Counted from the stretch's first letter, positions 1 through 64,000 are shown. The stretch: DNA of 64,000 bases from an uncultured Erysipelotrichaceae bacterium (GCA_902772915.1 CACYCE010000022.1:98353-162352), one strand, 5' to 3'. Numbers and translations are program-made. The notes: generated by a model not told the origin, from the sequence alone.

Positions 1-2153
1 AAATTAAGTTTGGTGCTTCTAGCAAGACTTACGGTTCTTCTCAATTATATATATATGATCACAATAGCAATAAATATGTTGAAATATCTGAAGAATTAAG
101 AGGTGTTTTGCCTTCAGTTACTTCAGGTAATACTTCTTCTACTATAGATGGATTTAGAATTTCCGCTTTAGCTGGAAGTGCTACTACTGGTGAGACTTAT
201 TTAGCGAATTTGAAGTTAGCATCTCAATCTGAATTCCCCGCAATTGATTCTGAAAGTTTTGGTAATTTTAATAGAAATCTAGGCATTGGTCCTGTCACTA
301 ATTATGATCCAGTCATCTTAGCTAATAAAGAAGATGAAGAATCTATTACTGGAGTCGATCCTAAAGATTTTAAAGTCTACAATAGATTTGATTTAAACAG
401 CGAAATTCCTGAAACTTCATATGATGTAATCACTTATAAGACAGTTTCTGATGATGGCAGAACTATTGTTTATAGACATACATATACATTAAAAGGAACC
501 GGAGAAAAGAAGATTATTGAACAAAAAGTTGTTCTAGATGATAAAGACAATGTTACAAATATTGAGAACTTCAAAGTTTCTTATTTGAAGAACGATTCTA
601 CCGACACTTCTAAAGGTACAGTTGATATTACTGGTAATGTTATTAGAAGAGACGGTACTTTGCATTACGTTATCCTCACTAAAGGTTCACCTACTCCTTC
701 CGCTTCATCAATTGTTGGAGGAAGTGATATTACAGGAATGGTTGATCACGGTGAATTAGTTTTAAATAGCAAAGACGGAGCTTTCCATTTAACTTCTGGT
801 AAGTTGGATTACTCTAAAGAATATGACGTTTATGCTGTAGTTAATAACCCTAATGGTTTATCTCCGGTTTATTCAGCTTTAGAAGTCTCTACTGTTGTTA
901 ATATTGCTACTTGTCAAGATTTCTTTGATATGGCTACTAATGTTGATACTGCTAAATCTACTTTTAGATTACTCAACGATATCGACTTTTCTTCATTCTA
1001 TTGGAATTTTGAAGGTGGCGTTGATTTTAAAGGCGTCTTAGATGGCCAAGGCTTCAGCGTTAAGAATTTAAATATCTCTACTACTGTTGCTAAAGTTGGT
1101 ATCTTTAATGAATTCCAAGGTGTCGTTAGAAATATAATTTTCGATAATTGTAGTATCGCTGGTTTAGAAGATGTGGGTTTATTAGCTTCTACTATGTATG
1201 GTGGTTCAGTAGAAAACACCATCTTTAATAAATGCTCTGTCATCCAAGAAGAAACCACTACTGGTGGAGCAGGGTATTTTGGTATCTTATGTGGACGTTA
1301 TAGAGGTGAAGATAAGACTTACAATGTTAAAAATGTCTCTATTGAAGATGCGTATGTTAAATGTTCTAAATACTGCGGTTTATTAACTGGTGGTATTGAT
1401 AAAGCTTCTTCATCTTTAAATATTGAAGGTATTTATGCTTCTGGTAATGTCAATACTGAAGGAGCAGCGGTCGGTTTAATTGGTAGAAATAGATGTAACA
1501 CTACTATTAATAATGGCGTAGTTTACTTAACTATCGACAATGCAAAGAAAGAAATTGGTGTTGTTGCTGGCCACAATAAAGAAGGTGGAAAACTTAAAGT
1601 CTCTAATTTCTTCGGTGATTTAAAGATCAAGCAAATGACTCAAATTACTTACTTTGGTAACTTCATCGGAAGTAACGATCCTGCAACATCGACTTACGAA
1701 GTTCACAATGTCAACTTCTTAGAAGAAGATTATTCTGACTTGGCAGATTCTATTGATCACAATGTCAATGCTGTACATTTAGAAGGGGGCCCTGCTATTC
1801 CCGAAGAGTTCACTGCAGAGTTCTATGAAAAGAACACATTCATAAGAGATTTCACCACTTCATTATGGTGGAAATATAATGAAGCAACTCAAAAACCTGT
1901 GTTGAGTTTGAGGGAAGCAAGCGATATTAGTGTCACAGCTGATCAATTTGAAGCTTACGTTGATGAAATGGATGAAATTAAGATTTTAGATAACCACTAT
2001 AACTTATATAAAGCCCAAAACGTCTATAATCATTTATCAGATAGTGAGAAAGCGAAAATTGATAGTGGTAAGATGGAAAAATACACTAATATTAAGAACG
2101 CATATGAAAGATATCAACAGATGCTTGAGACTTTCATTGCTGTAGCTAAATAA
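1..2153 (+). CDS. 5'-truncated surface protein with GLUG-type beta-helix repeats; reading frame is open from window position 3, so the gene starts upstream of the window
   Basis: Frame of the 108..2153 ORF has no stop back to nt 3. The track's 'M' at 108 is a TTG codon. Repeated G-rich beta-strand motifs (VGLLAS, GLLTGG, AAVGLIGRN, GVVAGHN, NCSIAG/NKCSV) resemble GLUG/parallel beta-helix adhesin repeats. Confidence 0.55.
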   Translation, partial: IKFGASSKTYGSSQLYIYDHNSNKYVEISEELRGVLPSVTSGNTSSTIDGFRISALAGSATTGETYLANLKLASQSEFPAIDSESFGNFNRNLGIGPVTNYDPVILANKEDEESITGVDPKDFKVYNRFDLNSEIPETSYDVITYKTVSDDGRTIVYRHTYTLKGTGEKKIIEQKVVLDDKDNVTNIENFKVSYLKNDSTDTSKGTVDITGNVIRRDGTLHYVILTKGSPTPSASSIVGGSDITGMVDHGELVLNSKDGAFHLTSGKLDYSKEYDVYAVVNNPNGLSPVYSALEVSTVVNIATCQDFFDMATNVDTAKSTFRLLNDIDFSSFYWNFEGGVDFKGVLDGQGFSVKNLNISTTVAKVGIFNEFQGVVRNIIFDNCSIAGLEDVGLLASTMYGGSVENTIFNKCSVIQEETTTGGAGYFGILCGRYRGEDKTYNVKNVSIEDAYVKCSKYCGLLTGGIDKASSSLNIEGIYASGNVNTEGAAVGLIGRNRCNTTINNGVVYLTIDNAKKEIGVVAGHNKEGGKLKVSNFFGDLKIKQMTQITYFGNFIGSNDPATSTYEVHNVNFLEEDYSDLADSIDHNVNAVHLEGGPAIPEEFTAEFYEKNTFIRDFTTSLWWKYNEATQKPVLSLREASDISVTADQFEAYVDEMDEIKILDNHYNLYKAQNVYNHLSDSEKAKIDSGKMEKYTNIKNAYERYQQMLETFIAVAK

Positions 2154-2162
2154 AGGGGGAAA

Positions 2163-2927
2163 TTGAAAATGAAAAAAATGTTAAGTTTAATTTCCTTAGC
2201 TGTAGTTGGCTTGGGTTTAACTGGTTGTAATAACAATCCTGCTTCTTCAGCAATCTCTTCTCAAACTATCTCTTCGACAGTCGTTTCTTCTTTAGAGGTA
2301 AGTTCTTCAGCGAATAGAGAATTTAATATTGATACTGCAGTAAGTTTCTTTACTGACAATAGAGTTTTCTATTCTATTAACTACAATTACACTATCAAAG
2401 ATACTGCTAATATTACTAGATCTTACGGTCATACTAGAACTAGTGTTTTTATAGGTGTTGTTGATGAAATTAAGACAGAAATCGAGAATATCAACGGTTA
2501 TGATTATTATTCTTCATCTTTAGAAGATAACGCTGATTTAACTAGATATTCTTATGATATCTACAAAGATTCTAAGAATGTTGTTTCTAACATTAATCAA
2601 GCGGGTTATACTACTGAAAAAGTAGATAATACTATCGCCCCTTTAAGTGTTTATCACAAATTATCAGCTTTGAAAGCTAACAAGATTGATGATGATGGTG
2701 CGGATAAAATTGTAACTTGTACTGTAACTGATAAGAATTTATTCTTTGGAGATACTATCACAGAAGATGTCAAAGGAAAAATCGATGGTGATGTTACAGT
2801 TAAGGTAACACTTGATTCAAATTTACGTGTTTATAAATACAATCTCTCTTATAAATTTTCTGAATTTAATTACAACGGTTCTTATCAATTAGATACAATT
2901 ATGCCGATTCTAAGAATGCCTGTTTAA
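2163..2927 (+). CDS. hypothetical lipoprotein
   Basis: N-terminal signal peptide with lipobox LTGC (MKMKKMLSLISLAVVGLGLTGCNN). GGGGGA RBS 8 nt upstream. Ser-rich linker after the Cys. Confidence 0.6.
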   Translation: MKMKKMLSLISLAVVGLGLTGCNNNPASSAISSQTISSTVVSSLEVSSSANREFNIDTAVSFFTDNRVFYSINYNYTIKDTANITRSYGHTRTSVFIGVVDEIKTEIENINGYDYYSSSLEDNADLTRYSYDIYKDSKNVVSNINQAGYTTEKVDNTIAPLSVYHKLSALKANKIDDDGADKIVTCTVTDKNLFFGDTITEDVKGKIDGDVTVKVTLDSNLRVYKYNLSYKFSEFNYNGSYQLDTIMPILRMPV

Positions 2928-2985
2928 AACTTAAATTAAACATCATATTTAATTTGATAGCAATTACTCTATCTAGAGTTAAGTA

Positions 2986-3022
2986 CAAAAGGATTTGGAT
3001 TGATATCCAAGTCCTTTTTATA
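2986..3022 (+). terminator. rho-independent terminator downstream of lipoprotein gene
   Basis: Hairpin AAAGGATTTGGAT-tgat-ATCCAAGTCCTTT (13 bp stem, one mismatch) followed by TTTTATAATTTT. Confidence 0.6.
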
Positions 3023-3181
3023 ATTTTCTAAAAGTAAAGTAGGATAGCTTGAAAACATTGCAAAAATTGATTGTAATTCTCTTATTGCTTAGTTAAAGGG
3101 ACTTTAATATTATTTGAATATTAAAAAATACTTTTATTTAATATATAATTAATATACGTTTGGAAACACGCGATTATAAAT

Positions 3182-3832
3182 ATGGGAAAGAGTAAATATT
3201 TATACGAGAAGAGAACTATAATCGTCTACTTCATTACTACGGTATTGCTTGTAGGATTATCTTGTATCGGACTTATATGGGGTGATTGGGAAGTCATCAT
3301 GAGTATGGGTTTTGGTGTAGTTTTTGGATTTTTAAATTTACTTTCATTACTTCACTCTTCAACGGTTTTAGGGAGAAGAGGAGATTCATCTACAAAAAGT
3401 TCAATTTACGGTTTTGCAGGTGTTAGACAATTAATTATGCTTCTAGCTATAGGCGCTCCAGCCTTAATTATCTATTTCACTAAAAAAGATACCGATAGCA
3501 ATTTGAGATTTTTAAATATTCTTGCTGCAGGGGTACCTTTTATTGCTTGCACTGGTATCTTTTCTGCAGTTAAACCTAGTGATAAAGAATTAGAAGAAAT
3601 GCAAAATAGAGCCGAAGAAAACAATCAGTTGCCTCCTAAATATTTATCTAAAAAAGATAATGAAGAAGTGGAAGAAAGTTCTAAACTTGATTTAGAATAT
3701 TTTCCGGCTTTACAAGAATATGGGTTTTCACAAACTAGCTGGGCGATATTGACTGATGAACAAAAAGGTAAAGTTCTAGTACAAATTGCTGAAGGTAAGA
3801 TTAAGAAGGTGAGTAAGAAAGAAAATGAATAG
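3182..3832 (+). CDS. AtpI-like 4-TM membrane protein with charged C-terminal extension, first gene of the ATP synthase operon
   Basis: Four hydrophobic helices in the first ~130 aa. Its stop overlaps the atpB start (3825). Position corresponds to atpI in F-ATPase operons. C-terminal 80 aa are K/E-rich. Function is inferred from position only. Confidence 0.4.
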   Translation: MGKSKYLYEKRTIIVYFITTVLLVGLSCIGLIWGDWEVIMSMGFGVVFGFLNLLSLLHSSTVLGRRGDSSTKSSIYGFAGVRQLIMLLAIGAPALIIYFTKKDTDSNLRFLNILAAGVPFIACTGIFSAVKPSDKELEEMQNRAEENNQLPPKYLSKKDNEEVEESSKLDLEYFPALQEYGFSQTSWAILTDEQKGKVLVQIAEGKIKKVSKKENE

Positions 3833-4664
3833 TCTATACGCCATTGATTTCTCAAACTCAATTAGATGGGATGAATCCACTTATTCTGGTGAAGTAATCA
3901 TGTCCTTGTTGGTAATGGGATTGATTGCCATCCTCTCTTTTGTCGTCTTCTTTATTTTTAGAGGTAAAGATCCTACTAAACCCGATAGAAACAAATTCAT
4001 CACTATTATGTGTGGATTTGTCAATTGGGTTGACGGCTACACCTTAGACTTAATGGGTAAGAAATGGAGAAGATTTGCAGCTTATTCATTCTGCTTAGTA
4101 GTCTATATCTTCTTATCATTTTTTATAGCCATAACTGGTTTACCTGGACCTTTAACTAGTTACACTTGTACTTTATCAATCGGTTTAATTACTTTGATAA
4201 TGATTCACGTAACTGCAATCAAGAAAAATAAACTTAAATATTTTAAACGTTACACCGATCCTTTCCCTATATTTTTACCTATTAATTTAATTGCAATGTG
4301 GGCTCCAATGCTCTCTTTATCTTTGCGTTTATTTGGTAATGCTTTGGCGGGTTTCGCTTTAGAAACTCTGGCTTATTATTTCTTAGAAAAGTTATCTGGA
4401 GTTATTTTTGGTGGCTTGCTTGCTGTTACTCCTTTCCCTGGTCCAGCAGGTATATTCTTAGCCCCTTTGATTACCCCTGCTCTCCACCTTTACTTTGATT
4501 TGTTCTCAGGTGTAGTTCAAGCCTTCATCTTCATATCCTTAACTATGGTTTGGGTCGCTCAAGAGAATCCTGACGAGGAAGCTGAAGAACAAACTAGCGT
4601 CTTAGGGGAATCTAGCAAGAATGAACCTGTGACTAATATTGAGAATGTAACTCAAAAAGCTTAA
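3825..4664 (+). CDS. atpB: F0F1 ATP synthase subunit a
   Basis: Multi-TM protein with the conserved a-subunit motif LRLFGNALAG and P-rich loops. First of eight contiguous atp genes. Confidence 0.9.
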   Translation: MNSLYAIDFSNSIRWDESTYSGEVIMSLLVMGLIAILSFVVFFIFRGKDPTKPDRNKFITIMCGFVNWVDGYTLDLMGKKWRRFAAYSFCLVVYIFLSFFIAITGLPGPLTSYTCTLSIGLITLIMIHVTAIKKNKLKYFKRYTDPFPIFLPINLIAMWAPMLSLSLRLFGNALAGFALETLAYYFLEKLSGVIFGGLLAVTPFPGPAGIFLAPLITPALHLYFDLFSGVVQAFIFISLTMVWVAQENPDEEAEEQTSVLGESSKNEPVTNIENVTQKA

Positions 4665-4718
4665 CGAAAAATTTGTCATAAATGACAGTTTCGATATTAA
4701 AAGAAAGGAGGTGAATTT

Positions 4719-4943
4719 ATGGATTTACAAGCGTTAAAGTACATCGGTGCTGGTTTAGCAGTTTTAACTGGTTTAGGATCAGGTATCGGTGAAGGTAATC
4801 TCTGCGCTTCCGCCATGGATGGTATGTCTAGAAATCCTGAAATGTACGGGAAATTGAGAACCGGTATGATTATCGGTTGCGCCTTGACTGAAACTACCGG
4901 TATTTACGGTTTATTGATTGCTATTCTTTGTTTGGTTATGTAG
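4719..4943 (+). CDS. atpE: F0F1 ATP synthase subunit c
   Basis: 74 aa two-helix proteolipid. GxGxGxG-like loop (GLGSGIGEGN) and conserved carboxylate helix (CALTETTGIYGLLIA). Confidence 0.92.
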   Translation: MDLQALKYIGAGLAVLTGLGSGIGEGNLCASAMDGMSRNPEMYGKLRTGMIIGCALTETTGIYGLLIAILCLVM

Positions 4944-4981
4944 TTTTTTATTCGTTTTCTTTAAAAAAGGAGGTTTGATTT

Positions 4982-5542
4982 ATGAATCCTATTATTTATT
5001 CTACAGATGGTGATGCGATTTCCGGTATTTTAGATATTTCTGGAAAACTCATTCCTAATCTCTGGGCATTTATAACTCAGCTTATCGCGTTTAGTATAAT
5101 GGTTGCTCTCGTTATCTTTTTCGCGTATAAACCTGTGAGAAAATATTTAGATAAAAGACAAGCCTATATTAAAGAAAACTTAGACCAAGCTGCTAAATCA
5201 AACAAAGAAGCTCAAGAAGCTAATCAAAAAGCTCAATTAGCTTTAGCCAGTTCCAAAAAAGAAGGGGCAGCTATTATCTTAGAAGCGAAAAAACAAGCTG
5301 AAGAAGATAAAGTTATTTACGAAGAAAAGCTCCAGAAGGAATTGCAGTTAAAGAGAATTAGGGCTGAACAAGATATCCAGGCTCAAAAGCGTCAGGCTAT
5401 CGAAGATGCTAAAGGCGAAATCGTCGATATTGCCTTGATGGCTTCATCTTCATTATTAGGAAGAGAAGTCAATTCTAAAGACAACAAAGAATACGTCGCT
5501 AAATTTGTTGAAGAAATGCAAGAAAGTTCCCAAGCTAAATAA
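4982..5542 (+). CDS. atpF: F0F1 ATP synthase subunit b
   Basis: Single N-terminal TM followed by a long charged A/K/E/Q-rich coiled coil. Strong GGAGG RBS. Operon position. Confidence 0.85.
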   Translation: MNPIIYSTDGDAISGILDISGKLIPNLWAFITQLIAFSIMVALVIFFAYKPVRKYLDKRQAYIKENLDQAAKSNKEAQEANQKAQLALASSKKEGAAIILEAKKQAEEDKVIYEEKLQKELQLKRIRAEQDIQAQKRQAIEDAKGEIVDIALMASSSLLGREVNSKDNKEYVAKFVEEMQESSQAK

Positions 5543-6084
5543 TGGAATCATTACAATCTAGATACGCTTCTTCTCTCCTTTCTTTAGCTATAGAAGAAAA
5601 GAAAGTTAAAGAATATTTAGAAGAAGTTACCAAAGTTAAAGAAATTTTAGGTGAAAATAAAGATTTAGTTCACCTTCTTTCGTCGTACTTTCTTTCTAGA
5701 GAAGAATTGAATTCCACTATAGATAAAGTCTTCTCATTTATTAAAAATGAATATGTGAAAGATTTTATAAAAGTCGTCTGTACTTCTAGAAGAGGTTATA
5801 TGATTGAATCTATATTAAGAGAATTCATCAAAGAAGCTTCTTTATTAGAAAATATAGTTGAAGGAACCGTCTATTCCACTTCTCCTCTTACCAAAGAAGA
5901 GATTAAATCTCTAGAAGTAGCTTTGGAGAAGAAAGATGGATATAAAACAAAATTAATAAATAAGATTGATCCTTCTTTAATCGGAGGAATAAAAATCGTC
6001 ATTAACGATAAGATCATCGATCGTTCAATGAAATCAGCCTTAGATGATATTAAAAAGAAAATACTGGAAGGAGAAAATTCATAA
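5542..6084 (+). CDS. atpH: F0F1 ATP synthase subunit delta
   Basis: 180 aa OSCP-like protein. TAATG overlap with atpF. Operon position between b and alpha. Confidence 0.8.
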
Positions 6085-7592
6085 TGGCCATCAAGACAAA
6101 TGAAATTTCCGCGCTCATTAAAGAGCAAATTAAACATTATTCCCAAAAGATCGAATCTAACGATGTTGGTACTGTAATCTCCGTTGGCGATGGTATTGCT
6201 ACAGTTTATGGTTTAGATAAAGCGATGTTAGGTGAACTTTTACTTTTCCCTAACGATGTCTATGGCATGGTTATGAATTTAAATGAAGACTCTGTAGGTA
6301 CGGCTTTATTAGGTGATGATCGCCTTATTAAAGAAGGTGATTTTGTCAAACGCACTGGTAATGTTGTTGAAGTACCTGTCGGAGATGCCTTATTAGGAAG
6401 AGTTGTCAATCCTCTAGGTCAAGCTATCGATGGTTTAGGAGAAATTAAAATTAATAAAACTAGACCTATCGAGAGAATTGCTCCCGGTGTTATGACTAGA
6501 AAATCCGTCGATACTCCTTTAATGACTGGTATCAAAGCAATCGATGCTATGATTCCTATTGGTAGAGGTCAAAGAGAATTAATTATCGGTGATAGACAAA
6601 CCGGTAAGACTGCTATAGCTATTGATACAATCATCAATCAAAAAGGTAAAGATTGTTTATGCGTCTATGTTGCTATTGGTCAAAAGACTTCAACTGTAGT
6701 TAGAGTTGTTGAAAGATTAAAAGAGCACGGAGCTATGGAGTATACTACTGTCGTTTCTTCCACTGCGGCGGAAATGGATACTTTAAAATACATCGCTCCT
6801 TACGCTGGAGTTACAATGGCAGAAGAGTGGATGGAACAAGGTAAGGATGTTCTAATTGTTTATGATGATTTATCTAAGCACGCTGTTGCTTATAGAACTT
6901 TATCATTACTATTAAAAAGAGCTCCCGGTAGAGAAGCTTATCCTGGTGATGTCTTCTATTTACATTCAAGATTACTTGAAAGGGCGTGTAGATTAGATGA
7001 GGCTCACGGAGGAGGAAGTATCACTGCTTTACCTATTATCGAAACTCAAGCTGGAGATATCTCCGCTTATATTCCTACTAACGTCATTTCTATTACCGAC
7101 GGCCAGATTTTCTTGGTTACAGATTTATTTAACGCAGGTCAAAGACCGGCAGTTGATTCAGGTTTATCAGTCTCCAGAGTCGGTTCATCCGCTCAGAATA
7201 AATGTATGAAACAAGTCTCTAAATCTTTGAAGATCGAACTTGCTAATTACAGAGAACTTCAAGCTTTCACCCAATTTGGGTCTGATTTAGATGAATCTAC
7301 TAAAAAGACTCTAGCTCACGGCGAAGCTCTAATGGAAGTTTTAAAGCAAGGACAATATAGCCCTATGCAATTAGATAGACAAATTATCGAACTCTTCGCT
7401 GCAAAACAAGGAATATTAGATGATTTACCTATCGATCAAATTCACCCTTTCTTAGAAAGTTTATATTTGAATGTTCAAAAGAACAATTCATCTATTATTA
7501 AAGAAATTAACGATAAGAAAGAATTATCTAAAGATTCTTTAGATATTTTAGAAAAAGTCGTCGCGGACTTTAAAAACGCATATGTTTTATAA
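6084..7592 (+). CDS. atpA: F0F1 ATP synthase subunit alpha
   Basis: Walker A GDRQTGKT. Conserved alpha-subunit blocks ([27 protein letters not shown] -> [27 protein letters not shown]). Confidence 0.97.
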
Positions 7593-7601
7593 GGATAAAA
7601 A

Positions 7602-8486
7602 ATGGGCTCATCTTTAGCGCGTATCAAAAGAAGAATCGCTTCGATCGACTCCACTAGAAAGATTACTAACGCTATGAAGTTAGTTTCTTCAGTGAAATTG
7701 TTAAGAAAGAGAAAAGCGATGGATTCTACAATCGATTACGTCTCTTCTTTACAGGAGGTTATGTCTAGTTGTATGGAAGGGATGGATATGAGCGAAATGA
7801 AACTCGCTTCTCCTTTGATGTTGGAAAAAACAGGAGAGAAAGCTAAAGGTGATTTATACGTTATTATCACTTCTGATTTAGGTTTATGTGGAGGATATAA
7901 CATCAATATTGTTAAATTCTTAAAAACTTTGATTAAGGAAGATGATACTGCGATGGTTTTAGGGAGCAAAGGTCTATCTAAATTGAAAGATGAAGATATC
8001 TCATCTATCGATTCTGATAATGTTTCGATTTTAAATAAATTCAATTTTTCATCAGCTTTGAATTTGAGAGAAAAAATCTCCACTTTATATATTCAAGGCG
8101 AATATAAACACGTTTATTTAGTTTATACAAAATTCAAAAACGCTCTGACGTTTATACCTAGTTGTGAAACTATCTTACCATTGGAAAAAATTGATATAAA
8201 TGTATCAAAAAACGATAATAAGAATATCTATCCACCGGAATTCTTACCTAATAAAAAAGACGTGTTTGCTCTTCTAATTCCTAAATATCTAGATCTGTTG
8301 ATTTATGAGAGAATCATAGAATCGGGAGTTTGTGAAGAAGGAAGCAGGAGAAACGCGATGGAATCTGCTACAGATAACGCAGATGAATTACGAAGCAATT
8401 TAAATATTGAATATAACAAAGCTCGACAGGCGGAGATTACATCTCAGATTACAGAAATCGTCTCTGGTCGAGTTGTAGAAGAATAA
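7602..8486 (+). CDS. atpG: F0F1 ATP synthase subunit gamma
   Basis: N-terminal IKRRIASIDSTRKITNAMKLVSSVKL and C-terminal ...ITSQITEIVSG, typical of gamma. Operon position. Confidence 0.88.
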   Translation: MGSSLARIKRRIASIDSTRKITNAMKLVSSVKLLRKRKAMDSTIDYVSSLQEVMSSCMEGMDMSEMKLASPLMLEKTGEKAKGDLYVIITSDLGLCGGYNINIVKFLKTLIKEDDTAMVLGSKGLSKLKDEDISSIDSDNVSILNKFNFSSALNLREKISTLYIQGEYKHVYLVYTKFKNALTFIPSCETILPLEKIDINVSKNDNKNIYPPEFLPNKKDVFALLIPKYLDLLIYERIIESGVCEEGSRRNAMESATDNADELRSNLNIEYNKARQAEITSQITEIVSGRVVEE

Positions 8487-9908
<1,422 letters not shown>

Positions 9909-9914
9909 TATTTT

Positions 9915-10316
9915 ATGGCTAGCAATACTTTTGAATTCAAGATTGTCTCCCCAGATGGCAAGAACTATTCAGATAGTTGTGAGATCTTAAATCTCACTTT
10001 AAAAGATGGAGCAATCGGTATCTTAAAAGGACACACTCCTATAATTGGTATTATCGAGATTTGCATAATGGATTATGTAAAGCAAGGTAAGAGAATTTGT
10101 TTAACAATTAACGGAGGAGTCTTAAACGTCAAAAAAGACGAAGTTTTAATTTTGGCGGATTCTTTCGAGACTAAAGATCAAATTGATAAAGATAGAGTAT
10201 TGAAAGCTAAAGCCCGCGCTGAAGAGAGGATTAAATCTCACGATGCGAACACTGATCTTAAACGCGCTGAAGTCGCTTTGAAAAAAGCAATAAATAGATT
10301 AACTTTAATAAATTAA
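9915..10316 (+). CDS. atpC: F0F1 ATP synthase subunit epsilon
   Basis: 133 aa; N-terminal beta-sandwich motif (FKIVSPDG...GAIGILKGHTPII) plus C-terminal helical hairpin. Last gene of the operon. Confidence 0.88.
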   Translation: MASNTFEFKIVSPDGKNYSDSCEILNLTLKDGAIGILKGHTPIIGIIEICIMDYVKQGKRICLTINGGVLNVKKDEVLILADSFETKDQIDKDRVLKAKARAEERIKSHDANTDLKRAEVALKKAINRLTLIN

Positions 10317-12388
10317 AAAATGTACCTATCCCAAATGGTAGGATTCATTTCATCGTCGTAATGCCAATACCATTTAGATGAACCTCTCAAGGCGTTAATT
10401 TGCACTGAGTTAGGTTCGTTTTCTGAATAGAAATATTTGATAATTGACATATTATCTTTACCACCGACATTAATTAATTCATCATCAATTTGAGTGCTTA
10501 AAGGTAAAGTTCTAGAACTACTTAATTGTTTATTAATATCGGTAGATAAAGTATAAATATCACAATTATTAGCTTTATCAAACATCCACCTGCCAGTAAA
10601 ATAATCAAAATTTTCACCTATAATTATAGATTTTAAAGAAGAACAATTTTGGAACATAAAAGGTGCACCGAATCTAGTTAAGTGTGAAGGTAGTATAACG
10701 CATTCTAAATTACTGCAATTTTTAAAAGCGTTGTTAGAATAATTAGCTATATATTTATCATTTAAGTTGTAAGCTTTACTTAAATCCACCTTTTTAATAA
10801 AAGTTTCATTTTCAAAGGCTCCAGTGTAGATATTATCCAAGCCTTTAGAGTAATTGAAATGAGTAATTGGACATGTATTTACTGAAGTATATTGATATTC
10901 AGAATCGATAACTAAATTTTTAATTTTGCCATAATAATTTATCTTGTCAGTTTTGCCTTTAATAGTTCCTATACCATTAATAATACCAACAGTATTCGTA
11001 CTATTATCTAAAACTTTAGGTAGGATACCTACACAATTAGGATCCACTTCATAAGTGTTAATAAATTCCGGCCTTAAAGTAAATTCACCATATTTATTTT
11101 TGAAATATTCTAAAGGTAAGGAAAAATCAAAATAAGAAGTATTATCACCTAAGAAATAATTACCGGTAAATTCCCATATATAGCCATCTAAATAGATAGG
11201 AGTAATTTCAGGTTTATTTAAATATCCTTTGTAACTAGCTATTTGAGAAGGATATTCTTTGATAGTTAAAGAATTATCCAGATATCTCATGTTTGCCCAG
11301 TTTGAATCTTTTTTATCTACAAAATTGAAAGAATACTCATTTTTAATTTGTGTGAATATAGGATAATATTCACAATCTTGCGTAATATATTCATTAGCCT
11401 TATCGAAGGTTTTAAATATATAAGAATATTCATCATTAGATGCTTTTTCAGTAAGTTTACCTGCTTGGGATATTTCTGTGTTGTCAAGATTATCGTTATA
11501 AGGTTTGTAATAAGTTTTAATAACTTCATTATTCACAGTACCTTTTTCATGTTTGTACATTTTAACTTCGTAGTATGCTGCATCCATTGCATATTCAGCT
11601 ATAAAAGTAATGTTTTTATTAATAAGAGGAGTGGTACTAGGATCAACATTCCACCCTTTAAAGGTATAAGTAAATTTATCGCTCTTTCTAGAAGGTATAG
11701 TCCCTGAATAGGTAGCAAACTTATCTTTACCAGCTTCTAATTTAGTAAATGATTGTAGAAGAGAATTATCATAATTTAAGAATTTAACATCACAGTGAGT
11801 TAAAACATTTTTAAAATGAGCTTCTAAATCAATATCGTATGTAATCGACGTTAAATCCACAAAAAATGGTTCGATAGATTTGTCACCTTTATAAATCCAA
11901 CCATCAAAAATATAATCATAATAATCATCATTAGGTTTATTAGGCTCTACACCTGTATAGGTTATTGAACCATTATATGTAGTTTTACTGCTTTGGACTA
12001 AAAAATCGTCAATGTAAAAATTGACTGAATATAATTTATCTTCTTCTGTAAATTCAGGATAAAAATCTATTCTTGACCCACTTACATTAGTTAGAGGTTT
12101 ATCCCATCCGCTAAATGCATAAATATGCTCTAAAGTGGATTGTTTAGTAGGGGTCTTACCTTGGTAAGTAACATTAGTTCCACTAGTGACGATTGTGTTA
12201 TATAAAACAGTCTTTTTATCTACATCATAAAAGTAACAAGAAGTATACTTCAAAACAGACTCACTAATAGAGGAATTACTAGAAGGGAAAACTGAACTTG
12301 TTTTAGTATTGCAGGAAGTGAGAATTAATGAAAATGATAATAATGGTAATATCTTTCCAAATTTCAGCATTGTAATATTATTATACAT
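10313..12388 (-). CDS. surface lipoprotein with Listeria-Bacteroides-type repeats and a C-terminal BspA-like leucine-rich repeat domain
   Basis: Lipobox LTSC. Recurrent Y-x-F-x-GW motifs (YAFSGWDKP, YIFDGWIYKG, YTFKGWNVDP). C-terminal block (AFKNCSNLECVILPSHLTRFGAPFMFQNCSSLKSIIIGENF) looks like BspA/LRR_5 repeats. Sits convergent to atpC, with the stops overlapping by 4 nt. Confidence 0.6.
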   Translation of the reverse strand: MYNNITMLKFGKILPLLSFSLILTSCNTKTSSVFPSSNSSISESVLKYTSCYFYDVDKKTVLYNTIVTSGTNVTYQGKTPTKQSTLEHIYAFSGWDKPLTNVSGSRIDFYPEFTEEDKLYSVNFYIDDFLVQSSKTTYNGSITYTGVEPNKPNDDYYDYIFDGWIYKGDKSIEPFFVDLTSITYDIDLEAHFKNVLTHCDVKFLNYDNSLLQSFTKLEAGKDKFATYSGTIPSRKSDKFTYTFKGWNVDPSTTPLINKNITFIAEYAMDAAYYEVKMYKHEKGTVNNEVIKTYYKPYNDNLDNTEISQAGKLTEKASNDEYSYIFKTFDKANEYITQDCEYYPIFTQIKNEYSFNFVDKKDSNWANMRYLDNSLTIKEYPSQIASYKGYLNKPEITPIYLDGYIWEFTGNYFLGDNTSYFDFSLPLEYFKNKYGEFTLRPEFINTYEVDPNCVGILPKVLDNSTNTVGIINGIGTIKGKTDKINYYGKIKNLVIDSEYQYTSVNTCPITHFNYSKGLDNIYTGAFENETFIKKVDLSKAYNLNDKYIANYSNNAFKNCSNLECVILPSHLTRFGAPFMFQNCSSLKSIIIGENFDYFTGRWMFDKANNCDIYTLSTDINKQLSSSRTLPLSTQIDDELINVGGKDNMSIIKYFYSENEPNSVQINALRGSSKWYWHYDDEMNPTIWDRYIF

Positions 12389-12806
12389 AAACGCTTAGAA
12401 GCTTTTACATTATTTTAGAATCGACATTTATCATTATTTTTAAGCCGGTTTGACGTGTTTTGACGTCAAAAATGATATTTTAGAAATTGATATTTTTCTA
12501 AATAAGATAATATTTACTAAACTTTTTGAATTATTCATCGGTTTTTAAGCTTAATAATTGTTGGTTAAAGGCCTAAAAATAGATATTTTGCTTGCACATA
12601 TATTTATATATGTGATATCTTAATTAAGCGTCTGGGCTACTTTACCAGATGCAATGGTCACGCCATGGATTGTTGTAGGCTAGTCCTCTTGTCTTAGATA
12701 GCGATGATTCTCTTCACCTATCAAATATTAATTAACAAGAAGTGAACGCTTAGACAATTGGGCCTATTAAAGAAGTGGCGGATGTATAACAAATGGAGGT
12801 TCTATA

Positions 12807-13901
12807 ATGAACGAAGAAGAAGTAAAGGTTACTGAAACCGCGGTTGAAACCGAAAATCAGGTCGCTCCTGAGACTGTTCAGGAAGATAGCATGGCTAGTT
12901 TAATTCACGATCCTAGTCAACCTGTCGTTTCCGTTAAGGAATTATTAGCTGTTGGTGCCCACTTTGGACACATGACCCGTTCTTGGGCTCCTGCTTTTAA
13001 ACCTTACATTTACACTGCTAGAGCTGGTATCCACATCATCAACTTAGATATCACTGCTCAAAAGATCGCTGAAGCCTATGCCGCTTTAAAAGACATCGTC
13101 TCTAAAGGTGGTAAAGTCTTATTCGTCGGTACTAAGAAACAAGCTGCTGACGCTGTCATTGAAGAAGCCGTAAGATCTGGTTCCTTCTATGTCAATTCCA
13201 GATGGTTAGGTGGAACCTTAACTAATTTTAAAGTTATTTCCACTCGTGCTAAATTATTAAAATCCTTAGAACAATTAGAAATCGATGGTGTCTACGACAC
13301 TATGCCTAAGAAACAAGCTATCGAATCTAAAAAGACTCAAACTAAGTTAGCTGAAACCTTAGAAGGTATCAAGGAAATGAGAAAGTTACCTGATGCTATG
13401 GTCGTCGTTGATCCTGCTGAAGAACATAACGCTGTTCACGAAGCTCTCTTAAAGAAGATTCCTGTCTTCGCTTTAGTTGGTTCTAACACCGATCCTAGAG
13501 GTATAACTTATCCTATCCCTTGTAACGATGATTCTCCTAAGACCATCAAATTCATCTTAGGTTTATTAGCTGATGCTGTTGTTGAAGGTAAGGGTGGAGA
13601 TGTCGCTTACGCTTACATTAAAGAAGATGGCAACACCGCTCAATTCAACGAAGTCATCAAAGGTATTGACAAGATGGATGAAATCCGTCAAATCAAGATG
13701 AGAATTAAAGAAGATCAATATTTAGCTAGACAAGCTAAGAAGGTCTTAAAGAAGGGTCAAAGATTAAGAAAGAAAGCTGCCTCCCCTAAGAAATATACTC
13801 CTCGTCCTAAGAAGCAAGCTGCTCCTGCTGAAGAAGCTAAAGCTGAAGAAGTTAAAGTTGCCGCTCCTGCCGCTGAGGAAAAGGCTGAAGAGGTTAAATA
13901 A
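12807..13901 (+). CDS. rpsB: 30S ribosomal protein S2 with unusual N- and C-terminal extensions
   Basis: Conserved S2 core starts near aa 43 (VKELLAVGAHFGH...). C-terminal ~60 aa is a K/A/P/E-rich tail (KKAASPKKYTPRPKKQAAPAEEAKAEEVKVAAPAAEEKAEEVK). GGAGG RBS lies 7 nt before ATG 12807. An alternative start is ATG 12891 (MASLIHD...) with an AGGAAG RBS. Confidence 0.9.
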   Translation: MNEEEVKVTETAVETENQVAPETVQEDSMASLIHDPSQPVVSVKELLAVGAHFGHMTRSWAPAFKPYIYTARAGIHIINLDITAQKIAEAYAALKDIVSKGGKVLFVGTKKQAADAVIEEAVRSGSFYVNSRWLGGTLTNFKVISTRAKLLKSLEQLEIDGVYDTMPKKQAIESKKTQTKLAETLEGIKEMRKLPDAMVVVDPAEEHNAVHEALLKKIPVFALVGSNTDPRGITYPIPCNDDSPKTIKFILGLLADAVVEGKGGDVAYAYIKEDGNTAQFNEVIKGIDKMDEIRQIKMRIKEDQYLARQAKKVLKKGQRLRKKAASPKKYTPRPKKQAAPAEEAKAEEVKVAAPAAEEKAEEVK

Positions 13902-13903
13902 TT

Positions 13904-14800
13904 ATGGCTTCCCAAATTGAATTAATTAAAGTTCTTAGAGAAAGAACTGGTGCGGGTTTGATGGATTGCAAAACCGCCTTACTCGAAAACGATAACGATA
14001 TTGAAAAAGCTGTCACTTGGTTGAGAGAAAAAGGTATCGCTAAACAAGCTAAGAAAGCTGGCAGAATCGCTGCTGAAGGTTTAACTGGCTTAAAAGTTGA
14101 AGGTGATAAAGCGGTCATCGTCGAAGTTAACTGTGAAACTGATTTTGTCGCTAGAAACGAAAACTTCATTAACTTAGTTAAAGAAACTACTGAAGTTGCT
14201 TATGCTTCTAACGCCACTAATGTTGAAGAATTATTAGAGCAAAAGAATGCTAATGGCGTTACTATCGCTTCCTTATTCGATGATGCCGGTATCAAAATTA
14301 GAGAAAAATTATCTTTAAGAAGAGTTGTTGTTATCAATAAGAAACCTGAACAAGTCTTCGGTTCTTACGTCCATATGAAGGGTCAAATCTCTTCTGTAGT
14401 CATCTTAAATGGTGGCGATACTCAATTAGCTAACGAAATGGCTATGTGCGTCGTCTCCGACAATCCTTCTTACGCTTCTATTGAAGAAGTTAACCAAGAA
14501 GAATTAGCTAAAGAAAAAGAAGTTCAATTAGTCGCTGCCAACAACGATCCTAAGTTCGCTTCTAAACCCGAAGCTATCAAAGAGAAGATCATCGAAGGAA
14601 AGGTTCAAAAACATTTCCAAGACCAAGTCTTCACTTTCCAAGAATATGTCCTTGATCCTTCTAAGACCATCGGACAAGTTCTCAAAGAAAAGAACGCTTC
14701 TGTCGTTAGCTTCTGCAAGATTCAAGTCGGTGAAGGCATCGAAAAGAGACAAGATGATTTCGCTGCTGAAGTCGCCGCTCAAGTCTCTGCTTCTAAGTAA
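13904..14800 (+). CDS. tsf: elongation factor Ts
   Basis: N-terminal UBA-like IKVLRERTGAGLMDCKTAL and conserved EVNCETDFVARNE block. 2-nt gap after rpsB. Confidence 0.95.
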   Translation: MASQIELIKVLRERTGAGLMDCKTALLENDNDIEKAVTWLREKGIAKQAKKAGRIAAEGLTGLKVEGDKAVIVEVNCETDFVARNENFINLVKETTEVAYASNATNVEELLEQKNANGVTIASLFDDAGIKIREKLSLRRVVVINKKPEQVFGSYVHMKGQISSVVILNGGDTQLANEMAMCVVSDNPSYASIEEVNQEELAKEKEVQLVAANNDPKFASKPEAIKEKIIEGKVQKHFQDQVFTFQEYVLDPSKTIGQVLKEKNASVVSFCKIQVGEGIEKRQDDFAAEVAAQVSASK

Positions 14801-14818
14801 TCTTAATTAGAGATTAAT

Positions 14819-14851
14819 AACCGCTTTATTTCAAAAATAAGGCGGTTTTTT
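14819..14851 (+). terminator. rho-independent terminator of rpsB-tsf
   Basis: AACCGCTTTA-tttcaaaaa-TAAGGCGGTT stem-loop followed by TTTTTT. Confidence 0.7.
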
Positions 14852-15211
14852 GATGCTGAAAGTAAAGAACTTTTTAATAAAAACTTATGTTTGATAATTA
14901 TAGAAATTGAGAAGGCATTATATTTAGAAGAGCATAGAAGTTAATGCCAGTAAGTAATTTGAAAAATTGCAGTTGCATATCAGAATTTAATCGATTTTCC
15001 ATTAAAAAAACAATTATATCTTAATTAAATGTATATGATTAATTTCGAATACAAAAAATATTTAAAGAAATTATTTTAAAAAAATATTCAATATTTTTGC
15101 AATATAGTATGATTAATCTAAAGGGAGAATAATAGTAATTAGAAATTCAACTCAATTCGCAAAATACTATGATGGTTCAATACATTACTTTAATTAGGAA
15201 GGAGATTAATT

Positions 15212-15985
15212 ATGAATAATATAAAAAAGGGAAATAATATATTTTATATTTCATCTTTATTGCTACTTACTTTAATTAATTTTTTTGTTGTTGCAGCTCA
15301 AAAATTATTCAGCGGTAATTTTCACATTTTACTTATTGTCGGTCTTGTTTTAGCTATCTTATTAACAGCAGTTTTAATTCTATATTTTATTGGTGAAGAT
15401 AATTCTCAAAAGGGATATTTTAAATGTATTTCTTCTTTTGTATTTTCTATTATCAATATAGTTATTATGGTAGTTTCTTACTTTAGATATTTATATACAT
15501 ATTCATTTTATATATCTCTAGTAATTGCAGCGATGTTATTAATTAAGAGTGTAAGTTTGTATTTAAATACTAAGAAAAACGTCAATGTTAAATATGTATT
15601 TTCTATAAGTTTTCTAGTAGCTTCTTTATTAATCTTTATCGAAATGGTTACCCATTTTATTTTGAAAAGAAGTATGGGCGAACAAAATACATTTGTCGCT
15701 GAGCCTTTAGGAATTGTTTATTACATAATTGTATCTCTATCTTTAGCATCAATCTCATTTTTCAAACCTGAAGACAACATAGTAGATAACATTATATTAT
15801 TTGCTACTTCGTTAACTTGTTTAATTATAGGAATATTATTCTTTGCTAACGTCTTTACTTTCACCATATTAGAAATGATGGAATTTGAATTAGCTTTACC
15901 TGTAGTAATAGCAATATTATGCTATTCAGGATTTAAATTATTTAAAGCTGTTAAATTAAAAGAATCTAAGAAAGAAACAAATTAA
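15212..15985 (+). CDS. hypothetical polytopic membrane protein
   Basis: 257 aa, about 7 hydrophobic helices, no recognisable motif. AGGAAGGAG RBS. Confidence 0.5.
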   Translation: MNNIKKGNNIFYISSLLLLTLINFFVVAAQKLFSGNFHILLIVGLVLAILLTAVLILYFIGEDNSQKGYFKCISSFVFSIINIVIMVVSYFRYLYTYSFYISLVIAAMLLIKSVSLYLNTKKNVNVKYVFSISFLVASLLIFIEMVTHFILKRSMGEQNTFVAEPLGIVYYIIVSLSLASISFFKPEDNIVDNIILFATSLTCLIIGILFFANVFTFTILEMMEFELALPVVIAILCYSGFKLFKAVKLKESKKETN

Positions 15986-15988
15986 AAA

Positions 15989-16025
15989 ATATGTGGTGTA
16001 TTATTTATAACACCACATATTTTTA
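15989..16025. terminator. bidirectional rho-independent terminator between convergent genes
   Basis: Perfect inverted repeat ATATGTGGTGT-tattatttat-AACACCACATAT, flanked by A-run on the 5' side and T-run on the 3' side. Confidence 0.7.
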
Positions 16026-16062
16026 TTCTTGATTTTTCGTAAACTAACGAGAAAAGCGTTAA

Positions 16063-16929
16063 TTATTTATTCTTTTTTACAGGTCTTTTGAAATTAGAAT
16101 AATTATCTAAAAACGAGTGTAAACCATTAGAATCTTTGTATCCTACAACTTTATCTAAAACGACATTAGAATTAGCTTTAAAAATGTTTTTGGCGTAGTT
16201 GGGATTTTCTTGTTCTAACTTAGCAATTAACATTTTTGTTTTATATCTTTCACTTTCTTTTTCTTTATAGGCGGTCTCAGTAAATTTACACGCGCATTGT
16301 AAGAAGTGTAAGTTGTTATACTTAGCCCAGGAAATGATATCCCTTTCTCTGATGTAATACAAAGGTCTTATCAATTCCATATTGTCGTAATTATCAGAGT
16401 GAACTTTAGGTAGCATGGTTTGAAAGGAACCCGCGTTAATCATGTTCATTAAAGTGGTTTCTATAACATCATCGTAATGGTGACCTAAAGCGATTTTATT
16501 ACAACCCATATCTTGAGCGAGGCGATATAAAGCCCCTCTTCTCATCTTGGCACATAGATAACAAGGGGAGTGATCTTGTATATAGGCAATTTCAAATATA
16601 TTTGTAGAAATAATTTCAGCGGGAATACCTAATATTGCGACATTGTGTTTTATTAAATCTATATTTTCTTTGTTATAGCCAGGATTCATCACTAGATATT
16701 TAATTGCAACTTTAGGATTGACATGGGCTTGGTAAAGCATGAAGCATTTAGCTAGTAACATTGAATCTTTTCCACCAGAAATACAAACGCAAATCTTATC
16801 GTTTTCGTCGATTAATTGATAGTCGTAGATAGCTGCTAAGAACTTCTTCCAAATATCGTGCTTGTATTTGGTGGTGATTATTCTTGCAACAGGATCTTTA
16901 ATTACTCTCTTTTTTGTTAATTCGTCCAT
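16063..16929 (-). CDS. ttcA: tRNA 2-thiocytidine(32) synthetase TtcA-family PP-loop ATPase
   Basis: PP-loop SGGKDS and the TtcA block CYLCAKMRRGALYRLAQDMGCNKIALGHHYDDVIETTLMNM, which closely parallels E. coli TtcA ([32 protein letters not shown]...). Confidence 0.8.
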   Translation of the reverse strand: MDELTKKRVIKDPVARIITTKYKHDIWKKFLAAIYDYQLIDENDKICVCISGGKDSMLLAKCFMLYQAHVNPKVAIKYLVMNPGYNKENIDLIKHNVAILGIPAEIISTNIFEIAYIQDHSPCYLCAKMRRGALYRLAQDMGCNKIALGHHYDDVIETTLMNMINAGSFQTMLPKVHSDNYDNMELIRPLYYIRERDIISWAKYNNLHFLQCACKFTETAYKEKESERYKTKMLIAKLEQENPNYAKNIFKANSNVVLDKVVGYKDSNGLHSFLDNYSNFKRPVKKNK

Positions 16930-17135
16930 GATTTAAATTATTTGAGTTCTAGAAAAATATATCAACTTTTAAAGTGCACTTAAATAGAAATGAATTAAAA
17001 GATAGTAAAAAAATGATGAAAACCAAAAAACATCAGTGAAAATAACCTAATATTTAATATATATTTAATATATTAAGTTGTTTACTTTCTTACATTGTGC
17101 GAAAATAAAGACGGTAAAATTAACAAGGGGGAAAT

Positions 17136-17855
17136 ATGAAATATCAAAGGGTTCTTGTTAAATTGTCTGGCGAAGCATTAAAAGATGAAGAGTCTAATTC
17201 GATTCTTTCTGGAGATAAATTAGGCGATATTGCTTCAGTCATTAAAGAATTAGTTATTAAAGGTGTACAAGTTTGCATCGTTGTTGGAGCGGGTAATATC
17301 TGGAGAGGGAAACTCGCTGAAAGTTTATCTCTAGATGCTGCTAAAGCTGATCAAATGGGTATGTTAGGAACCATAATTAACGCTCTAGCAATTTGCGAGA
17401 CACTTAAGAATCAGGGAATGAAATCCACAGTCTTCTCAAGTGTAGAAGTCGAACATATGGTCGCTCCTTTCTCCCTAGATAAAGCTAGAAAGAAATTAGA
17501 AAAAGGCGAAGTAGTAGTCTTCGCTGGAGGAACAGGTAATCCTTTCTTTACTACTGATACCTGCGCTGCCTTAAGGGCTAAAGAAATGCAATGCGATGCG
17601 ATATTGATGGGAAAAAATGGTGTCGAAGGAGTTTATTCTGACGACCCTAGAGTAAATAAGAACGCTCAATTATTAAAAGATTTATCTTTCGATGAAGTCT
17701 TAGATAGAAATCTCAAAGTTATGGATGGTACAGCTGTTTCCTTACTTAGAGATTCAGATATTATCATCAGAGTCTTCTCGATGGGAGAACCTAGCAATTT
17801 TGTTAAAGTCGTCGAAGGACAAAATATTGGAACTACAATTCACAAAGGAGAATAA
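17136..17855 (+). CDS. pyrH: UMP kinase
   Basis: YQRVLVKLSGEAL... and GGTGNPFFTTDTCAALRA blocks typical of PyrH. Followed by frr, as in Firmicutes. Confidence 0.95.
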   Translation: MKYQRVLVKLSGEALKDEESNSILSGDKLGDIASVIKELVIKGVQVCIVVGAGNIWRGKLAESLSLDAAKADQMGMLGTIINALAICETLKNQGMKSTVFSSVEVEHMVAPFSLDKARKKLEKGEVVVFAGGTGNPFFTTDTCAALRAKEMQCDAILMGKNGVEGVYSDDPRVNKNAQLLKDLSFDEVLDRNLKVMDGTAVSLLRDSDIIIRVFSMGEPSNFVKVVEGQNIGTTIHKGE

Positions 17856-17857
17856 AT

Positions 17858-18403
17858 ATGGAAGAAATCGTTGAATTATGCAATCAAGAAATGGATAAGG
17901 CTATCGAGTCTTTGAAATTCAATTTTAAAACAATCAGATCAGGAGTTGTTTCCGCTTCAGTCTTAGATAAGATTCAAGTTAATTATTACGGAGAAAAGAC
18001 TCCTATTAAATCTTTAGCATCTATCTCTTCTCCTGCTCCTACTCAATTATTGATCAAAGCCTTTGATCCTACTGCTGTTAAAGGTATCGCTGGAGCTATT
18101 GGTGAATCTGATTTAGGTGTCAATCCTGAAATTCAAGGTAACACCATCAGATTGAATTTCCCTCCTTTATCTGGAGATAGAAGAAAAGAAAATGCTAAAA
18201 TCGCTAAATCTTACGCTGATCAAGCTAAGGTCGCTATTAGAAATATCAGATCTAACTATGTATCTTCCGTTCAAAAAGATAAAGATTTATCTGAAGATAT
18301 GAAATTCAATCTCAAAGATGATTTACAAAAAGTTACTGATGCTCACAATAAAGAAGTCGATGCTTTATTTGCTCAAAAAGAAAAAGAATTATTAACTTTA
18401 TAA
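17858..18403 (+). CDS. frr: ribosome recycling factor
   Basis: 181 aa. RRF-like sequence (IRLNFPPLSGDRRKE, KDLSEDM...). 2-nt gap after pyrH. Confidence 0.92.
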   Translation: MEEIVELCNQEMDKAIESLKFNFKTIRSGVVSASVLDKIQVNYYGEKTPIKSLASISSPAPTQLLIKAFDPTAVKGIAGAIGESDLGVNPEIQGNTIRLNFPPLSGDRRKENAKIAKSYADQAKVAIRNIRSNYVSSVQKDKDLSEDMKFNLKDDLQKVTDAHNKEVDALFAQKEKELLTL

Positions 18404-18416
18404 TTTATCAAAGATT

Positions 18417-19166
18417 ATGTCCAATTCCGAAAATCAACCTTTTGCATTAACTAAAAAATTAGACCACATCGCTTTTATTATGGATGGAAACGGCAGATGG
18501 GCTCAAAATAGAAAACTCGTTCGTTCTCAAGGTCATAAAGCTGGAGTGGATAATGTCAAAACTATTTCGGATATTTGTTTTAAACGATACGGCATTAAAG
18601 TCGTTTCTTTATATGTCTTTTCAACCGAAAATTGGAATAGGCCTGATAAAGAAATTAAATATTTATTTAAGTTGCTCAAAGAATTCTTTAAAACGAACTT
18701 AAAACAATTCTTAGATGACGGGACTAAAATTTTAGTAAGCGGAGATTTAGAGGATTCTCGTATTCCTGACGATATCAAAGAAACCATTTTAGATTCTATT
18801 GAAAAAACTAAAGATTGTAAGAATTACATTTTCAATGTTCTTTTTAATTACGGGGGAAGAAGAGAATTAACTTACGCTGCTAAAAAAATCGCTTCAGAAG
18901 TTAAAGAAGGTAAATTAAATATCGATTCTATAGATGAAAATACAGTGAAATCTCATTTATATTCACCTCAATTACCCGATGTTGACCTTCTAGTCAGAAC
19001 AAGTGGAGAAAAGAGAATTTCAAACTGTTTATTGTGGGAATTAGCTTACGCTGAATTTAGTTTTCCTCAACCTTACTGGCCTGCTTTTACCCCTGAAGAT
19101 TTAGAGGAAGTACTTAAAGATTACTGCAATAGAAATAGAAGATATGGAGGGTTGAAAAATGAATAA
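18417..19166 (+). CDS. uppS: undecaprenyl diphosphate synthase
   Basis: Cis-prenyltransferase motifs HIAFIMDGNGRWA and SLYVFSTENWNRP, plus C-terminal RYGG. Confidence 0.93.
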   Translation: MSNSENQPFALTKKLDHIAFIMDGNGRWAQNRKLVRSQGHKAGVDNVKTISDICFKRYGIKVVSLYVFSTENWNRPDKEIKYLFKLLKEFFKTNLKQFLDDGTKILVSGDLEDSRIPDDIKETILDSIEKTKDCKNYIFNVLFNYGGRRELTYAAKKIASEVKEGKLNIDSIDENTVKSHLYSPQLPDVDLLVRTSGEKRISNCLLWELAYAEFSFPQPYWPAFTPEDLEEVLKDYCNRNRRYGGLKNE

Positions 19167-20115
19167 GCTATCAACTTCATCGAAGCATTCATTATTAATT
19201 AGAACCATTTCCGCTATAGTTCTTATAGCGATATTCATTCCTTGTGTTATTTTAGGCGGGTGGTTTTTCGTCGGAGCTATTATTGTTATCTCCGGGGCAT
19301 GCATTTATGAAATCTTAATTACAGGTGGTAAGAATAGATATCCTATATACATTTACCTAGTTTGTTTTATCGCTGACTTTTTAATGATATTTTGGCAATT
19401 CTTCGCTTCAGAAAGCGTAAGAGCCTCTATAGGTCAATACAATATTGTTTTAGATAATATTGCTATTTCACCTTTCATGATTGTCATTTTTTTCTTTGCG
19501 GTCTTCGTTACAGTTTTATTCTCTGAAAGATTCACTTTAGCCGATGGTTGTTATGTTTTCGCTATGAATTTATATATCTCATTATCAATGTTATCTTTGC
19601 TATATTTGAGATTTAGACCTGACGCTTATTATAACGGGAGTAAATTTATCGCTAGTTGCTTATTAATTGTCTATATGGCGGTAGGAGCTTTTATGAATGA
19701 TATAGGAGCTTATTTATTCGGTATTACTTTTGGTAAACACAAGATGTCTCCTCGTATCTCTCCTAATAAGACTTGGGAAGGATTCTTTGGAGGAATTTTC
19801 TGCTCTATATTGCTTTCTATGTTATTTGCATATTTCTTCGAATTAGGAGGATATCCAGTTTTACCTGGTATTATTTCTTACGCTGATAATAAGTGGGTAT
19901 GGATTTTAACTATTTCGTTAATTATCCCTATAGCTGGTGATTTTGGAGATTTGTTATTCTCCGCTATCAAAAGACATTACGGTATTAAAGATTTCTCCAA
20001 TTTAATTCCGGGTCATGGTGGATTTTTAGATAGATTCGATTCTATCACTTTCGTAGCGATGTTTTGCGCTACAGTTCTAGTATTGATCGAGAGAGGCTGG
20101 AGCGTAGTTATATGA
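19159..20115 (+). CDS. cdsA: phosphatidate cytidylyltransferase
   Basis: Multi-TM protein with CDS signature SPNKTWEGFFGG...GDLLFSAIKR...GHGGFLDRFDS. Stop is TGA, overlapping the dxr ATG. Confidence 0.9.
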   Translation: MNKLSTSSKHSLLIRTISAIVLIAIFIPCVILGGWFFVGAIIVISGACIYEILITGGKNRYPIYIYLVCFIADFLMIFWQFFASESVRASIGQYNIVLDNIAISPFMIVIFFFAVFVTVLFSERFTLADGCYVFAMNLYISLSMLSLLYLRFRPDAYYNGSKFIASCLLIVYMAVGAFMNDIGAYLFGITFGKHKMSPRISPNKTWEGFFGGIFCSILLSMLFAYFFELGGYPVLPGIISYADNKWVWILTISLIIPIAGDFGDLLFSAIKRHYGIKDFSNLIPGHGGFLDRFDSITFVAMFCATVLVLIERGWSVVI

Positions 20116-21260
20116 TAAAAGAAGTTCTCCTTCTAGGAGCAACTGGATCGATTGGAACTCAAACAATTTCTCTTTGTTGTGAACAAAGAGATTTTCATAT
20201 TGTCGGAGTGAGTCTTTCTTCTAGAACTGAAGTATTAGAAGAAAATTTAAAATATTTACCTTACCTAAGAGAAGTCGGTATAGTGGACATTAAAAAAGGT
20301 GAAGAATTCAAAAAGAAACACCCTCAATATAGAGTTCTTATTGGAGAAGATGTATCAGTTAGATTAGTCAAAGAATCTAATTATGATAAAGTAGTTAATT
20401 CCCTAGTAGGAGAAAGTGGATTTTTACCTTCTTTATATACTCTAAGAAGGAACAAAGATCTCTGTTTAGCTAATAAAGAATCTTTAGTTATCGGAGGCTT
20501 CTTATTAAAAGAAGAGCTTAAAAAGGGAAACGGTAGATTATTTGCTATCGACTCTGAACACGTAGCTTTAGCTAAATTACTTTCTAAAGTTAATAGAGAT
20601 GAAGTAGATAATATGATTATTACCGCTTCAGGAGGCTCTTTAAGAGATTATCCTAAAGAGGAATTATACAAAGTAACTGTTGAAGATGTTTTAAAACACC
20701 CGACCTGGAACATGGGGAAAAGAATTACTATCGATTCTGCGACTATGGTCAACAAAGGATTTGAATTTATTGAAGCGAGTTATTTATACGACTGGGATAT
20801 AGATAATATCAAAGTGTTAATAAATGATGAATCTATCGTTCACTCTGCTTTATTAATGAAAGATAATTCTTACTTTTTTGAAGTCGGACCTTCGGATATG
20901 AAAGTTCCTATTTCCTTCGCGTTAAATGAAGGAAGAAGAATTAAATCTTCATATAAAAATGTAGACTTCGATTGTAAGTGCTCCATTAATTTTAGAAAAT
21001 TCGATCCTGAGAAATATCCTCTTTTTTCTCTAGTCTTAAAGACTTTTAAAAAAGGCGGAACTAGCATGGCTTTTTTAAACGCCGTCGATGAAGAGGTAAT
21101 TAAATATTTCGTATCAAAAAAGATCTCGTATTTAGATATGATATCGATAATAAACGACCTTGTAGAAAACAAGATGATATATATTCCTTCACCTGATGAA
21201 GAGGATATTCTTAGAGTTGACTCTAAAGCTAGACAACTTGTTAAAGAATACATAAAATAG
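20112..21260 (+). CDS. dxr: 1-deoxy-D-xylulose 5-phosphate reductoisomerase (MEP pathway)
   Basis: N-terminal NADPH fold KEVLLLGATGSIGTQT and the Dxr blocks LANKESLV / DSEHVA. The likely start is ATG 20112 in an ATGA overlap with the cdsA stop. The ORF-track start at 20064 lies inside cdsA with no RBS. Confidence 0.88.
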   Translation: MIKEVLLLGATGSIGTQTISLCCEQRDFHIVGVSLSSRTEVLEENLKYLPYLREVGIVDIKKGEEFKKKHPQYRVLIGEDVSVRLVKESNYDKVVNSLVGESGFLPSLYTLRRNKDLCLANKESLVIGGFLLKEELKKGNGRLFAIDSEHVALAKLLSKVNRDEVDNMIITASGGSLRDYPKEELYKVTVEDVLKHPTWNMGKRITIDSATMVNKGFEFIEASYLYDWDIDNIKVLINDESIVHSALLMKDNSYFFEVGPSDMKVPISFALNEGRRIKSSYKNVDFDCKCSINFRKFDPEKYPLFSLVLKTFKKGGTSMAFLNAVDEEVIKYFVSKKISYLDMISIINDLVENKMIYIPSPDEEDILRVDSKARQLVKEYIK

Positions 21261-21268
21261 CAACAATT

Positions 21269-21292
21269 AAAGGGGCTAATCATAGCCCCTTT
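21269..21292 (+). terminator. strong hairpin (putative partial terminator / processing site) between dxr and rseP
   Basis: AAAGGGGCTA-atca-TAGCCCCTTT, a perfect 10-bp stem. The downstream T-run is weak (AAATTTAAT), so full termination is uncertain. Confidence 0.45.
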
Positions 21293-21402
21293 AAATTTAA
21301 TAATATTAAATATTAATAATAGCGAGAAAATTTTATAACTAAGGTTATAAATATAATCTCGTATGCTTTATAATATATTTGCGTTTTTAAAGGAAAAATA
21401 AA

Positions 21403-22785
21403 ATGAATCAATTTTGGTCTATTGTCTTAGATATATTAATCTTCTTACTTTCTTTAAGTGTTCTAATTATTTTGCATGAATTTGGACATTTACTTTCAGC
21501 GAAAGCTTTTAAGGTTTACTGTTACGAATACTCTATAGGTATGGGTCCTGCTCTATATAAGAAAAAACCCAATAGAGAAAAAGGACAAGAAACTATTTAT
21601 TCTATCCGTGCACTACCTATAGGTGGATACGTCTCTATGGCTGGAGAAGATATGGCTGAAGCTGAAGGAGCGGATACCTCTATTGAAGTTCCTAAAGAGA
21701 GAACTTTGGAAGGGAAACCTAGATGGCAAAGATTCATCATTATGGGTGCTGGTGTTACCATGAACTTCCTTTTAGGTTTCTTACTTTTAATTATTAATTA
21801 CACCGGTTTACCGCAAAATGTTTCTAATGTTGATGCTCCTATTGTTTCCGTGGCAGAAAAGATTACAATTGATGGAACTGAATCTACTACTGTAGCCTAT
21901 CAACACGGGTTAAGAAGCGGAGACACTATTTTAACTATCGATGAAATTTTTTATTTCTCTAACAATACTCAATATCACTACAACAATGGCCCTGTTAATA
22001 TTACTGCTTATTATTCAAGTAAAGAGCCTAGTGATTATAGAACTCTAAATACCACTATCAGCGGTGTCTTATCCGGTAGAGTATATAATTCCGCAAACGG
22101 TTTAGATTTTACTGAACACAACCCTATGAATCCTCAAGATTATCGTTCTTTAGTTATTACTTATAAACACGCTAATTCAGATGTTATAGAAACTATGACC
22201 ATTCCTAATATTGGTACTTATACTGCTAAAAGTGGAATTACTTCTTCTTTAAGTTGGGCTCCTATAGGAGTTTCAGCTGAATCTAAAGAAGTCAGATATT
22301 CTTTTGGAGAAGGTATGACTATCGCTTGTGAAAGATTTGGATATTACACGGGGGCTATATTTAGAGGCTTAGGCAATTTATTTACTCCTTCTGGTTGGTC
22401 TAATATATCAGGTATTGTCGGAGTCTTCAGATTATCATCTCAATACACTCAATTAGGTGCTCAAGCTTTCTTATCTTTCTGGGCGATGATTTCTATTAAT
22501 TTAGCTATTGTTAATCTCTTACCTATACCTGGATTAGACGGATGGCAATTACTTTTAACTTTAATTGAAGGTGGGGCGATTCGTTTTGCAAGAATTAAAT
22601 ATAGACTTAAACATAAAGGTATGTCTAAAGAAGAACTTAAAGAAGTTTATGCTAAACAAGGTGAATTAGATTTAAGAAAAGTCAGAGGTTATAAGAAATT
22701 TAAGCAGATTGCTTCAACTGTAGGTTTAATCTTGCTAGTGGCTTTGATGGTTGCTCTTATTGTCAAAGATATAATCATGAGGTAG
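21403..22785 (+). CDS. rseP: RIP zinc metalloprotease RseP (site-2 protease, M50)
   Basis: HEFGH in the first TM helix, a central PDZ-like region, C-terminal LDGG-like motif (PIPGLDGWQLL). Follows dxr as in B. subtilis. Confidence 0.88.
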   Translation: MNQFWSIVLDILIFLLSLSVLIILHEFGHLLSAKAFKVYCYEYSIGMGPALYKKKPNREKGQETIYSIRALPIGGYVSMAGEDMAEAEGADTSIEVPKERTLEGKPRWQRFIIMGAGVTMNFLLGFLLLIINYTGLPQNVSNVDAPIVSVAEKITIDGTESTTVAYQHGLRSGDTILTIDEIFYFSNNTQYHYNNGPVNITAYYSSKEPSDYRTLNTTISGVLSGRVYNSANGLDFTEHNPMNPQDYRSLVITYKHANSDVIETMTIPNIGTYTAKSGITSSLSWAPIGVSAESKEVRYSFGEGMTIACERFGYYTGAIFRGLGNLFTPSGWSNISGIVGVFRLSSQYTQLGAQAFLSFWAMISINLAIVNLLPIPGLDGWQLLLTLIEGGAIRFARIKYRLKHKGMSKEELKEVYAKQGELDLRKVRGYKKFKQIASTVGLILLVALMVALIVKDIIMR

Positions 22786-22789
22786 AAGT

Positions 22790-25700
22790 ATGGATAGCCG
22801 CGTAGAACAATTTCTAGATCAAATTGCTTATCCTAACGAGCTTCGTCAAGAGTTCAATGGAGCGTTTATTAAAGATATTCAACTTACTAACGCTCGCGCT
22901 TCTTTATTAGTGAAGATGAATTTACCTTCTGTCTTATCTTACAAAGCTTATAAAGAACTATATTCAATTTTAGAAGCTTTTAAAAAACAGGAAAGTGGAT
23001 TCTATATCGATATTACTTTTACTTATGCTTCTAAAGGGATAACTTACGAATCTCTAAAAGCTCTATTAGAAGATTATTTAGATGATAACCAATGTTATGA
23101 TCTAACTTCTTTTAGATTGGATTTAAACAATAAGAAATTAGTATTTGAATATTCTTGGTTGATGAACTCTGATGACATAAAAGCTAAGACCGATGCTTTA
23201 CAAGAATTCTTAGCTAAGATAAATACTCCTTTAGATATCGAATTAGGTTTAATAGGTCCTGAAGATATCTCTGATGTTCAAACTAACGAAGTTAATTCTA
23301 GATACGAAGAAGAAGCTATGTTCCAAGCTCAAGTTTCACATTTAGAAAAAATGGAAATTAAGCGTCAACAAGAAATAGATAAAACTTACATACCTTGCAA
23401 GATTAAAGACGCCGCTAACGGTAAATTAAAAAGAGTCGAAGTAACAGGTAAGATTTTCGATTTAGAAGTTAAAGAAGTTAAAAACAAAACTAAATTGTTA
23501 CTTATCATTTCTTATACTGATAACAGTTATTCTATTTCTTCAAATTTATTCGAATCTAAGAAATTCGATCGAGCCTTTTTAACCTCAATTAAAATAGATC
23601 AGAGAATTAAAATTAAGGGTCGCCCTGAATACGATGAATACGCTAAACAAGAGACTATAAGAATCGATGATTTAGAAATCTTACCTCCTGAACCTTTAAG
23701 GGAAGATACTTATTTAGGTCAAAAGAGAATCGAATTGCACCTTCATACTAAAATGTCAGTTATGGATGGTGTAGCTTCTTCTGAAGATTATTATAAAACA
23801 GCATCTAGATGGGGTTGGGAAGCTATTGGTGTAACTGATCATGGCGCAGTTTCCGCTTTCCCTCAATTCCAAGATTTACACAATAAATATAAAGATACTA
23901 GACCTTTATACGGCGTAGAGCTTTACATGTGCGATGATGTACTTCACACTATCGCTAACCCTTCACAAAAGAAATTGAAAGATATGACTTATGTCGTCTT
24001 CGATTTAGAAACTAGTGGTCTATCTTGTAGATACGATCGTATTATCGAATTCGGTGCGGTTAAATATGAAAACGGCCAGATTATCGATCGCGCAGATTTC
24101 TTTATTAATCCCGATCGTAAATTATCTCCTATTACGACAAATTTAACTCATATCACTCAAGAGCAAGTTGATTCAGGTTTACCTATTAAAGTCGCTTTAA
24201 AAAGAATTGTTGAATTTATTGGAGATAGTTGTTTAGTTGCGCATAATGGACAGTTCGATTTTGGCTTTGTCAACGAAGCTCTAAAGAATAATTCGATGCC
24301 TATATTAGATAATCCTCTAATTGATACTTTACCTTTATCTAGATACATGTATCCGGAAATTAAATCTCACTCCTTAGGAGGGTGTTGTCGAAGAGTCGGA
24401 GTTGAATATAACGAAGATGAAGCGCACAGAGCTATTTACGATGCGGAAGTTTTACTGTCTCTATGGGAAGTTATGGAGAATTCTTTAATCAATACTAATT
24501 CTTCTATTTCCCACCAAGATTTAGCATCTTTTAAATCTGATACTATCGTTCAATCTACTCCTCACCCTAATCACGTTTGTGTTTACGCTAAAAACAAGAA
24601 GGGCTTAAGAGATTTATTTTTCTTAGTTTCTGAATCTAACATCAAATATTTAAATAATGTTCCTAGAGTTCCTAAATCTCTATTAGATGAATATAGGCAA
24701 GACCTTATAATTGGTTCGGCCTGCTTCAATGGCGAAGTCTTTGAAACTGCCATGACTAAATCTAAACAGAAAGCCCAAGAGGTAATGCAATTCTACGACT
24801 ATATAGAAGTTCAACCTCCCTGTGAATATGATTATCTAGTTAACGATGGTCAACTTTCAAACATGGATGATGTTTATAAAATCTTAAAAGATATCATCTC
24901 TATGGCTAGAGAAATAGGGAAGAAAGTCGTAGCGACTTCCGATGCTCATTACATTGAAAAAGACGATAAAATCTATCGTGATGTTTTCGTTTTCGCTAAA
25001 GGCTTAAAAGGTTCAAGGCACCAACTTAACCCTTATAGAAGGGATAAGATGCCTTATTATGATAACCCAGACCAACATTTACGTACGACTCAAGAGATGT
25101 TAGATGAATTTAAATTTTTAGGAGATGAAAATTTAATTAAAGAGATAGTTATTGATAATACACACTGGGTCGCTGATCAAATATCTAACGATATCCATCC
25201 TATCCACTCAGATTTATCTTATCCTACCATTGATAATTGCGATAAATTATTACGCGACATGGTTTATTCTCACGCTAAAGAATTATATGGAGATCCTCTT
25301 CCTGCTATAGTTGAGGATAGATTAAATGCGGAGATGGAAGGTATTTCTTCTCACCACTATGAAGTTATTTATTGGATCGCTTCTAAATTAGTTATTCAAG
25401 CTAATGACAGAGGGTACATAGTCGGTTCTAGAGGTTCAGTTGGTTCTTCTTTAGTTGCGACTATGTCAGGTATTACTGAAGTTAATCCCCTTCCTCCTCA
25501 TTATCGTTGCCCTCGTTGTAAACATTTAGAGTGGGATGTTCCTCCTGAATATAAGAATGGTTTTGATCTACCTGATAAGAAGTGTCCTGTATGTGGAGAA
25601 GAGATGGTTCACGATGGTCAAGATATTCCTTTTGCGACATTCATAGGTTTTAAAGCTGATAAGACTCCTGATATTGATTTAAATTTCCCTCGTGATTATC

Positions 25701-27184
25701 AAGCTCAAGCTCATGAATCTACCAAGACTCTTTTATATAAAGAGTCGGGTAACCAAGTCTTTAAAGCTGGTACAATTCAATCGGTCGAAGAAAAGAACGC
25801 CTATGGTTACGCTAAAGGTTATTTTGAATATTTACAATCTCACCCTGAATTGCACACTCCTGTTGATATTCCCGAGGCGGAAATCAAAAGATTATCCAAG
25901 GGTTTAATCGGTACTAAGAGGACTACATCTCAACATCCTGGTGGAATTATTGTCATTCCTCGCGGGTATGAAGTTTACGATTTCACCCCTATTCAATATC
26001 CTGCGGATAAGATTGATTCTGATTGGCAGACTAGCCACTTTGATTACAATCAGATGCACGATACTATTTTGAAGTTGGATTTATTAGGTCATGTCGACCC
26101 TATGACATTAAAATTGATGGGTAAGTTATCAGGTCACACTGAAGACTTTTTAGATTTTATGAAGTCTATACCTTTTAACGATAAAGAAGTAATGTCTCTA
26201 TTTACTTCTGTTGAAGCTTTACATTTAAAAGAAAATTACTTCCAAGCTAAAATAGGTACATTAGCGTTACCAGAATTCGGCACAGATTATGTTCAAAATT
26301 TAATTTTCGAAACTAAGCCTAAGACATTTGCAGATTTACTACGTGTTCAAGGCTTGTCTCACGGTACTAACGTTTACGCTGGTAATCAACAAGACTTAAT
26401 TAAATCAGGACAAATCGATATTAATAACGTCATTGGTTGTAGAGATGATATCATGCTTCAACTTCATCAAAACTGGGGTATGGATTTAGAAGAATCTTTC
26501 AAGATTATGGAAATTGTCCGTCACGGAAGATTCTTAAAACCTAAACCTAAAGAAGGAAGCAGGGAAATGTATATAGCGGATATGAAGGCTTGTGGAGTGC
26601 CTCAATATTACATTGACGCTTGCGATAAGATTCAATATTTATTCCCTAAAGCTCACGCTGCAGCCTATACTATGATGGCTTTAAGAGTCGCATGGTTTAA
26701 AATTCACGATCCTCTTTCTTTCTATGCAGCCTATTTCACTTGCAGATGTGACCAGTTTGATATTAAAGTAATGTCCCAAGGTCCTCGAGCCATTGTTAAT
26801 AGAGTTGAATCTATTCAAAGATTGGCCGAGCAAGAACACAAGAAAATTTCCGCCACCGATGCAGATTTAATTCTCGTTTTGAAAGTTGCTTGTGAATTGT
26901 GGGATAGAGGTTATAAGATTGAAAATATCTCCATTGAAAAATCTCTAGCTAACCAATGGACAATTGATAGAAATAATAAATCAGTTATCCCTCCTTTCAC
27001 CTCTTTATCTGGTGTAGGTGAAAGCGCAGGTCAAACTGTAGTAGATGCGAGAAATGAACATCCCTTTACTTCTATAGATGATTTAAGAACTAGAACTAAA
27101 CTATCTCAACAGAAGATTGAAGAGCTTAAACAATTAGGGGCTTTAGGAGATTTACCAGATACTGATCAAATAACTTTGTTCTAA
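22790..27184 (+). CDS. polC: DNA polymerase III PolC-type (alpha subunit, Gram-positive type)
   Basis: 1464 aa. PHP domain (HLHTKMSVMDGV, TDHGAVSAF), DEDDh exonuclease motif (YVVFDLETSGL ... YDAEVL), Zn-finger (CPRCKH...CPVCGEE), polymerase core (PDIDLNF, HPGGIIVIP). Confidence 0.97.
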   Translation: MDSRVEQFLDQIAYPNELRQEFNGAFIKDIQLTNARASLLVKMNLPSVLSYKAYKELYSILEAFKKQESGFYIDITFTYASKGITYESLKALLEDYLDDNQCYDLTSFRLDLNNKKLVFEYSWLMNSDDIKAKTDALQEFLAKINTPLDIELGLIGPEDISDVQTNEVNSRYEEEAMFQAQVSHLEKMEIKRQQEIDKTYIPCKIKDAANGKLKRVEVTGKIFDLEVKEVKNKTKLLLIISYTDNSYSISSNLFESKKFDRAFLTSIKIDQRIKIKGRPEYDEYAKQETIRIDDLEILPPEPLREDTYLGQKRIELHLHTKMSVMDGVASSEDYYKTASRWGWEAIGVTDHGAVSAFPQFQDLHNKYKDTRPLYGVELYMCDDVLHTIANPSQKKLKDMTYVVFDLETSGLSCRYDRIIEFGAVKYENGQIIDRADFFINPDRKLSPITTNLTHITQEQVDSGLPIKVALKRIVEFIGDSCLVAHNGQFDFGFVNEALKNNSMPILDNPLIDTLPLSRYMYPEIKSHSLGGCCRRVGVEYNEDEAHRAIYDAEVLLSLWEVMENSLINTNSSISHQDLASFKSDTIVQSTPHPNHVCVYAKNKKGLRDLFFLVSESNIKYLNNVPRVPKSLLDEYRQDLIIGSACFNGEVFETAMTKSKQKAQEVMQFYDYIEVQPPCEYDYLVNDGQLSNMDDVYKILKDIISMAREIGKKVVATSDAHYIEKDDKIYRDVFVFAKGLKGSRHQLNPYRRDKMPYYDNPDQHLRTTQEMLDEFKFLGDENLIKEIVIDNTHWVADQISNDIHPIHSDLSYPTIDNCDKLLRDMVYSHAKELYGDPLPAIVEDRLNAEMEGISSHHYEVIYWIASKLVIQANDRGYIVGSRGSVGSSLVATMSGITEVNPLPPHYRCPRCKHLEWDVPPEYKNGFDLPDKKCPVCGEEMVHDGQDIPFATFIGFKADKTPDIDLNFPRDYQAQAHESTKTLLYKESGNQVFKAGTIQSVEEKNAYGYAKGYFEYLQSHPELHTPVDIPEAEIKRLSKGLIGTKRTTSQHPGGIIVIPRGYEVYDFTPIQYPADKIDSDWQTSHFDYNQMHDTILKLDLLGHVDPMTLKLMGKLSGHTEDFLDFMKSIPFNDKEVMSLFTSVEALHLKENYFQAKIGTLALPEFGTDYVQNLIFETKPKTFADLLRVQGLSHGTNVYAGNQQDLIKSGQIDINNVIGCRDDIMLQLHQNWGMDLEESFKIMEIVRHGRFLKPKPKEGSREMYIADMKACGVPQYYIDACDKIQYLFPKAHAAAYTMMALRVAWFKIHDPLSFYAAYFTCRCDQFDIKVMSQGPRAIVNRVESIQRLAEQEHKKISATDADLILVLKVACELWDRGYKIENISIEKSLANQWTIDRNNKSVIPPFTSLSGVGESAGQTVVDARNEHPFTSIDDLRTRTKLSQQKIEELKQLGALGDLPDTDQITLF

Positions 27185-27201
27185 TAGAAAGGAAAATAAT
27201 T

Positions 27202-28983
27202 ATGAACACTTGGGATTTAACTACTTTATTTAAAGACGAAGAACAATTCAATAAAGAACTTGAAGATGTTTCAAAAAATTTAGTACCTCAAATTTCTACT
27301 TTTAAAGGAAAATTAGGAGATGAAAAAGAACTGGGTAATTACTTTAAATTAGAAAGGGAATTGACAATAAGAATTTCTAAATTAGGTAATTATGCTTCTA
27401 TGAAATCTGATTTAGATAAAAGAGATATGAAAAACGCTTCTGCTTTAGCAAAAGTTGATAAGTTATATAACGATGTCAATGAAGCTGATTCTTTCTCCTC
27501 ACCTGAATTGATTGGTTTAGGTAAAGAATATTTCGCTAAATTCTTTGAAAAGAATCCTGAATTTAAAGATTTCGATTACATCATTGAAAAGATGTTTTTA
27601 AACCAGGCTCACGTTTTATCTTCTGATAAAGAAGAATTATTATCTTACTTTGGACCTATTTATGGTAAGGGAGGGGATTTATATTCAGCTTTATCAGTCG
27701 CGGATAACAAACCTAGAGAAGCGACATTAAAAAATGGTGAGAAAGTTAAAGTTACTCAAGGTAACTGGTTAAATTTAATTGCTCACTCTGAAGAAGCGGA
27801 AGATAGAAAGACTATCTTTGAAACTTTATATTCTTATTACGATGAACACAAGACAATCTACGGAGAAATTTATAACGATGTCGTTCAAACACAGTTAGCG
27901 AATATGAAAGCTAGAGGTTATAAATCTATTTTGGAGATGCACCTAGCTGGTAATAAGATTCCTACTGATGTCTTCTTTACTTTAGTTAAAGTTGCTAAAG
28001 AAAAAAGCGCACCTCTGAAGAAGTACATTAAATTGAGAGAGAAGTATTTACCTTTAGAAAAATATCACACTTATGAAAGAACTATGCAATTTACTTCTTC
28101 CTCTAAGAAATATTCTTATCAAGAAGCTAAAGAATTCTTCTTTGATTCTATTAAGAAATTTCCTTTAGATTTCCAAAATAAAGCTCACGAAGTATTAAAA
28201 GAAGGTTACGTTGATGTTTATGAACACGAAGGAAAGAGAAGTGGAGCCTATTCTACTAACTCTATCGGTTTACATCCTTTCATCTTACTTAACTTCCAAG
28301 GTACTTTAGATGATTGCTTCACTTTAGCTCATGAATCAGGTCACTCTATTCACACTTTATACGCCAATGAATATCAAGAACCTATGAAGGCTGATTACAC
28401 TATCTTCGTAGCGGAAATAGCTTCTACTTTCAATGAGCACAACTTATTGGATTACATGGTTAATAGAGATGATATTGATTTAGATCAAAAAATCATGTTA
28501 CTCCAAAAATCTATCGATGAAATCTGCTCAACATTTTACAGACAAACCGTCTTTGGAGATTACGAATATCAAATTGCTACAAAAGGCGAACAAGGTGAAC
28601 CTATCAATTACGAAGTTTGTAATAATGTCATCGTCGATTTATATAAGCAATATTACGGTATGGATATTACAGAAGAAAAATATAAATGCTATGCCTGGGC
28701 TTATATTCCTCATCTTTTCTACACGCCTTTCTACGTCTATCAATATTCCACTTCTTTTACCGCTAGTATGGAATTTTACAAGAGAGTTAAAGAAGGTGGA
28801 GAAAAGGAATTTGAAAAATATCTCTCTTTATTAAAGATGGGTGGATCAGATTTCCCTGTGGATGAAGTAAAGAAAGCGGGAGTAGATTTAACTGCAGAAG
28901 AGACTTATGAATCCGTTACTAATAGAATGGAAGAATTAGTTGATGAATTGGAAGTCTTATTAAAAGAAAAGTTCGGTAAATAA
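27202..28983 (+). CDS. pepF: oligoendopeptidase F (M3B)
   Basis: HESGH zinc motif with downstream E. Size 593 aa, consistent with PepF. Confidence 0.85.
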   Translation: MNTWDLTTLFKDEEQFNKELEDVSKNLVPQISTFKGKLGDEKELGNYFKLERELTIRISKLGNYASMKSDLDKRDMKNASALAKVDKLYNDVNEADSFSSPELIGLGKEYFAKFFEKNPEFKDFDYIIEKMFLNQAHVLSSDKEELLSYFGPIYGKGGDLYSALSVADNKPREATLKNGEKVKVTQGNWLNLIAHSEEAEDRKTIFETLYSYYDEHKTIYGEIYNDVVQTQLANMKARGYKSILEMHLAGNKIPTDVFFTLVKVAKEKSAPLKKYIKLREKYLPLEKYHTYERTMQFTSSSKKYSYQEAKEFFFDSIKKFPLDFQNKAHEVLKEGYVDVYEHEGKRSGAYSTNSIGLHPFILLNFQGTLDDCFTLAHESGHSIHTLYANEYQEPMKADYTIFVAEIASTFNEHNLLDYMVNRDDIDLDQKIMLLQKSIDEICSTFYRQTVFGDYEYQIATKGEQGEPINYEVCNNVIVDLYKQYYGMDITEEKYKCYAWAYIPHLFYTPFYVYQYSTSFTASMEFYKRVKEGGEKEFEKYLSLLKMGGSDFPVDEVKKAGVDLTAEETYESVTNRMEELVDELEVLLKEKFGK

Positions 28984-28985
28984 TA

Positions 28986-29017
28986 GAAAAAGCGACAATG
29001 TTTATTGTCGCTTTTTT
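28986..29017. terminator. bidirectional terminator between pepF and the convergent lipoprotein gene
   Basis: AAAAAGCGACAAT-gttt-ATTGTCGCTTTTT, a perfect 13-bp stem with A-run and T-run flanks. Confidence 0.7.
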
Positions 29018-30973
29018 CTATATTTCATAGAATCCGTTGTATTTATATAAGCTGTTGTCGTTATATTGACTTCTTTCAGATAAATATAATTTTAACATCT
29101 TGTTAGTTATAAGAGTGGTTTGATAATAAAGAGTGAAGTCTTGGTGCATTAAATCTATATCTTTTCTAAACTCAACATTTGTTAGATTACCCATATAATC
29201 TTGAGGAGAAGGAGCAAAAGGTACCAATTTTATATCTACGTACTTTTTACCATTTATTGTTAAGGATTCTTCTATTGATTTTTCAATTGAATCCAATCTT
29301 TGGTAAGTAGTATTGTAAATAAGGTTTTCTAGATAAATAGTAATTGGTGAAGAGAATAATTGATTTCCTAGATTTTCAACAGCTTTAAGCATGTGATTTT
29401 GTGCTAATTCAACATTGTACCAACCATCTTGATTTTCTCGAACATCAATTTCATCACCGACGAAATATTGAACTATATCTCCATAACTTGTACCTTTGTT
29501 GAATGTGTGATTATTGTAGGTTGTATCCTTATATAAATAAACTTGATTCGCTTTAGATAGGATATTGTAGAATTTATAATCAGTATTTGCTAAGGATTCT
29601 CTATTGATGGAGTGAAGTAGAGCTAACCTGAAATCTCTATCTAATATAGCTTTTTGATATTGTTGAGTCCCATCGTAAAGATTTAAACCTATAAAGCGTT
29701 TTAAAGAAGAGATATCGTCTTCATAGATGTATTTTTTATATTCTTCTGGAATAGAACTTAAGTACAAAGATTTGGAATTTTCATTTTTTCCATCTTTAAT
29801 GAATTTTGCTTTATATATGTAATTGTTGTTTATAGCGTCGAAGTTATATAGATTAATATTATTTTTACATTCTTCAATTTCTCGATAACATCTAGAGGTA
29901 TATTTATTTAGCAATCCATCAATGTGGGTATAAGGATTCTTAATGAAAGTCGCTACACCATGCTCATCAAAATTATTCAAATAGAAATAATCGTAATACC
30001 AACGCTCTTTATAGAAAGTAGGATTCTTTAAAATAGATTTTTTCGCATTTTCTGTCAACGTAGAAAAGTGCTCCCTATTTAAAGGGATAAAGTAATCGTA
30101 ATATTTGTAATAAGCCTCATCAACATCGATAGGGGATGAAAAAGTATATTGGACTTCATAATCACTTAAAGCCTTGACGTTAACTTCAGAATTATAATTG
30201 ATTCCAGAAAAATATTTATTTGCATATTCTTTTAAAAAGACGAAGTCATCAGCTTTAATATTAGCTTGCTTTTGACCCAAATAATCGACGTAATATAGAT
30301 CATCATACAATTGAAAAGTATACGTTTTTTTATCTTCGCTCACTCTATAAGATTTAGCTAAACCTGGTTCGAATTCGTTTCCAGAAACAAAAAGGGGGGA
30401 AGAAGGGAAACTAAAAATGTTATTCATATCGATATACATGCGATTTAAGTCGGTTCTAATAACACCTGGATTTTCATTTAAAGTGTAATTTTTAGATTTA
30501 AGATATTCTTTAACTATCGTAGGATTAAATTTAGATGTATCTCCTCCTGCTTCAATTTGCATTTTATTAATAGCATCAATATCGCTAGGATAGATGAATT
30601 CATTAGTATATATGTAGTTGATATTAGGGAATAATATATTATGAGAGGATGTAGAAAAGTTATCTATATATTTACGAAGATTGTAATATTTTTGGTCAAC
30701 CGCAAAATAAGGTAAGAAAGTACCACTTAACAATAATTCTCCTTCAGCTTTAGCAGTAGATATTATTTCTATATCGCGATCATTATAAGAAATATTATTA
30801 TAGGCATTTTCAAAATTTGAAAATACCTTATTATAAATTTCAATTTCTTTGTTTTTATCGTGTTGAGGTATAACTAAAGTTCCAGTGGAATTCAAACTTA
30901 AAACAGGCGTGTTTGTTTGACATGCGGTGAGAAGAAAGATCGATAAAATTACAAAATATTTTGAAATTCTCAT
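29018..30973 (-). CDS. orphan OppA-like substrate-binding lipoprotein (paralog of the oppA at 39693)
   Basis: Lipobox LTAC. Shares collinear blocks with the OppA at 39693 (AEGELLLSG / AEAELLASG; ANIKADDFVF / ADVVADDFVAGF; LTINGKKYVDIKLV / LTLNGRKYVEVNLV). No permease or ATPase genes adjacent. Confidence 0.6.
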   Translation of the reverse strand: MRISKYFVILSIFLLTACQTNTPVLSLNSTGTLVIPQHDKNKEIEIYNKVFSNFENAYNNISYNDRDIEIISTAKAEGELLLSGTFLPYFAVDQKYYNLRKYIDNFSTSSHNILFPNINYIYTNEFIYPSDIDAINKMQIEAGGDTSKFNPTIVKEYLKSKNYTLNENPGVIRTDLNRMYIDMNNIFSFPSSPLFVSGNEFEPGLAKSYRVSEDKKTYTFQLYDDLYYVDYLGQKQANIKADDFVFLKEYANKYFSGINYNSEVNVKALSDYEVQYTFSSPIDVDEAYYKYYDYFIPLNREHFSTLTENAKKSILKNPTFYKERWYYDYFYLNNFDEHGVATFIKNPYTHIDGLLNKYTSRCYREIEECKNNINLYNFDAINNNYIYKAKFIKDGKNENSKSLYLSSIPEEYKKYIYEDDISSLKRFIGLNLYDGTQQYQKAILDRDFRLALLHSINRESLANTDYKFYNILSKANQVYLYKDTTYNNHTFNKGTSYGDIVQYFVGDEIDVRENQDGWYNVELAQNHMLKAVENLGNQLFSSPITIYLENLIYNTTYQRLDSIEKSIEESLTINGKKYVDIKLVPFAPSPQDYMGNLTNVEFRKDIDLMHQDFTLYYQTTLITNKMLKLYLSERSQYNDNSLYKYNGFYEI

Positions 30974-31105
30974 TTTAAATTTCTCCGTTTTCTAAATCCA
31001 CTAGTAGATTATAGTTAGATTTATTTATTTTTTAACTTTTGTAATATTTGATGGATTAATTATCATATTATAAGTTCAATACTTAGGTTTTTCAAGGATG
31101 CCACT

Positions 31106-39692: not shown

Positions 39693-41843
39693 ATGAAAAA
39701 AGCATTAAATTCCGTTTTAGCCTTAACCGCTGTTGCTGCCAGCTTAGTTACCTTAGCTTCCTGTGGAAATTCAGGATCAAATTTAGTTAAGAATAACAAG
39801 AACTGGTATGCCTTGTTTGGCGATAAGACTTCTTATGATTTAGTTTTAGGTGACTTCAATGACCTCTATTCCGAAGCTAGAGGCATCTTAAACGACAACG
39901 ATGAACGTTTCGTTAAAATGGCTGAAGCCGAAGCCGAATTGTTAGCTTCTGGTGTTTTTGTTCCCACCACTACTCAAGGTGGCGCTTACACTGTTTCCAG
40001 AGTTGCTCCTAGAACTGTTCCTTATGTTCAATGGGGCGTTGATAGTGATAGACTTAAATCCGCTATCGTCGTTGATAAATTTATCACTAAAGCTGATAGA
40101 GCTGCATTGATTGAAAAGTGGCAAGATGCTAGAGAAGGTAAAGCTGGTGCCGATTATTCCTATGCTGCTGTCAAGTCTTGGTTAGCTTCTAAAGGTTACA
40201 CTGTCCAAAATGTCTATAAGTCTTCGTTCTCTACCGCTCCTCAAACTTGGGATGTCTTAGCTACTTCTAGACAAAATGATACCGAACAAATCATTTGGGG
40301 TTTAGATGGCTTGGTTGAATATGACAACTTAGGTCAACAACAACCTGCTATTGCTGATGCTTTACCTGAAGTTTCTGCAGATGGTAAAACTTACACTTTC
40401 ACTATTAATGCCAATAAGGCCACCAAGGCTACTTGGGTTTCATCCGCTGGTCAAAAATATGCTGATGTTGTAGCTGATGACTTCGTTGCTGGCTTCCAAC
40501 ACATGTTGGATGCTTCTGGCGGACTTGAATATTTAGTCGATGGTGTTGTCAAAGGTGTTCATGAATATTTAGCTGGTACTGGTTCATTTGATAACGTTGG
40601 TGTCAAGGCTAATGGTAACAAGTTAACTATTACCTTAGTTGATCCCTTACCTTACTTTGAAACTATGTTGACTTACAACATCTTCTTCCCTATGAATAGA
40701 GCTTACTTCCAATCTAAGGGTGGTGTCTTCGGTATTAAAGAATTCGCTAATGCGAAATCTTCCTCTTCTTACACTTATGGTAAGTCCAAAGATGATATCT
40801 TATATAACGGCGCCTTCTTATGTTCTGAAGTTACCGCTAATAACGCTATCAAATACACCAAGAATAACTCTTACTACAACCCTGGTATCGTCAACTTAAC
40901 TTCCGCTGAATATAAATATGATGATGGTTCCGATCCTAAGGGCTCATTCGATGCTACTGTTGCTGGTGATTATGCTGGTACTGGTTTATCTAGCTCTACC
41001 TTACCTTTCGCTGAAACCACCAACTATGAAGGAAAGAATTTATTTAGCGACTACGCTTATATTTCTGACACTAACGCTACCACTTACTTCGGTGGTTGGA
41101 ACTTAAATAGACGTACCTTCGCCTTATCTAATGGTAATGTTGCGTCTCCTAAGACCAATGAAGAAGCTAGAGCTTATGCTACTGCTATCGTCAATAGAAA
41201 CTTCAGAAACGCTTTAGCTCACTCTTTCGATAGAAAGACATACAATGCTGTTTCTAGAGGTGCTAATTTAGCTGAAGCCAACTTAAGAAATATGTACACT
41301 TCACCTGATTTGGTTTCCTTAAACGAGGACTTCACCTATCAAATTGGTAATGAAAATGTCACTTTCGGTAAAGGTTCAACTTATGGTCAATTAGTTCAAA
41401 AGTTCATCGATAAGAAATACAATGGTGAATTCAATGTTGCTGATGGCAAAGATGGCTGGTACAATCCTACTTTAGCTAAATCTTACTTAGAAAAAGCTAT
41501 CACCGAATTAGACGCCGGCGTCTTCGCTGAACCTATCAAGATTGATGTTGAATACTACGCTGCTTCCGTCGTTCAAAAAGGTCAAGCTGAAGCTACTAAA
41601 GCTTCCTTCGAAGAAGCCTTAACCTTAAACGGTAGAAAATATGTTGAAGTCAACTTAGTAGAAGCTACTACTACTGATGATTACTATGAAGCTGGTTATT
41701 ATGCTCCTACTGGTGCTGATGCCGATTACGATTTATTCTACGGTTCTGGCTGGGGACCTGACTACGGTGATCCTAGTACTTACTTAGATACATACTTACC
41801 TGATGGACTTGGTTACATGACCAAAGTTAACGGCTTGTGGTAA
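39693..41843 (+). CDS. oppA: oligopeptide ABC transporter substrate-binding lipoprotein (Mollicute-type large OppA)
   Basis: Lipobox LASC. 716 aa. First gene of the opp operon. Codon usage (GCT/GGT/GTT-rich) resembles rpsB/tsf, suggesting high expression. Confidence 0.7.
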   Translation: MKKALNSVLALTAVAASLVTLASCGNSGSNLVKNNKNWYALFGDKTSYDLVLGDFNDLYSEARGILNDNDERFVKMAEAEAELLASGVFVPTTTQGGAYTVSRVAPRTVPYVQWGVDSDRLKSAIVVDKFITKADRAALIEKWQDAREGKAGADYSYAAVKSWLASKGYTVQNVYKSSFSTAPQTWDVLATSRQNDTEQIIWGLDGLVEYDNLGQQQPAIADALPEVSADGKTYTFTINANKATKATWVSSAGQKYADVVADDFVAGFQHMLDASGGLEYLVDGVVKGVHEYLAGTGSFDNVGVKANGNKLTITLVDPLPYFETMLTYNIFFPMNRAYFQSKGGVFGIKEFANAKSSSSYTYGKSKDDILYNGAFLCSEVTANNAIKYTKNNSYYNPGIVNLTSAEYKYDDGSDPKGSFDATVAGDYAGTGLSSSTLPFAETTNYEGKNLFSDYAYISDTNATTYFGGWNLNRRTFALSNGNVASPKTNEEARAYATAIVNRNFRNALAHSFDRKTYNAVSRGANLAEANLRNMYTSPDLVSLNEDFTYQIGNENVTFGKGSTYGQLVQKFIDKKYNGEFNVADGKDGWYNPTLAKSYLEKAITELDAGVFAEPIKIDVEYYAASVVQKGQAEATKASFEEALTLNGRKYVEVNLVEATTTDDYYEAGYYAPTGADADYDLFYGSGWGPDYGDPSTYLDTYLPDGLGYMTKVNGLW

Positions 41844-41887
41844 TCTACAGATCTTAGAAATAACTTATTTCTTTAAAAAATTTATTT

Positions 41888-41925
41888 AGAAGGTGGTTAT
41901 TTAATTAACTACCTTCTATTTTTTG
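41888..41925 (+). terminator. intra-operon terminator/attenuator after oppA
   Basis: AGAAGGTGGTTA-tttaat-TAACTACCTTCT (12 bp, one G.U pair) followed by ATTTTTT. Confidence 0.6.
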
Positions 41926-41946
41926 ACTAAATGTTATGTTAAAATT

Positions 41947-41981
41947 GTCGTATGCTTTTTGTATATAAAAAAGCATACGAC
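41947..41981 (+). promoter_or_regulatory. perfect 14-bp stem-loop between oppA and oppB (not a terminator)
   Basis: GTCGTATGCTTTTT-gtatata-AAAAAGCATACGAC. No U-run on either strand. Confidence 0.4.
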
Positions 41982-42026
41982 ATTTGTCATAACAAAAATA
42001 AAAATACGGAAAGGGGGAAGTAATAC

Positions 42027-43973
42027 ATGGCAAAATATTTACTTAAGAGAATCTTGTATTCTATTTTGTCCATCGTAGCGGTCATGTTTATCATCATGAT
42101 TTTAATCTTCTCATTAAAATCACGTGATTCCATTTTCACTAGCGATAACAATATTACACACTTAAGTAATAACCAGAAAGAAATTTACAAAGCTAGAAAG
42201 CTTCAAGACTTTGGTTATTTGCAATTTGTTGCTTACAGTACATACGCTGATGAACAATTAGATAAAGATGGCGTAACTGATGAATCGTTAAGGAGTTTCT
42301 ATAAGACTCTACCTAGCACAGGTGCTAATATTACACCTACATCAACTTACGCTTACATTCACGATGGAAAAATCGAATATTTAACTAATAAATATTTGTA
42401 TAATTTTAGAGCTGAGATGGAAGCTCAAGGTTACAAAGTCACCTTTTTAAATTACAAAAATGGTGATGCTCCACAATATTTTGCTACTAGAGATCACAAT
42501 GTTTTCGTTAGATTGGGTCAATTCTTCGGGTCAATGTTCCAATTTGAAAACATGGGAAATGTAGCCGCAGATCAAAATATTGATCGTTATATTAGATGGG
42601 AGTGGGACTACGCCTCAAATGCCCCTGCTTTAGTAGGCTCAGGAACCTCTCATAAATATTTGACTTACTATTCCGATTCTGGATCCATTTTAGCTGGTCA
42701 AAATATTTTCCATTTAAATTTAGGTTATTCTTACACTGGTGAAAATAAAGATAGAACCATTGAAGATATTTTATTATCTTCTCAAGGTACTAACGTCTTC
42801 TCACCTAATCCTTATCCTTATCAATATTTAATTATTGAAGATACTTATTCTGCCAAAAATATCAACTTCACAGTTAAGCATTTTGATAACGATGAAACTA
42901 CATTGATTAGTGAAGACCATGTCACTACTAACAAATATGTCTTCCAAGTTGATGATATTTATGATTTCTACAAAGTTTACGATGCTAACGGAAATCTAGT
43001 ATATGAATATCAACCTTTCGAAACTTCAGGTATTGCTATTACTGGTGAATTCGCCTTCTATTTCAATAATGATGGCGTAGCTACTGTTGTAGTACCTAAT
43101 CCTTACGATATTCACTCTGTTACTTACAGCCCTGAAATCTCCCCTTTATATGGAGATCACTATTCTAACGCTGTCACTAGGAAGAGTGGTTTGTCCACCA
43201 TGGGTTATTCTTTCTTAATCGGTATTTTAGCTACCTTGTTGTCATACATCTTAGGTATTCCTTTAGGTATCTTGATGGCTAGAAAGAAAGATAAGATTGC
43301 AGACCATATTGGTATGGCCTACATCATCTTCATCATCGCTGTTCCTTCCTTAGCTTACATTGCTATATTTAGAGCTTTAGGTGGAGCTATGGGTTTACCT
43401 ACTAAGTTCTATATTGGAAGCGGACCTACTTATTGGTTAGTCTACTTCTTACCTGTCATATCCTTAGCCTTACCTTCAATTGGTGGATTAATGAGATGGA
43501 CTAGACGTTACATGATCGACCAATCTAACGCTGATTATGTTAAGTTTGCTAGATCCCAAGGTATGTCAGAAAGAGAAATCTTCACTAAGCACATCGCCAG
43601 AAATGCCGCGATTCCTATTATCCATGGTATTCCTGGTAGTATCTTAGGTTGTTTAACTGGTGCCTTTATCACTGAGCGATTCTATGCTGTTCCTGGTACT
43701 GGTAAATTGTTAACTACCGCTATCAACTCTTCAGATAACGGTACTATCGTCGCTTTAGCTTTCTTCTACTCATTGTTATCAATTATCTCCTTAATTTTAG
43801 GTGATATATTGTTAACTATGGTTGATCCTCGTATTTCCTTTGTCGACGGAGGTGCAGGTTCGATTAAATTTAGAAGAAAGAAGAAAAAAGCTCCTGAATC
43901 CGGCACTGATACTGACGAGAATCAACCTGCCGAAATTCAAGAGACAGTCGCAACAGTAAAGGAGGGTGAATAA
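42027..43973 (+). CDS. oppB: oligopeptide ABC transporter permease OppB with large extracellular insertion
   Basis: N-terminal TM, then a ~350-aa hydrophilic domain, then a C-terminal BPD-transporter permease core with EAA-like loop. Confidence 0.8.
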   Translation: MAKYLLKRILYSILSIVAVMFIIMILIFSLKSRDSIFTSDNNITHLSNNQKEIYKARKLQDFGYLQFVAYSTYADEQLDKDGVTDESLRSFYKTLPSTGANITPTSTYAYIHDGKIEYLTNKYLYNFRAEMEAQGYKVTFLNYKNGDAPQYFATRDHNVFVRLGQFFGSMFQFENMGNVAADQNIDRYIRWEWDYASNAPALVGSGTSHKYLTYYSDSGSILAGQNIFHLNLGYSYTGENKDRTIEDILLSSQGTNVFSPNPYPYQYLIIEDTYSAKNINFTVKHFDNDETTLISEDHVTTNKYVFQVDDIYDFYKVYDANGNLVYEYQPFETSGIAITGEFAFYFNNDGVATVVVPNPYDIHSVTYSPEISPLYGDHYSNAVTRKSGLSTMGYSFLIGILATLLSYILGIPLGILMARKKDKIADHIGMAYIIFIIAVPSLAYIAIFRALGGAMGLPTKFYIGSGPTYWLVYFLPVISLALPSIGGLMRWTRRYMIDQSNADYVKFARSQGMSEREIFTKHIARNAAIPIIHGIPGSILGCLTGAFITERFYAVPGTGKLLTTAINSSDNGTIVALAFFYSLLSIISLILGDILLTMVDPRISFVDGGAGSIKFRRKKKKAPESGTDTDENQPAEIQETVATVKEGE

Positions 43974-44965
43974 TGGAATACGTAGATTTAACTAAGCCTT
44001 ATGCTCCTCACGACGAGAATGATGAATTATTCGTCTTTGCTGATCACTCTACAGCGGCTAGTGAAAAGATCGTTGCCCCTAGATATTCCTACTGGAAGTC
44101 TGTCGGACGCGTCTTCTTTAGAAAAAAGAGTAATTGGGTAGCCTTAATCTTCATGGGCATAATTATCCTCTTGGCGATTTTCTATCCAATTTTCCAACCT
44201 TATGGTGAAAGTGCAGCTCTCAATCCTAATATTAGAGATGTCTCTACTTTCTCCTTGTCTCCTTCTGATGCTATTGGAAAGTTGGGCTTCCATATTAAAT
44301 GGATATTTGGTACTTCTCCTACTGGTAACTCCATATTTAACGCTTTGTGGAGCGCTACTAGAACTTCAGTATCCTTAGCCTTTATTTGTACGATTATCAA
44401 TATGATCATCGGTGTCGTCTTAGGTGCCGTTTGGGGTTTATCTAAGAGATTCGATGTTGTCATGACTCAAATCTACAATATTATCGCTAATGTTCCTTAC
44501 GTCTTGTTGATTTCCGTTTTGGTTTATATCATCGGTGCGGGTTATTGGGCTTTCGTCTTTGCTTTAACAATCACCGGTTGGTTAGGTATTGCTTACTTCA
44601 TCAGAACTCAAGTCATCATTATTCGTGATAGAGAATATAATTTAGCTTCCAAGACCTTAGGTACTAGAACTGGAAGAATCGTCACTAGAAACATCTTACC
44701 TTTCATGGTTTCTGTTATTGTTACTTTAATCGCTAGTGAACTTCCTTCCTATATCGGGTACGAAGTCTTCTTATCTTACATCGGTGTCGGTTTATCCGCT
44801 TCGAATATTTCTATAGGTCGTATGATTTCCGAATCTGAGCCTTCATGGGTTGCCTTCCCTTGGCAATTCTGGCCTCCTGTGGCCATCTCAGCGGTTGTCT
44901 CAATCGTCTTGTATGTCGTCGGTCAAAATATCGGCGATGCTTCCGACCCTAGAACTCACATGTAG
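43973..44965 (+). CDS. oppC: oligopeptide ABC transporter permease OppC
   Basis: Permease fold with conserved loop ASKTLGTRTGRIVTRNILP. TAATG overlap with oppB. Confidence 0.85.
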   Translation: MEYVDLTKPYAPHDENDELFVFADHSTAASEKIVAPRYSYWKSVGRVFFRKKSNWVALIFMGIIILLAIFYPIFQPYGESAALNPNIRDVSTFSLSPSDAIGKLGFHIKWIFGTSPTGNSIFNALWSATRTSVSLAFICTIINMIIGVVLGAVWGLSKRFDVVMTQIYNIIANVPYVLLISVLVYIIGAGYWAFVFALTITGWLGIAYFIRTQVIIIRDREYNLASKTLGTRTGRIVTRNILPFMVSVIVTLIASELPSYIGYEVFLSYIGVGLSASNISIGRMISESEPSWVAFPWQFWPPVAISAVVSIVLYVVGQNIGDASDPRTHM

Positions 44966-44976
44966 AGGTATTGATT

Positions 44977-46731
44977 ATGGAAAATGAAAAGAAAGTAATT
45001 TTATCAATCAGAGACCTCGAAGTTAAGTTCAATGTTCGTGGACGTAAATTAACGGCAATAAGAGGTATTGATTTAGATATTTACGATGGCGAATCCATCG
45101 CTATCGTCGGTGAATCAGGTTCAGGTAAGTCTGTCTTAACTAAGACTTTCTCCGGTATGACTGATTCCAATGGTTATATTTCTCACGGTGACATTATCTT
45201 GTATGATGATGAAGTCAGTGAGACTAAAGTTAAGATGACTAGATCTAGAAAGTTCATCTTCAACTCTATTAAAAGCACTCTAGATAACAAGTCTTATTTA
45301 GAAAACGGTGCTCCTGTATATCAAAAACTTCAAGCTCTTGAACTTGAGAAGGAAGAATTATACAAGCTTCCTAGATCTGTAAGAGCTGAATACAAAGCTA
45401 ATATTCAAAAGGCTCAAAATGATTTGATTGAAAAACAGAACGAAGTTCAAATTTATGATGCTAAGACTGAAAAAGATCAAATCAAGAAATGTAAAGAAGA
45501 AATTAAGCAACTTGAATTAGATTTAGATAAGGCTAAAAAAGAATACGCTGATGCTAAATTTAAGAGAAGACAAGAAGCTTTAGCTAACGATGAATTTAAC
45601 GCTCGTTACAATTCTGAAAAGGCGAGTTTAAAAGAAGAATTAGCTTCTCTTTACAGCAATCCTGTCGATGAAAAAGTTTATCAAAGAAACGACATCCTCG
45701 CTAAGGAAATTATTCTTTCTGCCTCTAGATACGGTTTCTTTGATAACATCACTTTATCTAGAAAGTTAACTAGCTTGTTAGTTAACGCTATGAGAAATGG
45801 TAAAAATCTCTCCGATGAGAAAACATTAAATGAAATCTTCGACCAAGTTAACTTCCGTGTTAAATATGAGAAGACTTTAGATGATGGTAGTTTATTAGGT
45901 TATTGTGTTGTTAACTTAGCTAAAGTTAAGAAATCTAAAGATTGGCAGAAGATTAGAGGTACTAGAATCTCTACAGTCTTCCAAGATCCTATGACTTCAC
46001 TTAACCCTATCATCAGAATTGGACAACAAATTACCGATGTTATTATGAAGCATCAACATTGCTCACATTACGAAGCTAAAAGAAGAGCAATCAAGATTAT
46101 GCAAGATGTCGGTATCGACAACGCTGAAAAGAGATTCGATGACTATCCTTTCCAATACTCTGGTGGTATGAGACAGAGAATCGTCATTGCTATCGCCTTA
46201 TCTTGCGCTCCTAAGATTCTCATCTGCGATGAACCTACAACCGCTTTGGATGTTACTATTCAAGCTCAAATCATCAGATTGATTAAATCTCTACAAAAGA
46301 AGTACAACTATACCACAATCTACATTACTCACGATTTAGGTGTTGTTGCTAACGTCGCTGATAGAGTCGTCGTCTTGTACGCTGGTCAACCTGTTGAAAT
46401 CGGTACTGTTGAAGATATCTTCTACAATCCTCAACATCCTTACACTTGGGCTTTGTTATCTTCTTTACCTCAACTTTCTGTTAAAGGTGAGAAGTTATAT
46501 TCTATCTCCGGTACACCTCCTTCTTTGTATACCAAAGTTAAAGGTGATGCCTTCGCTTTAAGAAGTGATTACACTCTAGCTATCGACTTAGTTAAAGAGC
46601 CTCCTATGTTTAAAATTAGCGAGACTCACTACGCTAAGACTTGGTTGCTAGATCCTCGTGCTCCTAAAGTTGAAAAGCCCAAGAACATTCAAAATCTCCA
46701 CGAAAAATTAAGTGGAAGTAAATATAACTAG
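44977..46731 (+). CDS. oppD: oligopeptide ABC transporter ATPase OppD with ~260-aa coiled-coil insertion
   Basis: Walker A GESGSGKS. Signature LSGGMRQR, Walker B ILICDEPT and H-loop lie far downstream of an inserted E/K-rich segment. ATG 44977 (AGAGG RBS 8 nt upstream) is preferred over the track's TTG 44971. Confidence 0.85.
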   Translation: MENEKKVILSIRDLEVKFNVRGRKLTAIRGIDLDIYDGESIAIVGESGSGKSVLTKTFSGMTDSNGYISHGDIILYDDEVSETKVKMTRSRKFIFNSIKSTLDNKSYLENGAPVYQKLQALELEKEELYKLPRSVRAEYKANIQKAQNDLIEKQNEVQIYDAKTEKDQIKKCKEEIKQLELDLDKAKKEYADAKFKRRQEALANDEFNARYNSEKASLKEELASLYSNPVDEKVYQRNDILAKEIILSASRYGFFDNITLSRKLTSLLVNAMRNGKNLSDEKTLNEIFDQVNFRVKYEKTLDDGSLLGYCVVNLAKVKKSKDWQKIRGTRISTVFQDPMTSLNPIIRIGQQITDVIMKHQHCSHYEAKRRAIKIMQDVGIDNAEKRFDDYPFQYSGGMRQRIVIAIALSCAPKILICDEPTTALDVTIQAQIIRLIKSLQKKYNYTTIYITHDLGVVANVADRVVVLYAGQPVEIGTVEDIFYNPQHPYTWALLSSLPQLSVKGEKLYSISGTPPSLYTKVKGDAFALRSDYTLAIDLVKEPPMFKISETHYAKTWLLDPRAPKVEKPKNIQNLHEKLSGSKYN

Positions 46732-46743
46732 GAGGTCAATTCA

Positions 46744-47826
46744 ATGTTTAAATTTAAGAAAAAAACTGAAAATGAAAATGTTGAACTAAATTCTAGTGAA
46801 GTTACTTCTGAGCAAGCTGCTCCTAGTGAAGTTGCCCCCGAATTAGTCTTTAAAAATGTCTCTAATGAACCTATTAACAAGGACAATAGAGAAGTTGTAG
46901 TTTCCGTTCAACATGTCGACATCGAATTCGGACGTGGAAAGAAGAAATTTAAAGCTGTCACTGATGCTTCCTTTGATATTTATAAAGGTGAAACTTTCTC
47001 CTTAGTCGGTGAATCTGGTTCTGGTAAGACAACTATTGGTCGTGCCATTATGAGAATCAATCCTTGCGCAGCGGGTAATATTTACTTCAAGGGCAAGAGA
47101 ATCTCCGGTAAGTTATCTAACGAGGAGAAAAGAGAATTCACTAAGAAAATTCAAATGGTCTTCCAAGACCCTGCGGCATCTTTAAACGAGAGAGCTACAA
47201 TCGATTATATCGTCTCAGAAGGTTTATATAATTTCCATTTGTATAAAGATGAGAAAGATAGAATCGCAAAGGTTGAAAAAATCATCAATGAAGTCGGCTT
47301 ACTTCCTGAGCATTTAACTAGATATCCTCACGAATTCTCCGGCGGGCAAAGACAGAGAGTCGGTCTAGCTAGAGCCATCGTCATGGAGCCGGAATTCATC
47401 GTTGCTGATGAACCTATATCCGCTTTGGATGTTTCTATCCGTGCTCAAATACTCAATTTGTTGAAGAAGTTCCAAGAAGAGAAGGGATTAACTTACCTCT
47501 TCATCGCTCACGATTTATCTATAGTCAGATTTATTTCTGATAGAATCGCGGTTATTCACAAAGGAAGAATCGTGGAAATTGCAGAGTCTGAAGAATTGTT
47601 CAATTACCCTCTCCATCCGTATACCAGATCTTTGATGAGTGCAATTCCTGTTCCCGATCCTCAAATCGAAAAGAACAAGACTTTATTCGTCTACGATCCT
47701 TCTATTCACGATTATTCTGTTCATAAACCTGAATTAGTTTATATAGGACATAATCACTACATCTATGGTAATGAAGAAGAAATTCAACATTACATGGCAA
47801 TTCGTGAAGGAAAGATTTCTGAATAG
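46744..47826 (+). CDS. oppF: oligopeptide ABC transporter ATPase OppF
   Basis: Walker A GESGSGKT, signature FSGGQRQR, Walker [19 protein letters not shown]. Confidence 0.9.
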
Positions 47827-47828
47827 AA

Positions 47829-49178
47829 ATGTCGGAATACAAAAATCTCGAAGTTAAGAATCTATCTAAAAAAGAGATCATCATCAGAATTGTTGCAGTA
47901 GTGGCTTTGTTAGCTATAGCCGTTACTTCTATAGTTTTAGGAGTTAACGCTTACATCAATTCTCAAAAAAAGGCTGTAGGTAGTTATACCTTGACCTTAG
48001 AAAGCTCCTCAGAAGATGGTCCTTATAATATGAATTTAGGTATCTCTTATTATTGCGATGATTCTAATGGAAGTGATGCGAACACTAAATTCAATAACGT
48101 TTCTTCTTTCGCTATGAATAAAGCTAGTGAAATTTATTCTTATTTGGATAACACTAAAGCTTATAAAAACGAAGCGGGAGAATATTTAAAAAACAATTTA
48201 CACGCTATAAACGATTCTTTAGGTCAAAAGTTACAGATCACTAAGACTTTATATGAGATTCTAAGTGATGCTTATAACAAGACAAATGAAGTTGATTCGC
48301 ACTATTCTATTTACAGCGGTATGCTCAATTACTTCTGGTGGACTCTCTTATCTAACGATTTAAGTGTTGACCCTTATTACAACAAAGATTCTAAGGAAAT
48401 AATTTCTATCTTATCTGAATTATCTAAGAGTGAATATTACACTTTGAATCTTGAACAAGAAGTAAAAGATGGTACTAATTATTATTATGTTACCTTCGAC
48501 ATGACTTCAGAAGGTAAACTAAAATTTGAAGCTAATCAAGATAGATTCAAATTTATCAAGGATAATTTAGGAGTCTATCCTATCTTAGACTTGAATGTCT
48601 TATTAGACAGTTATTATATTCAATATCTAGCGGATGCATTTATTCAAGCTAATTGGACTAAAGGAATTATTTATTCCTATACTGGAATCTATGTTAACTT
48701 AGGTGAATACGGAGAAAAAGAGGCTGTTGCTAATATTCCTGTATTTGATTACGATAACCTCTTGCAAGCGAATTTAATAGGTATGTACAGTTCTAAACAA
48801 CCTTTAGTAGCGACATCTATTAAATCGTTCCCTTACTTCACTTACGAGAAGAATTACGCTTATAAAGTCTTCAAAGACGATCAAGGAAATATAGTTTCAC
48901 ACTCAGTTTACTTTGATTATAAGACTGGTTATTCTTCTAAAAAGATGCATAATTCCATCTTAGTTAATACAGGGAGAAATGTGAGATTATACGATCTCAC
49001 TTACAAGAATCTAAATCTAGTCTTAAATGAAGCAACTGATTTAGAAGATTACAAAACTTTGCCTTTCGGAGCAGGAGTAATATTCGACTCTGAAAATAAA
49101 ACATTAAATATCAATTCTGAGTTTAGTTCTAAATTCAACAAAACAACTCAATTAAATTACACAATTAAAACATTCTAG
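47829..49178 (+). CDS. hypothetical membrane-anchored extracellular protein, translationally coupled to oppF
   Basis: 449 aa. One N-terminal TM (IIIRIVAVVALLAIAVTSIVLGV). Begins 2 nt after the oppF stop. No motif recognised. Confidence 0.5.
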   Translation: MSEYKNLEVKNLSKKEIIIRIVAVVALLAIAVTSIVLGVNAYINSQKKAVGSYTLTLESSSEDGPYNMNLGISYYCDDSNGSDANTKFNNVSSFAMNKASEIYSYLDNTKAYKNEAGEYLKNNLHAINDSLGQKLQITKTLYEILSDAYNKTNEVDSHYSIYSGMLNYFWWTLLSNDLSVDPYYNKDSKEIISILSELSKSEYYTLNLEQEVKDGTNYYYVTFDMTSEGKLKFEANQDRFKFIKDNLGVYPILDLNVLLDSYYIQYLADAFIQANWTKGIIYSYTGIYVNLGEYGEKEAVANIPVFDYDNLLQANLIGMYSSKQPLVATSIKSFPYFTYEKNYAYKVFKDDQGNIVSHSVYFDYKTGYSSKKMHNSILVNTGRNVRLYDLTYKNLNLVLNEATDLEDYKTLPFGAGVIFDSENKTLNINSEFSSKFNKTTQLNYTIKTF

Positions 49179-49205
49179 GAAAGTAGATAAGGAGGACCTT
49201 ATAAA

Positions 49206-49604
49206 ATGGATGTAAAGAAGATATTAAACGCTGCAGGCGTCATCGCGATTATCGTTGCGATCGTATTTCAATTCCTATCAGCTTTTAAGTGGTTGATGCT
49301 ATTGATTTCATTTATCTTAATTCTAATTGGTGGATGCTTGATATCTAAAGCGAACGCGAGAAAATATTTAGGTATTATCTCATTGATATCTGAAGCTTTC
49401 TCTATCATGTGGTCAATGTGGATGTTAATCGACTTCGCTAGATTTGGCACTGGTCCTATTTATTATCCTGTCCTCTGCTTAGTCTTCGATCTTTTAGCGG
49501 CAACTGTCTCTTCATTCATGTTAATTATGTGGTTGGAGCAGAATAAAGGTAAGGAATATAATCCTTTAATCAATTACCTTAACGCTAAAGAGAATCAATT
49601 GTAA
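49206..49604 (+). CDS. small 4-TM membrane protein
   Basis: 132 aa, four hydrophobic helices. Strong AAGGAGG RBS. Confidence 0.5.
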   Translation: MDVKKILNAAGVIAIIVAIVFQFLSAFKWLMLLISFILILIGGCLISKANARKYLGIISLISEAFSIMWSMWMLIDFARFGTGPIYYPVLCLVFDLLAATVSSFMLIMWLEQNKGKEYNPLINYLNAKENQL

Positions 49605-49617
49605 TTTAATTAGTTAT

Positions 49618-49646
49618 AAAGCCGCAAAGATTGCGGCTTTTATTAT
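49618..49646 (+). terminator. rho-independent terminator ending the opp-associated operon
   Basis: AAAGCCGCAA-aga-TTGCGGCTTT followed by TATTAT/T-rich. Confidence 0.7.
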
Positions 49647-49723
49647 ATTTTCTAATTATATTTATTGTTAGTTAGTTTATTAAGTTTTATCATATAAACA
49701 TAGAGAAAAAATTAGGAGGATCT

Positions 49724-51127
49724 ATGTATTCTAGTTATTTAAAATCTAGACACGACCTTTGTAAAAAGCTCGTATCTACTCTAGAAAAAGATTACGAATA
49801 TGTCTCCGTTTTAGGAAAGCATGTTACCGGTAGTCAAATTAGGGTTACTAGCGCTGCCACTGCAGTTAACGATACCGCTGAGAAACAATGTGGATTTGTC
49901 GTTAAATTATTTAACGGAAAGACTTGTGCGGAATATTCTTTTTCTGACATAAATGAAGATAATTTCGATGAGATTGTTAAAAATATTAAAGAGAAGACTT
50001 CTATCTCAAAAGAACTTTTAGATGAACATGTCAATTTGGGAAAGATGTCAGATGAAAAGTTAGTTAAAGATTTTCAAAGAGAAGTTGAAGATAAAGTTCC
50101 TTCAGTTCAAGAAGCTATCGAAAGATTAACTAAAATTAAAGATGGTTTACACGCTTATTCTGATAAGATTGTTCAAGCTGCAGCAATATTAATTTATTAT
50201 GAAACTAGCGCTTTGTTCATTTCTAAAAACAAGGATTTAACTCAAAATTACACTTGGATTAACGTCATTTCTATGGCGGTTGCTAAAGAAGGAAATAATT
50301 TTAAATCTTCCAGAAACGTCGGAGCGTATAATTCTTTTGAAAAATCTTTTAAGAAGGTTGAAGATGAAATCAATGATACTGCTCAATTAGCTTTAGATTT
50401 ATTACATTCCACTTTAATCGAGCCTGGAGTTTACGATATCATCACCGAGCCTTCTATCACCGGCTTAATTGCTCATGAAGCTTTCGGGCACGGGGTAGAA
50501 ATGGATATGTTTGTTAAAAATAGAGCTAAATCAATGCACTATTTAAATAAGGAAGTCGCTTCACCATTGGTAGAAATGCACGATGGGGCTGCTGCTACTT
50601 TATCTTCAGCGAGCTATTTCTTCGATGATGATGGAGTCTTAGCCCAAGATACTTTAATTATTAAAGATGGTATCTTACTAAGAGGTATTTCTGATGCGGT
50701 CTCCGCTTTACAATTAGGTAGTGTTCCTACTGGTAATGGTAGAAGAGAATCTTACAAGAGGAAAGCTTATACGAGAATGACCAATACTTTCTTTTCTCCT
50801 AAAGCTGACAAGGTTGAAGATATGATTAAATCTATCAAACACGGATATTTATTATGTCAAACATCCAACGGTATGGAAGATCCTAAAAACTGGAATATTC
50901 AATGTGTATGTGAATATGGCAGAGAAATAAAAGATGGTAAATTTACCGGTAAGATTGTTTCTCCTGTAGTCATGTCGGGATACGTACCTGATTTATTAAA
51001 ATCTATATCTATGGTCTCCGACGAAAAAGTTGTTATAGGCTCAGGTCACTGCGGTAAAGGTTATAAAGAATGGGTTACTGTCTCTGATGGAGGCCCTTAT
51101 TTGAAAGCGAGGTGTAAATTAGGATAA
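49724..51127 (+). CDS. tldD: TldD-family metalloprotease
   Basis: HEAFGHGVE (HExxxH) motif typical of TldD. Size 467 aa. Confidence 0.75.
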   Translation: MYSSYLKSRHDLCKKLVSTLEKDYEYVSVLGKHVTGSQIRVTSAATAVNDTAEKQCGFVVKLFNGKTCAEYSFSDINEDNFDEIVKNIKEKTSISKELLDEHVNLGKMSDEKLVKDFQREVEDKVPSVQEAIERLTKIKDGLHAYSDKIVQAAAILIYYETSALFISKNKDLTQNYTWINVISMAVAKEGNNFKSSRNVGAYNSFEKSFKKVEDEINDTAQLALDLLHSTLIEPGVYDIITEPSITGLIAHEAFGHGVEMDMFVKNRAKSMHYLNKEVASPLVEMHDGAAATLSSASYFFDDDGVLAQDTLIIKDGILLRGISDAVSALQLGSVPTGNGRRESYKRKAYTRMTNTFFSPKADKVEDMIKSIKHGYLLCQTSNGMEDPKNWNIQCVCEYGREIKDGKFTGKIVSPVVMSGYVPDLLKSISMVSDEKVVIGSGHCGKGYKEWVTVSDGGPYLKARCKLG

Positions 51128-52413
51128 TGGAACGTTTATTTAAAGTACTTAGAAGCAGAAAAGATATTTCTGATTGGAAAGTAAATATAGTTAAAACATC
51201 CTCTGAAGAATTATTCTACGTCCAAAAGAAATTAGAGACTAATAGAGCAACTGATGTTGAAGATATCTCTGTTACTATTTATGTCGATATAGATAAGAAT
51301 AGAGGTAGTTCAACTTTCACTATCTATCCTTATATGGACGAAGAAGAAATTAATAAGAAAATAGATGAGAATGTCTTCGCTGCGAAGTTCGCCTTAAACC
51401 CCTTCTTTGAGATTCCTTCTAAGCAAGATGTCGAGATAGAAGAATCAAAATCCAATTTAAAAGATAGAGATTTTAAAGATATTATTAAAGATGTAAAAGA
51501 AGCTGTTTTTGAAGCGGATAATTACGAAGATGGTTATTTAAGCGCTACGGAGATTTTCTTATATAAGATCGATACTAGAATCGTCAATTCTAAGGGAATT
51601 GATGTTTCTTACACTTCATATAAAGGCAATATTGAAACTATTCCTTCTTGGAGAAAAGGTGGAGAAGAAGTTGAACTGTACAAGATGATAGAATTCGAAT
51701 CTTTTATAAAAGAAGATATCTATTCTCAAGTTAAAGAAGTTTTAGATTTATCTCACGCAAGAAGTGAAGCTGTTCCTTTAAAAGAAGTTAAACAAGGCAC
51801 TAAAATCATTTTAGAAAATGAGGAAGTCGGTCAATTATTTAATTTCTTCGCTTCTGATTTAACTTACGGAAGAAAATTTCAACGCGTCAATTTAAATGAA
51901 ATAGGTGATTGTGTTCAAGGAGAGAATATCACCGGTGATAAATTAAATTTAAAAGTTGTCCCTTATTATGAAAACGCCATTGGTTCTAGAGCAATCGATT
52001 CAGATGGCGTAGTCTTAAAAGAAGTTTCTTTAATCGAAGATGGTATTGCTAAAAATAGATATGGTGATTATAGATTTGGCTATTATTTAGGAGAGAAAAA
52101 TCCTAAAGGTATGGTTCCTGTAATTGTCGTTTCTAAAGGCAACAAATCTATACGAGAAATGGAAAAAGAACCTTATGTAAGATGCGTGAGATTCTCAGGT
52201 ATGCAACTAGATCCGTTTTCTGGATTTATCGGTGGAGAAGTAAGATTAGGTTTCTATTATGATGGTGAGAAGGAAATACCTGTTACAGGTTTCTCAATTT
52301 CTGGTAATATTCACCAATTGAAAGGAAGTTTAATCTATTCTTCAGAAGAAGTTACTCTCCCTAGATACCACGGCCCTAAATATATAGAAATTAAAGGAAT
52401 GAAAATCATGTAA
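51127..52413 (+). CDS. TldE/PmbA-family protein (partner of TldD)
   Basis: TAATG-coupled to tldD. 428 aa with PmbA-like architecture and no HExxxH. Pairing is inferred from the known TldD/TldE heterodimer. Confidence 0.6.
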   Translation: MERLFKVLRSRKDISDWKVNIVKTSSEELFYVQKKLETNRATDVEDISVTIYVDIDKNRGSSTFTIYPYMDEEEINKKIDENVFAAKFALNPFFEIPSKQDVEIEESKSNLKDRDFKDIIKDVKEAVFEADNYEDGYLSATEIFLYKIDTRIVNSKGIDVSYTSYKGNIETIPSWRKGGEEVELYKMIEFESFIKEDIYSQVKEVLDLSHARSEAVPLKEVKQGTKIILENEEVGQLFNFFASDLTYGRKFQRVNLNEIGDCVQGENITGDKLNLKVVPYYENAIGSRAIDSDGVVLKEVSLIEDGIAKNRYGDYRFGYYLGEKNPKGMVPVIVVSKGNKSIREMEKEPYVRCVRFSGMQLDPFSGFIGGEVRLGFYYDGEKEIPVTGFSISGNIHQLKGSLIYSSEEVTLPRYHGPKYIEIKGMKIM

Positions 52414-52438
52414 AAAGGATGCCCAGGCATCCTTTTTT
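52413..52438. terminator. bidirectional terminator between tldE and gpx
   Basis: AAAAGGATGC-ccag-GCATCCTTTTTT palindrome with A/T runs on both sides. Confidence 0.7.
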
Positions 52439-52457
52439 AGTGGGGATTATCTCTAAA

Positions 52458-52982
52458 TTAGAGAATCTTTTCAACAGCTTCTTTAACAACTTGAACACCT
52501 TGATCAGGTTCGAATCTTTCGATTACCTTACCGTCTCTGTTGATCAAGAATTTGGTGAAGTTCCATTTGATATCATTCTTGTTATTAGATTTTTTAGATA
52601 ACTTACCTAACATCTTCATTTTAAATCCACCTTTGAAAGGAGCTTCTTCTTTTAAGTAAGCGAATAAAGGAGAAGCGTTTTCGCCATTGACATCTAATTT
52701 AGCGAAGATAGGGAAGGTTACTCCGTATCTAGAAGAACAGAATTCGTGAATTTCCTTGTCATCTCCAGGGGCTTGGTTTGCAAATTGGTTGCAAGGGAAA
52801 TCTAAGATCACAAATCCCTTATCTTTAAATTCATCATATAAAGGTTGCAATTCTTTATATTGAGGAGTAAAGCCACAACCGGTAGCAGAATTGATAATTA
52901 AGATAACTTGACCTTTGTATTGCTCTAAAGTTACTTCTTCACCGTTTCCATCTTTCACTTTGAAATCGAATATAGTAGACAT
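52458..52982 (-). CDS. glutathione peroxidase family protein
   Basis: Gpx signature around the active Cys (NSATGCGFTPQY...LDFPCNQFANQAPG). AAGGAG RBS. Confidence 0.9.
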   Translation of the reverse strand: MSTIFDFKVKDGNGEEVTLEQYKGQVILIINSATGCGFTPQYKELQPLYDEFKDKGFVILDFPCNQFANQAPGDDKEIHEFCSSRYGVTFPIFAKLDVNGENASPLFAYLKEEAPFKGGFKMKMLGKLSKKSNNKNDIKWNFTKFLINRDGKVIERFEPDQGVQVVKEAVEKIL

Positions 52983-53232
52983 GTTAATAACTCCTTTTAT
53001 AGTCTTATGTTATATAAAAAATTTTTGATATACAAAAAATATGCTTAGAAATTTTAACATATTTATGTTTTGATAAAGTTTAAGGTTTATAAGGTTAAGA
53101 AAATAATTAAGTTGAGAAAATATATACAAATAAAAATTATAAATATCTATTAAAGCATCCACTTTTTGAAAGATTTTTGTTTAATTATCTTTATTAATGT
53201 TAAGATATTTTTGTAGTGATGGAGAATGTATT

Positions 53233-54381
53233 ATGTCTTTAAATTCAAAAAAATTATTCAGAGAAAAATTTGGCTATGAACCTAGTGAAATGTACTTTTC
53301 ACCCGGAAGAGTAAATCTCATTGGTGAATATACCGATATAGCTGGAGGACACGTCTTACCTATGGCTATTCAATTAGGAATTGAAGCTAGTGTCTCACTT
53401 AGAAAAGATAGAACTGTTAGAGTTTTTTCTTTTAAAGATACAGTCTCTTTCAGTTTAGATAATTTAGAAAAAAATACTAAACATTCTTGGATTAATTATA
53501 TAATTGGTGAATTTTATGAATTAGAGAAAAGGGGAGTTAAAGTTGAGAAAGGTTTTGATATCGCTTTAGATTCTTCTTTACCTGTAGGTTCTGGTTTATC
53601 TTCTTCAGCGTGTTTAGAAGTTTTAATTGGTACTATCATTAATCAACATAGTTTAAAAAAGGTAGAAAAATTAGAAATTGTTAAAGCTAGTAAAGAAAAC
53701 GAGAATGAATTCATGGGTTTATCTTCAGGTATCATGGATCAATTTGCTTGTGAAATGGGCGAAGAAGGTAAATGTATTTTCTTGGATACTAAGACTATCG
53801 AATATAAATTGTCTCCTTTTATCATCCAAGGGCACGATTTAGTTATCATGAACTCTAATAGACCTAGAAAGTTAACCGATTCTAAATACAACGATAGAGT
53901 TAGAGAAATGAAAGAAGGCTTAGAAGATTTAAAACTTTATTTGAATTTTAATTGCGCATGCGATATCTCTTTAGAAGATTTAGAAAAATATAAAGATAAA
54001 ATTAACAATCCATTAAGTTACAAGAGATTGAAACATCTAATTTCCGATAATTTGAGAGTTATTAAAGCTTCTGAATTATTATCTCAAGGTAGAGTTGATG
54101 AATTCTGCAAAGTTTTAAATGAAGGTCATCAATCTGTTTCTAAAGATTTCGAGGTCGCGGGTTTTGAATTAGATACTTTATGTGAAGAAGCTCTTAAAGG
54201 TGGTGCTAAAGGCGCGAGAATGACCGGCGCGGGATTTGGAGGATGCTGCATCTTCGTATCAGAAAAATCTAAGACTAAAGAAATAATGCTTCACGTAGTA
54301 GACGCTTATAGGCAAAAGACCGGTTACAATTGTCAATGCTACATAGCTTCTCCTAATGATGGGGCAAAGAAGATTTCTTAA
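53233..54381 (+). CDS. galK: galactokinase
   Basis: Galactokinase signature PGRVNLIGEYTD and GHMP motif PVGSGLSSSA. ATG 53233 (GGAGA RBS 7 nt upstream) is preferred over the track's 53197. Confidence 0.88.
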   Translation: MSLNSKKLFREKFGYEPSEMYFSPGRVNLIGEYTDIAGGHVLPMAIQLGIEASVSLRKDRTVRVFSFKDTVSFSLDNLEKNTKHSWINYIIGEFYELEKRGVKVEKGFDIALDSSLPVGSGLSSSACLEVLIGTIINQHSLKKVEKLEIVKASKENENEFMGLSSGIMDQFACEMGEEGKCIFLDTKTIEYKLSPFIIQGHDLVIMNSNRPRKLTDSKYNDRVREMKEGLEDLKLYLNFNCACDISLEDLEKYKDKINNPLSYKRLKHLISDNLRVIKASELLSQGRVDEFCKVLNEGHQSVSKDFEVAGFELDTLCEEALKGGAKGARMTGAGFGGCCIFVSEKSKTKEIMLHVVDAYRQKTGYNCQCYIASPNDGAKKIS

Positions 54382-54507
54382 TAATTAATTGAGCTCAGGA
54401 TTGTGAAGTGAGTTTTAATGTGTTTGATGCCTAATCCGATCTAATTATTAAACGATAATAATCTTCTTTTCATATGATTAATACCAGGATGATTCCTTGG
54501 TCACTGC

Positions 54508-54537
54508 CATAGGCATATCCCATGGGATATGCCTATG
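54508..54537. repeat. 30-nt perfect palindrome centred on CCATGG
   Basis: cATAGGCATATCCCATGGGATATGCCTATg is exactly self-complementary. Lies inside the IR-flanked segment. Confidence 0.9.
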
Positions 54538-54652
54538 AGGCTGTCGAGGATAATGTCTCTAAGCGAGTGAATGGTTAAAGAAATCTATCGCATGAATAAA
54601 ACCCCTTATAGAGCACAAAATTCTTAAATTTTATAAAAATTGTGCTGTATAA

Positions 54653-54952
54653 TTGACTTTATATAAAAGAGAGCGTTATTTATCAAAAATAAGAGGCTTT
54701 TACTATGAATGCGACATTATCAAGGTGATTTCAGGAGTTAGGCGATGTGGCAAATCGTCTTTGATGGAAATCATCGCCGACGAGATTTCCTCTAGCGGCG
54801 TTCCAAGCGAAAACATCATTTATTTGAATCTGGATAAAAAGGGTCTCAAGGGAATAATAACTGTACCCCTCCTCCTGTTGTGTTGTCCAGGATTTTGGGT
54901 ACAGTTCACATTAGCTTATAGACAACAGTCCTTTGTTCAATTAGGATATTAG
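54653..54952 (+). pseudogene. truncated N-terminal fragment of a DUF4143-type AAA ATPase
   Basis: First ~64 aa (YLSKIRGFYYECDIIKVISGVRRCGKSSLMEII...ENIIYLNLD) match the N-terminus/Walker A region of ~400-aa AAA+DUF4143 ATPases. The rest (…PLLLLCCPGFWVQF…) is out-of-family sequence. Confidence 0.55.
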
Positions 54953-55121
54953 AAGAAAGTCCAACTTTTGGGTCTCACTTCATTGACCTGAGCTTTTAAA
55001 TTTTAATAGAGTTTCCAAATATTATTAAGTATTTATTAGATAAAAATTAATATATTGTTTATTAATTTTATATGCTTTAATATTATATTATTAGAAACCA
55101 TGAAAGGAGTTAAAGTTTCCT

Positions 55122-55682
55122 ATGGGCATGAAAGATGCGATAATTCATGAAACTATTAATTTATTTAACAAGAAAGGTTATCAATTTACCTTAGATGAAC
55201 TTTCAACTAATTTAAAAATATCAAAGAAGACTATATATAAATATTTTGAAAATAAAGAAGATATCTTCAGAACTTTCATTATTGAATCTTTTAATTCAGT
55301 TCATGAACAACAAAGGGATATTTATAATGATAACGATTTTTCTACTAAAGAGAAGTTAGTAGCGATTTTAACTACCCACTCCAAATATGAAGACTCCTTG
55401 ACCATTGAAAAGACCGCAGGTCTAGAAAATTATTATCCGGAATTATATCAATTGATTTTATCTAGTTATAAAACTGAGTGGGACAATGTCGAATCTTTAT
55501 TAAATAAAGGTATGGAAGAAGGAATCTTTAAAAGAGATTTCAATATTCAAATTGTTAAATACTTTTTGATTAACGGTATGCAAATGATGCATAAAAAAGA
55601 AGTTTTAGATGCTGCTAAAACTAGTTACAGAGAAGGAATATCTCAAATCATTGAAATATTTATAAGAGGCATCAGCGCTTAA
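55122..55682 (+). CDS. TetR-family transcriptional regulator
   Basis: N-terminal HTH (INLFNKKGYQFTLDELSTNLKISKKTIYKYFENKEDIF). 186 aa. Directly upstream of the GH2 gene. Confidence 0.8.
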   Translation: MGMKDAIIHETINLFNKKGYQFTLDELSTNLKISKKTIYKYFENKEDIFRTFIIESFNSVHEQQRDIYNDNDFSTKEKLVAILTTHSKYEDSLTIEKTAGLENYYPELYQLILSSYKTEWDNVESLLNKGMEEGIFKRDFNIQIVKYFLINGMQMMHKKEVLDAAKTSYREGISQIIEIFIRGISA

Positions 55683-55695
55683 TTAAGGAGAAATT

Positions 55696-58600
55696 ATGTT
55701 TAATTTAGATTTGCTTTCTTCGAATGTAGGTAAGGAAAATCTCGAGGATTTTTCTTCTTATCATTCTTCTTTTACATCTAAAAATAACAATCGTCTTTGT
55801 CTAGATGGAAAATGGAAATTTAAATATTTAGAAAAATTTGATGAGAAATATTTGAATATTGATTTCGATCCCTCTTCTTTAGAGGATATTAAAGTTCCTT
55901 CTAATATTGAAATCGAAACCAATTATTCTAAGCCTCAATATTTAAATACTATCTATCCTTTTGAAATAGAAGGGAAAATCAATTATTGGGAAGTTCCTTC
56001 TAATAATCCTTGTGCCTTTTATTATAAAGATATAGAAATAGAAGACATCGATAAAGATATATATTTAGAAATCAACGGATTTGAATCTGCAATCTATCTA
56101 TTTGTCAATTCTAATTACGTAGGTTTTTCTACTCACGGATTTGTCACTAACAAATTTAAAATCGACGAATATTTAAAAAAGGGAAAGAATAGAATTACTA
56201 TTCTTCTATTTAAATATTCTTTAGCATCTTGGATAACTGATCAAGATATGTGGAGATTAACAGGTTTATTTAGATCTATTAATCTTTTGACGTTGAAAAG
56301 AACTCACTTTGAAGATATTGAAATTAAGACTAATCTCGCTTCTAATTTAGATAAAGGCGAATTAGAGTTGAATGTAAAAATTAAAAATCCCGTGAAAAAC
56401 ACGAGAATGTCTATTATTTTAACTTATAAAAACGAAGTTATTTTCTCAGAGGAAAAAGAGGCTAATAAAGAAGTCTTCCACTTTAAAAAAACTGTCGAGA
56501 ATTTGAAATTATGGTCATCAGAGATGCCTAATCTTTACGATTTAACTTTAACTTTAAGTAGAGATAATGAAGAATTAGAAACTTCTAAATTAAATGTCGG
56601 ATTTAGAAAAATTGAAATTAAAAATGGAGTGATACTTCTCAATAATAAGAGAATTATTTTTAAAGGTGTAAATAGACATGAATTCGATTATAAGAACGGT
56701 AGAGTAGTCTCTTCTAGTCTTACTGAATATGACATCCAATTATTAAAGAGAAACAATTTTAACTCTATAAGAACTTCCCATTACCCTGATATCAATGAAT
56801 TCTATGAACTATGTGATAAATATGGAATTTTAGTAATGGACGAAACTGCTATAGAGACTCACGGTACTTGGTCAGATATTTCTCGTCATAATTATAAAGA
56901 TCCTACAGACCACGTTCTTCCTGGCAATGATTCTAAATATTTAGAATTTATTCTAGATAGAGGAAGAAGCATGCTAGAAAGAGATAAGAACCATCCTTGT
57001 ATTGTTTCTTGGTCTGATGGTAATGAATCTTACATGGGTAAGAATCTATTAGCGCTATCTAATTATTTTAGAAAGAGAGATAAATCTCGTTTTGTTCATT
57101 ATGAAGGATGTTCTTGGTTAGCTCCTAAATGGGATGAGATGAGTGATGTAGTCTCGAGAATGTACGCTAAACCTAAAGAAATCGACGCTTATTTAGCTAA
57201 AGATAAATCTAAACCGTACATCCTATGTGAATTTGAACACTCAATGGGTAACTCCACGGGTAATTTTGATGAATATATGGCTCTAACTAAGAAATACGAG
57301 CAATACCAAGGTGGTTTTATTTGGGATTATGTCGACCAAGGTATTTATAAAGACGGTTTGATTCATTATGGAGGAGATTTTAAAGAATATCCTCACGATG
57401 GCAACTTCTGCGCTGATGGTATAGTTAATGCTGATAGAAGTGAAACTAGTAAGATTCACGCGGTTAAATATTATTATCAAGATCTAGTCTTCGATATTTC
57501 TAAAGATGGAGTGAAGATTAAAAATGAAAATAATTTCCGCGATACTTCATATTTAACTTTTGAATATAAATTATTTGAAAATGAAGAATTAGTTTTAAGT
57601 GAACCTTTTGAATTGAATATCGAACCTTCTAAAGAAGAGATTTATAAACTTAAATCTAAATATACCTTTAAGAATGATAAACATTATTATGTTCAAGTTA
57701 GCGCTTATTTAAAAGAAGATACTTTATACGCTACAAAAGGTTACGAATTGATGTACGAAGAAAAATTTATTAAATCCAGTTACATCGAATCAGATAACAT
57801 TTTAGAAAAGGTGGGTAATTCGAAATTGAGAGTTAATACTACACCTCACTTTATCTATGTAGAAGGAGGAGATTTAAAAGTAGTCTTCACTGGTATAGGT
57901 AGAGGTATAGGAGGACTAGAAGCTATCTTCTACAAAGGTAAGAGATATTTATATAATGCTGTCTATCCTACTTTATATAGACCTACTACCGATAACGATG
58001 CAACTTACGGTAAATATTTACAATCTTTCTATTTAGCTTGTTCTTATTATCCCATTTACAATCCTATGAAAAATCCTATTAAGATTGTTTCCCAATCTGA
58101 AGATGAGGTTGTAATAGAAGTTAATTATTCTATGATTAATGGAATTTTATTTAAGAATTTCAAAGTTTTATATACTATATATTCTTCTGAGACTATTAAA
58201 GTAGAATACATCTATAAAAGACCTAGATTATTACCTAAACCTCCTCTAGTAGGCTTGAAATTTAAACTAGATAAATCTATGAATGAATTCACTTATATCG
58301 GCCTAGGTAGAGAAGAGAATTATCTAGATCGTTACAAAGGTCAAAAATACGGCAAATATACCTCTTCAGTTAAAGAAGAATTTGTTAAATATTCTAAACC
58401 TCAAGAATGTGGCAACCATCTTTTCACTAGAATGGTCTCTATTAAAAATGGCGAGGGTAGTTTAGATTTCTATTCGTTGAATAAGAATTTCTCATTTAAG
58501 TATCTAGAGTGGAACGAATTTGAAATTGAAAATGCTTATAGATATGAAAATTTACCTAAATCTAATTTCAATTATTTAACTATCTGCGCCTTTAATAAAG

Positions 58601-58698
58601 GAGTAGGAGGAGACGATTCTTGGGGTGGACCGGTTCACGATCAATATACTTTAAACGAGAAAGAAACTAAGTTAGAATTCTTCATAAAAGTTAAATAA
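55696..58698 (+). CDS. lacZ: beta-galactosidase, glycoside hydrolase family 2 (LacZ-like)
   Basis: 1000 aa. GH2 blocks (NSIRTSHYP, WSDGNESYMG, CEFEHSMGNSTGN ~ E. coli ICEYAHAMGNS) and a C-terminal LacZ small-chain-like domain. Confidence 0.85.
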   Translation: MFNLDLLSSNVGKENLEDFSSYHSSFTSKNNNRLCLDGKWKFKYLEKFDEKYLNIDFDPSSLEDIKVPSNIEIETNYSKPQYLNTIYPFEIEGKINYWEVPSNNPCAFYYKDIEIEDIDKDIYLEINGFESAIYLFVNSNYVGFSTHGFVTNKFKIDEYLKKGKNRITILLFKYSLASWITDQDMWRLTGLFRSINLLTLKRTHFEDIEIKTNLASNLDKGELELNVKIKNPVKNTRMSIILTYKNEVIFSEEKEANKEVFHFKKTVENLKLWSSEMPNLYDLTLTLSRDNEELETSKLNVGFRKIEIKNGVILLNNKRIIFKGVNRHEFDYKNGRVVSSSLTEYDIQLLKRNNFNSIRTSHYPDINEFYELCDKYGILVMDETAIETHGTWSDISRHNYKDPTDHVLPGNDSKYLEFILDRGRSMLERDKNHPCIVSWSDGNESYMGKNLLALSNYFRKRDKSRFVHYEGCSWLAPKWDEMSDVVSRMYAKPKEIDAYLAKDKSKPYILCEFEHSMGNSTGNFDEYMALTKKYEQYQGGFIWDYVDQGIYKDGLIHYGGDFKEYPHDGNFCADGIVNADRSETSKIHAVKYYYQDLVFDISKDGVKIKNENNFRDTSYLTFEYKLFENEELVLSEPFELNIEPSKEEIYKLKSKYTFKNDKHYYVQVSAYLKEDTLYATKGYELMYEEKFIKSSYIESDNILEKVGNSKLRVNTTPHFIYVEGGDLKVVFTGIGRGIGGLEAIFYKGKRYLYNAVYPTLYRPTTDNDATYGKYLQSFYLACSYYPIYNPMKNPIKIVSQSEDEVVIEVNYSMINGILFKNFKVLYTIYSSETIKVEYIYKRPRLLPKPPLVGLKFKLDKSMNEFTYIGLGREENYLDRYKGQKYGKYTSSVKEEFVKYSKPQECGNHLFTRMVSIKNGEGSLDFYSLNKNFSFKYLEWNEFEIENAYRYENLPKSNFNYLTICAFNKGVGGDDSWGGPVHDQYTLNEKETKLEFFIKVK

Positions 58699-58785
58699 AA
58701 ATTTCCTATTGAAAAATATTTCTTATTAAGTTAATATTTATAAGCAGTCTGCTTGGCAAAATCCAAGCGAAAGGAGTAATGCTAA

Positions 58786-58998
58786 ATGAAAAAAGATATT
58801 CATCCTACTTATCATCGTTGCAAGGTCACCTGCATCTCTTGCGGTAACACCTTCGAGACTGGTTCAGTCTTAGATGAAATCAGAGTTGATACCTGCTCCA
58901 AGTGCCATTCTTTCTACACTGGTAAACAAGGTACTATCGTCTCTGATGGTAGAATTGATCGCTTCAACAAGAAGTATCAAGCCAAAACCGGAAAATAA
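58786..58998 (+). CDS. rpmE: 50S ribosomal protein L31 (Zn-ribbon type)
   Basis: [10 protein letters not shown]...CxxC...CxxCH pattern. 70 aa. Confidence 0.95.
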
Positions 58999-59008
58999 GT
59001 TATTTAAA

Positions 59009-59033
59009 TAAAGCCGAGCAATCGGCTTTTTTT
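59009..59033 (+). terminator. rho-independent terminator of rpmE
   Basis: AAGCCGA-gcaa-TCGGCTT followed by TTTTTTT. Confidence 0.7.
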
Positions 59034-59183
59034 AATTCATAATATATTTAACGAATCACGTATTTATATATTATATTCATTTATTTTGGCTAATTTAGCC
59101 TTATCCTTTTTAATATTATTTACTAAATAAAACTTGATATAATGTATAATATTTTTTGTAACAAATAGGAGTTATAAATACAT

Positions 59184-60791
59184 ATGGCTAAAAAAACATT
59201 TTACATCACCACTCCAATCTATTATGCCTCCGCTCATTTGCACATCGGGCATTCATATTGTGAAGTTATCACCGATTCTCTAGCTCGTTATAAAAGAGAA
59301 AGAGGATGCGATGTTTTCTTTTTGACTGGAGCGGATGAACACGGTCAAAAGATTGCAAAAAACGCTGAGAACGCTTCTATGACCCCTCAAGAATTTGTCG
59401 ATGATATTGCTAAAACTTTCATAGATACTTGGGGAAGAATGAAGATTTCTAATAATGACTTTATAAGAACTACTGATAAAAGACACGTGGAATTAGTTCA
59501 AAAAGTCTTCTCTAAATTATTGGAACAAGGTGACATATATTTAGGTAAATACGAAGGATGGTACTGCACTCCTGATGAATCGTTCTGGACTGACTCTCAA
59601 GTTGTAGTTGATGAAAATGGTAAACATATCTGTCCTGAATGCGGAAGAGAAGTTCATAGAGAGACAGAAGAAGCTTACTTCCTAAATTGCAAAAAGTACA
59701 TTCCTCAATTGTTAAAGTTCTATGATGAACATCCTGATTTTGTTCCTGATGGAAAATTAAACGAAATGATTAACACTTTTATCAAACCAGGATTAGAGGA
59801 TTTATGTATCACTAGAACTAATTTCTCTTGGGGTATACCTATTAAAGAGAATCCTAAACACGTAGTCTATGTTTGGATCGACGCTTTATTAAATTACATT
59901 TCCGCTTTAGGTTATTTATCTGATGATGAAACTCTATTTAATAAATTCTGGGGTGAAGAATCTGAAGTTGTTCATTTTGTCGGTAGAGAAATCAATAGAT
60001 TCCACACTATCTACTGGCCTATTCTATTGATGGCTTTAGGATTAAGATTACCTGATCACGTCTACGTTCACGGCTTATTGTTAACTAGATCGGGTGTTAA
60101 ATTATCTAAATCTCTAGGTAACGCTCCTTCACCTCTCCCTTTGATTGAAAGATACGGCTTAGATGCTCTTAGATATTACATGGTCAGAGAAATTCAAGTT
60201 GGAGAAGATGGTAATTTCACCCCTAAACAATTCGTCGAAAGAATCAACGTTGATTTAGTTAATTCATATGGTAATTTGTTAAATAGATCTCTATCTATGA
60301 TAAATAAATATTTCCAAGGTAAGATTCCTAATTATAAGAAACCTACCTCGGAAAGAATATTAAAAGCTTACCAAGATATTGAACTATACAGAAATCAATA
60401 TGAAACCCACATGGATAATTACGATGTTACTAAAGGTGCAGAAGACGCTATAAATTTAATTAATGTTGGTAATAAATTAATTGAAGAACAAGCTCCTTGG
60501 GCTCTAGCTAAAGATTCGACTAAGTTAGGTGAATTAGAAGATACTATGTATGTCTTAGTAGAAATCATAAGAAATGGTTCTATTTTATTAAGACCTTTCT
60601 TAGTAGATAAATCCGATGAGGCTTTAAATCAAATGAACACTCCTTCTAACGCTAGAAATTATGATTCATTAAAAGATGTAACTTTAATGAGCAATGTAAC
60701 TATAGGTAATTTATCTCAATTGTTCCCTCGATTAGATAAAGAGAAAGAAATAGCGTATTTAACCGAATTAATCGACGGTAAAGAAGAATAA
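59184..60791 (+). CDS. metG: methionyl-tRNA synthetase (short form)
   Basis: HIGH-type motif (AHLHIGHSYC), zinc knuckle CPECGRE, KMSKS-type motif KLSKSLGN. Confidence 0.93.
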   Translation: MAKKTFYITTPIYYASAHLHIGHSYCEVITDSLARYKRERGCDVFFLTGADEHGQKIAKNAENASMTPQEFVDDIAKTFIDTWGRMKISNNDFIRTTDKRHVELVQKVFSKLLEQGDIYLGKYEGWYCTPDESFWTDSQVVVDENGKHICPECGREVHRETEEAYFLNCKKYIPQLLKFYDEHPDFVPDGKLNEMINTFIKPGLEDLCITRTNFSWGIPIKENPKHVVYVWIDALLNYISALGYLSDDETLFNKFWGEESEVVHFVGREINRFHTIYWPILLMALGLRLPDHVYVHGLLLTRSGVKLSKSLGNAPSPLPLIERYGLDALRYYMVREIQVGEDGNFTPKQFVERINVDLVNSYGNLLNRSLSMINKYFQGKIPNYKKPTSERILKAYQDIELYRNQYETHMDNYDVTKGAEDAINLINVGNKLIEEQAPWALAKDSTKLGELEDTMYVLVEIIRNGSILLRPFLVDKSDEALNQMNTPSNARNYDSLKDVTLMSNVTIGNLSQLFPRLDKEKEIAYLTELIDGKEE

Positions 60792-60796
60792 AAAAT

Positions 60797-60825
60797 AAGG
60801 CCATCTCACAGAGATGACCTTTTTG
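60797..60825. terminator. bidirectional terminator between metG and convergent lipoprotein gene
   Basis: AAGGCCATCTC-acag-GAGATGACCTT followed by TTTT. Confidence 0.6.
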
Positions 60826-60871
60826 ATTTGTTTGTTTTGTTAATTCTGATTACAAATACTCTATTAGTAAT

Positions 60872-62161
60872 TTAATCTAAATCACCAGTAGGAATTTCAG
60901 TAGGAATAACTATAGAGTTATTTTGGATATCGGTAAGTTCTTCAGCAGTAAATAATTGGCTGTAGCTAACCCCACCATATTGAGCAGAGGTTGTATTTTC
61001 TAAGGTAGCTTCTTCAAGTTTAAATTCTAAAGAAAGTTTAGATAAGGAAGCGAATAAAGCAGAAGCGATAGCGATAGGGCTTCCAGTAGTAGAAGCTGTA
61101 ACAACATCACCTAAAGAACCAGAAGGAGTTTTGTTTAAACTAATGGTGCAGTTGAAATTAGAGACGTTAGCTTTGACATAAGAGTTAACAGGTAATTTAG
61201 AAGTAGCATCAAATTCAACAGCGACCTTAGCGGAGCTAGATTCACTTATAGATAAAGTATCGATAGTGATAGAGGTACCTTGAGGTAAGGATTCAACACC
61301 TAAAAGAGCTAATAATTGAGGTACAAGTTTATCCTTGTTAGCGGCGAAGTAATCGTTGATAGCTTTACCATTGAATTCTCTAGAGATGATTAAACCACCT
61401 TTAGAGGAAGTGTAGAACTTAGAAGTTGAAAAAGCGGAATCTTCAGTAGGGACGATTAAGGAAACAACTTGGCTGACATTTAAGTCAGCAACAGCAGGGA
61501 TGGTATCAGGGAAATATTTAGCATCGAAATTGACATCTTTGTTGTAGTAAGGGATAGCTAAGTTATCCTTCTTGTAAGAACCTTCATTAGTTTTACCCTG
61601 TAAAGTGGTATTGTAAGAAGCATCGATGTTGTTCTTGCTTTGAGCATATAAACCATTAGTGACTTGAACTTTGTTTTTGCTAGTTAAAGAATTTAATTTA
61701 GCAGAAGCGCTGATTCCACCTTGAAGTAAAGCTTGGACAGATTCAGGAAGGGTAACATTAGCTTCAGCATTACCGTTAGCGGTTACTTGGTTATCAAGAT
61801 AGACACCAACGTGTTCACCTTTACCAAAGGCAGTGAAAGTGGAGCTTTCAGTAAAAGAAGCGTTAGTAACAGCAGTAGCAGATAAACTTAAAGCGCTGTC
61901 GCCACTTCCAATAGTGGCGTTAACTTTGATGTTGGATTTTTCTTTGAAGGTAGAATTGCTTACAGCTTTGACAGATTTGTCTTCAGGAGTGGCAACAGTT
62001 CCATCCTTGTAAGCGTTAGCGATTTCTTCAGTCTTAGGTTTAGCGGTCTCTTTAGTAATTTCCTCTTTAACATTCATGTTGCTAGCAACAACGGGACCTC
62101 CGCCATTACAAGCAGATAGAGCTAATAAAGGAATGGCTAATAATAATATTGATTTTTTCAT
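60872..62161 (-). CDS. hypothetical surface lipoprotein
   Basis: Likely start is ATG 62161 (GGAGAAAATA RBS), giving MKKSILLLAIPLLALSACNGGG with lipobox LSAC. The track's 62233 start adds 24 aa without RBS. S/T/N-rich, no enzymatic motif. Confidence 0.6.
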   Translation of the reverse strand: MKKSILLLAIPLLALSACNGGGPVVASNMNVKEEITKETAKPKTEEIANAYKDGTVATPEDKSVKAVSNSTFKEKSNIKVNATIGSGDSALSLSATAVTNASFTESSTFTAFGKGEHVGVYLDNQVTANGNAEANVTLPESVQALLQGGISASAKLNSLTSKNKVQVTNGLYAQSKNNIDASYNTTLQGKTNEGSYKKDNLAIPYYNKDVNFDAKYFPDTIPAVADLNVSQVVSLIVPTEDSAFSTSKFYTSSKGGLIISREFNGKAINDYFAANKDKLVPQLLALLGVESLPQGTSITIDTLSISESSSAKVAVEFDATSKLPVNSYVKANVSNFNCTISLNKTPSGSLGDVVTASTTGSPIAIASALFASLSKLSLEFKLEEATLENTTSAQYGGVSYSQLFTAEELTDIQNNSIVIPTEIPTGDLD

Positions 62162-62308
62162 ATTTTCTCCTTTTGCTATTTTTAGCAATTTAATTATATA
62201 GTTTTTTAAAATAATAAAATAGTATTTTTTCATTTGACTTACACACCAAGTAGAGTTGGCGTTTATATTTTTCTTTTATAAATTTTATATAACATTAGTT
62301 ATATATAT

Positions 62309-62336
62309 TTGACTTAAGTTTAATTCTTGTTATAAT
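62309..62336 (+). promoter_or_regulatory. sigma-A type promoter for rpmG-secE-nusG
   Basis: TTGACT - 16 nt - TATAAT, about 45 nt upstream of the rpmG start. Confidence 0.55.
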
Positions 62337-62380
62337 TAAGTAGCATTTAACTTAGAACTTTTGGAGAAAGGAGTTTTTTA

Positions 62381-62527
62381 ATGCGTGAAAAGGTAATATT
62401 AGTCTGTACTAAATGTCTATCGCGAAATTACACTGTCAGCAAGAAAAAAGGCGAATCTAAAAGATTGGAAGTTAAAAAGTTCTGTCCTAAATGTAACGAA
62501 CATACATTGCATAAGGAAACAAGGTAG
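62381..62527 (+). CDS. rpmG: 50S ribosomal protein L33 (missing from the ORF track because <60 aa)
   Basis: Translation is [48 protein letters not shown]. Two CxxC pairs and a HTLH..ET motif are diagnostic of L33. GGAGAAAGGAG RBS. Canonical position before secE-nusG. Confidence 0.9.
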
Positions 62528-62550
62528 AAAGGATATACACGTAGATAAGT

Positions 62551-62814
62551 ATGAAAAAATTAACTGCTTATTTTAAAGGTGTCGGTCAAGAAGCTAGACG
62601 TGTTAGATGGCCTTCTCGTTCTAAATTGTGGAAATCAGTTGGAACTGTCGTTCTAGTTACTGTTATAGCTGCCTTAGTTCTAGTTCTTTGCGACTTATTA
62701 GCTGCAAACTTACTAAGTGCGTTCGACAAACAAAAGCCGTCATCATCTGCTGCTTCTGCAGCGACTGTCTTAATTGACAATTTGAAATTATTTGGAGGAT
62801 TTATAAAATGGTAG
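62551..62814 (+). CDS. secE: preprotein translocase subunit SecE
   Basis: 87 aa. Conserved SecE motif (GVGQEARRVRWPSRSKLWKS) followed by a single TM. Confidence 0.88.
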   Translation: MKKLTAYFKGVGQEARRVRWPSRSKLWKSVGTVVLVTVIAALVLVLCDLLAANLLSAFDKQKPSSSAASAATVLIDNLKLFGGFIKW

Positions 62815-63530
62815 AAAAGAATTTAGATGAAGTTTTCGAACAAGATTTCGAAGAAGAAACTCAAGCTCCTAAAGCTGAGACTGTTGCAACTTCCGCTCCT
62901 GAAGAAGCCCCTAAAGGTGGCTATTCTTTAGATGAAGCTAAAGTCGATGAACAAGACGATGAAAAGCAATGGTACGTCGTCAATACGTATTCTGGAAGAG
63001 AAAAGATTGTTGCTGATTATTTAGAGAAGAGAAAAATCTCTATGAATCAAGAAAACTACATCTTCAGAATTGTCGTTCCTGAAAGGGAAGAATTAGTCTT
63101 AGATAAGAACAATAAACCTGTTATGAATAAGAAGACTAACGAACCTAAGAAGAAGATTGTCAATTTATATCCTGGTTATATCTTCGTGGAAGCTAACATG
63201 ACCGATTTAGCTTGGTATATCATCAGAAACACTCCTGGTGTTACTGGTTTGGTCGGATCTTCCGGTTCAGGTACTAAGCCTTTCCCTATTCCTAAAGAAG
63301 ATATGTTACCTATCTTAAAAGAGATGAATCTCTACGTTCCTGAAGTTAGAACTGACTTTGCTGTTGGTGATGTAGTTTATATCGCTGAAGGCGCCTTCGC
63401 TGGTCAAGAAGGTACTATTACTTCTGTTAATGATGTTGAAAAGACTGCTGAAGTTAACGTCGTCTTCTTTGGACGTCTCAACGAAGTCGTTTTACCTTTC
63501 TCTTCTTTAGATAAGAGCGCTGCTAAATAA
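62808..63530 (+). CDS. nusG: transcription termination/antitermination factor NusG (with N-terminal acidic extension)
   Basis: NGN domain (KQWYVVNTYSGREKIV...) and C-terminal KOW (VGDVVYIAEGAFAGQEGTITSV). ~40 aa acidic N-terminal extension. Confidence 0.9.
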   Translation: MVEKNLDEVFEQDFEEETQAPKAETVATSAPEEAPKGGYSLDEAKVDEQDDEKQWYVVNTYSGREKIVADYLEKRKISMNQENYIFRIVVPEREELVLDKNNKPVMNKKTNEPKKKIVNLYPGYIFVEANMTDLAWYIIRNTPGVTGLVGSSGSGTKPFPIPKEDMLPILKEMNLYVPEVRTDFAVGDVVYIAEGAFAGQEGTITSVNDVEKTAEVNVVFFGRLNEVVLPFSSLDKSAAK

Positions 63531-63653
63531 GCGCCCTTTTGTTTAAAGATAATTTCTAAGCATTACTTTTACAAAAATAAATATATTTTGATATATTTAT
63601 TGTATGTGAAAGAAAGCAAAACTTATTTGTAAATAGATATGGAGGTGTAAATC

Positions 63654-64000
63654 GTGAATAATTACGATGATAAAAACAACAACTCTTCAAGCCCTATAAG
63701 ACCTCGATTTAATTTTCTTTATGTCTTAATCGCAGTCGTTCTCTTCGTAGTTTTATATTTCATAATTATAAATGTCACAAGAACTCCTGCTACTAGATAT
63801 ACCGAGGCTGATATCTCTTCAACCGAGGGTGAGTTATATTCAATTTTAAATGAAAGAGATGTTATAGAATTGAGTTATGAAGGACATCCCGCAGCGAATT
63901 ATTTCAGAATTACTGGTAGATATTCTAAGAACGGTAATAGAAATGATTCTTCTGCAATTGTCACCTTTTACGCTGATATCAACTTTGATAACAAAGCTGC
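63654..64000 (+). CDS. 3'-truncated ORF encoding a membrane-anchored protein (runs off window end)
   Basis: GTG start with GGAGGTG RBS 6 nt upstream. N-terminal TM (FLYVLIAVVLFVVLYFIIINV). Open to nt 64000, and not in the ORF track because it has no stop within the window. Confidence 0.45.
   Translation, partial: MNNYDDKNNNSSSPIRPRFNFLYVLIAVVLFVVLYFIIINVTRTPATRYTEADISSTEGELYSILNERDVIELSYEGHPAANYFRITGRYSKNGNRNDSSAIVTFYADINFDNKA

Follow-up and report, generated by a model that had tools for sequence, protein, structure and literature searches.

What is the 740-bp spacer that separates galK from tetR in this uncultured rumen species, and how did it come to hold part of an ATPase gene? The window, that is, the whole stretch of 64,000 nucleotides analysed here, is part of a 415-kb ENA metagenome contig, and four contigs back its arrangement. 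The spacer extends from the galK stop codon (54381) to the tetR start (55122), positions 54382-55121, and is the widest interval that separates ORFs of 120 aa or more anywhere in the window, in agreement with the preliminary description, which had called it the largest non-coding gap. The same description held the segment to be GC-richer than its surroundings and bounded by inverted repeats. The element delimited below has a GC content of 36.4%, well above that of normal intergenic DNA (17.6% in the remaining spacer), but the window overall stands at 33.2%. Inverted repeats are present at 54392-54412 and 54974-54994, matching at 17 of 21 positions rather than at the 18 reported, and the corresponding degenerate pattern occurs at two places only in the window, where shuffled sequences lead one to expect 0. 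A search of positions 53000-56000 against Rfam at E values up to 1 returned a chance match to a miRNA model outside the element as its sole hit, and blastn of the spacer against plasmids and phages gave no match.

To compare this locus among strains, we gathered 30 same-species contigs via members of the TetR and GalK clusters and homologues of the ATPase. The flanks of these contigs are 98.3-99.5% identical to the window, and the species is present in many bovine and rumen assemblies. The galK-tetR site is empty in 15 contigs and filled in the other 15, and the insertion is still polymorphic within the species. The galK-tetR spacer, part of the galK-lacZ interval that the preliminary description had singled out for comparison, shows three states. 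Empty alleles have a spacer of 157/158 bp with a terminator hairpin as its sole content. Full alleles (L096, L097, L108, L109 and L131) contain a 1666-bp insert with an intact 410-aa gene of AAA_14 + DUF4143 architecture, the spacer measuring 1827 bp in L096 and L097. Degraded alleles were found in the window (740 bp), in L082 (805 bp) and in L130, an intermediate allele in which the start codon is intact and the ATPase breakpoint is identical to that of the window.

The empty alleles reveal precisely where the insertion occurred. Their hairpin reads AGCTCAGG-ATTGA-CCTGAGCT-TTTT, within the longer arrangement GAGCTCAGG-ATTGA-CCTGAGCTT-TTTAATTTT, the spacer itself reading ...TAATTGAGCTCAGG-ATTGA-CCTGAGCTTTT(T)AATTTT. 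In filled alleles the junction becomes AGCTCAGG-A-TTG-[TGAAGTGAG......CTCACTTCA]-TTG-A-CCTGAGCT. The insert, which spans 54404-54982 (579 bp) in window coordinates, thus sits within the terminator loop, is flanked by a 3-bp TTG duplication and has perfect 9-bp TG...CA termini, TGAAGTGAG...CTCACTTCA. The spacer consists of the following features, in which IS-A and IS-B designate two IS3-like elements described below.

54392-54399, plus strand: left half of the galK intrinsic-terminator stem (AGCTCAGG), host sequence outside the insert.
54400-54403, no strand: loop base A (54400) and left TTG target-site duplication (54401-54403); the loop is ATTGA when empty and A-TTG-[insert]-TTG-A when filled.
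54404-54412, plus strand: left terminus of the unit, TGAAGTGAG, which equals the 9-nt outer tip of the right inverted repeat of IS-A.
54413-54507, no strand: left arm, which every filled allele conserves.
54508-54537, no strand: 30-nt palindrome CATAGGCATATCCCA/TGGGATATGCCTATG at a rearrangement junction, perfect in the window allele only.
54538-54663, plus strand: upstream region of the ATPase gene with TATAAT at 54648-54653 as a putative -10 box, 96.6-99% identical to L082 and L096.
54664-54857, plus strand: AAA_14/DUF4143 (PADLOC PDC-S01) pseudogene fragment, codons 5-69 of 410, delimited by alignment to the intact allele, Pfam and tblastn.
54858-54908, no strand: 51-bp putative remnant of a second IS3-like element, IS-B, forming a hairpin in sequence; one of its strands is IRL-like, and the remnant is inverted in L082.
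54909-54982, plus strand: last 74 bp of IS-A (98.6% identity), comprising the C-terminus of orfB (..LAYRQQSFVQLGY, stop codon 54950-54952) and the right repeat ending CTCACTTCA.
54983-54998, plus strand: right TTG (54983-54985), loop base A, right stem half CCTGAGCT (54987-54994) and T run, as defined by the allele junctions.

The 21-nt inverted repeat is therefore a composite of 8 bp of galK terminator stem, the loop base with the target duplication and the 9-bp termini of the insert. Since 8 of its 21 positions are host terminator stem, it does not mark the ends of an element as had been proposed. Conversely, the suggestion that the segment is the scar of a mobile element was borne out, as strains of the same species either lack the insert or have it at one identical point, flanked by a 3-bp duplication and ending in 9-bp termini that match perfectly.

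A scan of the empty site returned a terminator-like structure of 9 pairs with a 5-nt loop and the T tail TTTAATTTT; a GC-containing stem-loop followed by a T run after the stop codon is what is expected of a rho-independent terminator, and galK is predicted to have one in the empty alleles. No terminator was called in the window version, in which the stem halves lie 587 nt apart. The RNA fold of the whole insert (window 54385-55002) is unusually stable (z = -5.8). In both the MFE and the centroid folds, the closing helix is the split terminator stem, lengthened by the 9-bp element termini and followed by the U run. Termination might be partly restored by this extended stem in the window version.

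The right end of the unit is derived from IS-A. Window positions 54909-54982 correspond to positions 1401-1474 of the copy in L122 and retain the last 13 codons and the stop codon of orfB. The tail of a 99-aa ORF that spans the ATPase fragment (..LAYRQQSFVQLGY*) is therefore the C-terminus of a transposase that came to be in frame by chance. When metagenomes were scanned with the right terminus, 15 loci were identified, six of which (L115, L116, L118, L120, L122 and L125) carry IS-A copies that are mutually 82-100% identical and have different flanks. Five copies are complete (L116, L118, L120, L122 and L125; for example, L122 857-2330), the copy of L115 is limited to the right 1000 bp, and L121 and L123 contain end fragments. 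A full copy of this element of rumen metagenomes measures 1474 bp and contains orfA (164 aa) and orfB. OrfB scored 284.9 bits against the IS3 family transposase model NF033516 of NCBIfam (cutoff 160) and contains the Pfam domains rve, rve_2 and HTH_21, while OrfA contains HTH_28 and HTH_Tnp_1; the parent copies are thus predicted to encode the two-ORF DDE/rve transposase typical of the IS3 family. Among annotated IS3 transposases of plasmids, the closest are about 50% identical to OrfB.

The ends of IS-A are also of IS3 type. Its repeats, IRL TGAGATGAGACCCAAATGTTAGAC and IRR TGAAGTGAGACCCAAAAGTTGGAC, are imperfect and about 24 bp long; the left repeat sequence is TGAGATGAGACCC, and all five left repeats read TGAGATGAG. 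The unit in the window opens with TG and closes with CA, the tips found in the IS3 family, and duplications in the 3-4 bp range of this family occur at galK (TTG), L122 (TAC) and L120 (AAA). The remaining complete copies have a 6-bp duplication (CATTTG, L116), a duplication with one mismatch (L118) or none visible (L125). Each of the five complete copies occupies the loop of a hairpin with an A tract and a T tract at its sides, IRR facing the T run as it does at galK. Together with the galK site, these five copies suggest that IS-A targets the loops of terminator-like hairpins. No IS-A copy was found in the 64-kb window or in the flanks examined for the species. Two IS3-family elements, IS1397 and ISKpn1, target the hairpins of REP/palindromic units (PMC1525189). 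IS-A resembles them in its DDE (rve) transposase in two frames, TG...CA tips, imperfect inverted repeats, mostly 3-bp duplications and insertion into hairpin loops. Unlike them, it is found in unrelated terminator-like hairpins (A tract, stem, loop, T tract) and not in a single REP family.

The cargo of the insertion is best seen in the full alleles. The intact 410-aa product of L096 matches the PADLOC model PDC-S01 end to end (E 1.5e-130), as well as AAA_14 and DUF4143. Of the single defence-type loci in rumen genomes, PDC-S01 is the one found most often (PMC13356809); it has been described as an ATPase fused to a PD-(D/E)XK domain, a single-gene phage-defence candidate that is unvalidated (PMC12988326); DUF4143 is listed within the PD-(D/E)XK superfamily (PMC3424549). 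The intact allele therefore has the full-length architecture of PDC-S01, whereas the window holds codons 5-69 alone, without a start codon. This agrees with the truncated DUF4143-type ATPase gene of about 64 codons noted in the preliminary description: the 99-aa ORF (54653-54952) matches Pfam AAA_14 on residues 23-66 (E 1.6e-7), covering profile positions 4-43 of 129. With 30 full-length relatives as queries, tblastn covered residues 1-70/74 and detected no further part of the gene in the window, which ruled out 54858-54995 as a remnant of the ATPase C-terminus. We read TATAAT at 54648-54653 as the probable -10 box of the gene; a consensus promoter scan called no promoter there.

Relative to the intact alleles, the ATPase gene of the window has suffered two losses. 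A 45-bp deletion at 54663|54664 removed the ATG and the first codons; L096, L109, L130 and L131 still have these 45 bp, which the window and L082 lack. Codons 70-410 are also missing from the window. In L130 the ATPase sequence ends at GGGAATAA|TGAACTGTACCC, a junction that it shares with the window, with the complete IS-B terminus TGAACTG abutting, and in L082 it breaks at codon 9/10, abutting the same terminus. IS-mediated adjacent deletions are expected to leave such a picture, in which two different deletions stop at a single IS terminus, and they probably truncated the gene. The 3' UTR of the ATPase gene reads …CCTTATGATGTAATCCAATTAAC. A global MAFFT alignment of the window with L096 put the large gap in the wrong place, and only its left part was used.

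All ATPases at least 98% identical to this one map to the galK site. Protein searches with the 70-aa fragment found no relatives other than short or truncated ones, at most 76% identical, and shed no light on this locus. A scan of GTDB representatives with the fragment, among which this species is absent, returned 80 ATPase loci of at most 72% identity, none of which belongs to this species or shares its flanks. An ATPase gene of the PDC-S01 type that is 80% identical lies elsewhere than the galK site, at positions 108-1690 of L111; it is directly followed by a gene of the relB antitoxin family, and about 100 nt upstream of it are homologous to the promoter region of the cassette. No IS ends were found at this L111 gene.

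The 51 bp between the ATPase fragment and the IS-A end (54858-54908) are all that is known of IS-B. In the window they form the hairpin AACTGTACCC[28]GGGTACAGTT, in which repeats of 10 bp (AACTGTACCC/GGGTACAGTT) surround 28 bp; in L130 and L082 the repeats extend to 12 bp (TGAACTGTACCC/GGGTACAGTTCA), and L130 keeps the full terminus TGAACTG. The remnant lies in the opposite orientation in L082, at 100% identity. Its IRL-like strand, TGAACTGTACCCAAAATCCTGGACAACACAACAGGAGG, resembles the IRL of IS-A, including the AGGAGG that precedes orfA (shuffle p about 1e-4). We read this segment as the probable collapsed remnant of a relative of IS-A that inserted 74 bp from the IS-A right end. Of IS-B and IS-A the full alleles retain no more than 26 bp and 17 bp, respectively, so that full and degraded alleles would both derive from a larger ancestor, which we infer to have had a whole IS-A downstream of the ATPase gene. 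Among the recovered alleles, none has a complete IS-A beside this gene, the remnants being of 74 bp and 17 bp only.

The lesions are not distributed in a simple manner among alleles. The 45-bp deletion is common to the window and L082, and a deletion in the left arm is common to the window and L096. The allele features fit no single tree, which implies that alleles recombined, that deletions recurred or that some of the metagenome assemblies are chimeric.

We consider it highly probable that the window copy is a decayed IS3-mediated insertion that brought an ATPase gene of the PDC-S01 type into the galK terminator loop, with the following history. IS-A (1474 bp), with its preference for terminator-like hairpin loops, would have placed a transposition unit into the 5-nt galK loop, duplicating TTG. 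The right end of this unit is the right inverted repeat of IS-A and its left end the 9-nt IS-A tip TGAAGTGAG; between them lay an AAA_14/DUF4143 ATPase gene, presumably with its own promoter, which is the phage-defence candidate PDC-S01. Decay of the insertion then took different courses in different strains. The body of IS-A would have been lost, the related IS-B having landed in the 3' end of its orfB, and deletions ending exactly at the IS-B terminus removed codons 70-410 in the lineage of the window and everything from codon 10 onward in L082. The 45-bp deletion took the start codon, and an internal deletion of the left arm would have created a quasi-palindromic junction that was perfected to 30 nt in the window lineage. 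The order of these deletions is presumptive, as is the former presence of a whole IS-A. What is left in the window is an inert pseudogene with an IS wreck, by which the galK terminator is split.

How the ATPase gene was captured is a separate matter, on which two proposals deserve consideration. The first, which is plausible although we hold it tentatively, is a composite transposon: two inverted IS-A copies flanking the ATPase segment would have moved it by their outer right-repeat ends, after which the left copy would have been deleted to its outer 9 nt and the right copy to 74 bp. In support of this proposal, the left tip TGAAGTGAG matches the right-repeat tip of IS-A at 9 of 9 positions, whereas the five left repeats read TGAGATGAG, and a perfect match followed by no similarity is the pattern expected of truncation. 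Indeed, beyond these 9 nt the left terminus continues into TTTTAATGTG... and bears no significant similarity to the ends of IS-A (shuffle p 0.3-0.7). Post-insertion loss of flanking IS copies is documented for Tn6330 (ISApl1-mcr-1-ISApl1), which loses its ISApl1 copies after insertion (PMC5821093). As in Tn6330, IS ends would have delivered a cargo gene, the target duplication is kept, and IS copies would have been lost, leaving short remnants; here, however, the IS belongs to the IS3 rather than the IS30 family, the cargo gene decays as well, and the ancestor with two IS copies is reconstructed rather than seen. Against the composite structure, all filled alleles have one left arm in common, and none has more than 9 nt of IS-A on that side. 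What the recovered alleles hold of IS-A amounts to 9 nt at the left end and 17-74 bp at the right end, and whole copies occur in none of them.

The second proposal, one-ended transposition, strikes us as somewhat less likely. A single IS-A located downstream would have used its own right repeat together with a chance 9-nt look-alike upstream of the ATPase gene, moving gene and IS together. The presence of IS-A sequence on the right side only speaks for it, and the TG...CA tips and 3-bp duplication fit the chemistry of IS3 elements. The use of surrogate ends by IS911 and the mobilisation of adjacent genes by ISEcp1 are precedents. However, a 9-nt left end is short for a functional IS3 end: a tip matching at 9 of 9 positions without internal similarity lacks the part of the IS3 inverted repeat that is bound by the transposase. 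Furthermore, no intermediate was found among the recovered alleles.

The left arm (TGAAGTGAGTTTTAATGTGTTTGATGCC…) is 98% identical to that of L082, L096, L108, L109 and L127-L131; it has no match in the ATPase loci of other species, in plasmids or in phages, and no Pfam domain. At its inner end, the palindrome that had been reported as a 28-nt self-complementary sequence is indeed perfect but two nucleotides longer, 30 nt (54508-54537). Its 15-nt arm is the longest in the window, the maximum in 50 shuffles being 13 and the mean 8.7. Intact alleles contain at this position a quasi-palindrome that matches at 12 of 15 positions, CATAGGCATATCCCA|TGGGATATTCGTATG, and clustered T to G and G to C differences make it perfect (15/15) in the window. 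L082 has a single half-site (GGCATATCCCAT), followed by 268 extra bp. As the allele alignments suggest, the palindrome marks an internal deletion junction and is a by-product rather than a conserved site. Clustered substitutions that perfect a quasi-palindrome are the classic signature of template switching. The two clustered substitutions and the change from 12/15 to 15/15 resemble this form of correction, the direction of change being deduced here from allele comparison alone, and template switching on the hairpin is the most likely way in which the palindrome was perfected. The 268 bp of L082 (positions 1089-1356) occur in this allele only, have a GC content of roughly 45-50% and contain open frames on both strands (e.g. 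..GISHHLEGGLRLRRRVFNKDRPDTFFEIVK*). Neither these frames nor the ORF fragments of the left arm had a match in Pfam or in tblastn against plasmids.

Could the palindrome instead function as a recombination site or operator, with the 51-bp IS-B remnant as a switch that inverts to govern tetR-lacZ read-through? We regard this as very unlikely. The palindrome does far exceed the length expected by chance, the 28-bp hairpin core is inverted between two strains, and the insert as a whole folds into RNA of unusual stability (z = -5.8). Nevertheless, the palindrome is imperfect in every gene-bearing allele and absent from L082, the arms of the hairpin are IS-type termini, and no recombinase gene lies nearby in the window. 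Moreover, 28 bp is a very short core for an enzyme to invert, and no more than two states were observed, in separate strains. A shufflon or other site-specific inversion was likewise rejected as the main explanation, on account of the IS-type arms and the lack of a nearby recombinase.

Even less probable is a MITE or other non-autonomous repeat, in which the IR-flanked segment of roughly 600 bp would itself be a dispersed mobile unit, a behaviour that the preliminary description had thought possible. Terminal inverted repeats and a target duplication are present, and assemblies break inside the right end in four samples. Six Logan contigs from several samples break at IS ends (L103, L104, L105 and L107 in their first 30 nt, L109 and L110 at their last bases), either exactly where 31-mers turn IS-A-internal or at the IS-B remnant. 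The breaks in the right end are thus explained by copies of IS-A, and the breaks of these contigs are indirect evidence that these IS ends are multi-copy in those communities. By contrast, among the contigs examined, the left arm, the promoter region and the ATPase gene were found at the galK locus only, where all ATPases of at least 98% identity lie; the multi-copy part is the 74-bp right end alone. Matches were absent from other ATPase loci, plasmids, phages and viral contigs, the last of which were scanned with both ends of the unit. The 600-bp form is also one of several deletion derivatives of the 1666-bp unit. Like mobile insertion cassettes and MITEs, the unit has IS-type termini and a duplication on either side of DNA other than a transposase gene; unlike them, it occurs at one locus, its left end is IS-derived over 9 nt only, and its right end includes transposase coding sequence, which makes it a deletion derivative and not a dedicated non-autonomous element.

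Plain decay of an ancestral resident ATPase gene, with the inverted repeat due to chance or to the terminator stem alone and no mobile element involved, is scarcely credible: some relatives do have an intact gene at the galK site, but 15 empty alleles have an intact 9-pair hairpin, the 5-nt loop of which is broken up by the insert with its 3-bp duplication and its termini of IS origin, and the insert has a GC content of 38-40% against 32-33% in the flanks. The preliminary description had reasoned that an intact ATPase gene at this position in relatives, together with a lack of further copies in the genome, would point to gene decay rather than to a mobile element. Such relatives exist, yet the empty alleles demonstrate arrival by insertion; the opposition of the two does not discriminate, as both are true.

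The decayed IS3-mediated insertion provides a worked example of IS elements that deliver and then lose their cargo, with a clean series of empty, full and degraded alleles in one uncultured rumen species. PDC-S01, the commonest defence candidate of the rumen, appears here as IS-linked cargo that was gained and then quickly pseudogenised. The case also indicates that a perfect palindrome of 30 nt can have its origin in a deletion junction and need not be a binding site. Current concepts are left unchanged by this locus, which is instructive but ordinary. An IS3-family element that apparently aims at terminator loops is a mildly novel lead, with a link to a defence candidate. We give about even chances to a broader proposal, namely that IS-A is an undescribed IS3-family element that recognises DNA structure, inserts in fixed orientation into the loops of generic rho-independent terminators and is able to carry PDC-S01 between genomes. 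If so, terminator loops would be landing pads for the gain and loss of defence genes in rumen bacteria.

Two minor observations concern other loci. Three large contigs unrelated to the rumen species, L113 (~4164-4182), L114 (~11188-11206) and L126 (~5215-5233), share a 19-mer within a longer, largely conserved stretch, TGTTAGACTTTTGGGTCTCACTTCAG[A/C]GTT, located just 5' of a gene whose product starts with MGI[KQ]R[VI]G...; this stretch may be a conserved leader or another IS-like end. In L117, positions 3060-3110 contain a lone 51-bp remnant of the IS-A right end without a transposase, adjoining two ORFs that, on inspection by eye, we take for a HipA-like toxin (425 aa) and an HTH antitoxin (99 aa). 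The L117 remnant is another decayed IS-A insertion.
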